A stretch of DNA of 63,745 nt, counting the filler, from Licmophora abbreviata (taxonomy: Eukaryota), in assembly GCA_900291995.1 (NCBI GenBank). It is 10 parts of 10 records of this genome, joined end to end, with 100 filler letters (N's around TTAATTAATTAA, not from the genome) between each part and the next. Parts side by side here need not be neighbours in the genome. Positions count along the whole stretch, not along the records: positions 34,831 to 42,549 come from OLMU01000180.1; 9 more parts are not named here. One strand, written 5' to 3'. The position numbers and the translations under genes were made by a program. Shown here in pieces: positions 1 to 63,745 of this stretch; the stretch's first letter is position 1; each line of letters starts with the position of its first letter. The notes beneath the pieces were generated by a model, which worked only from the letters and a program-made list of their open reading frames with translations, did no database searches and was not told the DNA's origin.

Positions 1-31
1 ACTGAAACCATTGGCTTTGGAAAAGACTTCT

Positions 32-1615
32 TCAAGCTCGAATTGTTGACACATTAAGCGAAGACATGTCGACGCTGCCGTAGTCGACGACAGACGGAGC
101 ACGGCCGTGAACAGCATCATCCTTGATTCGGGCCAGGTACCGCATGCAACGTACGTAGGATGTGTACAAAAGACGATGCTTGCCGAACAAAGCCTTCATG
201 TCAGCTCCGACGGGAAGAGGAAGCGCCGCGCTTTTTTCGGCGTCGCTGTCGGTTTCGTCGCTGTCGAACTTGGCCTTGAAAGGCTCCATTACGCAGAGTG
301 TTCTCCACAACTCTTGCTGACACGTGAAGAGCGACGCCCACTGCTTGGACAGCGGCATAGTGAGAAACGAGTGCACCTGAGGGGGCTCAAGGAATGTCAC
401 CATATGAGCCATAGTGTCGGAGTTGAGAGAGAAGATGGGCGACTGTCCATTTAAGAGTTTTCCGGTCGAGTAGGGACCAGAAGAATGCGTCATCACTGGA
501 ATCTTTGAGACATGATTTCTACCTGCAAGTGCATGATGGCTGGTCTGGTACCTTCGTTGAGTGGCCTTCGTGACCTTGGAACCGAAGAGGCTAGAAAGCG
601 ACGACAGCTGGACTAGCGCGTTGGGTGTCCTCCTCTTCCGACCGCCAGGCGCCGAAGTACCTTCTAGGTGGCGCTTGGTGGGGTGCATCTGCGGCCCGTC
701 TTCGTAGGAACTCTCTCCGTTCACGTCAAAGAAGCCCGTACTCGAGCTGAAGTCTGCCAAGATGGAAGACGACGACCCTTCTGCGCCGCCGCGCTTGAAG
801 TTTCGTCTACTGGCGCCTGTGTTTGTGTAGTTGTACGGAACTGTGAAGCCAACCCTTCGTCCGGGAGCGTCCGATCCGTCCTCAGATGACGCCGACGGCG
901 AAGAACAAGACGCGTGCTGGTCTGAAGCGGACGCCGCATAGCCGCCGTCGCTCCCACTCCCAGACCAGCTTCCTCCCCCGCTCGAACCCTCTGAGCACGG
1001 AGATTTGTTCGACTGTCGAGGAATAGCCTTGACAAGGGGCTGATGCCTGGGTGGAGGTAGTTTTGCAACGACGGACGCATGAGATATGATTCTCTCGGCG
1101 CCATCATCGCGTGGGACAGGAAGACCGAGTGTGTCACTGCCGGGATGTCGAGTCATGGAATGACCATTGTATCCATATCCAAGAAAGGTCTGTCTCTCTT
1201 CCGCAACCTCGAGAGAAGCTCCAGCAGTAGTGCGGTGCTTTGCGTTCTCCCCAGACGAGCAGCGGTCTTCCCCGGACGAAGTGGAAGTAGACGCGGTGAC
1301 TAGAGGTACTCGTGATTCTAATCGTCCCGCTCTGTCCGCAAGATCGCTGCTCGAAGAATAGGGTGACGATTCCTCGCTTGTTCTTTTCATACCATCTGGT
1401 GCTCGGGCGGCTACTTTTCTTGCTCGCTGTTCCTCTCTCGCGATGTTTGCAAGCGACATCGATAGCTGATCAGCCCGCGACTCGCCTTGTCCCACTGGAG
1501 ACAGGCTCATTCGGCCACGCTTTCGATTTCTGCTTGATGCCGACCTTTCTGTGCACTGTTGCTGGTCCGTTTCCATTGCCTCGCCGTCGTTTTGATTGTT
1601 TTCTGAACGATTCAT
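32..1615 (-). CDS. Ser-rich low-complexity protein with an F-box-like domain (probably continues beyond the window start)
   Basis: 527-aa ORF; F-box-like segment IFSLNSDTMAHMVTFLEP...ELWRTLC after a long S/G-rich region; the stop lies only 31 nt from the window edge. Confidence 0.55.
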   Translation of the reverse strand: MNRSENNQNDGEAMETDQQQCTERSASSRNRKRGRMSLSPVGQGESRADQLSMSLANIAREEQRARKVAARAPDGMKRTSEESSPYSSSSDLADRAGRLESRVPLVTASTSTSSGEDRCSSGENAKHRTTAGASLEVAEERQTFLGYGYNGHSMTRHPGSDTLGLPVPRDDGAERIISHASVVAKLPPPRHQPLVKAIPRQSNKSPCSEGSSGGGSWSGSGSDGGYAASASDQHASCSSPSASSEDGSDAPGRRVGFTVPYNYTNTGASRRNFKRGGAEGSSSSILADFSSSTGFFDVNGESSYEDGPQMHPTKRHLEGTSAPGGRKRRTPNALVQLSSLSSLFGSKVTKATQRRYQTSHHALAGRNHVSKIPVMTHSSGPYSTGKLLNGQSPIFSLNSDTMAHMVTFLEPPQVHSFLTMPLSKQWASLFTCQQELWRTLCVMEPFKAKFDSDETDSDAEKSAALPLPVGADMKALFGKHRLLYTSYVRCMRYLARIKDDAVHGRAPSVVDYGSVDMSSLNVSTIRA

Positions 1616-2081
1616 TGTGCTTTCATTGTTATTTGTGTGAGTTGATGCTTTGTTGATTGATTTCTGGGATTGTTCTCCGGGCAGCGACGACTTTCATCTG
1701 TTGCGTTTTGACGTGAGCAGCTGTTCGCGCGCCTTTGCGAATCTGGAGTATTTTCTCTTACTTATGGCTCAGGGTGCACCTGACGTCGTCGTGTTTATTG
1801 ATGTTCTAAACATGACGCTAGCTTGTGCCGTCACTTAGTCTCCCAGACATTCACAGGACACTTGTGTGTACCATCGAGCACTGCTCAAACCCAAGTGTAG
1901 CGGTACTCCCCAACCAACACACAAAGAACCAGGATGTACCATGTATAAACTTAGCAGAGGTTTGGTTAACGCAAAGCTACTTAGTCTACTCAAGTCTCTC
2001 GCCACCCCGTCTCTAATGCCTTATGGTAGAGTTGAGAAACTATCTGTTTGGGTCGCCCGTGGCGTCCAAGTAAATGCCTCT

Positions 2082-3270
2082 CTAGTCTTCTTCCTCCACC
2101 GTCGGTTCAATGCAGAACTGAACTCCGCGAGAGCGTGTCAAACGGCCTTCATTGCGGTGTTCTTCCATCGTCTCATCAATCTTTTGGCGAAGGTTGTGTA
2201 AACTACCCTTGACACTGTCCCACGCTTCTTGAAAGAGCGGGTCGCAGCTGACTCCTGCGGCTCTGCGAGGCAGCGACGACTCGGTACGCTTGTAAATATA
2301 CCCCGTATGCCCTTCACTCGAGCCATGCATCGACGTTGGAGTCTGGGCAAGTAGCTCTACACCAAAGTGATACTTTTCAACGATGGTTTTAGGATTGTGG
2401 AAACAAATCAAGTATTCGGATGAGCTCCTGTTGAACATCTGCGACAAGTCTTCCCAGAGCTCCGGAGGGAATCTTGCACCGAAGGCAACCGAAGCACGTT
2501 AGAAGCAGCAAAGTAGCACGTGTACATGTCCTCGCACAGACGACGTCCACTTACCCTATACTAAACATGTAAACATGGGTGAATGGATCGAATGTCTTCG
2601 CACATTTGATATTCCCGTGGTCGAAGAAACAACGGTAACCAAGTTTCTCGTCATCCGACAAAGCCGTGCGGGATGTAGTTTGCTTGCCCGCAGCATCAAC
2701 AATGGCTTTTAGATTGCACATTCCCAACATCCAGCGGCTCCTCTCCATTTCGATACCATAGCTAAACTCTACCCCTGGGTCTTGGCTGACATGAAGACTC
2801 GGTTTTCCTAACCCACTTCCAACGTCAATGAAACGACTCGATGCGTCAAACCCCGTATGGATCCTCATGAGTTCCACCATTTTCTGCATGGATCCCATCG
2901 TGAGTTCACCATAAATGGCACCAAAAGATCCATTACCCCCGACGGAGCCCGAAATCTTACGAACTAGAGCGTAGGTGGTGCGAACATTGCTTGGGCTGGC
3001 AACACCCATGAACAGCTTTCGCTTTGACAACGGTTCGTTGGGTGTACTGGCGGCCATGGAGGCGACAGAGCTGTCGGTCGACGGAGTTACCACCCTTGCG
3101 AGAGCACGACCTAGCCAAGAGCCAGACGGCCTCGTTGGAGTCCCAACTTGCCCCTCAGAAAGGGCCACGCGCCCCTTTTTGGCTGGTTTCGCTGCCATTG
3201 AAACCGTGGTCGTCGTGGTGGGCGTGGTGACGACTGCCTTGCGCTTGCGAGTCGGCTTTGACGCTCCCAT
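2082..3270 (-). CDS. DOT1: DOT1-like histone H3K79 methyltransferase (2 exons)
   Basis: YGEL, FIDVGSGLGKP and GIEM motifs; GT-AG intron 2473-2554 joins MFSIG to FPPELWEDL in frame; start MGASKP at 3270. Confidence 0.8.
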
Positions 3271-3868
3271 CTTTCTAGAATCAGGAGTGATTTTCAACAC
3301 AGTAAGCCTATTGGTCGCGTGAGAGCTGGAGCGATGGGGACGAAAAAAGAGTCCCAACAATGAGAGCTAGTGATTGTGCTGTCTTCGTTGCCGCGGGAGT
3401 AAGGGCTTGGCATCATTGTCTTCGAAAGCACACGCGTTGGCCTCCGTGGATTTTTGGCGGGAACTCGCCATGCGAAAAAATTAGATGGATCCTGCGACAT
3501 TCGCGCGATCTCTTGGCGAGAGCATCATCGCCAAAAAAGCTCGCACCGTGTCGCCATCAAAATGCCTTGAGAATGATGATCTAGGTGAAAGTGTGACAGC
3601 GACGACGACCATACAGACACATCGTCCATTGGAAGCATGAGATCCACACCGAAGGAGGATAACCAGTCGTCGTTCAAAGTTCGATGAGTGTTTAAGAGTG
3701 AGTGAGTGAGTGAGTCTTCTTACAGGACGTCGTCGACGGAAGCGTCTTGTTTTAGTAGATTGGAGCTGCCGACATACCGTCCAACCGAGACCATCGAGTC
3801 AGACCCGCGATCCGCGCTTGTTGCCATTCTACTTTACTCGTGAGGATCACACAACGCGGCAACCCACC

Positions 3869-4270
3869 ATGGCGGATGAGACACTAGCCCAAGATACCGG
3901 TATGAAGGACCCGAGTGAGAAACAATCCGATGCGGATGGGCCACACGAAAAGCAGTCGAGAGATCACGAAGATTGTCCGCTCTTCATGGACGGTCTCCCT
4001 GCCAACTTCTCGTCAAACTCTGGCTTGGCTGCGATTGCGAATCTTCTCGAAGAAGACGAGGGGAACGCCGACAAGTCAAGCCCGACCAGCAAGGAACCAA
4101 AGACGATTGACTGTGAGACAGCGCCTCGCGCTGGCGGAGGGAAAGTGCAGCGTCGGTCGACTCGAGCTCGCCGACGAAACCAGCAGCCATATGATCGAGC
4201 AGATCGGCGAGGAAAGAAGGAGGCATCGATGGGAGAGGCTCAGCTCTTCCTCAAAATGTGGAAGCTATGA
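3869..4270 (+). CDS. Small hypothetical protein with a PLFM motif
   Basis: ATG in accATGg context at 3869; 133 aa; CPLFMDGLPANFSSNSGLAAIANLL; basic C-terminus. Confidence 0.6.
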   Translation: MADETLAQDTGMKDPSEKQSDADGPHEKQSRDHEDCPLFMDGLPANFSSNSGLAAIANLLEEDEGNADKSSPTSKEPKTIDCETAPRAGGGKVQRRSTRARRRNQQPYDRADRRGKKEASMGEAQLFLKMWKL

Positions 4271-4382
4271 ATTTGAAAGACGATGGAATGATAGACTATT
4301 GTAGACGCATCACTTAAAACTACACAGTAGGAGGAGTGCACCTCGTTGCTGTATGCCCACCCCGGGACGACCCACCATTCTC

Positions 4383-5471
4383 TCATATGTTGTTCACATC
4401 CATGCCACTTTCTCGACGCTGCTCTACTTCTCCTACCATTCTACCAAGATAGACTCCGCGGGTTCGCTGACCAACGCGCCCGTTCTTTTTTAGCACAATA
4501 CTGATACCATCCGCTTCAACGTCCACATCTTGTTTTCGAGCTTCTTCTGTCTCATCGTTGACTAAAGTTTTCCAGTTGTTCCCGTACGGGAGGGCAACGC
4601 AATCTGGAATAGGGTCTAGCACGGGGGCACTTCCCTGCGGGTACACAACAGGGACAATCACCAAATCGTTCGCAACGAGTGAGTCGTTCAGCGTCTCCGC
4701 ATCTTGTACGATCTCTCTCAGCTTGTCTTTTCCAGCCGTTGCGATAACAACTCGTTTCTCAACCCCGCGTCCTCTGCGAAGGGCTGAGAGCGTTGTTGTC
4801 ACCATACTCGAGTCGTTTCCATTATCTTCGCCTCCTAGCATTGTCTTGGAACCTCGAATGACTAGTTTCGCCAGTTCCGCCCCCTTGGTGGCTCTCTTGA
4901 GTCTCGATTCTTGTGCGTCCACATCTCTTTTGAACAAGAAACTCAAGACAACAAGTCCTACAGTGTCGACAATCGCATTTGTCACTCTCTCCTCCATCAA
5001 GTCGGCATTGACTCCTGACAAGGCCGCCGCTATCCGTGCAATGGATACCGCTAAACTGGTCGCAGCACCACCCGCGAGACTGGCGTAGACAAAGAATCGA
5101 ACCTAGAGAAGATACGAGAACGTTGATGATAAAGAAGTTAGTAAGCTTCGGTGGAAGTCATCAGTCATGTGGTCAGCGCTGCTTCGTATAACACGGCAGC
5201 AGACATGCTGGTCTTGCGAGCGCACCTTTCGAAAAGGAGATTCAGCTTCTTCTCGCAGTCGAACCTCGCGCGTGTACTCGGGACGTTCGTTCGACATGGA
5301 CAAGACGGTACAGTCATGCCTGCACGATCGACGTATCAGCGCAGATAATCGGTGGGGAAGGTTTGGTGGCTTGGTTTGGAAGGAAGTGCTGCCTGAAATC
5401 GCAGTCAGAAGTAGCAGCAAGCTTGCCGCAAGCCGCCTAGGCGCGACACGGTCGAGTCGTCTAGAATGCAT
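4383..5471 (-). CDS. LPA1: LPA1-like PSII assembly factor (DUF3493), plastid-targeted
   Basis: Signal peptide then TSF; RLREEAESPFRKVR-FFVY motif joined by intron 5103-5225; C-terminal LKKNGRVGQR. Confidence 0.8.
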
Positions 5472-5883
5472 CGTTGTCGTTCCGCGTATTTGTTTGGGCG
5501 GTTCTGTGATCCACGACGTTCTACAGAATAGAAAGGTGAGGGTTTCGTGCGGGTTGACGACAGTGGCCTGTTCAACGTCATGCCGACACGGTCAAGAAGG
5601 TGATTGTGGTGCCATGGTGGAGATTGTGGCGAGGTACTATACGGCGTGTCAGCGCGGTGTCAACTTAGTACCAGGGTAACTTCCTATCAGTGCGACTTCC
5701 AAGAAATAGAATGTGACTCTTTCCACAAAACATATAGGAACGATGGAGATTGCCTCGTCTCATTAATGTCGCGATGAGGTGGTGTGAAGTAATGATTGTT
5801 GACCATGAACATAAGCTTGAACGCGGACAATCCTGCTCTTCTTCTACTATATCTTGGATCTATCTTGTGCCAAGCAGCGCAGA

Positions 5884-7240
5884 ATGACTTCACGGGTGCT
5901 CGTCGTAGGATCAGGAGCTATAGGTATATCGAACATGCTGTATTTCGTAATCATCTTGGACTGGCTCCAATGATTGATGGTGATATGCGCTCTGACACAA
6001 GTTTGTTCTTCACCGCCCGCGTTGAACCTCTCTTCAGGTCTTCGGACAGCCTTGGACCTGCTTCGTCGCAATGTCCAGGTGATACTGCGCTCACCACGTC
6101 CGCCAACGGATCCGACAACCTGTTCCATGGGAGCTGGCGGACTTTGGATGCCTTACCATTGCGACGACCCTAGAACTGGAAGGTGGGCATTGGAAACTCT
6201 AGACGAACTGCTGCACTATACAACCAAACACGATTCTTTGGTAGAGATAGTCAATACTCTCCTGCTCAAACGCAACCACGAAGGACCCACGGTGGAAGAC
6301 TACGTCTCTTCAGGCTCGGCAGAGCAGAAAACGAAGACGCCATCACCGCTTCCCGAGTGGACCAAGGACCCACGACTTGACTTTCAGCACTTGACGGCCG
6401 AGATGTTGTCCTGGCAGAATCAGATTTACAAGCTTCGTATCCCATCGCAATCCGAACTGCTTCGTATGGGCTATCTGTACGCGTGGCACTTCAAGCCTCC
6501 TGTTGTCGACTCTCCTAAAATGCTTGAGGTATGCGACGATGATTGGCTACTGTGTTGCCTGAAAGATAGCTTGCTATAATGACCAAGTGTACTTCTCTTT
6601 TTCACAGTACATGCTGAAACAAGTCGAACATCACGAAAGAACAATAAGCGTTAATGTAGAGAGCGGACATTACTATGAGTCCGTGAAAGAGATGGTCGAT
6701 GACGCGACAATGTTGGAGTGCAACGCGGTGGTAAACTGCACTGGGCTGGGTGCATCGACGATCTGCAATGATGACTCTCTCATTGGGGCACGTGGTGTGC
6801 TTTTGCAATACGATCGATTGGCCACTAAGCGCTCGGCACTCACTCATGAGGCCACTGGCGACGAACTCGTTCATGACGCCGCCATTTTGACAGACGATGC
6901 GCCACTGGGAAGTGAATCTGAGCCGTGCTATCTAATTCCGCGCGGAAGCGTGCTCGCTGTCGGAGGGAGCTATCTTGAAGGTGACATGACTGCGGTAGTT
7001 CGTCCTGAGGAGCGAGAACGTCTCATACAGAACGCCAAGGCGTTTGGAATCGACGCCGATGCGACTCCGCACGAAGCAGAGTGGGTTGGGTATCGACCGT
7101 ATCGGCAGACCGTTCGCTGCGAAATAGACGATTCGTTTGAGAGTGTTAGGGTCGTTCACAACTACGGCCACGGCGGCAGTGGGTGGACTGTATTTGTCGG
7201 GGCTGCCGCAGAAGCTGTCCGTCTATTAGATCTCGACTAA
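5884..7240 (+). CDS. DAO: D-amino-acid oxidase / D-aspartate oxidase (3 exons)
   Basis: Exon 1 MTSRVLVVGSGAIG (FAD motif, missed by the ORF track); introns 5924-6037 and 6529-6607; VVNCTGLGA, GYRPYR, VHNYGHGGSGW. Confidence 0.9.
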
Positions 7241-7308
7241 CCCCAACATACAAAGAGACTGTCCAAAAACACGCGGCGTCTATAGTAGATCATTTAGCGG
7301 AAGGGCGA

Positions 7309-9719
7309 CTATTGCCAACCGCCTTGTCCACCCATGCCGGGCTGCTGAGGCTGGGACATACCGTTCATATTGTTCATGTACATGCCTCCGCCGCCTTGCA
7401 TGTTAGGATTCATCATGCCTCCGCCTCCCATTTGCTGCTGATTCATCATCATTTGCTGATTCATGCCCATGCCCGACATTCCGCCCTGCATATTTCCTTG
7501 CATTCCAGGATTCATCATGCCCGCGCCGCCCATCTGCTGCTGGTTCATCATCATCTGCCGTTGCTGCATCATCAACATTTGCTGTTGCGTCATGCCTCCT
7601 CCCATCTGGCCACCTCCAGTGCCCTGCTGCTGCATGCTGGTGTTCGGCATCGCGGCCTGCGGAGGTCCCATCATCGAAATTACGTCGGCGCCGCCGGCGG
7701 TCGCAGTGCCCAGCACTGGCGTTTGGCCATTGGGCATGCCCCCCAGAGGAGCACTACCTGCTTGCGAATTCGTTGGAGTTTGCGGGGTCAAGTCAATGGG
7801 CTTATTAAGGCCGTCGATTCCCGAAAAACTCATGCCAGAGTTCGGATTCTGGTGCATTCCGCCATGCTGTTGGTCCATGACGTACTGCGCTGCGGCTGGA
7901 GTCGCAATAACTGGTTCGTGTAGCTTGTCCGACTTCTTCTCGTTCTTCGACAGACCATCAAGAGAGATCAAACGACTCAAGGGGTCGGAGGACGCCGCCG
8001 TCGTGGTCGCTGCCTTTGTAGGTGACGATGCATCTTCAAAGTCGCCAAAGTCATCATCGCCGCCAGCCGGTGGGGCTATCACCTGCTGCTGCTGCGTTCC
8101 CATAGCTCCGTTCATCGCGGGCTGCTGTTGCATCGCCATGCCTCCGAATGCATTACTCATCGCTGTCATGTTTCCACCAGAAGCAAATGCATCAAACTGT
8201 GCAGTCTGAATTGGCTGCAGTGCAGGGGCGGGGGCAGTACCGAATGCATCAAACTGTGTATTGTTCGGCTCCGCCGGTGGTGGAATTGCTGCTGCTGGGG
8301 CGGACTGAAAAGCATCGAACGCATCGCCGTTTGCTGCTGGTTGCGCCGGTGCAGGGGCAGCCGGTGCATCGAATGAGAACAAGTCGACCTCTTTTCAAGA
8401 CGGACGACCAAGCGAAACAAAACGTAAGCAAGATGAAGGGATTGGCCATTCGACAACCTAAAGCATTTTGCACGCACCTGGAGCGACCGGAGCAGGAGCC
8501 TCCAACGTCGTGTCTTCCGCCTTCTTTTTCTTCTTGCTCTTCTTTTTGGTCTTTCTGGGTTTGTCCTCGGGCATGGTCGCAAAGGTGGGTGCAGCAGAAG
8601 GCGCGCCCCCGGCGCCGCCACGGCCAGAGGGTGTGTCGTGTCCATCCGAGTATCGTCCACTGTACCCTCCGCCCGAGTCGTCGCCGTATCCTCCTCCTCC
8701 TCCCCCAGAACGGAATCCTGACGATCCAATACCACTGTCACCATATCCTCCTCCTCGGCTGCCGCCTCCGCCACCACTTTCCCATCCGCCACCGTCGTTG
8801 CCGTATCCAGCATACTTGCTTCCACCACCGCCGCCACTGGAAACTCCACCGAGGTTTCCACCAAACTTTTCACGTAGTTGTTTCGCCTTGGTACGTTCCT
8901 CTCGAATGCGTTCATCGTCCGAGAGAATCTCAACCAATCGCTTGGACATTTCGCGCACTCCAGATCCACGATCGACGGTGCCCTCGTAATAGTTGAACTG
9001 GTGCAAGGAGCGGAGCGTGTGAGAGTGATTGCGAGCATCGTCGACGCAACGTTCAGAGCCGTTCTTGAGCAAGTGTTCGAGTAGAGTCAATCCTTTAAAG
9101 ACGACACGCCACGCCGCGGGACGCTGATTCTCCATGGCCTCCCACATGATCTTGACGACGATTGGGACTGCGAACGAGTGAGAGAGAGCGAGAGCATAGC
9201 GGCAGTCGAAGGGTGAGGGGTGGTCGTCGTGACGCAGAAAGTACATCAGGTCAGGTCATGTCATGTCAGTTCCATCGAGAGCTTACATTTGTCATAGTCG
9301 TAGGTATCGCGAGCAACCTCATTCATGAGCGTCGAAGAAGAGCCCCAGTTCTTGTGAGAAAGGACTTCGTAGACGCGCGCCTCTACCTCGCTTTTTGGCT
9401 TGACCTGGTTGATTCTGTAGCGTTTCAGTCGACCAGTGTCCAAGAGAGAAGCAAGGAGAGTGAGTAAGAGGCTTGATACGCAGAGAAAGACGCGACGGTA
9501 CCACACAAAACACTCTAGATTCGTCGCAGGAGCCATGCAATAAATCCAAACTTCGTCCTCGTAGAAGTCTACGGCTTTGCAGTACGAAATGCAAAGCAGA
9601 GAGCGATACCCAACGCCTTGTTCCAGTTTCGTTCGATTTTCCATCCTGCTTCGTATTACTTACGCATCTTCCGCCGCATTGCGAATCTTATCAATGCTTA
9701 GGTCCTTGATGAAGTCCAT
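7309..9719 (-). CDS. ENTH-domain epsin-related clathrin adaptor (epsinR/CLINT1-like), 4 exons
   Basis: ENTH motifs NWGSSSTLMNEVA, WRVVFKGLTLLEHLLKNGSE and DRGSGVR; DLF/DAF/DFGDF adaptor motifs; Met/Gln/Gly-rich tail; three GT-AG introns rebuild a continuous frame. Confidence 0.88.
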
Positions 9720-9950
9720 GGTCGTCTCGTCGTTCGTAAAACACAGAAGACGCGACGCTCTTGCTTTCCGGTACACTGGGGTGAAAAATTGAAAAAAGGA
9801 CGCGGCGCCACGTTCCAGCGTCCGGCTGGCGTACGATGAGATGACCCTGGACCGCGCGTTAGAATGACCCAAGACACTGCGCGGAAAAGCTCGTAAGAAA
9901 GATGAAGAGCTCGAAACGTTATCAGCTCGAAACAGCGCGACCATGGCACA

Positions 9951-10050
9951 NNNNNNNNNNNNNNNNNNNNNNNNNNNNNNNNNNNNNNNNNNNNTTAATT
10001 AATTAANNNNNNNNNNNNNNNNNNNNNNNNNNNNNNNNNNNNNNNNNNNN
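9951..10050. other. Artificial gap linker N44-TTAATTAATTAA-N44
   Basis: Fixed 100-nt spacer with a six-frame stop core; identical copies at 17267, 19121, 25730, 33258, 34731, 42550, 58337 and 61340. Confidence 0.97.
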
Positions 10051-10106
10051 CACATCGGCTCATCCTCATATTCAATATCATCGACGCTATAGTATGCCTG
10101 CCGTGC

Positions 10107-11778
10107 ATGCAAGAACGATTACAATTCGCAATGGATAAGGAAACAATGAGAAAACGGGGCTGGTCAATTCATTCGGATCAAACGAGAAGAGACGATGGCG
10201 ACGACGAGCCGGATTCACCTCAACATTTTAAGGACGACCTCAACGACGACGAAAAGAAAAGACTGCTCAACTCGTTTCCCGACGCTGAAGAGTCAGGCGA
10301 CGACTATACTATTGGAAGCCACAAAGGTGTATCAGTATTGGAGAAAACTAACGGTCATGGCGACGGCAAACACCAGGCTGGGGAGACTCATCGTGGTGTT
10401 GCGTATACCACAGCCAAGACCAAGCTATCCAAATGGGCGGCACGTCTCTTCGACCCAGATCGTCCGCGAGGAGTAGTTGAACCACCTCAAGTCATACCGC
10501 TCAATGATGAATTTCTAACTGCGTTTGGAAAACGAGAGAAAGCGTACGACGAGAAACTTGGTCGAACGATGGACCTCAACAGCACAATCGAGGATGAGGA
10601 CCTGACAAGAGATGACGCAGCTGTCGACTTGACATCTGCGCAAGCCACCAACGCCGCTGAGGAAGTGCGCAAAGTCAAAATTTCCAATTTGCTCTTTACC
10701 ATGTCCGCGGATGTCCTGCGTGCTGCGTGCGAGAGGTTCGGGCCGCTCGAGGAAGTCAATCTCATCATGGATCGCGACCAACCAGAGCGCAATACCGGAC
10801 GTGCCTACGTTACGTTTCAAACAGTAGACGGCGCTACAGCCTGTGTCGACAAACTTGAAACACTGGGAGGACGCCAACTACGAGTGTCACTGGCATCTGA
10901 CACACACAAGCGCTCCCGCAATTCCACTGGTGGTGCAGGCGGAGGTATGCTAGCGAGGTATTGGGACAAGGACATTAGTACCAAGTGTTTCCGTTGTGGA
11001 CAGGTCGGTCACATGGAAGCATCATGTCCCAACGAAGCCAAACCGAAGCCGTGTCCACTCTGCGCACAGACTGCGCACGACTTTCGCAGATGCGCCATAT
11101 CTCGTATATGCTTTCGTTGCGGTATACCTGGACACATCAATCGCGACTGCAACTACAAGTACAACTTGCCAAAGCGGATGGTGTGTAGTATTTGCTTTCG
11201 AAGTGGACATCATCACACCACATGCCAGGGACGAGCACAGGATGCGCCAAGTCAAGATGCCAAATGCATGGTGTGCCACGAACGGGGTCACTTTTTGTGT
11301 ACGGAAATGAAGTGGTTCTTCGGGCTGGAAGGCGTGAGCTGCTTCAACTGTGGACGGTCGGGTCATCATGGCTTTGATTGCAAACGGCCTACTGTCGATA
11401 TGTGTGGGCGAGATGAGGGACTTGCGGTGCGCGAAATTGAACGTGCTACAGCCGAATCTCTGTACGTTCTAGCTTTGTGTGCGTGCTATTGACTTTGGTC
11501 TCGTGTCGACGACTCGACTCTTATCGATGCGATTCCTAATAAATCGTTTTTCCAGAGCCGACGAAGTCAATAGGCAGCGTGAACAGCGAGGAAGAAACGA
11601 CAACCGCGATCATCAGCAAGATCGATCACGAGCAAAGAGTCAGGGCCCTGCTGCGTTGGGATACCGAGGTCGTGGTTACGCACCTTCTCAGGGCAACGAG
11701 AACAAAAACGATGTGGGCAAGCGAAAGTTCGATCCCTCGCGATGGTCTGACGATCGAAATCAGAAGCGAAGACGCTAG
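10107..11778 (+). CDS. RRM plus multiple CCHC zinc-knuckle RNA-binding protein (AIR1/ZCCHC7-like knuckle array)
   Basis: RRM (KVKISNL...TGRAYVTF); six CX2CX4HX4C-type knuckles; intron 11462-11555. Confidence 0.8.
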
Positions 11779-11843
11779 ATTGACTAATTGTTTGTCGGAC
11801 ACAGCTCTATTATATACGTAGTGTACACGCTCGCTCGCGACGC

Positions 11844-12928
11844 CTATTCAACAGACAGCATTTTAGATCGTGAGGCCTGTCTTGACACGCAGACGGGGCT
11901 GCTACGTTCTTCGGAAGAATTGGGCGTGTCGGTCATTGTTGCACTGCCATCTGTGCCATACGATTTGGTAGATGTCCAGCCGCAGCTCGACGAAGAGCCC
12001 TCCGAGGTCAAGTCACCCGAGGACACATCTAGCACCAAATCACTCAGAAATGCTTGAAGCTCCTCGACGTCTTCCTTCAGAATTCCAGCTGCCGTTTCAA
12101 TTGAACGGACAAATGCGCCTTGACTCTTGAGGGGAAGAAGCGTTCTATCCACCCCTTCCATGGCGTTCAAGATTGCGGCAAAGGCGACCGACGATTGGTT
12201 GCAGCACACAAAGGTATAGTCGGGGACAGCCAGTTCAGTCTGGTAACGAGCGTAGTCCAGAATAGCCAAACCCACCGAAGGAGGGACCGCTCCTGGCAAG
12301 AGAGCCATAAAGTGCTGAACGAACCCAAGTGTAGTAGGTCCACTGACTCTCCAATGTAGGGCATCCAGGATGTCGCGTTCCGTCTCCGCAATCTCAACGC
12401 TTGTGTAGCAACCTCTCGACAAGTCAGACAAAAGTGATGTCTCCATCTCGAGGGGCTCGTAGAGCTTGATGGACATGTACAGACAGACCATGGAGGCAAG
12501 CTGATAAACCTTGCGGTCCATGAGAGCTTCCTGACCCGACGATGTGGAAAGATACCGGTCCAAGAAGGTCATGCCAACGTGTACAGTCTCGCGTCGGAAC
12601 TTGCAGAAGTCAACGACCTGGTAGCACCATTCGCACATTTTGACACGGCAGTCTGCCAGAAAAGAGTTGGAGAGAAAAGGGTGTGAGAGGAAGGTGTAGC
12701 TACCATGCTACCATGCCACTCCGGGTAAGAATCCATTGACTTACCTTCATCGACGGGTCGCGCGGCGCTCATGCGGAGCTCTTCGTTTTCGGCCAGGTAG
12801 TCGGAACAGCGGTATGTCGTTTCTTCTTGCTGGCGCATGATTCTGAGGCGAGCATCGACTTCTTCCTCTTCCATTTGAAGGAGACTGGCGTCCGCGGATG
12901 TAGTTTCAAGGAGATCAAGGGACGGCAT
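11844..12928 (-). CDS. Diatom-specific-type cyclin (dsCYC family)
   Basis: Intron 12653-12744 gives DEDCRVKMCEWCYQVVDF; FLDRYLS, YQLASMVCLYMSIKLYEP, ERDILDALHWR. Confidence 0.88.
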
Positions 12929-14111
12929 GATGATGAAGGGTGTGTTTCTGTCGGGTGATGATGATTGTGGCGCCTGTAAATCTATCGAAAAGTGAGCGGT
13001 CATAAGTGAAGGAATGTCTGGAAATGACTATCATGACTGTGACCCTTTTTGGGCATAGGTAGAGAACGAATGATGCTCGATTGCAAAGGTCATAAAACGA
13101 CTAGACTGGCGACATATTGTATTTTTCATATGATAAAGATGACCCTACAAATGTCATTTCCCGGAATGTCTCCTGATGAGAGAGAAGAGACGGGGCGGGC
13201 CACGTGAAAAAACTGAACCTTCCTTGTAGACTGTAGCCCACACCTTCCTTCAAAGTTGAGGTCTTTTAAAAAAGCTAGCATTACATGGCTGCAACCTTCA
13301 GCTATCTGTAGTGCTAACTAATAAAGGAGCGAATAGCTCAGCTACTCTACTAGAGTACTAGCTACAGTACTACTTTTAGAGACAGTCGCTCTGACAACTG
13401 CGTGTTGTTCTCTCTCCATATCTGTCCACATAAAAACACGTTGGGCTTCACTCATTTCTGCAACATGTCGGAATCGAAATAATCCTGGTGCAAGCCGCGG
13501 GAAGGTCCTGCAAAGCGTCTATAGATCATCGCTCTACCACGAATTGAGAATGTTAGTAGCAGCGACTCCGAGAATCGGATGGCATCGCAACACACAGAGC
13601 GCGCTACCAAGACTAAACTGGCAGCGCAGGAACGACTGAATGACCAAGGGTGCACCCAGTGATGCAGGTGACTGACGTCTTCTCGTCAGCCCCGGACAGA
13701 TCGCCGACACTTTGCAGCTGTCTCCATATCACCAGAATCCTAACTCTATAGGTTGTCACATCATCAAACAACAAGGTCACAACTTTCAGTGACATCAAGA
13801 GGCCACTCCGCGAGACCTTCATACTCATTTGGCTAGCTTGATTGCGCTGGAATCTCCTCGAGATTGTCTTTGCCTTTTGTTCGTAGCGGTCTGACTGGTG
13901 TTTTTTGACTGACAGTTTTGGATCTTGTTTGTCTTCTTACTCCGGTGCGCGGTACAGAATTGTGTCAGTGCCAGTGAGACGAGTCATTCGCAAAACCCTT
14001 TCCTCGTGTTGAATCGTCAACTCTGCGGCCACTGTGAGAGGCAACACCGCATCACCTATCAATCAAGAAGTCAGTATATAGTTTGAAAACTAAATTATTG
14101 GTGAAGGCAAC

Positions 14112-14768
14112 ATGGCGAACTGCTGTGATCAGTTTGGAACGTGCGCCAGGGTGACTGTGATCATGATGACTATTTCCGGAGTTGTGTTGCAGATCTTGGC
14201 CGCCCTGGAGTGCGAATTCCTCAAGTTTGAAGGCTCGAGTTTCGCCAGCGGAACCCTTGGTCTCTGGGAATTCTCGATCCGATCTAATGGGAACCAATGC
14301 ATCTCATTCCCGGACAATGATGTCGTGGGAGGCTTCATTCAATCGGCTCGTATCACGATTCTGATATCACTCAGTGCTGCCGCCGTGGCGCTCGCGCTGG
14401 TATTGGTTGAGTTCTTTCTTTGCAGGATACCATGCGCTGGAATTTGCACGGGAATCATCTACATGATCGCATGGATGTGTGGTGTCGCGACGTTTTCCAT
14501 GTACGGCAGCGACTTCTGCGCCCTAAATCCTGCGTCTTCGTGCACTTTGGGATCTGGCGCTATCTACAATATTGCCGCCACTTGTCTCTATTTTGTTTCG
14601 AGCTTTATGGTCTGCTGCCTTCCTAAGTCGCCTGGTCTCATGTGTAGCCGCGGCGATGATAGTGATGACAATGGCAACGATGACGACGAGGCTATTCCTG
14701 CGCCTGCCGCTGCCTCCCATGATTATGAGTATGAGGGCCCTCCGATGGACTCGGCTCCGGACGTCTGA
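14112..14768 (+). CDS. Four-TM claudin/PMP22-like membrane protein
   Basis: Four hydrophobic helices, GLW motif in the first loop, Cys-rich, acidic tail; single exon. Confidence 0.65.
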   Translation: MANCCDQFGTCARVTVIMMTISGVVLQILAALECEFLKFEGSSFASGTLGLWEFSIRSNGNQCISFPDNDVVGGFIQSARITILISLSAAAVALALVLVEFFLCRIPCAGICTGIIYMIAWMCGVATFSMYGSDFCALNPASSCTLGSGAIYNIAATCLYFVSSFMVCCLPKSPGLMCSRGDDSDDNGNDDDEAIPAPAAASHDYEYEGPPMDSAPDV

Positions 14769-15054
14769 CAGATGGAAAACAAGTTTGCGTGAATAGTTAC
14801 ATGAAAAGTAGATTGTGCTCCGTGTTAATGGGGTCTTGAAGTGTAGCTAGTACGACGAGTTGAAAGAAAAATGTATCGCGTCGAAGTCTCAAATCTCAAA
14901 TCGCATCGCGTGACCATAAAAAATGGAAAACCGCGCGACGACGGCGACCATCACACCAGGATGTCGAGTGCGTGTTGAGTAATAGACGAGGGTGCCACCA
15001 CCACGGACGCCTGTCTTTGTGTCCTTCTTGATTCACCGTACGCTCTGTGTGGCA

Positions 15055-17266
15055 ATGGAGTGCCATGGATCCAAGGAATCCATTGGGGCTCGACTGAGAA
15101 AAGATGATGTCGTCGGAGGGCCTGTTACCTGTGTTTCATTGGCAGCGACCAACCGACATAAGCACTGCTGCTGGGTCGCCAGAGGTCCATGGGTTGAAAT
15201 TGTACAATTGCATAATGCGAATAGTCGAAACAGACTTCGATATCTCGCCTTTCCGGACGGGGGTACTGTTCACGGAGTAAGGCAGTGTCCTACTGGAGAG
15301 CCACATATAGTTGCAGTGTTTGGAGGTCGACAAGTCTGCTTCGTAGTCAATAGGGGCTTTGACTCCGACGAGCCTTTAAAGCCGGTGCCTCTAGTGTATC
15401 AACAGCGAAGATATCAAGTTTTGACTCTATCAGATTGGATCTGGGATGTACACGTCATTCGCAAGAATGCTGAATCCATGGAAACCCTCATGGCGGTCGC
15501 CCTTGCGAACAACACGGTTGAAATGTGGAAATTGACGAGATTTCATATCGAAACTATCGCAGAGGACTTGATCTTTGAGGCTTCTAGATGCATGAAAATC
15601 GCAGGGAATACCCGTTGCATTACTTACTCCATGTCGTTCGTGAGGTGCAGACGAAACGACGACAGCGACTTGACGGTGGCCTCGGGGACAGTGTCCAATG
15701 AAGTCTTGATTTGGACCGTCTTGACGGCCAGCGAAATAACGAATTGTTGGGACAATGCAGAGCATACTGCAGCCTTTGTGCGTCGACAGGAAATTGCCAG
15801 ACTCACTGGCCATGAGGGCGTTATCCATTCGGTTGCATTCAACTCCGAGGGCGATGCAGTTGTCTCCACGTCGGATGATCGCACGGTCCGACTCTGGCAA
15901 CGACATGGCGCTTCCTGGAGGCACATATGGACAGCGTGGGGCCACACTGCGAGGGTTTGGAGCGCTGCATTTGCTTCCTGTGGCGTTGTGAGTAGCGGTG
16001 AAGACAGCTCAGTTCGGGTTTGGAGTTTCGATACAGGTTTGCAACTGGCAGAATGCCGCAACTACAGCTGCCAGTCCCAATGGTGTCTCGACGTGCTTGG
16101 CGATTTCACCATCGTCGGGAGCAACGATGGGTCCGCCAAGCTCTATGACCTCAGCTCTCGTGTCGTGAAGGACTTTGATGGCATCGATACATGTGGACCT
16201 CGTACTGGCACGTTTCTCATTCCAGATGATCCTGGTCCATCGATCGACGAGAAGCTGCTTCTGGCTACTGATGCGGTCGTCGTGAAGAGCGACGATGAAG
16301 TGGCTTCCGATAAAAAGAACAACAAGAAGAAACCAAAGGAGATCACTGCTTCTCAGATTGTCTGTGGCATGAAGTTTTACATTGAACGCGACTCGAAGGG
16401 ACGGCGTAAGATTCTAGTGGCAACACGGGGCGGAACTCTCACGTCACTCTGCTTGCGGACGGGTGTATGGACACTAGCCCGTCCCTGGTGGAACAAGTCA
16501 CTGCTTAATGTTCGGGCAGGAGATGGTTCTTGCATTGCCCTTAATAAATGTGGTACTTTGCTGGCGGTTGGTACAACACGGGGACACATTGTGTTGCTAC
16601 GCAATTTTGACGCCGACGCAACAAGTGTGCATGACACGGTGTTGGACTCGACTCAGTACAGATCTGTACAAAGCCTCCACTGGTTAAACGATGAGACCCT
16701 TTTATCCTTTCACATCAAAGGTGTCGTACTCTATTGGAGCATATCACGGCACGTCCCGGTCAACGGTTCGTTACAGTACGTATTGGACACGACAACAAAG
16801 GCATTGCCGCTCAGTTTTGCTTTCGACAAGAACGGAGGGAATCTCTTCATAGGTGACAGTAGGGGCAATATTGCTGCATTTCGCCTCGAATCAGATCACC
16901 CTGAGATCTGCGTTGAGATGTGCGCATTTCATGTTGTTCGGAGGGTACATAAGACGGAGCATGTAATTGAAATGATCTTCTCACAGGATCGCAGACTGCT
17001 TTCCGTCGGCAACGATGGATGCATACACACATGTTTCGTGGATTTGGAAGGTTCGATTCGACGGAGCATCTCCGTTCCAGTATCGAGTTTGTCGGGCTTG
17101 AGTCATGTATGGCTCGTACAGGATGAGCACAGCGACGATCGCATCATTGTTGGAGGGTACCATGCGAACTGGTTTGTCGCCGTCGATGCAACTTCAGGCT
17201 ACGAGCTGTTTCGAGTGGACACTGGAGGCCGTCAGCGGGGACACGATTGTTTCATCAGCGCGAGTG
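15055..17266 (+). CDS. WDR6: WD40-repeat protein, WDR6/Trm734-like (3'-truncated at gap)
   Basis: LTGHEGVIHSV, STSDDRTVRLW, WGHTARVW, SSGEDSSVRVW, and GGRQR near the end. Confidence 0.72.
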
Positions 17267-17389
17267 NNNNNNNNNNNNNNNNNNNNNNNNNNNNNNNNNN
17301 NNNNNNNNNNTTAATTAATTAANNNNNNNNNNNNNNNNNNNNNNNNNNNNNNNNNNNNNNNNNNNNATCAACGCGACTAAATTCACATA

Positions 17390-19606
17390 TTAAACTACGA
17401 TCACCGAACTAAACTTGGTAAACGAATTCTGGGGGTCCGTCGCGTTCACATCAACAAGAGTCTCCAATTCAAACTGACCATATTGGTTTGCTTCGAAGAA
17501 AAATCCATCCTCACCGCGAAGGAAAGCGCAGTCGCCGACCCAGTCTGTGACGTTGACAACCGGAGCACCATTCACCTTCATCTTCAACTTCTCGTCGTAC
17601 ACGCCTTTTTGTTTTAGTTCGCCGGGCACGCATCGCCCCCAAGCACAATTGCCCCAGCATACAACGACAACTCCATGGGGCTGCCATCCGCTTCGCAAGT
17701 AAGCCTTCTGCTCAGCTGCATTCGGAAAGGTCAATTTCCGCCAGCCGTATCCTGCCCTGTTGAAGAAGTAGTCCTTGAAGTCGATATCCACAGTCAACCC
17801 ATCGCACTCATTTGGCTCACGTGGATCGTAAGTAAGAGGCATCGGCCCTTTGTCTTTAATAGCGGGATTCACTTTTTCAGCCTTTTCTCTGGAAATACCG
17901 GTATCGTAGCTATTGATTCCGCCAATATTCTCACTGCCCGTTACAATACCGAGATATCTCGCTTCCGCTGGCAGTCTAGCAGTGTGACAAAACGAAGGGC
18001 CGCGGAAAAGAATGGTCGCATTGATCTCTTTGATCGCATCCTCTCCCGTGTCCTCCAGCGGCTCAGGTATCACCGAGCTATAAAACTGCCTATAGTCAGC
18101 GTCTTCCTCAGCTTTGAGCTCGTCAAAGAGGGTTCGATGGTCCTTTGTGGATTCTAGTTCTTTCGTTGCGTCCATCAAGGTATCGGCAAGGAACAGGGCC
18201 ATGATATTCCCAAACATGGCATGCTCCTTCCTGTTGAATAGCGAGTTCACGAGAACAGCACGATTGAAAAGAAGTGAGAGGAATGCACCAATCACAATTC
18301 ACTAATCAAGTTTACAAACAATGCGTACCATCCAGGATGCCATCCGGCTCGTCCCCTTCGCTCCGGGCAATGTTCCCTTGAGTACTTGTTTTCGCCACAG
18401 TACGGATCTCCCTTTTCAAACTGCTCGTTGCACTTATGGTATCGAACAAAGTCGGGAAGGGCGTCGATATCTGCCGCCGACATTCCAAACATGTCCGGAA
18501 GTGCCGATCGCATGGCGTCTGTGTGAGCGGGGTCGACGTAGAGCGCCGAGAGACCATTCCGCTCCACCTTCGCAAGCTGCTCGACGCGACCCTTGAGCAT
18601 ACGTCCCTCAAGATGAATGTCAATAACTGCAGGGCGACCAGGATTGAGTCCAGCACGATTTGCGTAAAAATACTTTCTCCAATAATCAGTGGCCTCCATC
18701 ATTCCATAGTCCCAGGTAATCACGTCAGCGTCTGTCCCAAAAATAGACTCTTGGCAGAGCGCAATCTCCGGGCCGCTGGGAGTACCTCCCATGGCGTAAT
18801 TTCTAGCGGTAAAGTCAATTCCGATGGAGGCAAACACATCTTGCACAGAGCGTTCCATGAAGGCTGTCATACTTTCATTGAATAGATTTCCATGTCCGGC
18901 CGCCGCGGAATGGCCTCCCGTGACCCAGATGAACTCAGAGTAGCTTTCCGGAAAGACTGGCATCGCCTCGTCCTCCGTTGAGCCGTCTTCCAAGCGACGA
19001 TCGGCGACGTCCGTCTCTTTTTCTATTGCCGGGGTACAGACGCATCCATTCACATCCGTCTCTTCGTCGAGAATAGCAATTTGCATCGCGAGTATCTTCA
19101 ATTCGAGCTTTCGCTTGAAGNNNNNNNNNNNNNNNNNNNNNNNNNNNNNNNNNNNNNNNNNNNNTTAATTAATTAANNNNNNNNNNNNNNNNNNNNNNNN
19201 NNNNNNNNNNNNNNNNNNNNTGTTTTCCGTACTGGACCTTGAGCCTCTCGATCATGTCGTTTCGTGCCTCCGTCACGAGACGCAACACCTCCGTGGAGTT
19301 CAGCAAATCGCCATTCCAGTGCTCCGTGCGCTGCTCGTCTCTGACGCTGCATACGTCGGCACACTGGTTGCCCACTGACGGCAGTCTCGCCACCGCCGCC
19401 TTCTTCACAACATCAGCGGCAGTGGCGCCCGCATCAGTCTTGAAAACCAACAGAATGGCAATGAAAGACGCCACGGCAAATGCCAGAATGGCTCGCTCGC
19501 GGTAGTTGGACTTGGCGGGCAGCTGCAATTTCTTCTGCTTGGTTGAAGAGCCTACCAACGGCACACCATCCTCTTCGTCGGCTTCTCTACGAGCGGAAGC
19601 CACCAT
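17390..19606 (-). CDS. Type II membrane SGNH-hydrolase-like protein (spans the gap at 19121)
   Basis: N-terminal TM anchor; GGHSAAAGHGN, RNYAMGG, WDYGM and WHPGW motifs; frame FKRKLELKILAMQ resumes after the gap; intron about 18232-18327. Confidence 0.7.
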
Positions 19607-19983
19607 GCTGGATAAACCAACTGCTGCAAAGCCTCACGATGCCGCTCAACGGAGGACACAAGGCCGCACGACGACGATGACTTTGTTGCGGCCAAAAGTA
19701 AAGCCGGCGGGGCTCGCGAGTCTTTTTGAATCATGACCTCTCTCGCAGTCACGAATGTGGAGAGAAACCCGGATAAGGGACTGATGATGGACTCATTCGA
19801 CTCGACATGATGTTCCAATCGATGCCGGCAATGATCCACGATAAGTTGATGTATTTTCGTATCTCAATGGCTATTGTTAGCTCTACTCTACTAGCAGTGG
19901 CGATTCCGGCACAACAAGACTCTACCAGCAGTACGAGAGTAATCAAATCATCGTACAGCCAGGTACTACAGTAAACTCAACAC

Positions 19984-21018
19984 TCAACACATATCGAATG
20001 CGTATTCGCGTTCGATTTGTTGAATCAGCTTGCGGAAGTACCGCTGCGCAGAGTCGTACAACAACACATCCTTATCCGTCAAAGACTCAATGAGCTTTTG
20101 TTCATGCTTTGTCAATGGGTAGGTATCACCGTGATGCGTGCTGCCGTGGTCAATGCGCGGAACCTCGTCAGGTACTGTCCCAGATCGATCCCCATCGGCC
20201 GTGCTTTCTCTCGCCGTACAGTCGCAGCGCGATGGCACAGCTCCCATTAACTTGATCGATATAAGACATGTCGATCTTTCCAGTTCATCAGTAAGACCGA
20301 CAACGTCAAACTTGGACTTCAGATCCTTGGTCGCTGATAGCATTGTGCTCTGTAGATTGATTGGTTTGTAACAGTCATACGTATAAAGGAGTGGAAATCG
20401 GCTAAGGGTGTCGTCCGCTGTGTTGTTGCCTCGTACGTCGATCCAGTACTGCAGCCACTCGTCCAATGGAGGGATCGACTCATAGCTGGGTTTTCTCCAT
20501 TGCGACTCGGTACAGTGAAAGTACTGAGACAAAACATGATGAATTGGATTCCTGACAATCGAAAACTGGAGCGCAGCTTCTGGGTAGTAGGGTGATTCCG
20601 ACATGTGCAAGGTGCATTTCATGGGCCAGGATATCCAGCGTTTCCAGTCCTTGATGTCACCGACGTAATGATTACACATCTGCATGTCGGGACAGAGTTC
20701 GGCAATGTCACGTTCGAACAATGCGGCAGCCGAGTTTCCACCCGCCTTGGGGATGTGGACAAAATAATTCGGCAGGTTTTGGTCAGAACAGGTGGACGAT
20801 GACTGGGCGATGCCGGGGTCGCCGAGGGAAACTTCAGTGTTACTGCCACGAAGCAGCAGCTGTTGCGCTGATGATGTTGTCGTCTTCTGACCACGGCTGC
20901 GGTCCTTTGTCTCGACCGTGCGCGGGTCTCCAAAGTCGTCGACGACGGCAGCGTAAGCGACCGACACTAGGTGGTATATGGCCAATAGGACTGCGGTGGG
21001 AACGGCGCTGATCCTCAT
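19984..21018 (-). CDS. Membrane/secreted sulfotransferase (Sulfotransfer_2 / Gal-3-O type)
   Basis: 5'-PSB FVHIPKAGGNS; 3'-PB RNPIHHVLSQY; FDVVGLTD; N-terminal signal/anchor. Confidence 0.85.
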   Translation of the reverse strand: MRISAVPTAVLLAIYHLVSVAYAAVVDDFGDPRTVETKDRSRGQKTTTSSAQQLLLRGSNTEVSLGDPGIAQSSSTCSDQNLPNYFVHIPKAGGNSAAALFERDIAELCPDMQMCNHYVGDIKDWKRWISWPMKCTLHMSESPYYPEAALQFSIVRNPIHHVLSQYFHCTESQWRKPSYESIPPLDEWLQYWIDVRGNNTADDTLSRFPLLYTYDCYKPINLQSTMLSATKDLKSKFDVVGLTDELERSTCLISIKLMGAVPSRCDCTARESTADGDRSGTVPDEVPRIDHGSTHHGDTYPLTKHEQKLIESLTDKDVLLYDSAQRYFRKLIQQIEREYAFDMC

Positions 21019-21328
21019 GGTAGAGAAGGCAGCCACAGCTTGAATCAATCAATCTCAAATCGGCGATGAACTGTGGATCGTCGCGACGGGCGCGTCATTG
21101 CTTTTTTCTTGTTCCCACGGCGGAATTGGGAATTGCAATGGTTTGAAGGCACGACAACCACCAGAAAGCGCTCGCCTTCAAAAAACAGGATGCGACACAC
21201 TGCAACATTTCAACATTTCACATTTCAGTTCTGAACCCATCACGGAGCATCTGTTACAGTGCAAGGGCCGTACATAGCATATCCCCTCTTCAGTGCTGCT
21301 GCGGGGTACATTCTCTTTGATAAGTGTG

Positions 21329-22823
21329 ATGATGCAAAAAGACGTTTTCTGGCTAGTCGTGATGGCATTGGCCGTATTGAATCTCTCCCGATGTACCTCG
21401 GGATTCACGTCCGGACCGCTCCTGATTTCGAATGAGTGGAACCGACGGCCGCAAAAGAACATTCCGCTCCCAGGACGCGTTTTATCTTCATCAAGATTGT
21501 TCAGTAGCTCCCACAATAGCAAAAAGAATCTCAGTGCTTCAGAACAAGAACGGCGAAGTGAAGAAACGAGAAGGCAGAAGCGAAAGAGCGACGTAGTCAT
21601 TGGCAAGACATCGGCAGTGCAGGATGCCAAAGACTATGCCATTGACACGAAATCCACCGAAGAAGCGTGGATGAAACAGGCCAGTCAAGTTGAACAAGAA
21701 GTTTTCCGACAAACAGAGCAAGGCATTGAAATGCTCAAGACGGTAGGAGCACTGTAGCTTGAACAAACTGAATTGTGACTGGCGTTGGTATCGCCTAACA
21801 CTCTCCCCTGCCTGCCTTCCAATAGCTGCGACTCGAGGAAGCATCGGAGGCATTTGATCGAGTGTTTGAGTTGCGACCGAATGCCTATCTGTGGCAGGCT
21901 GGGATTGTGCGATTCTATCAGCGAGATTTGGAGGGTGCTGCCGAAGTTTTTGCGCGGAACGCTGCTGCGTACGAGTCGAGATTTGGGGAGCCAGCCAGTG
22001 AAGAGCGCATCTGGAGAGATGCGTGCCAGTTGAAAGTTTATTACAGTATGGACCGGAAAGAACGAAAGGCAATAAACGAAGCTGACAGCTTGTCAGGTCT
22101 CGCCGCACAAATCCCAGAACGAGATGAGATGGCTCAAATACTGTCTTCTGAAAATCGGTACGTACAAGTCATCAAGTGACACGCTGAAGGCTGGTATCGG
22201 AAAGTCATCCTGATCCGCTCTCTTAAATTGCATCGTGCAGAAAAGTGTTGAGAATAACCAGAGAACTCTTTGCTGCTTCGATCGAAAAAGATGCCGGGAA
22301 AGAAGTCCTGGCGCGAGCCAAGTTGCGTGCGATCTGTGGGACGACCAATGAACAAGCGCGAGTTGACCGAAAGATGTGGAAGTTGAATGCTTGGTATTAC
22401 CTTGGCCTCCATTACGACGTCCTTGGGGATGAAGAAGAGAGTAAAAAGTGTATGAAAATGGCACTCAGACTATGTCCAAACGGCAACGGCGACGACATCA
22501 TCCACACTTTGCCCATTCTTCACATGGCGAGGAGAGACTGGTTCGATGACGACGAGTTTGAAGAGGACCCGGACGATAGCGAAGATACTCACAATATCGA
22601 TAGCGACGCAGGCAACCGAAATCTTCATTCGGCTAACGCTCTCGATCGCGGTACGAAGTCAGACCCAGTTGTTGTCGAGTCAATACGCAGAAGCGTGTCA
22701 AACATGAAATACACGCAATTGGCGGACGCACTGAAGACACGGGGTCTCAAACCTCATGGGCCAAAAGAAGCGCTAGCGGGAAAACTTTTCAACTCACTGC
22801 TGGAAGATGCTGGACTGGATTGA
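21329..22823 (+). CDS. Plastid-targeted NlpI-like TPR protein with a C-terminal SAP-like domain
   Basis: Signal peptide then SGF; AYLWQAGI, EERIW, YYLGLHYD; introns 21743-21825 and 22158-22240; tail MKYTQLADALKTRGLKPHGPKEAL. Confidence 0.7.
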
Positions 22824-22864
22824 ATCCACTGCTCTAACTATCGTTACTAGTAGACAGAGAATTA

Positions 22865-25229
22865 TCACGTCGACATCGCGTTCAGCTGAATTTGTATGAG
22901 TCGTTTCTTCTCGCCACTCGACAACGCTTCCCACCGCTCGCTCCCTGTTGCGTTCTTCGCTTGTTTGATCGCCATCGGCAGCAGCATGGTTGATTTGACC
23001 GAAGGAGGTTCTGGATCTACGGATCCCGAGTCGGGCGGGGAACGATTTCTCAACTTGTTGCTCGGCACTCTGCTCCTCTGCGTCTTCCTCTGCATCGGGC
23101 TCCTCGTCATCTAACTCTATGGTTGACTCACGAACTTTGTGAAACTTTAGAGCTGCGTATAAGCGAATGATCTCCCATTCGTCCTCCGATATAGATCCGT
23201 TCCTGTTCAGTACATGCATATTGTACAGTGCGGTGTGAGCAGTTGCGTGGTTGTTGTAGACATCTGCATCTCGACGATTGGCGTAAAATTCATGAAAGTT
23301 CTCAACTGAGACCAGCTCCAACCCCGCTTCCGACGCAAGAGACTTAAGTACAGGTACCGGAGTAAGCCATTCTGGAAGGTTAACTGCATCACCGAATCCT
23401 GCTTCGTGGTCCGACCCCTCAACAAGTGTGAACGTGTACTGAAGACCGAACATATCGTCCCCCGTTTGGTCTTTGTCGAGGCAGTGAAACAGCGTTTTCA
23501 CCGTGTCAGGCTCAAATCGAATACGGCATGCGCCACTTCCGACAGAAACCACTGATGCTTCGCGTCGATCTTCGTCGCTGTTCTCGACGCTATCGCAGTG
23601 CAGGTTCAGGCCCAAATTCATCAGCCCCTCAACAGCGACACGGGCATCAATAGTCGTAGCAATCAAGTTCCCTCCGACTTCCAGAAGTTGGCTCACAGTC
23701 TGAAAGAATCGTCTCGCACGTTTCTTCGATGACATCATGTAGTGGATCGCGAACTGTATACTCACTACATCAAACTTGTCCGTGGAATTTATGCCACCGC
23801 CACGCATCATCGTAAACTCTGGATCTCCTACTTCATATTCGGATTCGTCCTGCAATACCCATGTCGGAAGTTTCTGCATCTGCTTGTGATTTGGCGACCG
23901 CAATACACCAGGCACATCGGCGCCAAGATCAGCACAGGTGAAGGTACATCGTCGCAGCTTCCTACGCATACCTCTAGCACGCTTCGCAGCATCTCTGAGA
24001 GAGCCTCGTGCCACATCAATCCCAACGTAGTTTCCGATTCCCCTTGAGTGCAATGCCCACTTCCCCAAGTCGCCTCCTTTGCCACATGCGAGATCCAGGA
24101 CGCGCAGTGGTCCGCGAGCACCATGATTTCCCGATTGACGCGTTATCGGATCAAGTTCTTGTATCTGCGTCGCCTTAAGCCAATTATTGAAGGCTCGCAT
24201 GTGGTACAGTTTAGAGTCAGCTCGAGTCTTTAGCGACCGTGGCAGGTTGGAATAGAAGTTATCCGCCGCTGCGGCCCCAGCGTCGGAATGAAAATTGTTC
24301 GTCTCGGTGTGTTCATCGGATCGCTTTCGCTTCCGTCCTGCCCCGTTTGCCTCTGCGGATGACGACTGCGGCGGCTGCACCCACACATTGAAATCAATAT
24401 TAGTATTTCCGAATCCGGTGTCATCCGAAGTTTCCGTCGAAGGTGGAGCCCACAAGTCAGTCGACGGTTCTGGATCATGAGTGTCCACGATTCCGAGACC
24501 GACCTCCTCAGATGCCGGCCTCACAAGAAAGGACTTGATTTCATCTACCTTTCCGACAAAGAAATTTGCGGCAAAATCGTCTGCTTGATGATAATCCGTC
24601 TCGATATCAGTCTCTGTGGCATCGTGCATAGGCTTTATAATTCCAAATCGCTGCTTCTTGTCAGGCGCAACAATCGCAACTGCACTGTCCTTCTGAAGCT
24701 GCTTCATGAAACTTGCAAATCTTTGTGAATTCCGTACGTCGTGGGGGTTCAACTGCGCTACAAACTTAGCATCAGCCCGTTTGACACCCAATGTACACTT
24801 GTGAATACAGTCTGCGGGCGGTGCGTCGTCTGGAAGAAGCTTGCGAACGATGCTGTGGAGGAGAGAAGAACGAAATTGTGAGAGGGAGTCATGACTGTAT
24901 ATTTTAATTCGTCATTCTTCTCAACAGACACGCTGTGACAGGAAGACCAAACAATACCTGAGGGCTGTATCAGCAACTCCAATCACAATGAGTGCGCGAC
25001 TGAGCGGAGCCGGGACTGTCGGGGCATCTGAATAAGAGTAAAGTGTGGCGAGTGCTTTGAGCTCTCCGTGTTGTTTGGACGGTGCTTGAAGTGCCTCGAA
25101 TATCTTGGCAGTGCTCGCGAACGCCCAATTTGAGTTCAGAAGCGAGCTACTGGTATTTATCTCAGCAACCATGGCATCAGGGAGAACCAGATCGTTCTTT
25201 GCCGTCGGGGGCTCGGTGGGGTAAGGCAT
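22865..25229 (-). CDS. RNMT: mRNA cap guanine-N7 methyltransferase (RNMT/Abd1) with N-terminal extension; contains apparent frameshifts
   Basis: MRAFNNWLK, VLDLACGKGGDLGKW, FDVVSIQFAIHY, PEWL; exon 1 starts at 25229; the likely C-terminus is in the 22865 frame. Confidence 0.88.
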
Positions 25230-25831
25230 TTGGACCTCGCCGACTATGCCTGCGATGGCGATGGGCCAGGACGCGCCAAAGTATACTTTTTACCACCAAG
25301 CTTGAGCAAGTCAGATCCAATGAACTGGTATGCAATCAGGATCGTAGTCTTGGTAGACCATGCATTGAATGATTGAGCTGGTGCGTCGACAAGGAAGCGT
25401 TTTACTTCGTACCTGGTATGGTAGTCTAGTAGTCTCCGCCGCCGCCATCATCCATTCATTGCAATCTGAAATCCATCGGTTTCGCTTTTATCTATTTCTT
25501 GTCGTCATCCGTCACACGTCACACAGACATCAACCCTTCCTTGATTAGAATTGGTTTTGTTCGGGAACGAAGACAGATCAGGTACCTGTCATCATGACTT
25601 GCAGACTGAAAAAGTTCGGATGTACAAACAGACTGACACCTGTGACAGCATTCGGACACGCTTTGAACTTCCGGCCGTCACGATGATGCGAGGCGCCGCA
25701 ACACTACTTTGTCGCCCAAATAAACCACANNNNNNNNNNNNNNNNNNNNNNNNNNNNNNNNNNNNNNNNNNNNTTAATTAATTAANNNNNNNNNNNNNNN
25801 NNNNNNNNNNNNNNNNNNNNNNNNNNNNNCC

Positions 25832-26763
25832 ATGAGAGTAGCAGATTCGGGCTTTGTTCCCGTTTCCTTGATGATTCTGGCGAGTCTAAGCAGTTCTGAA
25901 CTCACCTCGGCATTCTCGACGCCAGTGTTGACGAGATCGCGTCCTCTTTCAATTCGTCTTCAACGTCGCGGCGTCCGCAGCGAATCAATAATATCTGCGC
26001 CGACGTCTCAGTATCTATCTGTCGTCGTTTCGGAGGACTCCGATACTGTCGAAATTTCCAACGCTCCTTCCACAGTCCGCGATCGCCTGCGCCAAATGAC
26101 GGGATTCTCCCTGACAGCCTTGCGGACGACCATGCGCACCATGACGGGCGTATCCCTCACGGCGATCTTTCTTGGCGCAGTCGCTTTTACTTCTTTGGCT
26201 GTGCGAAATTCAATGGCGTTTGTCTTACGAATCTTTCCGACGTGGGTAAGTCGAGGGGGAAGTCGTGCCTTGGTGCTTCGTCCCTATCTTCAATCTTGCG
26301 CAAAGACCGCTCTGAGTGTAGCTCACAATACAGTACCATTCGTACCTTACGTTCGTCTTCGCCAGTTCCGCTACTTCCTTCAACCATTCCTTGTCTTGTA
26401 TTATGTGCCTCTCATTGCCATTCGAGGAATGGCGGGTCCCAATCGACAGGAAAAGCTAGCCACGCACCAAGCCTTTGTGGATCATATCAAAGAGGCCGTC
26501 ATAGCTGCCGACGAAGCTCAGAATGGAGGATACTGGCCAGTTCACGTGAATGGTGAGATATATTATAAACTATCCCGTGTAAACTATCTGCTGAAAGGCT
26601 CTACTCATGTCATCTAAATCGCTTCCCATTTCTTCCAACAGACGACGGCGTGATCGAAGCGGTGCTCCCCCCGGATCCGAATCAGGAGTCTATCGACATG
26701 ACAGAAGCGCTTGTAGAGTCGGTGGAAGTCGCTCAAGAACAAGAAGAGAGGAAGCGCAGATAA
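25832..26763 (+). CDS. Hypothetical plastid-targeted membrane protein (3 exons)
   Basis: Signal peptide then SAF; introns about 26246-26364 and 26553-26641 give ...FPTW-FRYFLQPFL...HVN-DDGVIE...RKRR*. Confidence 0.6.
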
Positions 26764-27184
26764 AGAACCGTTCGTTGTGTTGCGCAATTGTGATGAAAGC
26801 ATGATTCATTTGATCGTCGAAGGACTAGTTAGCTACGCATTCTCTTATTTCGACACCCGATAAGCTAGTGAACCCGACGCGGGGCAGATTTCAGAACTCG
26901 TTATGACAGCTTCCACATGTTCATGTAACGATGTGATTCGTATAGGTTGCGCCCATGCAGGTGCTCCGCAGCCCGTCAGCGTTTGGGCTGGCTCCTCACA
27001 AGTGTTGAACTGATGGGTACTAGTCCACTACTCGGAGTACCATTCATTGTTCCCCATCGGAACATACCATCGAAGAATCTAAGACGCGGGCATAAGCCAA
27101 AGATAAGATTATAAAATGATGACAAATCCAAATCGACGACTGCTCTTTAGGTCTACGGTACATTTCAATAATGGGCGCCCAAAC

Positions 27185-27641
27185 CCAAGGGAGCGAAAAG
27201 ATGTGGGGGTGTCCGGACGTGCGATCAGGTGTGTCGCTGATCACGATACACTTGCGACAAGGCCAGCGCACCCGTCTCAACTCTCTGCTTGCTAGGGGTC
27301 TCCGAGTGTTCTGGATACAGAGTAAACCGACGGGTACATAAGTAAAAACCGGGTCCGAGGTATCCGGGCTACGGGAACAAGGACCTACACCGGGGAAGGA
27401 GACTTGGTGTGTCGGCGTCCCCTCTATATTAGTAGTAGTCTTTGTGGTGTCATAAAGGAACATCTCAATTGGTCATTCCCTGGTTCATTCCGTGATCGCC
27501 TTAGGTAGGACGAGAACTAATCCTCCTTGGCAACATAACCACCACCATCAGTGCCGGACCTTAGACTTACAGCGGTACCGGTACCCGATACATACGAGGG
27601 TTTACACATACCGCTATAGATTACCGCGCCTGTCAGCATCA
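27185..27641 (+). mobile_element. Probable LTR-retrotransposon 3'/solo LTR remnant
   Basis: Purine-rich tract (AAGGGAGCGAAAAGA) directly before TG at 27202; TATA-like CTATATTAG; CA ends at 27638/27641; no convincing ORF. Confidence 0.45.
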
Positions 27642-27834
27642 GATGCTTCTTTGTCGGCGAAATTCTTAGTACGGGGCATTTTGGGTCAATCCTGCAGAGT
27701 GCCTACGAGAGGTTCTCCGTGTCATCTCCCGAGAATTCCAGGCTCACATTTTGGATCAATTCGCTCGATCTCACAACACAAACTCATCGGTATTTTCAAC
27801 CGTACCCAGGCATTGCGTGAAGAAACAGTGAGAG

Positions 27835-28428
27835 ATGAAGATTGGAATCATTGGAGGTGGAAGCGTTGGCACGGCCCTTGCTGCTTTGATGAAGGATGCC
27901 GGTCATGATGTTGTTGTGGGTTCTCGCAGCCATGCTGAGAGCCAACCTCTCGACGCCGTCAGACACGGCGACGTTGTGATCCTTGCAATCCACTACCACG
28001 TCATTGAAGAGGTCATCAATGCCATGGCTAGCGAGTTGGCAGGTAAGGTGGTGGTAGACGCTACCAATCCTCTCAACAATGATTGGTCCCCTCTTGTCCT
28101 CGGAGCGAATACGTCCGCTGGTGAAGAGATCCAAAACCTCTTGCCCGATTGTCACGTGGTCAAAGCATTCAACACAATCTTTGCTGACGTGATGAATGCC
28201 TCAGACATTGACGAGCAAAACATTGCAGCATTTATTGCCAGCAACCATGAGCAGGCGTTGATGACAGTGGCAGCTTTGGCCTCAGACTGCGGCTTCAAAC
28301 CTGTCACGGTCAAGAAGCTTTCTGCTGCTCGATACTTTGAGGCAATGGCTCACTTGAATATCGAGTTGGCTGTTGGACAAGGCGGCGGAACGAAGGCTTC
28401 ATTCTCTTACTTCCGAAGTGAGGACTGA
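27835..28428 (+). CDS. NADPH-dependent F420 reductase-like oxidoreductase (F420_oxidored family)
   Basis: MKIGIIGGGSVG, DVVILAI, GKVVVDATNP, SAGEEIQ, VVKAFNTIF; intronless, 197 aa. Confidence 0.9.
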   Translation: MKIGIIGGGSVGTALAALMKDAGHDVVVGSRSHAESQPLDAVRHGDVVILAIHYHVIEEVINAMASELAGKVVVDATNPLNNDWSPLVLGANTSAGEEIQNLLPDCHVVKAFNTIFADVMNASDIDEQNIAAFIASNHEQALMTVAALASDCGFKPVTVKKLSAARYFEAMAHLNIELAVGQGGGTKASFSYFRSED

Positions 28429-29031
28429 GTAGCAAAGCTTTCCAGAATGCTGAATCGCCTCACAAGTTGAGGTGACTTTCCTATACTACTAAACTAGGTT
28501 TCAACTCCTTTTGCTTGTCAACGTGAACCAGTAGGTGACGATCGAATTCAGCAATGAGCGCTGCTCATGACAAATACCTAGACAAACTCGAGGCCAAGAG
28601 GGGACCCTCATTGCGACAACTTGTATATGTGAATGTAAAGAACTGGTTCGTATTGGTCGCGCCCGTGCAGGTGTTCCGCAGCACATGGCTGTGGGGCTAT
28701 GAGGCACGCCTTCAAGGTGAAACGCCACGTGGAGGTGAAAGAAAGAAGGTTTTGCATGGCGCACATCAATCTTTTTCTGCGTCGGGAGATCGGGAGGCAT
28801 CAGCACAGTCGGCGGCGGAGCGAGAGCCTATAATATGATGCCAGGCTTTGTTGGGTGACCATTGGCCATTTCGAAACGGTAGCTCAAGCTGAAGAGTGCA
28901 CAGCTTACTGCCACGAGGAGCGAACGGCATGGTAAAAAGTAGTGTGATCGGGCAATTTCACTAGAAAGGCTGCATCACGGTTTCTTCACAATCGAACCAA
29001 CAATACACAATCGAACCATTAATACTGCGAA

Positions 29032-30285
29032 ATGCTGAGGCTGTCCCTGCTGATCGCCTTGTTCATCTTGGGCTCTGCGGGTCCAGCTCCTGGGTTCCAG
29101 ATTTCATCGCTTGGAAACTTTCGGTGGCGAAGGAAAGTTGGGGGTGGTTGCGACCACTGCCGTCCTCTTGGCACTATGCCGGTCCTCAACAGTATGCACG
29201 ATAGATGCATCGCCGCGCTGGACAGCAATCCCCACTTTTATTTGGAAGAGTCATCACAACGGAGTAGGAAGTCGCGAGGTGCTAGCTTTCGATTCGTCGT
29301 GGACAAAAGACTGTCGCATCTGATCGCCAGGGGCTCCGCTGGCGGCGACAACTCGACCTCATCGACTGGTCGAGTTCGATCTGTACTCACCAAAGTATTT
29401 GACGCAATCACCTATCCTGTGGTAAGTTTACGCGAAACCTGGTTCGTACTTGATGCACCCTGACCTTTTGCTCAGAAACATAGTTTGTTCTGTCCCGGGA
29501 ACAGCGGGCGGTCACGAAGAGACTGCGATGGAAAAGGCAAGAAGCGGAGACAGCACACAACTCTGATGCACCTTCTATCGTGCAGGTCGACGAACCAGTA
29601 GCAGTGAACGAAGTCAAAATCGTGAGCGACGAAACCCTCCATGTCGCTGAGGCAGAGCCTGTATCAGTTGTGTCACTGACTGGGTCGAAAGATGCAACAA
29701 AGTCTATGAACAAGGGGTTTCGTGTATCCCCTGTAGGAGACCGCAGGGCTGAGGCTGCGCCCGGCGTTGATCTTTCAGGCAACTGGACTATTCTTGTCTC
29801 TGACGAGTTTCGAAAGGAGTACGATGAATATCTGAAGCAGCTTGGTCAGCCTTTTATTGTACGGTCTGTGGCGTCTCACCATCATTCCGTTGACGACTGA
29901 GGTAACCCAGCAAAGTGAAAATGGGCGAGCCCTTCTCATTCGCGGTACAAACGCGCGTGGTGTATGGGAGCGAACACTGATCTCATCCGGTGCCGACGAC
30001 GTCAACAAGCAGTTCACGCCCTTGAAGGTTCCCATCGTCACCGCTGATGACGAACGAGTGCAGGCCGAGGCTTGGTGGGAAAACAAAGGAACCGTACACA
30101 CATCGCTTATGTTCGGTTTGAACAAGTACGGCGGGGGCGATTTCGAAAGCAGACGTTATCTAGAACAAGCAGGGAAGGTGCTCGTGTGCGAAAGCACGTT
30201 CCATCCTAGAGATAAGGAGCGAGATGATGTGAAAGTTACCTGGCGATTCCTTCGCAATGGCGAAAAGTACGACGTGGGTGCATAA
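29032..30285 (+). CDS. Signal-peptide protein with a C-terminal FABP/calycin-like domain (1-nt frameshift near 29874)
   Basis: DLSGNWTIL...YDEYLKQLGQPFIVR resembles the FABP N-terminal motif; removing one T restores VALTIIPLTTE. Confidence 0.55.
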
Positions 30286-30345
30286 GGCGTTAAATAGGTC
30301 GTTGTTTCGTGGGGAAAGATCTAGAACACACTCGCCGTGGTAAAA

Positions 30346-31476
30346 TTATCTTTCTTCTCTTCCTCTTTGGTGCGCATAGATTAATGATCCTGGAGTTCCG
30401 ACACGTGCGGGGCTTTCTGGGATGACTGGTGCAACACTCTCATAGTACGACGAAGTCGGCGATTTAGACGTTTTGGGCCAAGCTGATCGCTCACTCTCTG
30501 CCCTGTAAACGATTACCACATTGTCGCCACGAACGAGTAGCTGCTTAAGATGCCGTCGACGAACACTCCACGGCGTACCGCCACAAACAGAAAAGTTGTT
30601 GAGCGCTCTGAGGCGCCGCCGCAGTTCCGAGTCCACGTTCGATGATGTTGTGGTCAACAACTCTTTGGAAACTCGAGGGGTATAAACTTCTTCAACGTCC
30701 TTCAGAATCATGTTCATATGCTTGTCGTACGCCAGTAATATCCCCGTCAAGGTCCCCCGGATTGAGTTCACATATCGGATCAATACCCGTACTCGCCATC
30801 GTTTATGAAACGCTTGGTGCAAGAGCGACAGCGGTCCCTTATCGCTGGCATCTGCCAAGGCAGCAAAAGCCGGAAGATTGCGTGGTATTTTGATGGCATC
30901 TTTCGACGTGCTGAATGTTGACACTCGACTACGCTTCAGACCTGCAGTGGGCGTTCGATGCAGGGGGTCGCACGCCGGGAGATGGATCGCGGACTTGCCG
31001 AGGTGGTCTAGCAACGAGCATTTTGACAAGAATGGATTCGCTTTGGTCACTTGTTGCTCCTTCGAGCGGATAACGGCTTCAGCGTCAAAGTCGTTGGATG
31101 AAAAGTCCAAAACTTTGCTTCCTCGCTGACGTGCAGCATGTGTCGCATACCACTGCTCGTCGTGTTGTGCGGTTGTATTGCTTGATCTTGCAGCTGCTGA
31201 CGATGATGATTCGTTCGATTCTGTCAGAAGAAATCGTACCGACGTCCCATACTTGTTCGCTAGTTTCTTAGCAAGTCGATTCTCTCCCTCAAGAGTCCCC
31301 CCAAACTTTGCCCAAATTTGTTCAAAGCGAGTACGCCAGTCGGCTTGATTGGCCGTGACTTCGGGTGAAATGAGTTTGTAGTAGGCTTCCAGGCGCAGTC
31401 GGAGTGATGGTTTTCCCAAATTGACAGGAATGACAGTCGAAGAGTCAGTCCGCTCTGCACGTTTGCTGTGGCTCAT
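30346..31476 (-). CDS. LSM11: U7 snRNP-specific Sm-like protein LSM11
   Basis: LDFSSNDFDA N-terminal motif; GPLSLL; Sm1 RGTLTGILLAYDKHMNMILKDVEE; long insert; Sm2 RHLKQLLVRGDNVVIV. Confidence 0.8.
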   Translation of the reverse strand: MSHSKRAERTDSSTVIPVNLGKPSLRLRLEAYYKLISPEVTANQADWRTRFEQIWAKFGGTLEGENRLAKKLANKYGTSVRFLLTESNESSSSAAARSSNTTAQHDEQWYATHAARQRGSKVLDFSSNDFDAEAVIRSKEQQVTKANPFLSKCSLLDHLGKSAIHLPACDPLHRTPTAGLKRSRVSTFSTSKDAIKIPRNLPAFAALADASDKGPLSLLHQAFHKRWRVRVLIRYVNSIRGTLTGILLAYDKHMNMILKDVEEVYTPRVSKELLTTTSSNVDSELRRRLRALNNFSVCGGTPWSVRRRHLKQLLVRGDNVVIVYRAESERSAWPKTSKSPTSSYYESVAPVIPESPARVGTPGSLIYAHQRGREER

Positions 31477-31692
31477 TGTGAGGAACGCTGTGAATCTCCT
31501 TGTCGCCGCGGCGCTGCGCCATGGTCTGAGAGCAAATCTGTCTCACGCACCGTGAGAGTCTTTGAGTCGTGAGCACGACTAACTGGGTCATAGGTCGCTT
31601 TTACACGTCATCCGCCTTCACTTCAGTCCCGAGTTTCAAGGCTCGTCGTCGGGCGATCGACACAGCTGAGTGAGTCCAATCATTGACGTAGT

Positions 31693-32933
31693 ATGACCAT
31701 GTCGCTTGCCGTTCGTGGCTCCGCTCTGAGCGCCATATTCAAACAGGCTGGTGCAGGTTCGATTGCCTGTGCCGGAACAGCCGTCGAAAAATTGGAACTG
31801 TTGAAACCAAGTAATGGCTATGGAAGTTTGGCATCTCTGCGGGATCCAGCGGCCAGCATCATCTTGTCGACAACGAAGCGTTCGCTGGTAACGGGGTCCT
31901 TGGCGCATCGCCGAATGGCGCGCAGCAAGAACGCTGCCTTGGAGACTCTTTCTTCTAAAACCAGAAAGATCGTTCCCACCAAGGAAATTGCCGCAAACAT
32001 GCCGCTTCGTCCCAGTGAAATGGGCAACCATGAGCTCATTGCACTATCGGCGCTGGAGCACCACGCTGCGCGGTGCGAAGTACTGAAGCGGCACGTCATG
32101 GTGGTCGATGATGTCGCCTACGAGCAAGCTGAGGAGACTTTTGAAAGGATCAAAGAAAGCAATCGACGAGGCATGAAGGTGGAAGCCTTGCCTTATCAGA
32201 TTGGAATTGTCGCAGCAACTACAGGCGCGTTTGTCTCATTTCCAATGTGCTTTCATTTCGAAACGGTGCATACGTTCAATGAGATCTTTGTCACTGCGGA
32301 TGTACCTGAGCCCAAGGACTTGGAGACGGCCTTGGAAGGTGAGTTGAAATGGGGGCAACGTGTTGCTGTGGTGTGGTACATTTCAACTCTCACGATCTTG
32401 TCCCGGGCGTCCTCGGCTTTGACGGAAACGAACAGTTGGAGCATGGGTAAGTTCTCGTATTGGAAAGGAAGGACATATCGGATTTCGTTGCATTTGATAT
32501 TCATGTATCCTATTTCGCTGCTCCTTGCGTTCGAAGGCATGGAACTGGGTTGAGCCGGTCCTTGGGCAGCTCTCTTTCTTTTTGATCTGCATGCAGTATT
32601 CGCGGTACGTGTTATACATTTCCAATGCATTTCAAGGCTTCGCTTGAGCTTCCAGTTAACCAACGAGGATGTATGTTTGCTTTCTTTGTAAGCTCCCAAC
32701 TTCAGAATCTTGGGATCAAGCCGTTCACCTCCCAGCTGAAGCGCCGTCGGGCCCGTCGATTGAGCAAAGAGTTTCCTGAGTACGACGAAAAGGCAAGTAC
32801 ATCTGTATGCGATTCTGCAGTGAACATCAACCCTGTGCACCCTGCTCAAAGTCAACTTGCTATTGTGAATACGGTTCTATTGCCATAGGTGATGTCAGAC
32901 TTTAGTGAGACGGACAATCTGTGGCGTCCGTGA
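31693..32933 (+). CDS. Hypothetical membrane protein, possibly mitochondrial (5 exons)
   Basis: Splicing yields ADVPEPKDLETALE-VGAW-AWNWVEPVLGQLSFFLICMQYSR-SQLQNLGIKPF; includes an 11-nt exon and a probable GC-AG intron. Confidence 0.65.
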
Positions 32934-33034
32934 TCGCAACTCGACTTCCAGTAAACGAAATGACAGCATCACAACTGACAGGGAAACAAGCGACTGCTAA
33001 TGGTTGATCACTCTCCGTCTCTAGCTATACACGA

Positions 33035-34701
33035 TTAGAACCAGTTTTCGCTTTCCTCTTTCTTCTTTTGAATGCGCTCTTTGTCTTCTGCCGTGAACTT
33101 TAGGACGGTGCCAATGGCCCCCTCCATGTGCTCTCGCACAGCATCGTCCGATGACAGGTAATTCACCAACAAGTTGCGAATGTAAGAAAGCTTGGCCTCT
33201 TCGCTTCCGCGATCCGAAATATTCAGCAGCTACAACATGAGCGAAAGAGAGTGAGTGNNNNNNNNNNNNNNNNNNNNNNNNNNNNNNNNNNNNNNNNNNN
33301 NTTAATTAATTAANNNNNNNNNNNNNNNNNNNNNNNNNNNNNNNNNNNNNNNNNNNNCATGCGTGTACTCACCGCGACGTCGCCACGCTGCTGAGCCTCA
33401 AAAATTTCCTTTGCCTTCTTCCGGTACAATCGAAAAGACTCTTTCAAATCGCGGTATTTGGACTCGTACTTGCCAGCGTCGACCTTTCGTCTTTGATCCC
33501 CAAGTGAATCTGCCTTTTCGACCTCCATTTGCAACCTTGACTCGAGATCTTCCTTTTCCGCCAAACACGTCTCGTACCGTTGTCTCCATTGCGCTGCTAG
33601 TAGTGCCTCAGAGCCAGAGCTTTTGAGAGCATTATTCTCTGCCAGTAATACGTCGTAGGCTTCCTTCCAGTGAGATTCCTGCTCGGTCATTTCGGCCTTG
33701 AGACGCTCGAGCTGTGCATGATCCATCCGAGCCTGCTCTAGTTCCTTTTCCTGTGAGCCAATTACAAATGTAGCGCGTCGGTAAGAAATCAGCATTCCTT
33801 GACTTTGCCCTAAGTTCCACGACAGGTATCGCAGCCGCATAGACTGCCGGTAGCTAGGTACGTACCAAATCCTGTCCTTCGATTCGACTCTTGGCAGTCT
33901 GTACATTGCTGGAGTGCAAATCTCGAATCTGTGCGTCGGCCTGCTTTCTTGCCACTTCGGCTCTCACTCGAAAGCGACGAAAGTCCTCGGTTACTTGCGA
34001 TACAGAATGGCGAGCCTCTTGTTGAATTTGTTCCGATTCTTCCGGAGTGAGCGAGTACGGCGGCAGAGTCAATGGCTCGCCGGTATCCCGACGGATGAAA
34101 TCCAACAAGTCACTCTCCGAGTCGAAACGACGCCAGCGCTTGTATCGCTTAGCAGGAACCGAGTCTAGCTGATCTGGAGAAATGCTTTCAAAGTCGATCA
34201 AGGCCCATATCTCTTCCAGTGTTACATCGCTTCCTTCTCCAGTAGTGACTTTGACTCGTTGGCAGACTCGGACAATCGAGAAGGAGGTTTCACTGGATTC
34301 GCCATTGTCGTCGTCCATGGCGATATCTGCAGCAGCTTCCGAGCGATCCGTGTCCATTTGGTCCTTCATAGTCTTTGTCTCGACTGTGGAAGCAAAAAGA
34401 GGGCAATTTCGTGTGAGTCGGGAGTGGACACTGGACACGACAGTCATTCGCGATAAGCCGGCTTGGTCATGTATGATTAGGACACTGTACCTCTAAATGA
34501 CTCTAGTTCCTTTTCCTGGGCTTCGATCCGTTCCTTGGCCATCTTGAGAAGCGACTTGTACTTGACGTTGGCGTCGCGAAGCTTTGTAATCTGCAACGAC
34601 GCCTTGCTGGCATTCTTGCTGCTGCTGGCGTTGGGAGTCATCGCGTCGTCGGATGCAGCGGCGGCGTTTGTTGCTGCCGCCTTTGGCGTTTCCTCTGTCA
34701 T
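33035..34701 (-). CDS. GRIP-domain golgin-like coiled-coil protein (last intron spans the gap at 33258)
   Basis: Coiled-coil exons; last exon SYIRNLLVNYLSS...AIGTVLKFTAED...NWF* matches the GRIP pattern. Confidence 0.75.
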
Positions 34702-35687
34702 TCTCGTTTTGTTCGGAGGGGTTGCGATCTNNNNNNNNNNNNNNNNNNNNNNNNNNNNNNNNNNNNNNNNNNNNTTAATTAATTAANNNNNNNNNNNNNN
34801 NNNNNNNNNNNNNNNNNNNNNNNNNNNNNNCCCTTTCCGAGTCCTTTCCCTCCTTTGCCGCGACCTAGTAAAAGATGGTGGGATGGGATCGTTAGAATCG
34901 TCGTGGAGCCGAGCGAAGAAAAAAGTATGCCGGTTGCATCGCTAGTACCGCGGTACGGGAGAGTACGACGCACAAAGCAAAGGGCGAATTCTCCATTGTT
35001 TCGTGGCTTCTTAATCTATACACTCAACAGAATGCTCACTACATCCACTTCGCACAATGCTAGAATGTGACAGAAGAGAGGGTTGCACAAGAAAAAAGAA
35101 AACGGCATCACATACCTGACATGGTGTTGGTACAAATCGCCGTGCTGTTGTGTGTTCCGAAAAGCAGAGAGGTCAAACTTGAAACCGAATGATGTCGACT
35201 ACCAGAAGACTCCGTACTTTTCTACATGCTCCATTTTACTACGGATTCGTAGTATACCATTCTCCAAAGTACAAAAAATTGCGGGAAGCTTTTCGTTATC
35301 ACAGCAGCGAGGTACCAAGTACACAGAGTTCTGTTTCTTTCATCGTTGGCAGGTGCGTTTGCGCTGCTCGTTCTATTCTGTCGAGCCTAGCAAAGCTTCC
35401 CCTTGTATTGAAGAATGGTCTGAGAACGCGGAAGAATTGAAGCGCCCATGGTCTACGCCGATTCGAGATATTGTTCCTGGCTGCTCGCACGTTTGATACG
35501 GGAAGCAATTCTTTATTCGTAAAACCCAATTGTGTATTGAAAAGAAACAAAGGAATACAGATTTTATCGTTTCAGTTTCGAATTGGGTTTGTTCTTTGGG
35601 TGCCAAGGCATGATGAAACATTCTCTCGTCGTTCTTACTTCTTTCGCTTTGTGTCGTTCTTATTCTCTCCCGCTCAGTTGACAAAAT

Positions 35688-36206
<519 letters not shown>

Positions 36207-36511
36207 ACTGGGGGGACTGTTTGAGCGGCGGACAAAGGCTGGAGCATGGTCCCGGTGATAGGCTGAGCTTGCATAACTGAACGCACGAGAACAACCGCTG
36301 AGTATATGCTAGAGTATATACGGCCGTTCGGGAGTAACGTAGTAATCATACATGTTCTACTCTTTGGTGGCGTCGTTTTCTTATTCTCTGATATCAAACG
36401 AGTCATATCATTGATACGGAAAGCTAGAATAAGAGCAGTGGGCGGCGGTAGCATCACCAGATATCACAGTGACATCCACGTGGCATCATAATTACAAGTT
36501 CACTATTTCAG

Positions 36512-38497
36512 CTAGTCCTCCATACTCTCTGCAATGGCATTTCGGAAATCATCGAACGAAATCTTGTCGTCTCCGTCGGAATCGATGAATCCCATAATTT
36601 CTCGTGCTTGGGACTCGCCACCAAACAAATCAACCAAGTCGGATATTTGCAAGTAGTTACCGTCTGACTTGTTGAAGTGATCAAAGGCCATGCGAATCTT
36701 GTCCTCTCGAAGAGCGAGGTTCTTATCCATCGTCGCCGCCAGAAAGTCCTTCCAATTCAACGTATCCTCTCCCGACAATTGCAAGTCTTCGCGCAAGTCC
36801 GTCAGATCCTCTTGCAGCTGTGCAGGAAAGTTGCCTATAGACGAAAGGGGGGAGTCGATGCGTCGCCGCTGAGCATGCCAGCTGCAAACAAAAGACGCGC
36901 CAAAGCTAGGTAACTTACTGTTTGCACGCGCACTGTCGAGGTCCTTGACAGTAATGAGACCGTCATTGTTCTTATCGATTTCTTTGAACGTATCTCCCAA
37001 CGATCCTACCTCTGACTGTGTGAGGTGGGTCGCAATGTCACCAAGCGCCACCTTTTTCAGCTTCTGCATACCCATGTATTTTTGGAATGTTACGCTTCGG
37101 TTGCTAGCGTGCATAATACTAACTTGCCTCTTGGCGTGGTCCTTGTCATTGTTCTCCAGTTGGTTACGAAGCCAAGTATGCCTCAGCGCTTGCGCTGCCG
37201 TCAATCTAGGAACAGAGGCGTGTACGTGGAGAGAGGTGAGACACTGTGCAGAAAGGAATGGTCAGTCACGTCACCGCTAGCATTTTACAAGCAACCTACC
37301 TTTTCGACGGATCCTTACGAAGCAGTGCCTTGATGAATTCCTTGGCAAAGTCGCTGATGTCGTCCCAGTCGGGCGACGGGAAGTCGAATCGGCCCACTCG
37401 GACCGACTCGAAAATTTGCTGATCGGAATCACCATAGAATGGTGGATAGCCGCAAAGCAAAATATATGTAATTACGCCAATAGACCACATGTCACACGAC
37501 TTTGTATACTCTCGATTCAACACTTCGGGAGACACATAGTAGGGAGTTCCGACCTTGGTCTTCATGATGCTGTGATCGGGATTCTCATATCGAGACAAGC
37601 CAAAGTCGATAATCTTGACTGGCGCATCCTCCGCTTCCGTGAGAAATAAGAAGTTTTCGGGCTTGAGGTCACGGTGGACAATGTGTTTCACATCATGACA
37701 GTAGGCGATCGCGTCCAAAATATCGCGGACAAGGGATGCGGCATGGTGTTCGGAAAAGTGTCCCTCTTCAGACTGAGTCTTGGCAATAATCCGATCAAAG
37801 AGTTCCCCGCCCGTGCACAGTTCTGTGACCAGATGAAGGTACTTGCTGTCCTCGTGTACTTCAATCAACTTGATAATGTGAGGGTGGTCGACTTCTTTCA
37901 AAATCTCAATTTCGCGCTTGAGAACCTCAATCTTTCCGACCTTGGATTTGCGAATGGATTTGATTGCATACCATTCTTTGGACTCGCGATTCATGCACTT
38001 TCGAACGACTCCATAATGGCCATGTCCGAGTTCTTTGGGCTGAATGTGGTAGCTGAGTTTAGTGTACCAGCGAAGGGCGAGAGCGAGGTGAGTTGAGCGT
38101 CCGTCGCGACGACAGTTCGACACTAACATGATGCAGGCATGCCGATTCTATCCTGAACTTACTTGACTCGCACGTCGGTAAGCGCATCGGTAATCATGGT
38201 ACCATCAACGCCCCGCCTTTCGTCTCTAGCTTTCTGAAGTTTCGTTTTGTTCGGGTCGGCAAAGGTCTGTACGCTGGGCTGGAGTGACATCACTGGTTTC
38301 TCAGTACGCTCGTCTTCGGAGCCGATCGAGACAATTTGGACCCTGTGTTCTTTCTCTGAGGGTATGGACGACCAAAGAAAAAGGCAAGTTAGGATTTCGG
38401 GGGTTCTCGTAAAGGTTGGCAGCAGACGTACGAGCTGCAGTTCATTTGTACTCACTGCTGGCTGGGGTGGTGGCTTTGCTCCCTCCTGCCGAGACAT
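36512..38497 (-). CDS. CDPK: Calcium-dependent protein kinase (kinase + EF hands), multi-exon
   Basis: LGHGHYGVV, AIK, HRDLKPEN, DFG, GTPYYVSPE; junction KLKKVAL; EF hands DKNNDGLIT and DSDGDDKIS. Confidence 0.92.
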
Positions 38498-39024
38498 CGA
38501 CAGCCTTCCGTCGGTTCCTGCTCGAAGAAGTAGACACGTCGTTCCCCATCGGACGACGTCTCTTGGCCCCCAAGCTAATGTGCAGACGAACTATTTTAAC
38601 CAGATGTCACTGAAGAGACAATACAAATCCGTAAGGCGAGGCAAGAAGACGGACACGACAACCGAGGCATCACTTCTTTTTGTTGAATGGTGAACGACAA
38701 CAGCGGCCAAAGCACGAAATCTCTGCGTCTCGATCTTCGCCACAACAGGCGCGAATAACAATCAATGTCGTATCGACATCTGCGATTTATGGATACGACA
38801 ATTCTGGGACTAGTAGGAATTGATGATGGCTTGAAGCTTGCTGGTTAGACTAGCTAGGAGATCAGCACAAGTGTCATAGCACAGGAGGCACTGTTAGACA
38901 ACCGGTAATAGAGGACACATTGTAGGCTGAGTGCATGCCTTGTCTGCACCCAGAGACATGCATGTTCCAGGCTATTTTTTACATAGTGTCTAATACTTCG
39001 TCCAACCGTATGACCCCGACAAAC

Positions 39025-42000
39025 CTAGCTCGCACTAAACGACAGAATCTCTGCCATATCAGCCCCAATTCCTTCGACCCCATGCAAACGCACACAAATG
39101 TCCATGGGACTCTCCGTCGCGACACTTGTTGATCGAATAGCCTTCGTCTTTGGCGGATTTGGACTGCACCCACCACGTATCAACACTCTAAGCGCTTCGA
39201 CGTGTCCGTTTAGCACGGCCCAGTGAACTGGGGTTCGACACCAACGATCCAGCCAGTCAAACTTCCCTCCCTTGTATTGCTTGCCGTATCCCTGGATCTC
39301 TTTTCGTACCATGGCATCCCTCCATCGATCCATCAAAAAGTCGATGAGTCGACAATGCCCAGCGCGAGCAGCCGAGTGCAGCACCGTCTGCTTGTTGCCG
39401 TCCTTCATCGCGAGAGGCGCGCCGGCGTCTAGTAATAACTTGACACATTCGAGACGATCCAAGTCGTCTTGATTTTTTTGGGAAGAGCCGCTTGACGAAA
39501 GAGCATCTGCGTCTCGTTGAGTCGACGTGCCAGATGCGGCTAGATGCATCGGAAAGGACCCTGTCGCATCGGGAGAGTTGAAGCGACAACCATTGTCAAT
39601 AAGTTTGGCGACCAGGTCGTAACGCCCATGATTGCAAGCCAAATGCAATGGATTGGCACAAAAGCTCTGTTTTCGTTCCATACGGCTGGATGTCTTACTC
39701 AGGCGGCCTCCATGTGCACCAAGATTTGGGTCGACACCGACATCGAGTAAGGCCATGGCGATCGCTGCCTGATTAATTGTTGTTGCTTCAAGGAGTGAGT
39801 GGTAAAGTGACATTTCGTCGTCGGTCTCCGAATCGTCCAAGCTAGCAAGCCGGGATGTAGATGCCATGGTAGCTCCATTCGGAGGTTGGACGACCAGTAT
39901 CGGCGTGTCCTCTCCCTTCGGTTTGCACACGCCATGGCGATCTAGCATGTCAACGTAGTCTCCCAAGCACATTGCTCGAAGCAACTGTGTTACCGCAAAG
40001 GCTCCCTCCAATTGACCGTATTCACCCCCAAGGAAGCGCGTGTCTCGCACCTCGTGATGAAATGCATATAGCGAGCGGACAACTCGGGTCGCAGCAAGAG
40101 AATCGCCACCCAGCATCCCAAAGTCTGCACTAGTAGTCACCAATGGTTGTTGGCAGGGCTGAAGATTCAGGCAATCAATAATATGTCGGGAAACGGTTGA
40201 CCCACAGGATCCGTACTCGCATAGGAGCACGGCTGGGCCGTACCCATTTGAGCCTTGGATGCTGTCGAGAGGTTCACATTGATCGAGAGATGGAAGCCTG
40301 CGACGATCCCTTTTGCCTGTTGGCGACATGGGAAGGATCGATAGGAGTACAAACGCCGCCGGCATAGCTCCGGCCTTGATTCTATCTCTCGCTCTCGTCC
40401 GAAGTAAAACGTACAGAGGGCCAGCAGTGACCAGCACACCCGACTTGAGTTTCGGATGACTCCAAATGCCAAGTTCTCGGCAGCAAGACTCGCCGAGAAC
40501 ACAAAATGCAAGAATCGTTGTCTTGGAATCACAACCGTTGCCGGCGGTGGTTGCAGCGGCTACGCAGTCGGCGACCACAATGTGTTTCCTGTCGTCAACC
40601 TCATGATCTACTAACACAGATTCAATCTCACCCAGCTCGACTCTCACCCCGTTGACTTTCACCATTCCCTCCTCACCGTCAATTCTTCCAAGAACATGCA
40701 GTCGCCCCGTTGTTGCATCTATATAGCCTCGGTCTCCAGTTCGATATGCTTTCAATGAGAGCGAACGGTCGAATGATACGAATTTCGGCCCAGTAAGCTC
40801 AGGGCGATTCAGATACCTGCTATACTTGTCGACTTGGGACCCGCTAAGAACAATCTCTCCAACTACTTGGCCTTGATCGACATTTGCAGAGCGCTCCATG
40901 CTCTCATCACTAGCACCTTCCGCACGTATCATCACTCGCAATCCCTCGAGAGGATATCCCGTGTCCTGACCAGTCGACGACGAGACTTGATCCGAAGCGA
41001 ACACTTCTCCAAACGTTTGGTACACACACGCTTCCGTGACGCCATACGTGAGCACATTCGAAGCGATCTAGGCGGTTCAATGTCATCACACGGTCTCTCC
41101 CTTGCCCACGCCCGCACGACGCGATCCGGGATGGGTTCACCGCCAAGTGCAACGACCCGCAGCAGTGGAAAGTCATCTGGCGATAAGCCTGTATTGTGAA
41201 CCATGCTCCAGAGCGTTGGTGTGCAAAGTACATGCGTCACTTCCAGTCCAGCCAATAGTGCCGGGAGGCTTTGAAGTAGAGCTTTGCGAGGGGCGATTGC
41301 CAAGGTCGCTCCAGCGTCGATAGCAGAAAGACTGTCGGAAAGGCATGGGTCAAACGATAGAGCGCTTGCCAGCAGTACTGTAGAATCGCGACCAATCTTA
41401 TGAGCTACGTTCTTTGCTTTGAGGTAAGAGCGCAAAGAGCGCACGGAAGAGATACAACCTTTCGGTATTCCAGATGTTCCGGAAGTATAAACGATGTGAG
41501 ATACACGATTTGGCTTCTTGTCAAAGTCATCGTCTGTTCTCGAGGAAGACTGGGGCATTCCTTCGATCTCACGTAATAGCTGTAGATGGCCCACTGAATC
41601 ACAACGTTTCTCATCGACCGCAATTTGCAGTCTCGAAAGCAGATCTGCCCGCCCGATGTCACCGTCGTCTTTGATGCTGCGCAATAGTAGGCCTTTCAGG
41701 TCGAGGAGGATGGGGCATCGCGGGCGGTGAATCCCGTCCACCATTGTCGTCTCGTCGCACACAGAAATCTTCGAAACGGATGTTTCGAGTCGGTCCCAGC
41801 CGTCCCCCGACATGGATAGTATCAAAGCGGGCCTCGAATCATTCAACATGTGAAGAATGCGCTCCTTTCCTTCACACGGTTCCACGGGTACCAAGATTGC
41901 GAAAGGAGTCGGTGTCGTCGATGAGGGCTCATTCAACATGTGGACGGCCAGGATAGACAGAGGGAGAAAAGGGCCCTCCGGAATCGCGACGGCGACTGGT

Positions 42001-42299
42001 ATTCCTATCTCTTGAGGGCCAAACTTCGCCTGAACAGGTAGTTCGGAGAGAAGTTTTCTAAGCTCGCGAGCAAGTAGAACAGAGGCTAGAAAAAGCGACT
42101 CGTATGAAATAGTTTTGACAGCCAGTCGATCGACATGAGCTTCGTCCAGATTGACGTGAAGGGATGCCGCAGAAAGCTGGCGAGTGATCGATATTAGCTC
42201 TTCGTCCCAGTAGGAGCACGACATCTGCGCTTCATCATTGATCCACTGTATCGCCGGTCTCATGAGCCAGCAAGAAGATGTCGATTCATCCTCTGGCAT
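39025..42299 (-). CDS. NRPS-like adenylation + carrier (T) + ankyrin-repeat protein; split by a 1-nt frameshift near 41050
   Basis: A3 YTSGTSGIPKG, A4 FDP, GGE, A5 TYGVTE, A7 YRTGD, A8 GR...VKVNGVRVELGEIE, A10 PTGK; T-domain LGGDSL; ankyrins NPLHLAC, TVLHSAA, TPVHWAV. Confidence 0.85.
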
Positions 42300-43018
42300 A
42301 CTTTAGCCCAATGACAAGTCAGATCACGCTGGCTGGCGTTCTCTTGCCATGGTCGTCATAAATGTGGAGACGTTGTTGAATGTGGATATCTTCTGTGATG
42401 GATTCGCACTACTTAGAGAGATGAGACGACTAGCGACGCCAACAAGAGGGCTCTTATTATACCGCGCAGGTGCATGACAGACGAATGATGCAGCATTTTT
42501 TCTTTTAGAAATGGGTTTTCCTTATTTTGAATTAATTTTTAATTCTTTTNNNNNNNNNNNNNNNNNNNNNNNNNNNNNNNNNNNNNNNNNNNNTTAATTA
42601 ATTAANNNNNNNNNNNNNNNNNNNNNNNNNNNNNNNNNNNNNNNNNNNNATTTATTTTTAATTATTGTTTTGGTCTTGGTAGTTTATTTTTTGTCATGAA
42701 TTCGTAGTAGTACACTCTTTCTCACATATCCTCGTCCCGGAGCTCGTAGCAAAGCATCCGTAGAAAAACTTCCAAACCCTACCTGCAATGATGCTTACCG
42801 GTAAAGCCAAAATTAAATATTGGAAACGTCAAGCATTCCAAGATGGAAAGCTGGGCTGATCAAACCGGGGATCATCTCGTAGACATAGAGAGAGCAAAAC
42901 TCGCAACGTATCGAAACATAAGTAGCCGACTGTGCCCTAGAGAATACAACCAGCTGCCACAGAAGCCGATGTCCACCGACACAGACCCTCCGAGGCTCCT
43001 CCCTTCTCCACGCACGTC

Positions 43019-43964
43019 TCACGGCACAGACCTACCCCAGAAAAGCTTCTGGACCTTGGAAGAATTGCGAAAGCCCGCTTCGGAGCCAAACGTCAAGACC
43101 GCCACGAGCCGGCTACAAGTTCCCTCCACTCGGGTTACGCGATGTAGAGACTTGGACCCCGAGAAAATAGAAAGCGTCCCCGGCGTAAACTTTAGTGTAT
43201 GTAATGGTGGAGGGGCCGTGTTGGCGGGTTCACAAAATGCGCTACTGTGGACAGTATCGCAGTACCGACGCAGTGTAGCGGCGACTGAATGCAATGCTAG
43301 ATCGTCGTTGGCGCGTCGTCGAAAGGGATCGGTGTATTGAAACAAGCCCGTCTTGGGTTCTGATGCCTCTTGTAGCATCAAGGTAGTGGAAAACTCCGAC
43401 TCGTCGAAGTGAAAGGAATGGTGATAGGTCGGCCGGAAGACGTTGATCGAACAACATCCGAGTGGGTCATCAGACAAGAAGAGATCATCTCCGTCGTTTA
43501 CAATCATGGACACCAGTCGCCGCAGGTTCGGATGTCGATACAGTGCTGCCAATGAAGAGTCCTCTGGAAGCTCATCGAATGCAATCGACGCCACCTGTGT
43601 CCTCATTTCGTAGTTCCGGACCGAATTCGACGGAAACGACGGGTCGGCCGCAAGCAGATAGGCCGTGTGGGAATCGTCAGTGGTAAAGGCCGCATCTTCA
43701 CGTTCTCGAGCTTCCTGAATACCTCTGGACAGGGCGTCGGCGGTGACAAAATGAGAAAATGTCACTGCCAATAGAACGAGGGGCAGTAGGTGACATAGTG
43801 AGCGCGGCTGCTCGGCGCGGACATTGCACAGGAAAGCACGGCGCTCCATTCCAAAAAGTGATACCTGCGCCGGTCTTTCTATACTGCTCCTTGGCTTTCC
43901 TAATCTGCTCAAAAGCCTCCAATGACGATAGGTCAGCCAGCCAAGGGTACCGTTCAAAGTTCAT
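43019..43964 (-). CDS. Fe(II)/2-oxoglutarate oxygenase, BesD/HalD/ArpA-like
   Basis: Intron 43765-43864 joins MNFERYP...KTGA to VTFSHF; HSFHFD, TTLMLQ, GLFQY, SLHRVTRV, RLVAVL. Confidence 0.75.
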
Positions 43965-44302
43965 GTGCGCTGTCTGTACGTTCGAGAGAGATATGTTATG
44001 TTCATCGTCATCGTTGTCGAATCTAGGCTCTCAGGCGGACGGAGTGCAAAATGCAAAATCGTACATAAGTGACGTCAACACGCCTACTCCGTACTATTTA
44101 CAGTAAGAAGGTCAGACGTGGATCATGAACGCCACCTCTTCCATCCCAGCTATAGCGTTTGACAAGTTGAAAGTCACCCAATACATTGCACAGTATCACA
44201 TTGAGTGGTATGATTTTGGTTCTGCCGCTTCTAAATTTCGCGATTCTGGTTTCTGAATTCGGCTCGTCAGCAGCTTTCACAGGTTCGTCGTTCACATCCG
44301 CA

Positions 44303-45412
44303 ATGCTTCAAGATTCCACTCCCAACAGGGAGCCGTCAGAGTCACAAGACGAATCTGCGCGTTCCTCTACACCCAAGTTTACGTTTGGGATCATCTCTGA
44401 TATTCAGTATGCACCCATTCCTGACGGGCACTCGTATTCTGGGATACCGAGATACTACCGTCATTCGTTATCAGCCGCCCGTCACGCCGCTGAGCACTTT
44501 CAGCGTGAGACGGTCCCGCTCGTGTTCAACCTCGGCGATAGTATAGACGGCAAGTGCCAGGACATCGAGCAGCACGGAGGCGAGAAACTTCCAGACAATG
44601 TCGATCCAGGACACACGGCAATTGACGATGTTGTCGATGCTCTTTCGGTTTATCAGCATGGACCGATACTACATACATATGGCAATCACGAACTCTACAA
44701 TTTGAATCGTCATGTAATAGGGGAGAAGCTTAATATTCCTTTTGTAAAGGAGCCATGCGGTGATCTCGTGGGATATCGATGCCACCTGCACGATTCAGTA
44801 CGCTTCGTCGTGCTGGACTCTTACGATCTTGGCTTGATGCAGCGATGCCCCGAATCATCGCGAAAGTACAAGACGGCCGCTGGTATCCTTGCCAAGCACA
44901 ATCCCAATTTTCCAGAGCTTGAAAACTCTCCTGAGGGCCTTAATGGAGTGAAAAAACGATATGTCGCGTTTAATGGTGGTTTCGACAAGCCGCAGCTGGA
45001 ATGGCTACAGGATACATTGCAGGAAGCCCGCGAGGTGAGACAGAAGGTGATTGTCTTGTCCCACCAACCAATTTTGCCAGGATCGACGGGGCCTGTGTGT
45101 CTTGTGTGGAACTATAATGATGTTCTCAAAATATTGAGAGAGTACAGCGATATTGTTGTCGTATCGCTGTCAGGCCATGCCCATAAAGGTGGATATCGAC
45201 GAGACAAGAGTGGCATTCACTTTCGTGTGATTGAGGCAGCGCTGGAAAGTCCACATCCCATCAAGACGTATGGGATGGTCGATTTTTACGACGACCGACT
45301 GGTCATTCGTGGATTTGGGGATTGCGCGTCTGCTGTGTACGACTTTGATCATCACTCAAGCGATACAGACGAAGCCCGTCGTCGCGCGTTGAACAAAACC
45401 GAATCGAGATGA
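44303..45412 (+). CDS. ADPRM: Mn2+-dependent ADP-ribose/CDP-alcohol diphosphatase
   Basis: FGIISDIQYA, RYYRHSL, LGDSIDG, GNHELYN, SHQP, GHAH. Confidence 0.9.
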   Translation: MLQDSTPNREPSESQDESARSSTPKFTFGIISDIQYAPIPDGHSYSGIPRYYRHSLSAARHAAEHFQRETVPLVFNLGDSIDGKCQDIEQHGGEKLPDNVDPGHTAIDDVVDALSVYQHGPILHTYGNHELYNLNRHVIGEKLNIPFVKEPCGDLVGYRCHLHDSVRFVVLDSYDLGLMQRCPESSRKYKTAAGILAKHNPNFPELENSPEGLNGVKKRYVAFNGGFDKPQLEWLQDTLQEAREVRQKVIVLSHQPILPGSTGPVCLVWNYNDVLKILREYSDIVVVSLSGHAHKGGYRRDKSGIHFRVIEAALESPHPIKTYGMVDFYDDRLVIRGFGDCASAVYDFDHHSSDTDEARRRALNKTESR

Positions 45413-45492
45413 CACATGGTGCCAGCTAGGTTGAGACGTAATAGTAATTGATATTTGATTACAATTCTCCTACGTTGAGTGGCTTATGCTTC

Positions 45493-46775
45493 TTAGCCCT
45501 GATTCAGCGGCTGCACCTCGCTCGTGTCCAGGATGACGGGGTCGTACTTATCGTACACACTCCCCAACTCAAAGCTCGACTTGCTCGAAACAACAATCTC
45601 CTTATCTTTGCCGAGATCCATCGGTTTTGCTGGTCCTCCACGAGCCACGTAGCCCTCAAAATACCATGGCAGGTCGTCCTTCAGCAAGTGGGACGGACCA
45701 CTCCATGCGAGCTCGGCCTTGGCGGTATCTGGCGCGACATAGAAATTTGTGGGTCGAAACGGGAATGTGGCCTTGCCAAGGAGGTCTACGTCATAATGTT
45801 CGATCATGACCTTGTCTTTAGGAACGCCAGCAGCTTCAGCGCACAGATAGGCAACATCATCATACGACACGAGTTGATCGGTTCCGCAGTTGAAGAATCG
45901 CTGTTTAACAGCTGCTTCTTCGTTGTTGAGCACCGATGTGAGAAGCGAAGCGACATCCTCCGAATTGGTCAGCGAAACTTTCTGTGTACCATCTCCCGGA
46001 ATCGGAAGAGGGAGATCGCGCACAATCCGATCGAAAAACCAGTCAATATAGTCGTGCTTGTTGGCCTTTGGCCCGTAAATGTACTGTGGTCGGAACGAGA
46101 CGAGCGGCAATCCTTGCTCGACGGCATAGTTGTCGTAAAGAGCCTGACCAGCCGCTTCTTTGATAGGAGTGGTCTCTGCCATTGGAAATGACGTGCTCGA
46201 GTCGGGCGTGTACATGCCCGCACTAGAAACGTACGTCAACAGCTTAACACCCCATGCTCTGGACAAATCGACAACGGCTTTTCCAGCACCTTTTGGTCCT
46301 TTCGAAGCATTGTCCCACACATAATCGAATGACTCTCGTTCTCCCAGCACTTGTTGCATGTCCTCAGCCGTCATCGACTCATCAGACAAGCTGGCTCTTA
46401 CTACACGAACATCGGGAAGGTCGGAAGCATACGATTTGAACGGTTCTTTGTCATCGCTGCAAGAATCGTCCTGAAGAATGGTGACCGACGTAATCTTGGA
46501 GTTCGACGACAAGTTCTTTGCAAGCTGATAACCTGCGAGCCATGAGGAAAACAAAGGAGTGAGATAAACTGCTGATGTAGTACCAACATGTTTGAAGCGC
46601 AATGATAGGTCTTACCGAGTTCGCCGTGCCCTCCACCCTTGTTCTGAACAATGAGCGCGGCGCTCATGGACAGCGACGAACTCTTGGCGCGTGCATAAGA
46701 TCGATGGTTCGGCGCAAAACAAGAAGCTGATCCCACGCAGAGCGCACCCAATAGGACAACCCGAGAGAACGACAT
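45493..46775 (-). CDS. CSP41: Chloroplast stem-loop-binding protein CSP41a-like (atypical SDR)
   Basis: Signal peptide then SCFAP; LIVQNKGGGHGELG-YQLAK joined by intron 46533-46615; YVSSAGMY, FRPQYIYGP, WFFDRI. Confidence 0.85.
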
Positions 46776-47196
46776 CGTGAATTGAGGACAATCTGGTGAA
46801 GCCGAGACGGATCGTTTTTTCTCCATTGTCCTCGATCTCTATCGTCTCTCACCACACGAAACTACACGTCACTGTTTTTGAGGTTTTTGTTTTTTGGGCA
46901 CAGACGGCATGCGGAATCAGGCATTTCTGTATACGAAAAATCATCCGTCAGGTGAAGCAATGAAGGCATTCGGAATCTCAATACTGCAGTGTCTCAAGTT
47001 GAAGTTGCGAATGTGGGATCTCACGGTCGCGCGCGAAAAACTCGCATCGGGTTGATGGCGGGAAACGCTCGCGTCACAAAAACAGATGAGCAGATGAGTC
47101 TATTGTGGTGCGAGAGAAAGGCGAAAGAACATCACAACTGAAAGAAAAGGACCTGTTGGCGACCGTAAATACCATATTTGCATCAACACAAACACC

Positions 47197-49174
47197 ATGA
47201 AGTATCTTCCAGGAGCTCTCGCCGTATTCTTGGCGCTCATGTCGTCCGATACGGAGGCGTTCGTTGGCAAGCCATCACTCAAGGCCATGCCGAAGAACAC
47301 ACGTGAAATTTACCGTATCCCATCGCGGCTCGGTTCGTCCGCTGTGTCGGACGAGGATAGCAGTGTGGAATACGAAGAGCTTGGCTTACCGGCTCGTCCT
47401 GGACGCCCCCTGAAGGTCGCCATCGCAGGTGGTGGTGTCGGCGGACTGACTGCTGCTCTGTACATGCTGAAGAAGGGCTTTGATGTGACAGTCTACGAGA
47501 AGACCGCCGCCTTTGCTCGTTTCGGGGGTCCCATCCAGTTTGCGTCCAACGCTTTGTCTGTTCTCAAAGAAATTGACGGTCAACTCTTTGATCGTATCAT
47601 GGACAAATTCACTTTCACTGGAACCCGTACATGTGGCATTAAGGATGGTCTTCGTGCCGATGGATCCTTTCGCATGACGGATGACTCTCTCGATTACTTG
47701 ATGAATCCTGACGCTCCTGCGGACTGGTTCGTCAAGTTCCCTCTCAAGGAATGTGCTGATATGTTTGGCTTGCCGTACACTGGTGTTATCGACCGACCCG
47801 ACCTCCAAGATATCTTGATGGATGAATGCAAAAAACTGAAGCCAGACTTTATCAAGAACGGAAACCCCGTGCAGTCCTATGTAAACAAGGGCCGGGGAAA
47901 GGGTGTCACGGTGCAGCTCGAGGACGGGACTAAGGCCGAGGCCGATGTCCTTGTTGGCGCCGACGGAATCTGGTCGGCGGTGAGAGCTCAAATGTATGGG
48001 GAGGAGATCAAGAAGAGCAGCGGGGATCTCAAAGACCGACAGGGGTGCACGTATTCAGGATACACGGTGTTTGCTGGAGAGACGGTGTTGAAAACTGACG
48101 ATTATTTCGAGACGGGGTATAAGGTTTACATTGGACCCCAGAGATACTTCGTCACCAGTGATGTCGGAGACGGACGTGTACAGTGGTACGCGTTCTTTGC
48201 GCTGCCACCCGGCACCAAGAAGGCTCCGTCGGGGTGGGGGGGCAGCATTCGAAATGAACAGGATGACCCAGAAGAGAATCTGGTTAACTACATCAAGTCG
48301 CTCCACGAGGGTTGGAGCGACGAGATTATGACGGTGCTCGACGCGACTCCTCCGGAGAGCGTAGAGCAGCGCGATCTATATGATCGCCGTCCGGAATTGT
48401 TGCGAAGCTGGGCGGATGGGAACGTCGTCTTGCTCGGCGATGCTGTTCATCGTGAGTCGACGGAAGAAGAAGAAGAAATCTTGTGATGTTGTGCAAAGAC
48501 ACCAATTATCTCATTATTCTCTCTTTTTGCTTTCGTGTAGCCATGATGCCGAACTTGGGCCAGGGAGGATGTCAGGCAATCGAAGATGCCTTTGTGCTCA
48601 CAGATATTCTCGCCGCAGCAAAGACAACGGAAACGGTCGAGAACTCGCTTCAACAATTCTACCAGAAACGAATTTTTCGTGTCACGATCGTACAGTTCCT
48701 TAGCCGACTTGCGAGTGATCTGATCATCAATGCGTTTGACACTCCCTGGAGTCCACACGACAATCTTGGAAAGTCGTGGAAGAGCTATCTTACTTTTTTC
48801 TGGAAGGTACGACTCAGCGTAGACCATTCGAGAGGTTTTCTCTCGTGATTCTTCGAACCTGTCGCTCACCCAATGTATATTGAATCCGGTCGTAGCCTGT
48901 CCTGCAATATGCCATCTTCCCCATGCAGTTTGCATACTTGTACTCGTATCACCCTACCGGCAACATGAAAGACATACCAGCGGCTTTGACGAAAAAGTGG
49001 AAGGAAGTTCATCTCGAATCGTCAGAGAAAGCTTTTGTGCGTGTTGCAAAGGAAGGACAGTCCGTTGCCGCTCCTTCCTTCTTCAAAAAGTCCGAGGCGC
49101 CGTCGCAAAGTGGAACGAAAGTCTCAAAGAGTTCAACTTCGGCTACTGCTCTGGCCGCAAAGAAAGATTCGTAG
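47197..49174 (+). CDS. ZEP2: Zeaxanthin epoxidase, diatom ZEP2 type
   Basis: Bipartite presequence (EAF); IAGGGVGGL, GPIQFASNAL, DVLVGADGIWS, GDAVHPMMPNLGQGG; introns 48452-48540 and 48807-48895. Confidence 0.9.
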
Positions 49175-49265
49175 TCTTTGCAATCAAATCTAAAGGCTAG
49201 CTAGACGTCTCTCGTACCACCTCCGTACCGGCATACACTAGTAAATCATGGATCCTAGAGCTCGC

Positions 49266-50730
49266 TCAGTTGGTGTCACCTTTTCTGTTCTTTACTTCCG
49301 CCCCTCTAAGCTCCGCCATGAGCTTGAGGTCCTCCACGTCGAGGTAGCCTGTGTTAGTAACGTCGAGGCGCTCGAACTGTTCATGGAGCTCGTGCAGCTG
49401 TTCTCCGCTCACTAGCCCCATTTCCAACAACATGAATTCCACGTATTCCCGCTTGGAGACATGCCCATTCTTGTCGGCGTCCATTCGCATTAAATGCTCC
49501 AGAGTAACGTCTCGACCCATGAGAAACTTGTACATATTTCGTTGTCGTCGATCGACAATCGTTGCCGCGACGTTGCCCAGCACCTCACCTGCGGAAGCGA
49601 CGGCCAAAGGGATAAAAGCGATCGCCCAAAGTCGACCCTGCTCTGTATGGGGTGACATGTCACCGTAACCTATGGTTCGCGCGATTGAGAGTTCCATCAA
49701 TGACAGAAGTGAGATTCGGTGAGTACCCTACAACGCATCAACAAAAGTCGAAACACGCACCGATCGTTCCAGCCGTAATGATCGAGTAGTAGAGTGAGGT
49801 AGGCCATTCCCATCCTTCGAAGAGCCCCATGATGATTCCACCGGCGAACAAGAAGGAAAAGGCCGGGACACTCTTCCAAAAGGTATTGCGCAATGTCTTT
49901 CTCCATGGAAGAGGTTTGAATTCTAGATCCATCGTGTCCTTGGCCTTCTTTTTCCCCATGGAACGCGCTTTCTTGAGGACGGAGGGCATCTCTTCGAACA
50001 TGTTCATAACGCGTTTCCGACTGGCGCGCTCTGCCATTTCGGCGGCTTCCGTTTCAGCGGTGATGAGATTGGAGCCTAGAGTGGCAATAGCGATACCTAA
50101 GAATGAGACACCCCCCAGTCCAAAGATGCAGGTGAAAGCTCTTCCTGCCATGCTAGACGGAACAACATCACCGTAGCCAACCGTCGTGAAGGTCGCAACC
50201 GAAAAGTACAGAGCATCGACGATGGACCACTTTTCAAACAAGAGACAGAAGGCCAGGATTCCAGCCATGAGGTATCCTGTAATGGCAAAAATGCACTCTC
50301 GAACGGAAAATCCGACACCCTGGCTCTCTGGAACATTGTCAATCTGTGTTCCAAGTTCTCGCAACATTGGAAACGGCAGCGTCATGCCCTTCCATACTAA
50401 GCGGACCATTTTGGTAAGCAGCGTGTTGAGCTTGCTTCGTCGTCGCTTGGCGCGCACAATGGTTTTGGATTCATCAGTGCCGGCAGCATGTCTGGGCTTT
50501 CCGACGCCATTGTTGCCGTCAAAGTTGCTCATAAAGAGTAGACTCCTAGGGTTCTTATTGCAGTGCGGTACGGATACGGCATGATCATCTTGAAACGAAA
50601 GTCGCGTGCGCTGTCGATGATTGGAACTGATTTTCGCTCTTCTCAACGCCTGCGGCCCCGCAAAAGCTTCCAGCTGATGAACGGTGGTGACAAGGAACAA
50701 ACCCACAAGCAGAAAATCGCAACGCAACAT
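49266..50730 (-). CDS. Two-pore K+ channel (TPK/KCO-like) with C-terminal EF hands
   Basis: Two pore loops, TTVGYGD and GTIGYGD (the second formed across intron 49670-49760); EF hands DADKNGHVS and DVTNTGYLD. Confidence 0.88.
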
Positions 50731-50951
50731 GGTCCTCCGACCTATTCCTATCATATCATACCGATGCCGCTTATTTTGTATTTTGGCCTCGTCATCCACT
50801 CAATAATCCGCCTCTCCGGGTCACTCCGGCTCGTACCCGTACCCTATACTCATACGATACAGTGATCACTGTAGTACGCTATACAATACCATGCGACGAT
50901 GGCACACATTCAACATCATCAGCCACGACGAGCACCGACACCACGCCGACC

Positions 50952-52412
50952 ATGGAGGTGCAGCTACGATTGGACGGGCAAGGCAGGACGACTTGGGACC
51001 CCCCAGCGACGAAGGACTCGTCGGAAAGCACGACAGTCGACGCAGACCGCCCTGTCATCGGCACGACAGCTTCCGATATCGACTATGTTCCGAAAGCCGT
51101 CATGACGTCGTCGCTGGCTTCGCCGTCGTCGGACTCGTCCAGAGAAGCACAGGAGAACTGGCAAACGTGGATGGACAATATTCTCTTTGACTGTGAAATT
51201 GCTGATTGTGGCCTGATGCCTAGGACCTTCTGGATGCCGGCCGACGGCACGCAGCCTCGCTGCGACCTGGAAGACATGGCTCTACAAGTCTTTCGCCATC
51301 ACGTGCCAAAGAATTGCGCCTTTGACCCTTCAACGTCGGGGGCGGAATGGTGGATACAGCTTAGACCGTCACCGCCGGGTATGGGCCGATACGCTATGCA
51401 CGATTCGGAACCAGACGACATGTCCAAGAGCGGAATCAGTTTTCATTGGGACAAGGATGAAGACCTGCGACTCATGGCCGGTGGATCCTTGTATGTGCAT
51501 CCCCACTTGTCCACTGTCACCTACTTGACTAGTCTGGGAGCGCCGACCGTCGTGTTGAATTGCAGAGTACATCCCATGACGGGAACGTGGTTGGTTCCAG
51601 GAACGAAGGACCATCAGGTCGAGGACTATGTCGAATCTCTCGTTAGCTGGCCGAAGCAAGGGAAGCATCTGAGCTTCGACGGTCGATTCCTGCATGCGGC
51701 ACCTCCCGATCTCATGGAAGACGCTTCATTTGAAAGACAATGTTCAATACCAGAGGACTTACTTGGCTCGAACGATGACACAAAAGAGGACGCTGAGAAG
51801 GTACGGAAGGTGGTGGAAAGGCGGCACCGACGCGTTACGTTTCTCGTCAATGTGTGGTTAAACTACCGCCCTTTTAATGTCCATGCATTTCCCGACACCA
51901 TGCTAGACAAGCTCACTCGAAGCGACGCAATAGTAGAAAATCAATCATCGCTGTTCCGAGACTCAAATCGAGAAAAAGAGAAAACTCGAGTGGTTGAAGT
52001 TGACAAGGCAATGGCTCGCGAAGTTTTCGAGTGCAATTCTACATGTAGTAGACGCGGAAACCCCGAAACCGAGTCGACGGTGTCTTTAACGTGGCCCATG
52101 GGTGGGAGCGAATCCAATGAAGTTATTCAGGCCGATATACCACTAAAGCTCGTTCGGCAGGAAAGCGCATCTGGTGGAAACCTACGGATACACTGGGGGA
52201 AGGGTGGTGCGTCGGGCGTATTGTTGTCCAAGCGAGAGTCCACTAATATTGAGGATACTAAAGACGATGACCACCAGCACGGCAAAAGTCACACGGACGG
52301 TACTACTAGTGAAATTTCTCTGGGATCGCATTACAAACCAGTGGGCGAAGCCAAAAGCCATCAGTCAAAACGGCCAAGACGCTCGGATGACTCTACGCAG
52401 ACGCCAAGTTAG
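50952..52412 (+). CDS. Hypothetical protein, 2OG-Fe(II) oxygenase-like
   Basis: GAEWWIQ, FHWDKDE (HxD), STVTYLT, FDGRFLH, RVTFLVNVW. Confidence 0.6.
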   Translation: MEVQLRLDGQGRTTWDPPATKDSSESTTVDADRPVIGTTASDIDYVPKAVMTSSLASPSSDSSREAQENWQTWMDNILFDCEIADCGLMPRTFWMPADGTQPRCDLEDMALQVFRHHVPKNCAFDPSTSGAEWWIQLRPSPPGMGRYAMHDSEPDDMSKSGISFHWDKDEDLRLMAGGSLYVHPHLSTVTYLTSLGAPTVVLNCRVHPMTGTWLVPGTKDHQVEDYVESLVSWPKQGKHLSFDGRFLHAAPPDLMEDASFERQCSIPEDLLGSNDDTKEDAEKVRKVVERRHRRVTFLVNVWLNYRPFNVHAFPDTMLDKLTRSDAIVENQSSLFRDSNREKEKTRVVEVDKAMAREVFECNSTCSRRGNPETESTVSLTWPMGGSESNEVIQADIPLKLVRQESASGGNLRIHWGKGGASGVLLSKRESTNIEDTKDDDHQHGKSHTDGTTSEISLGSHYKPVGEAKSHQSKRPRRSDDSTQTPS

Positions 52413-52482
52413 CTTTAGAAGAAAAACTTCTCCCACAGTATGTATCTTAGAATTAGTTAGTTTTGATAACGCGACTGTCGTT

Positions 52483-54410
52483 TCATATTTCTCGATGCGA
52501 TCCGGGAGGCTTGCCGTAGTTGCCGCCATTGTGTCCTCCCTCACCGTGTGACTTCTTGCGAGCGGCAGGATTGTTCGAATGGTCGCGTTGCGGCCTGTGT
52601 TTGAACGGATTTTCGGTGTCGATATTGAGTCCAGATGCACGGTCTAGACCCATCTTGCGAACAGTCTTCAACAGCAAGGCAGGCGTCTCCTCAAAACCAA
52701 TCTGATACGCGAAGCTGTTCGCAAACTCAACAAGGCTGTCCGTCGAGCGCACGCCAATCTGGCGCAACTGGCTATTGTAAAAACCAAGAATGCTGCGATA
52801 AGCATCTCCGCCCGACTTAACGAGATTCGCATTTTCTTCATTGACGATTGACGACGTCAACGCATTCACCGCTTTGGCAGCAGCCGGAGGCAACGTGGCA
52901 GTCACCATGCTCTGATATTCTTGGTTGACGGGCAGGTCGAGACCTTTCAGCTTAGTGAGGAATCCCTTCTCAGTGTCAGCAAGGACCAGGACACCCTCTC
53001 CAGTCTTTCCGGCTCGACCGGTACGGCCGAGGCGATGAATGTAAGACTCTCTGGAGTCTGCCATGCCGACCTATTGATGGGAGAGGCAAACGTTTTTTTC
53101 TGAGTCAGTAAGCGTCAAGCGATAGTGCCCATTCAATATCACCATAACATTTCTTTTACCTGAACGACTTGGGAAACGTTGGGATAGTCAACGCCGCGAG
53201 CAGACACATCAGAGGTGAACAAAACGCCGGAATTAGCCTCCCGGAATTTGTTGCTTGCCTTCGTGCGTTGGTTCTGACTTTTGCGAGAATGGATTTCAAT
53301 GACTGACTTCTTAAGTACCGTATTGAAGACATTCGAGTAGAATCCCACCATGTGGGCAGTCGGAAAGAATACAACGAGCTTGGCGTCCGGTGCGTCCATG
53401 AGCTGGAGAATGATCTGGATAGTTCCCGAAACGAGTCGATCGTCTGGGATAACAACGTGAGACTGATCGATCTGTTGGTTCGTGTGAGTGGATGGGTCTT
53501 TATCATGAATACAATCGACTGTAACGTAGCCAGGGCGCATCGTTTTATTAATGATGGTGCGAACTTCAGGGGGAATAGTAGCCGAGAAGAGAAGCGTCTG
53601 TCGCTTTTTGGGAAGATACGAGATGATATCGTCAACTTCACGACGAAAGCCCATGTCCAAGAGACGATCCATTTCATCCAAGACGAGGATTTGAATCTGG
53701 TCGAACAATTTGGCAAACTTGACCCCGCGGACTTCTGTCGTTTGGAGATGATCGCGGAGACGCCCTGGCGTCGCGACCAGAATAGTCGGGACTTTCTGTT
53801 CGAAACGTCTGATATCTTGATTCTTGTTGGATCCACCAAAAATGACCTGATGGGAAGCTTTCGACCCCTGACTTGAGAGCAGCACATTCGCTTGTTCCCC
53901 AATTTGCGCTGCTAGTTCTCTCGTTGGCGATAGCACAAGGGCACTGATTCGACCCTTGTTGGGATTCTGCAGGATGCGCTCCAGCGACGGGAGAAGGAAT
54001 GCCAAAGTCTTGCCGGTGCCCGTACGTGCCCGCCCCAGAACATCTTGTCCTGATGCAGCGGGATCAAAAGTCTTGGCCTGAATCTCAGACATGGTAACAA
54101 GTCCCATCTTCTTGAGCGCAGCCTTGGAAGAGGGGTGGAGATTCGGCTTGTCTTGGAACCTAGCGAAAGGCTTTCCGTGGTCATCAAGAATGGGCAAGTT
54201 CGATCCAGCAGCCGGGGGCGCAGCCGGTGCGACAACTGCGGCTTCGGGTTTGCGATGCGGCGGACGTCGATTGTGCTTCTTGCTGGGATCCATGGCGGCA
54301 CTTACGCTGAGAAGTCTGGGCGAAACTGTAAGTGGCCGAATGAACGCTGAGTCGATTGGCGAGCGGGTTCTGAGCGCACGGAAGGAGAAGAGGGAGACAA
54401 GTCTGATCAT
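52483..54410 (-). CDS. DEAD-box RNA helicase, Mss116/RH31-like (organellar)
   Basis: ARTGTGKT, PTRELA, TPGRL, DEMD, SAT, SDVSARGVD, HRLGRTGRAG; intron 53071-53159; Arg/Ser-rich presequence. Confidence 0.9.
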
Positions 54411-54935
54411 GCAAACGAGATTTCCGCTCTGAATTTACAGGAATCAACACAGAAGAACGCGAGTATTATACTTCCGCCTGCTATTCCTTTCTCAGAGACA
54501 AGCCACAGTTAACAAACTTTGCTTCCTTTTTTGCTTTTTCTGTTGCCACACCTGTTTTTGTGTGGTCCTGTGTCGAGTGAATTTTTGTGTGCGCCCCACA
54601 CCACCACACAAAAACCAATGCCATGACCGAACTCGAGCTCTGATTCATTCTTTCTCCTAATAGAATAGCTCGTTCATTGAAGTAAAATTGCGGTCGAAGA
54701 AGTCAAATATCGTCTATCCTCCATCCGATCGGAAACATCAAAGCAAAGGTCGAAGTTTGAAGTTGACCGACGACCTGTCCGACGGTACATGTCGACAATG
54801 GCGGTATACGGTGTGATTCTGCTCCAACGGCGGCGTTTTTCTCACAGTTAGAGGACAAGGCCGTCCTAGTAGCTTCAAAAACCAACGAAGACTTCTATTC
54901 GTGAAGAAACGAACTTATAACATCAATACGACTGA

Positions 54936-57620
54936 ATGAGTGACACGGCAAAATTCCGCTCGGTCCTTCCCCACGAGCCGCTACCGACGAACGACCCACG
55001 CGGGTACCTGCATCTACAGGGCTCCTTTGAGCAACGTCATGGCGAATCGCAACAGAATAAACAAAAGGATGGAACTAGCAAAGGCGAGGAAGCTGCGTCA
55101 TCCTGGGATGCAACGACGCTCGAGCAAGCCTTGACCAACGGGATCCGCAATCTGAGTTTTCTGTCGGGTATCCGAGTGAAAGTTCTCGCCGTTGAAGTTA
55201 TGGACAAGCATCCACCGTTCACAAAGGCCCGCCTGATCCTCACCACTCAGAAGTTAGCCCAATTGACTATGGCACTTTTGAGAAGTCATCAAGTGTCTCC
55301 AGCAGATGTGTTGGGGCTCTATAACCCACCCTGCGGAGACCATCAGTTCCAGTTCTCTACTCGTCAGCTTCAGGTGACTCAAATCACTGCCTCGCCACTG
55401 CCTTCACCAGAGATCTCATGGCCTCGTTCGAATCCTCCCAAGTTCCGTCGCCTCCTGGCTCGTCCCAGAGACGACCCCGTTCTTCTAGCGAAAGAACGTA
55501 GCCAGGCTCGATTTGTGTTCGTATCGGGACTACTGGAAAAGCCGGACGCACCGCCTGCTTGTTGGAGCGAACCACATACAGTCATGGACGCGGTTCGACG
55601 TGTGGCTAATATGCATGACTCTAGCGGATTGGGTGTAGAGGTATTTGTCTCGAACAAGAAGGCCGCGCTCTACTGTCATGTGGGTATGCGATCTCCAGCC
55701 GATGCCAAGAGTCTGGTTGGCAGCCTGCAAGGTGGACATGTCCAGTGGTCTGTCGTCTCTCAAGATGAGACAGGCATAGAAAGCTTTGTTTCTGTACCGA
55801 GTGGAAAATTATTTCTCGATTTTGTAGACATAACACACCGGTCGCATGAGAGGGGCAATCGCTCGAACGTACATGGTTGCGAAGTTGAGAAAGGCGAAGT
55901 GACAAGAAGCGAATGCACATCGACGACTGCGTCTGTTGTTGTCCCTGGCCTTGCATTAATTCCTGACTTTGTATCGGTAGAGGAGGAAGAAGTGCTTATG
56001 GCGGTGCTGGTTGGCCCTAACGCACCCTGGGCACCATTGCAGACCACGCCGAGTAACTATACCGTCAAGCGGCGTGTGCAACATTACGGTTACGTTTTCG
56101 ATTACGAGACAGCCAATGTCTTGCGGGATCGATCCGAGGATAAAGCAAACTGTCCGGCGATGCCAGCGATTCCTCAACCTGTGTCTGAAATATCCACGCT
56201 GGAGACTTTCGTTGCGTCGTCGGTGAAGGAGCGTCGAGGATTCGAGCTGCTCGCGGGTGTGGTCGAGCGGGTAAGGCGACATGATTTTGCTCCGTCTATT
56301 CGACAATCCTCGCTGGAGCCAACCCCTACAACATTGATGTTTCCGGATCTTAACCAACTGACAGTGAATGAATACAAGGAGGGTGCAGGTATTGGCTCGC
56401 ACATCGACACGCCATCAGCGTTCGGTGATGGTCTTATTAGTATTTCGCTCAACTCTGGCATCGTCATGGAGTTTCGGCGACCGTCGAGCTCAACCGACGA
56501 GAAGGGATGGCATCGGTCTAAGAAATTGGTGTATCTCCCTCCTCGATCATTGCTGCTCATGTCTGGGCCCGCTCGGTACGAATGGGAGCATCACATTGTG
56601 ACGAGAAAGACAGACACACACAATGGAACGGTATTGTCTCGTGGGCGGCGAGTGAGCTTGACGCTTCGTACAGCACTCGACGTTGCCGCAAGGGGCAGCA
56701 GAGTCATGCCCCTTGTGGAGTCAGGGATATTCCCTCCGAGATGGGGTTCTGGTCGAGCAGATGGTCATGGAAAGCAATCGTCGCTGACGACACCCTCCAC
56801 TGAACGTGACCATGTCCATGCGGTGTACAATGCTATTGCGACCCAATGGCACCACACACGAGGAAAACGGGGTGTGCTTTGGCCGGGAGCGACGCAGTTT
56901 CTTCAGCGGCTTCCGCCTGGGTCTGTTGTCGCTGACGTTGGGTGTGGCGACGGTAAATATTTTCCTGCCATCTGGGAAGCCGGGTCGTATGTGATTGGAA
57001 CTGATATTAGCGAGCCACTCTTGCGCATGTCAATTGGGCAAAGTACCAACGATCAGACTCCAGAAAGTCGTAGAGTGAGTGCGAATCGAAACCATCTTCG
57101 AGCCCGACCAGCAGTTGCCGTCGCGGACTGCATGCAGCTTCCTCTTCGCTCGAAAAGTTGCGATGCCGCCATTTGCGTGGCTGTGATGCATCACCTGAGT
57201 ACTGAAGAACGAAGAATCCGATGTATCGAGGAGTTGGAGCGTATTGTTAGGATAGGGGGTACCATCAACATTCAAGCGTGGGCTATGGAACAGCAAGAGG
57301 GTAGTCGACGAATCTTCCACGCAAACGATGTTTTTGTACCCTTCAATGCGCAGCCAAAGTATTTGGATAGAGCCTACGTCGCGAACACTGAGCCAAACAT
57401 TCGCTACGGGAACAAGAGCGTTGCAGAGATGTACTCCGACGCGTACGATGGAGCCGAGTTTGACGAGAAAAAAGGTCTAGTTGTCTTCCAGCGATACTGT
57501 CATCTGTATCGCGAGGGCGAGATGGAAGGACTGGCCTCTCGAGTGCCTGGCGTTGAGTTGATCCAAAGCGGGTACGAGTCTGGAAACTACTTCATTATTC
57601 TAAAGGTGGTAGCGCACTAG
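54936..57620 (+). CDS. ALKBH8: ALKBH8/Trm9 tRNA wobble-uridine methyltransferase-dioxygenase
   Basis: RRM-like region; RRVQHYGY, NQLTVNEY, HID, RVSLTLR; HVHAVYNAIA, ADVGCGDGKY, AVMHHLST. Confidence 0.9.
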   Translation: MSDTAKFRSVLPHEPLPTNDPRGYLHLQGSFEQRHGESQQNKQKDGTSKGEEAASSWDATTLEQALTNGIRNLSFLSGIRVKVLAVEVMDKHPPFTKARLILTTQKLAQLTMALLRSHQVSPADVLGLYNPPCGDHQFQFSTRQLQVTQITASPLPSPEISWPRSNPPKFRRLLARPRDDPVLLAKERSQARFVFVSGLLEKPDAPPACWSEPHTVMDAVRRVANMHDSSGLGVEVFVSNKKAALYCHVGMRSPADAKSLVGSLQGGHVQWSVVSQDETGIESFVSVPSGKLFLDFVDITHRSHERGNRSNVHGCEVEKGEVTRSECTSTTASVVVPGLALIPDFVSVEEEEVLMAVLVGPNAPWAPLQTTPSNYTVKRRVQHYGYVFDYETANVLRDRSEDKANCPAMPAIPQPVSEISTLETFVASSVKERRGFELLAGVVERVRRHDFAPSIRQSSLEPTPTTLMFPDLNQLTVNEYKEGAGIGSHIDTPSAFGDGLISISLNSGIVMEFRRPSSSTDEKGWHRSKKLVYLPPRSLLLMSGPARYEWEHHIVTRKTDTHNGTVLSRGRRVSLTLRTALDVAARGSRVMPLVESGIFPPRWGSGRADGHGKQSSLTTPSTERDHVHAVYNAIATQWHHTRGKRGVLWPGATQFLQRLPPGSVVADVGCGDGKYFPAIWEAGSYVIGTDISEPLLRMSIGQSTNDQTPESRRVSANRNHLRARPAVAVADCMQLPLRSKSCDAAICVAVMHHLSTEERRIRCIEELERIVRIGGTINIQAWAMEQQEGSRRIFHANDVFVPFNAQPKYLDRAYVANTEPNIRYGNKSVAEMYSDAYDGAEFDEKKGLVVFQRYCHLYREGEMEGLASRVPGVELIQSGYESGNYFIILKVVAH

Positions 57621-58799
57621 AATGCCCCCTCTTAGAGTCTTCGATTCATTCCGCTGAGATAGTTTAGTCGGCATGAAGTATCCTGAGTTGCTCCACCGGT
57701 ATGACGGAATACCCCTGGCATATCACTTGATACACACTGCTTTCGAGTAGTGTGCAATAAACAAAGAATATTATGCGTTTTTTCGGCGCAGATCGGAGAC
57801 CACATGAAGAGAACGGTCTGTGCACCACACGTTTCGCCACGGCTCGATCTACCCGCATGATATGCCACTCCAACCTCAGGCCGACAAAGCAATGCTGGTT
57901 CCTTTTGTTGATCTCCAACGTTTACGTTGAAGATCTTCCAGAGCAGCTTGAGCTCTTGCTTCGTCCCAGTCCACCCACCCTGTGCGGCTTGACCTCGGGG
58001 TGCCCTAACTTCCGGGTTCCTGGAAACCGGACCTCGAGGTCTGTGAGGTCGGTTAGGTGTGGCAAACACCCCAACAACCAACCAGTTTGCTTCGAGGGTC
58101 ACAGCAAGAGTACTGAAAACGGAGAACCGAGCGAGAGAGGGCAATCGTGCAACGATTGACGAGACTCAGGGATAAAAAATTGCGCCCCCAGTGACTGTGA
58201 CACAGACACACCCGACCACACCACATCGGGAGCTCGAATCATTCGATTTAGCTAGGCAGAGACGCTGACCTCCAAGCAAGCCAGCACAATCGACCAACCC
58301 GAGCCGTGGCGGTTTCTGTACAATTCTACGTGATCCNNNNNNNNNNNNNNNNNNNNNNNNNNNNNNNNNNNNNNNNNNNNTTAATTAATTAANNNNNNNN
58401 NNNNNNNNNNNNNNNNNNNNNNNNNNNNNNNNNNNNTGACAGTGCGAAGTCGAATCGTACCGTCTCGTGTTCTCGTTGCTTCCGCGCAAGACGATTGCAA
58501 TGATGCTCCTGTCTAAGCGCATCGCGTCCCCATAGATGAGCGGAGGCATACAAGCGATCCCCGGCAAACTCAAACGAAGTCGATTCGATAGATGACCCGG
58601 GTCCTTCTCATGATCTTCGCGAACTAAGGCCCAATCCTGATGAAGCTTCATTGCAGTCATTATCGTCATTCAGGAAGAGTCGCAAGCAACATGCACTACT
58701 ACCAAGTGATTTATATCGGAGTGTGACTAACATGAAGACGCATTCCAAAACAACTGATGTCGAGAGGGCGTGCGCAACTTTCAACATGAATGAACACTC

Positions 58800-59754
58800 T
58801 ACCATAAGTAGGACCGAATCAGCCCGTGGGCAGATGCCCAACGCGACAATGCAACCCAGATAGCGCAACGGAGTCGTTTCTTCGCCCACTAGAATGAATC
58901 CGCCTCGCCGTACTTCGAATACCGTCGGCTCCAACAAGAATTTCGGCGCGTCTTTTGAACTCCTTCGATCCTTGCCGCAACGTTAGCTTCACCCCATTGC
59001 CATCTTCTTCGTAAGCCAGCAGCCGACAATCCCATTCCAACTCATCGTCTCCGCCCAAAGCGTCCAGCAGCTCCCGGCGAAGCGATTGCCAATGAATGTT
59101 TTGCCATTTGTTTTTACTAGCCGAGTTTCAATTTGTTTTTTGCGACGCTCCCCATGTTCGTAGTCCCCATTCGCCCACCACAGTGCCGTCCGGAGTGTGC
59201 ACGACATGCTTCGTGGAGGTAATACCTTCGCCCGCCAGGTTCATCGAGATTCCAAAGGAACAGAGCGCTTTGGAGGCTTGTTGCGTTGTCAGACCGTAGC
59301 CTTGACGGCGCTGGGAGAATGATTCATCTCGCTCGTACACTGTGAAAGGAATGGAGCGATGACGACAGGCAATTGCGAGCGCCAGTCCGCCCAGCCCCCT
59401 CCGACCATTGCAACGTGAGGAAAGTTCAGTGTCTTCGTCTTTGCACCGTTTGCTGACTCTACGGTGTCTATCGAAACAAGGCCGCTCAACTGACAGCGCG
59501 AGCACGATTCAATACGATAGGGTGCACGCGATTCTTCTTGGCCTTCCGTACGAGCTCGCTTGTGTCGAAGACGGGCCTTCTGGGAGGGAGGGCTCCGCAG
59601 GTTTCCTTCCTCCTCGGCACTTGGGACAGGCATTCAGAGATAGCCTGGCATGCCGAGTAGCCATTTTCAGAAGAAGCCTGTTTGGAACGAAAGACCGTCG
59701 AATGACAAACGACTGAGAATTCCTAGTCAAAAGCAACGACACAATTCCGATCAT
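58800..59754 (-). pseudogene. Fragmented FAD-dependent monooxygenase
   Basis: HVAMVGGG/GGLALA, VYERD, RRQGYGL, LVGADGIRS and LRYLGCIV lie in several different frames; C-terminal half not recognisable. Confidence 0.7.
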
Positions 59755-59777
59755 TCCAGGAAACCAGGCTCTCTTGC

Positions 59778-60147
59778 TCAGTTACTTGCACACCGCGACC
59801 GTACTTGTTGGCAGCAGAGGGCTCCCGGTCTTGACCTGCACGTATCAAGGATGACAATTCGGCGTGGTCTGGAAAGTGGATGTAACGAATCGTTGGCCCG
59901 CGAATGTGTAGCAGACTGATGCTCTTGACAGGATCCGCGTCGCCGGTTGTGCGGCGGGGTAATGGACAACTCTTTCCGCTCCTTCGAGAACCAGATTCAT
60001 GTACTCGTCAGCCGAGGACAGAATTCCTTTGTACAAACGCCCGGTTTTCAGTTCCACCGTCACTTCAATGCCTTCAAAATACCGCAGCAGGGAAGATTAG
60101 CTCCTTTGTGGACCACGTTGTGCTTTCGCTTTGTTGCTAGACGCCAT
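59778..60147 (-). pseudogene. LSM10: LSM10-like U7 snRNP Sm protein, disrupted
   Basis: ATG 60147; in-frame TAA at 60099-60097; SLLRYFEGIEVTVELKTG...ADEYMNLVL, then a frameshift into LHIRGPTIRYIHFPD. Confidence 0.65.
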
Positions 60148-60179
60148 GGTCGACATCAGTGTGATATCTGAGATGCGAT

Positions 60180-60826
60180 TATCGATTATGTCCGTCATCG
60201 CGCGTCGCCGCGACGAGGACCTCGTCAAGACGCAGGTCGACCTCGTAAAACTAAGCTCACATTTTGGAGATTTAACTCCGCTTGAAGGAGAGGTGCAAAC
60301 CGATGCATGACTATGTGTATCGGTGCTTGGTGGGGGAAATATTATGTGGCATGGAGGAGTAGGCCCTCCGCATAGCGACTTACAGATGTGAAAGTCTCAC
60401 CACTGGTTGCACCTCCGTCGAATGCAGACCCGCCTCGATCACTCCGAGTAACACGGGACAAGACAGCAACAACCCACAAACTTGCGTTTGCCCTTCGTTG
60501 TCGTTACGAATGGTATTTCTATCGATATCCAATCTAAAATTTGTCGCCATGGTGTCCAAGTTGCGCCGAAAGAAGCCTCACCCCATCACCAACATTACCG
60601 TAGTTTCGACGAGGGCCGTTAAGTCGACCAATAGCACGATTTCACGGAACACGAGCGACGACAGCAACAGGAGCACGGGCAGGAGCAAACCCGCCAAACT
60701 GGAGAGTCCCATCAAAACCTTTGACGTTAAAAGGCTCCCTACGACAGCCCCCGATAAGCTGTCTAGCCGGATCTGTTCCTTTTTTGGTCGTCGTGCCGTT
60801 GTGCCTTTTCTGACGGGGTTCATGAT
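60180..60826 (-). pseudogene. Degraded membrane-protein ORF
   Basis: Hydrophobic segment (LSSLAGLLLPVLLLLSSLVF) followed by protein-like sequence broken by several in-frame stops. Confidence 0.35.
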
Positions 60827-60908
60827 GGAGATCTGAGGATCTGACACATCCGTCCCCGTCGTGCTGAACTTTGACATTTTCTGTCTCTGCCACATCTCTC
60901 TGTCAACC

Positions 60909-61339
60909 ATGACGCCTCTTTTTGTGTCATTGTGGCTCATTTTGTCTAGGTGATTTCGGAAACCTTTCACTTTCCGCTTGGAAAGCATCCTTCTGTGCGG
61001 CTAGATTTGCCCTTGACAACGAGTGCCCTACGAGCCACGCCGTCCGCTGTCGCGTCCTCAGCGGCGACGCAGAGAGATCAGCGTTCTTTTGAGTCCTTTG
61101 ATTATCCAGTCGTTTGGGCGGAGGATTTACTTCTTGGAAAGCCAACCGAATTGAATTTGTTTGACGTTGACTATGTGGTATCCAAAACCAAGGAGGACTG
61201 GGTCTGGAAGATACGCTGCTGGCGCCACCTCCGCCCACAATTTCCAAGATGGACGATCCGAACTTCACCACCACGACCATCATTCGCGACTTTCCTGTCG
61301 ATTGGAGTATCTTGCTGGAGAACATTCTTGATCCGGATC
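60909..61339 (+). pseudogene. Pheophorbide a oxygenase/TIC55-like Rieske oxygenase remnant
   Basis: Broken signal peptide; FDYPVVWAEDL...LFDVDYVV; in another frame IRDFPVDWSILLENILDPD (start of the mononuclear Fe motif); Rieske CxH motifs absent. Confidence 0.6.
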
Positions 61340-61439
61340 NNNNNNNNNNNNNNNNNNNNNNNNNNNNNNNNNNNNNNNNNNNNTTAATTAATTAANNNNN
61401 NNNNNNNNNNNNNNNNNNNNNNNNNNNNNNNNNNNNNNN

Positions 61440-63406
61440 ATAATGTCGGATTCCCGCACCCAAATGAACTCGTGTGTCCCCATGAACTCAACGAGAAAGT
61501 AGCTCATCTGCTCCGTACCAGCCGTCTTTTGGCGGCGTAGTGCCTGGGCCGCTTTACGTTTACCAGCCTGAAGCTCCGTGCGAATTTTAGGCGGAAGGCG
61601 TTGCTCGTTCCGTTCTGTCAAGACTTCATGCCAGTCCTCTTTTTGGTCGTCAGGGGCAATAATTCCGAGCACTAGAGCTGGCCAATAAGGCTTTTTGCTG
61701 CTTTCGCGTGCCCATATTGCAGCCGCCATACATCCCCAGACACTTGACTGGTTCACTCCTCGACAACCGGACTCGTAGATGGGAACGATGATCTGCCCTA
61801 GAAGACGATTGATGCGGTGTCCGATTCGCACTCTCAGACTGAGCTTATTCTCGAACAAATCCTCCGCCGCGTAACATTGCCGAACATCATGCACAAAATC
61901 TTCGACGTTGTACTCCTGCTCTGAATGACCGATTTGATCCAGTCGCTTCTCCAATTGACGAAGATTGTCTGCAACAACAATCAAGTTGCCGCCTTCGTCT
62001 TCTGCAATATTTTCTCCGAGGATGCTTTGTGTATCGAGGTCATCAACCAGTCCTCCATTGCTGACAAAGCGCTCGATTGCCGCTACCGCTTTGGTCAGGC
62101 TGCGAGTGCTGACAAGCGTCGCACTAGTAGCTGAAAGGCGTTTCTTCCTATTCTCTTCGCGGTTCTCGTATGCAGCGTGCAGCGCGGCCAAGGAAGATCC
62201 CCGAGGCGTCTTGCCTTCCGGAGATGGCACGGGATCCGAAGCAATCATGTACTCTTCCCATAGCGCGTTGAAGTACTCGCGTAAATGTAACGCAATAGAC
62301 ACAAACGACGGCACCGCGTCTTTGTTGCTCGGATGAGTGTGATAGATTGCGCAGTTCATGAAGATTCGCCACATGTCCAGGCGAATTGCTCGCGTGTCCT
62401 TGTACTTGCGACGACGAATGTTGCGGCAGACATATCCCAAGTCGATCGGATGAGCGACAATCTTGGAATACATAGACATGAGCTGTGGGAGACGAATCGG
62501 TTTGAAATGGACCAGTCGTTAGCGATCAGACGAATGCGTTCAGAGATGTTCTGCTGTGTGCAACCCAAATTGGCATACCTCGGGGTGCAAAAGTGCAACA
62601 GGGCGACTGAATTCCGCCAAGAGGGGAACTCGACAAAACTTTTTCATCAGAGCATCGACATTGCGGTACTCAGCTTCGGTGATACTTGGTACTGGATCAT
62701 CCATCGACGGGCCACTTCCAGCGGGAGTACGCTTTCGGGGAGAGGCAGAGGGCTTCCTCTTCTTTTTCTTTTTTGGGGTTGGTTGAGTAGGTGGTGCGGA
62801 TTCAATGGCAGGTAGTTTCGAATCTTCCTTTTCCTCTTCCTCCCGAATCTTATTTGCCAATCCCATGGCCAAGGCCTCTGGCTTGCCCCGAGCACGCGGT
62901 ACAACCGGAGCTGGCTCGTCTACTTGCATCGCAGCGTTGTCTTCTTCGTCAGAGCCAGCTTCTTCCTCGCGCTGAAGATGGTGCGCTGCAATGTCATCGT
63001 GCTGACGACGTTGTTCCGCAATTTCTTCTTGCAGACGACGCTCGGCAATTTGGGCGATGCGGACTTCTTCCTGCTGGCGGACTAGCTGAAGCTGCTGCCT
63101 CGTGTATTCCATCCGCTGCAATTCTTGCTGCTGTTGCAAAACGTGACGCTGCTCCTGGAGCGACATCAAGGAATGGTGCATCGGCTCGATCGAGCGTTGT
63201 GCTGAGTACAAGGGAACACTAGTCTGACTGAACCCGTGGTAGGCATCGTATTGTCCATAATTGGGAGCGCCGGCCAAGTGGCCATGTCCGTGAGCCATGG
63301 CATACTGTGAAGTCTGCGTAGTCACTGCTGGATCGACCTTAGCTTCTTCATCCCCCCCTTCACCAGCTCCTTCCCGTTCCGGATCAGGCTGTCCGTTGTT
63401 CCACAT
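61440..63406 (-). CDS. Bromodomain + PWWP chromatin reader (3'-truncated at gap)
   Basis: EFSRPV...YSKIVAHPIDLG...DMWRIFMNC (bromodomain, intron 62483-62578); WARESSKKPYWPA...LVEFMGTHEFIWV (PWWP). Confidence 0.82.
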
Positions 63407-63745
63407 GGCACTACGTTTAGACTACCGTAGTCCTAGTTCCAAGTTGCTAGGGTGTGAGTCGGACAGTCTAGTCTCTCTTGCTGCTCAATGACGATCAAAG
63501 TTTCTTTTGCAGAGCAAATTTCGACCTTGTCCTGGGGAGTTTCTAGACGAGAACAGCCCTGCTCTCCTGACCGATACTGAACTGGAGACGCAGGAATTTC
63601 CTTTCCTCGCTGATACTGACCGCTTCGTCTTCACAGTGGGCTGTGTAGGGGGAGGGAGGCCTCTCGGCTCGCGGCGGGGGGCGGCGGTCGAGACCACACG
63701 ATCGTCGAAGCGTGCGGGGCTGGACTGATGTCGGACGGACGGCTC

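Follow-up and report, generated by a model that had tools for sequence, protein, structure and literature searches.

A predicted adenylation–carrier–ankyrin protein of the NRPS-like kind in the diatom Licmophora abbreviata

Diatoms and picoalgae account for a large share of ocean photosynthesis, and to our knowledge their thiotemplate enzymes have barely been explored. The insect enzyme Ebony is one adenylation–carrier (A-T) module whose C-terminal domain, which is not a C domain, decides to which acceptor the thioester-bound acid goes; going by the title of Izore 2019, listed in PMC10531068, this tail is a catalytic domain. The zDHHC17/13 palmitoyltransferases and ACBD6 combine an acyl-thioester or acyl-CoA module with ankyrin repeats that recruit a client protein or enzyme. 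We know of no catalysis by ankyrin repeats themselves. AASDH/ACSF4-U26 is a eukaryotic NRPS-type A-T pair of the stand-alone kind, with a repeat scaffold behind it and no catalytic release domain; the part of PMC10531068 that treats AASDH describes it, citing Drozak 2014, as beta-alanine-activating and possibly engaged in post-translational modification. PtNRPS1 of Phaeodactylum has the layout A-T-R1-R2 and the product tryptophanol; reported in 2026 (PMC13194791), it was the first NRPS-like enzyme of a diatom whose product became known; the word 'ankyrin' does not occur in that paper. In dinoflagellates, single PKS/NRPS domains occur joined to repeats of the ankyrin, HEAT or PPR type, and the relevant section of PMC6361889 reads these fusions as trans-acting units.

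We analysed a 63,745-nt stretch of Licmophora abbreviata DNA (the window). The gene described here lies on the minus strand and runs from 42299 to 39025, with an ATG at 42297-42299 and a stop codon at 39025-39027, and its coding sequence falls into two frames. Its features are as follows.

39025..42299, minus strand: whole A-T-ANK gene, ATG to stop, two frames
41097..42299, minus strand: first frame, residues 1-401, N-terminal part of the adenylation domain (Pfam AMP-binding, TIGR01733)
41457-41489, minus strand: motif A3, first frame
41334-41357, minus strand: motif A4 with the FDP motif, first frame
41130-41150, minus strand: GGE, first frame
41050..41067, minus strand: frame-shift zone, one base missing (sequence, homologue read-through)
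40270..41064, minus strand: second frame, residues 1-265, rest of the adenylation domain (TIGR01733, invariant K251, Foldseek matches to NRPS A-PCP structures)
41014-41049, minus strand: motif A5, second frame
40726-40746, minus strand: motif A7, second frame
40621-40689, minus strand: motif A8, second frame
40303-40332, minus strand: motif A10, second frame, with Lys251 at 40312-40314
39934..40227, minus strand: carrier (thiolation) domain, second-frame residues 280-377 (GGDSL, profile, AlphaFold2, conservation)
39841..39933, minus strand: disordered, poorly conserved linker, second-frame residues 378-408 (pLDDT, conservation)
39028..39840, minus strand: ankyrin-repeat domain, second-frame residues 409-679, about six repeats predicted (Pfam, AlphaFold2, DARPin matches)

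The two frames are halves of one adenylation domain, because their matches to the 409-position model TIGR01733 abut: the first frame covers positions 105-260 and the second 267-402. The halves scored 85.7 and 81.1 bits, each below the cut-off of 317.4 because the domain is split over two frames. The first frame matched Pfam AMP-binding (PF00501) with 91.1 bits (cut-off 29.9; E 8.1e-26). AlphaFold2 modelled the homologue P0001 with a pLDDT of 86.1 and a pTM of 0.85, and the window's second frame with values of 84.8 and 0.81. In Foldseek, the P0001 model came closest to thiolation-state A-PCP modules, namely 5es8_B (E 2.7e-28, 753 columns) and holo-EntF 5t3d; 1amu_A was also matched (E 2.2e-26), and the window's second frame likewise matched NRPS A-PCP structures. 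The A10 lysine, Lys251 in second-frame numbering, did not vary in any of the 78 aligned sequences. At the ten alignment positions that we take to be the pocket by PheA numbering, diatom members carried D-P-S-L-A-G-T-V-Y-K and a second clade D-P-G-A-T-G-T-V-Y-K. Neither set fits any specificity code known to us, and therefore no substrate is proposed.

The carrier domain bears the motif GGDSL at 40096-40110, with Ser322 of the second frame at 40099-40101. All five residues (G319, G320, D321, S322 and L323) were invariant in the 78 aligned sequences. In the AlphaFold2 model Ser322 opens a helix (322-337, pLDDT >90) of a four-helix bundle whose other helices span 288-299, 358-363 and 367-376; a conserved glycine-rich insert follows helix 2. 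The carrier was the most conserved part of the protein, with a mean majority-residue share of 0.66 versus 0.55 for the A domain and 0.54 for the ankyrin domain. The share was 0.17 in the linker that follows, where pLDDT fell below 50 at residues 396-410.

Five Pfam ankyrin families matched the C-terminal part with E-values from 1e-13 to 1e-19 (Ank_4, 1.3e-19; Ank_2, 1.9e-18). TPLH-type cores were found at 39625-39654, 39529-39555, 39355-39390 and 39202-39237, and Foldseek matched the DARPin 7qnl (TM 0.69, rmsd 4.0, 266 columns). At E<=0.01, domain profiles found only AMP-binding and ankyrin families in the window protein and the relatives scanned. C and TE domains were absent from the window, from the full-length relatives P0001 and P0024 and from 10 longer relatives, and profile searches of the window protein and relatives returned no reductase family. 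A match to TIGR03443 was confined to the A-T part (residues 105-331, E 4e-8). A first-pass annotation had described the locus as an A-T didomain fused to about four ankyrin repeats, with a near-complete A3-A10 motif set, a GGDS serine at about 40100 and no catalytic release domain. Pfam, TIGR01733, AlphaFold2 and Foldseek agree with this layout, motifs A3, A4, A5, A7, A8 and A10 and the serine were found, no C, TE or R domain was detected, and the ankyrin identity of the C-terminus holds by profile and by structure prediction. The repeat count does not hold: the model contains five helix pairs and an N-terminal cap, which would make about six repeats.

This layout differs in its tail from AASDH, Ebony and PtNRPS1. 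AASDH ends in a PQQ-like beta-propeller, unlike the all-helical tail of our AlphaFold2 model, and a profile search of the window protein and relatives (E<=0.01) found neither a PQQ-propeller nor an amine-selecting domain; the two proteins are compared here by layout. Ebony carries a catalytic domain where the present protein has ankyrin repeats. Like this protein, PtNRPS1 as described in PMC13194791 is a single NRPS-like module of a diatom whose tail is atypical, and it too is kept in several diatoms, but its tail consists of two product-releasing reductase domains and it belongs to a different family. The dinoflagellate fusions likewise join mono-functional thiotemplate domains to protein-interaction repeats; they appear in the pertinent part of PMC6361889 as survey mentions, none of them characterised there.

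A protein search yielded 489 relatives at E<=1e-3. Both AMP-binding and ankyrin domains were present in 112 of the best 120, whose named members were diatoms, and 490 of 549 metagenome stretches encoded relatives. The window protein nested among named diatoms in the tree (SH-aLRT 99 for a 26-row clade). The second clade, from metagenome contigs and about 25% identical, had the A-T-ANK layout with the same signature residues; no Arm family was detected at E<=0.001 in the six clade-two ORFs scanned. When P0165 was used in a word-index search, only one of the 15 matches, P0259, was a new relative. In the ESM Atlas, clusters labelled 'Ligase/ankyrin repeat fused' scored 0.85 and 0.83, under 0.9, and serve as a lead only. 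None of the 10 longer relatives carried a further fused domain, all 10 having AMP-binding and ankyrin only. Judged from these sequences, the A-T-ANK layout is conserved across marine algae, as a search for the architecture suggested by the first-pass annotation revealed. That annotation had also held that the pathway would be an uncharacterised one, and in the article texts searched no characterisation of an A-T-ankyrin enzyme came up. A-T-ANK is a second single-module family besides PtNRPS1, kept across diatoms and present in another clade of about 25% identity.

We consider it slightly better than an even bet that the gene is a diatom copy of a conserved algal NRPS-like enzyme, adenylation–carrier–ankyrin, which works as follows. 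The A domain, whose motifs and fold are in place, would adenylate one particular carboxylic acid with ATP, probably an amino acid. The acid would then pass to the phosphopantetheine arm on Ser322, in the carrier domain of the same enzyme, and be held there as a thioester. The ankyrin domain, apparently lying against the A-T body, would present a strongly conserved concave groove in place of a release domain. In the weakest step, this groove would pick the receiver of the cargo, which may be a partner enzyme or an acceptor protein.

Residues at the canonical target-contact positions of the groove were nearly invariant: F468 (75/78), Q559 (73/78), R567 (78/78), W608 (76/78), R610 (77/78) and N619 (73/77). 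Q559, R567, R610, W615 and N619 were also retained in the clade of about 25% identity and in P0259. This near-invariance argues for a conserved ligand. A contrast in conservation between groove and outer face was dropped, the positions chosen as 'outer' being core residues. Taken together, the invariant active-site motifs and carrier serine and the near-invariant groove imply that the substrate is a single conserved one and the ligand likewise. The layout parallels that of the unsolved animal AASDH, an A-T pair with a repeat scaffold, and the acceptor of A-T-ANK could therefore reveal a general use that eukaryotes make of carrier-bound acids outside peptide synthesis.

A more specific form of the proposal is that A-T-ANK writes protein modifications independently of the ribosome: the groove (R567, W608, R610, N619) would recruit a target protein, a side chain of which would attack the thioester. 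This idea, drawn by analogy, is speculative and we regard it as quite improbable. It would parallel the feeding of clients to zDHHC17 by its ankyrin repeats. The resemblance to zDHHC17/13 and ACBD6 is an analogy of ankyrin-guided acyl hand-off and not a homology, their catalytic chemistry and folds being unrelated. If true, the proposal would mean that marine phytoplankton have a conserved acylation system that is new, and by analogy it would point to a role for the animal A-T-propeller protein AASDH.

The ankyrin domain might instead do no more than support or regulate the A-T part from within, as a structural platform of the kind that the C domain provides for the A domain in canonical modules; release would then fall to a free small molecule acting as the nucleophile, to hydrolysis, or to an enzyme for which the carrier, and not the ankyrins, is the recognition site. 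We rate this reading as rather unlikely. The single-chain pTM values were high (0.85 and 0.81) despite the disordered linker. When P0001 was split and residues 40-770 were predicted against residues 800-1064, the complex reached an ipSAE of 0.48 and the best of three controls 0.00. At 0.48, predictions fail more often than they hold unless the contact was probable to begin with. Among solved complexes, 51 of 78 reached the ipSAE mark, and among mismatched pairs 2 of 108 did; in the range up to 0.60 lay only 5 of the 78 solved complexes and all four passing mismatches (of 180). The split-chain runs shared at least 92% of their contacts, with a partner pLDDT of at least 76. The prediction thus weakly supports packing of the ankyrin part on the enzyme's own A-T body; if it is right, the contact is made in cis and is not the docking of a partner or target protein in trans that the first-pass annotation had thought possible. 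Against a mere platform stands the near-invariance of the usual ankyrin ligand positions, even across clades of 25% identity, but a cis contact could equally account for it and the point is not decisive.

The enzyme reading with its groove-chosen receiver also has to face the state of the window copy. The frame break implied by the first-pass annotation is present: a one-base frame change falls between 41050 and 41067, the second frame is closed by a TAG at 41068-41070, and the conserved A5 must be read in the second frame from about 41052. Being out of frame, the copy as written cannot yield the full protein. An intron at the break was rejected, the nearby GT..AG intervals being 24 and 22 nt long and in the wrong phase; a 53-nt interval was rejected too, because its removal would delete a conserved W-A-R stretch. 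The break could be real and the gene a recently inactivated pseudogene in the source organism, of a family perhaps functional elsewhere, which we think unlikely. The break does stand in the window sequence, no GT-AG interval of the right phase lies between the last conserved first-frame residue and the first second-frame one, and no contig from four public runs covers 41052-41165 to contradict it. Against this, no other lesion occurs in about 3.3 kb; apart from the break both frames are open and align with homologues end to end, with all core motifs intact; and the window strings together short contigs of metagenome type with spacers between them. In such contigs, errors of a single base in the consensus are common. 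All 106 full-length homologues read straight across the site. An error of consensus or assembly is, in our estimation, several times more likely than a real lesion.

A further reading takes the carrier as vestigial and the protein as an ordinary acyl-CoA or acyl-AMP ligase that its ankyrins merely localise; we hold it to be very unlikely. Source annotations of relatives do read 'acyl-CoA synthetase/ankyrin repeat protein'. The window's match to Pfam PP-binding (PF00550) was 16.0 bits (E 0.015), under the cut-off of 20.8, the relatives P0165 (17.7 bits) and P0172 (19.2 bits) also missed it, and PP-binding was in none of the precomputed domain lists of the best 120 of the 489 relatives. Two other relatives nevertheless pass the cut-off, P0259 with 26.1 bits and P0154 with 24.4 bits. 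The invariant GGDSL and the rank of the carrier as the best-conserved part also speak against a vestige, as do the best family match, which is the amino-acid adenylation model TIGR01733, and the closest structures, which are NRPS A-PCP modules.

That two separate genes are present, an A-domain fragment and a T-ANK protein, would agree with two overlapping ORFs in different frames but is already contradicted and hardly credible: the split would cut the A domain between its motifs A4 and A5, the 106 full-length homologues all run on without interruption there and are collinear, and the transcriptome-derived members P0021, P0051 and P0092, the last marked 'type:complete' by its source, are single ORFs, in keeping with the single gene of the first-pass annotation.

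We clustered the flanking ORFs of 34 diatom-type loci and the window contig and found no conserved neighbour gene beyond same-species groups, which, like the lack of a further fused domain, counts against the main reading. A cNMP-binding ORF lay near three of the loci, on varying sides and strands, and its recurrence is taken as chance or local synteny.

The A-T-ANK gene, with its adenylation (A), carrier (T) and ankyrin (ANK) parts, belongs to a conserved algal family and looks like an ordinary member of it. It occupied two overlapping long open frames on the minus strand, 40932-42302 (456 codons, stop to stop) and 39025-41067 (680 codons), and its start and stop codons lay exactly at the bounds given in the first-pass annotation. 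Because the window strings together separate contigs, genes flanking a spacer are possibly not genomic neighbours.

34831-42549, contig of the A-T-ANK gene
42297-42299, minus strand, start ATG of the first frame, directly after a stop
39025-39027, minus strand, stop TAG at the end of the second frame
9951-10050, 17267-17366, 19121-19220, 25730-25829, 33258-33357, 34731-34830, 42550-42649, 58337-58436 and 61340-61439, the nine N44-TTAATTAATTAA-N44 spacers that join the contigs

Pfam AMP-binding matched residues 102-404 of the first frame (E 8.1e-26; 91.1 bits, cut-off 29.9). The NCBIfam model of amino-acid adenylation, TIGR01733 (409 positions), was matched over positions 105-260 by the first frame and 267-402 by the second; because the match continued from one into the other, the two frames are halves of one adenylation domain. 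Motifs A3, A4, A5, A7, A8 and A10 were all found in the window, in agreement with the near-complete set of core motifs annotated earlier, and the A10 lysine (K251, second-frame numbering) was invariant in the aligned relatives. The closest solved sequences were NRPS adenylation domains. A full-length model of the homologue P0001 (54% identical) reached pLDDT 86.1 and pTM 0.85, and its best structural matches by Foldseek were A-PCP modules in the thiolation state, LgrA (5es8_B; E 2.7e-28, 753 columns) and holo-EntF (5t3d). We located the ten specificity positions in the family alignment by what we take to be PheA numbering: the diatoms read D-P-S-L-A-G-T-V-Y-K, a second clade D-P-G-A-T-G-T-V-Y-K, and the distant EukProt relative P0259 D-P-G-G-A-G-T-V-Y-K. 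An Asp at the first position is typical of amino-acid-activating domains; beyond it, we know of no code that matches. The code was near-constant within the diatoms, suggesting that these members have one conserved substrate.

Pfam PP-binding scored 16.0 bits (E 0.015) over second-frame residues 270-400, below its cut-off of 20.8, so that strictly the profile called no carrier domain, and PF00550 appeared in none of the precomputed domain lists of the 120 relatives listed of 489. We argue that this sub-cut-off domain is a real carrier from its invariant motif, its modelled topology, relatives that exceed the cut-off, and its conservation. Residues G319, G320, D321, S322 and L323 were identical in all 78 aligned sequences. 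In the AlphaFold2 model of the second frame (pLDDT 84.8, pTM 0.81), Ser322 sat in the opening turn of helix 322-337, surrounded by helices 288-299, 358-363 and 367-376, an arrangement that, as predicted, is carrier-protein topology. Among distant relatives, P0259 (26.1 bits) and P0154 (24.4) passed the cut-off, and P0165 (17.7) and P0172 (19.2) failed. The carrier was also the best-conserved part: its mean majority-residue share was 0.66, whereas A reached 0.55, ankyrin 0.54 and the linker 0.17. A carrier with a GGDS serine had been proposed before; it was thus upheld by the invariant GGDSL and by Ser322 starting helix 2 of the model, with the Pfam cut-off missed. A glycine-rich insert behind this helix, with invariant R343, G346, G347 and G350, was peculiar to the family.

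A disordered linker (residues 378-408; pLDDT <50 for 396-410) led to the tail. At E<=0.01, the only Pfam matches in the second frame were to five ankyrin families, and the AlphaFold2 model showed an N-terminal cap helix pair followed by five more helix pairs, to residue 678. The C-terminus is therefore ankyrin by both HMM and structure prediction, with about six repeats rather than the roughly four in the first-pass annotation. Foldseek matched the tail to designed ankyrin proteins (7qnl, TM 0.69, rmsd 4.0, 266 columns; 6moj_A, TM 0.68), and a PDB sequence search returned DARPins and ankyrin-1/2. The lack of a catalytic release domain was confirmed: the window protein, full-length P0001 and P0024, and ten relatives of 1195-1281 aa yielded neither a condensation, thioesterase, reductase or propeller domain nor any further one.

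A word-index search yielded 489 relatives at E<=1e-3. AMP-binding and ankyrin occurred together in 112 of the 120 listed; the remaining 8 were short forms (572-816 aa) spanning solely A5 onward. An exhaustive search of cluster representatives gave family members to about E-70, after which giant bacterial NRPSs dominated. The layout sought across algal proteins was conserved: all named members were diatoms, centric and pennate (Nitzschia, Pseudo-nitzschia, Thalassiosira, Skeletonema, Mayamaea, Amphora, Cylindrotheca, Epithemia, Attheya), and the transcriptome-derived P0021, P0051 and P0092 were single ORFs. The window protein was at most 54-56% identical to any relative, and a quick maximum-likelihood tree put it inside the named diatoms (SH-aLRT 99 for a 26-row clade), its place within the clade being unresolved.

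Relatives were encoded by 490 of 549 pattern matches on metagenome contigs. Beside diatom-type loci, these held a second A-T-ANK clade with identities of 24-29%, which takes in L040-L066 and others; examples are L055:9026-11809 and L043:3464-6388. Each member is one uninterrupted ORF of 927-975 codons; the contigs have 42-49% G+C, reach 137 kb in length and probably come from picoeukaryotes. All six ORFs scanned had AMP-binding and ankyrin. P0259 was 25% identical and collinear from A5 to the end. The family, the second clade and P0259 shared PKGC after A3, FDP at A4, TYG[VL]TE at A5, GGDSL or GADSL, the long carrier insert, and the cores of repeats 3 and 4. In contrast, a contig of 66% G+C with the same peptide patterns (L067:1276-3912) encoded a canonical A-T-TE NRPS-like enzyme (PP-binding 51.3 bits, Thioesterase 115.3 bits); judging from composition and layout, it is probably bacterial.

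Conceptually, animal AASDH/ACSF4-U26 comes closest: behind its A-T pair lies a repeat propeller. The A-T-ANK protein lacks this defining propeller tail, and Ebony's tail differs in being catalytic and amine-selecting. AASDH/ACSF4-U26 is described as an activator of beta-alanine that possibly acts in post-translational modification (PMC10531068). Diatom PtNRPS1 has the layout A-T-R1-R2 and the product tryptophanol (PMC13194791, a paper in which the word 'ankyrin' is absent). A Symbiodiniaceae survey recorded fusions of single PKS/NRPS domains to ankyrin, HEAT or PPR repeats, none of them characterised there (PMC6361889). A full-text literature search, supplements aside, found no paper characterising an A-T-ankyrin enzyme, consistent with its description as uncharacterised. 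Automatic annotations of relatives ('acyl-CoA synthetase/ankyrin repeat protein', 'non-ribosomal peptide synthetase family protein') already record the layout, and the architecture is thus catalogued but unexplained.

Judging from domains, motifs, folds and established NRPS A-T chemistry, the A domain would adenylate the substrate and the enzyme would load it onto its own Ser322. On the best reading, the carrier arm would find its second station in the ankyrin domain, which would sit on the A-T body as a platform and select the acceptor; this acceptor may be a partner enzyme, a protein side chain or a small molecule. Residues at ligand-holding ankyrin positions, assigned by what we take to be the DARPin design register, were almost invariant (F468 75/78, Q559 73/78, R567 78/78, W608 76/78, R610 77/78, N619 73/77), which argues, from conservation, for a conserved ligand in the groove; Q559, R567, R610, W615 and N619 were kept in clades at about 25% identity. 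The high single-chain pTM (0.85 and 0.81) despite a floppy linker suggests that the ankyrin domain may keep a set position on the enzyme. Complex prediction for P0001 cut into two parts (residues 40-770 and 800-1064) gave an ipSAE of 0.48 against 0.00 for the best of three controls. Among solved complexes, 51 of 78 reached the mark of this test, as did 2 of 108 mismatched pairs; at a score of 0.60 or under, only 5 of those 78 reached it, and all four passing mismatches (of 180) did. Contacts agreed by at least 92% between runs and partner pLDDT was at least 76. The test lends weak support to a predicted packing of the ankyrin part on the A-T body. The ankyrin-guided hand-off put forward in the first-pass annotation is a reasonable hypothesis.

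The second frame was closed upstream by TAG 41068-41070, and the conserved A5 motif was readable in it from about 41052; one base is therefore missing somewhere in 41050-41067. We think a consensus error more likely than a real pseudogene, since the roughly 3.3 kb of coding sequence, otherwise well conserved, had no other lesion. All 106 full-length homologues (950-1200 aa) were continuous across the break, where the segment from the conserved W-A-R to A5 varied from 7 to 20 residues. Contigs from four public runs, placed on the window, left 41052-41165 uncovered. An intron was rejected, as nearby GT..AG intervals of 24 and 22 nt had the wrong phase and the sole right-phase interval (53 nt) would delete W-A-R. 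Elsewhere, one public marine metagenome run showed a 6-base in-frame insertion behind 39510, in a low-complexity loop of ankyrin repeat 2, and differed at several single bases; the frame is preserved in these population variants.

The gene's contig carried the following neighbours.

35736-36206, plus strand, histone H3-type gene (Pfam Histone, E 4.6e-47)
36512-38147, minus strand, calcium-dependent-type protein kinase gene, adjoining the A-T-ANK gene downstream
37296-38147, minus strand, kinase domain of that gene (Pkinase, E 1.5e-71)
36512-37261, minus strand, its EF hands, in a different frame from the kinase domain

The change of frame makes an intron or another frame change likely in the kinase gene. 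None of the ten longer relatives had a fused extra domain. When flanking ORFs of the window contig were clustered with those of 34 diatom-type loci, no neighbour was common to loci beyond same-species groups, barring a cNMP-binding ORF that lay no more than a few kb from the A-T-ANK gene in 3 of the 34, on varying side and strand. Two of these had the Pfam match (L003:5749-6477 and L020:13715-14575), and the third (L032:2807-3175) clustered merely with a domain-less ORF beside them. On the next contig of the window, a 313-codon ORF (43019-43960, minus strand) showed a weak match to Halogenase D (HalD; E 3.8e-4, 20.4 bits, below the cut-off of 26).
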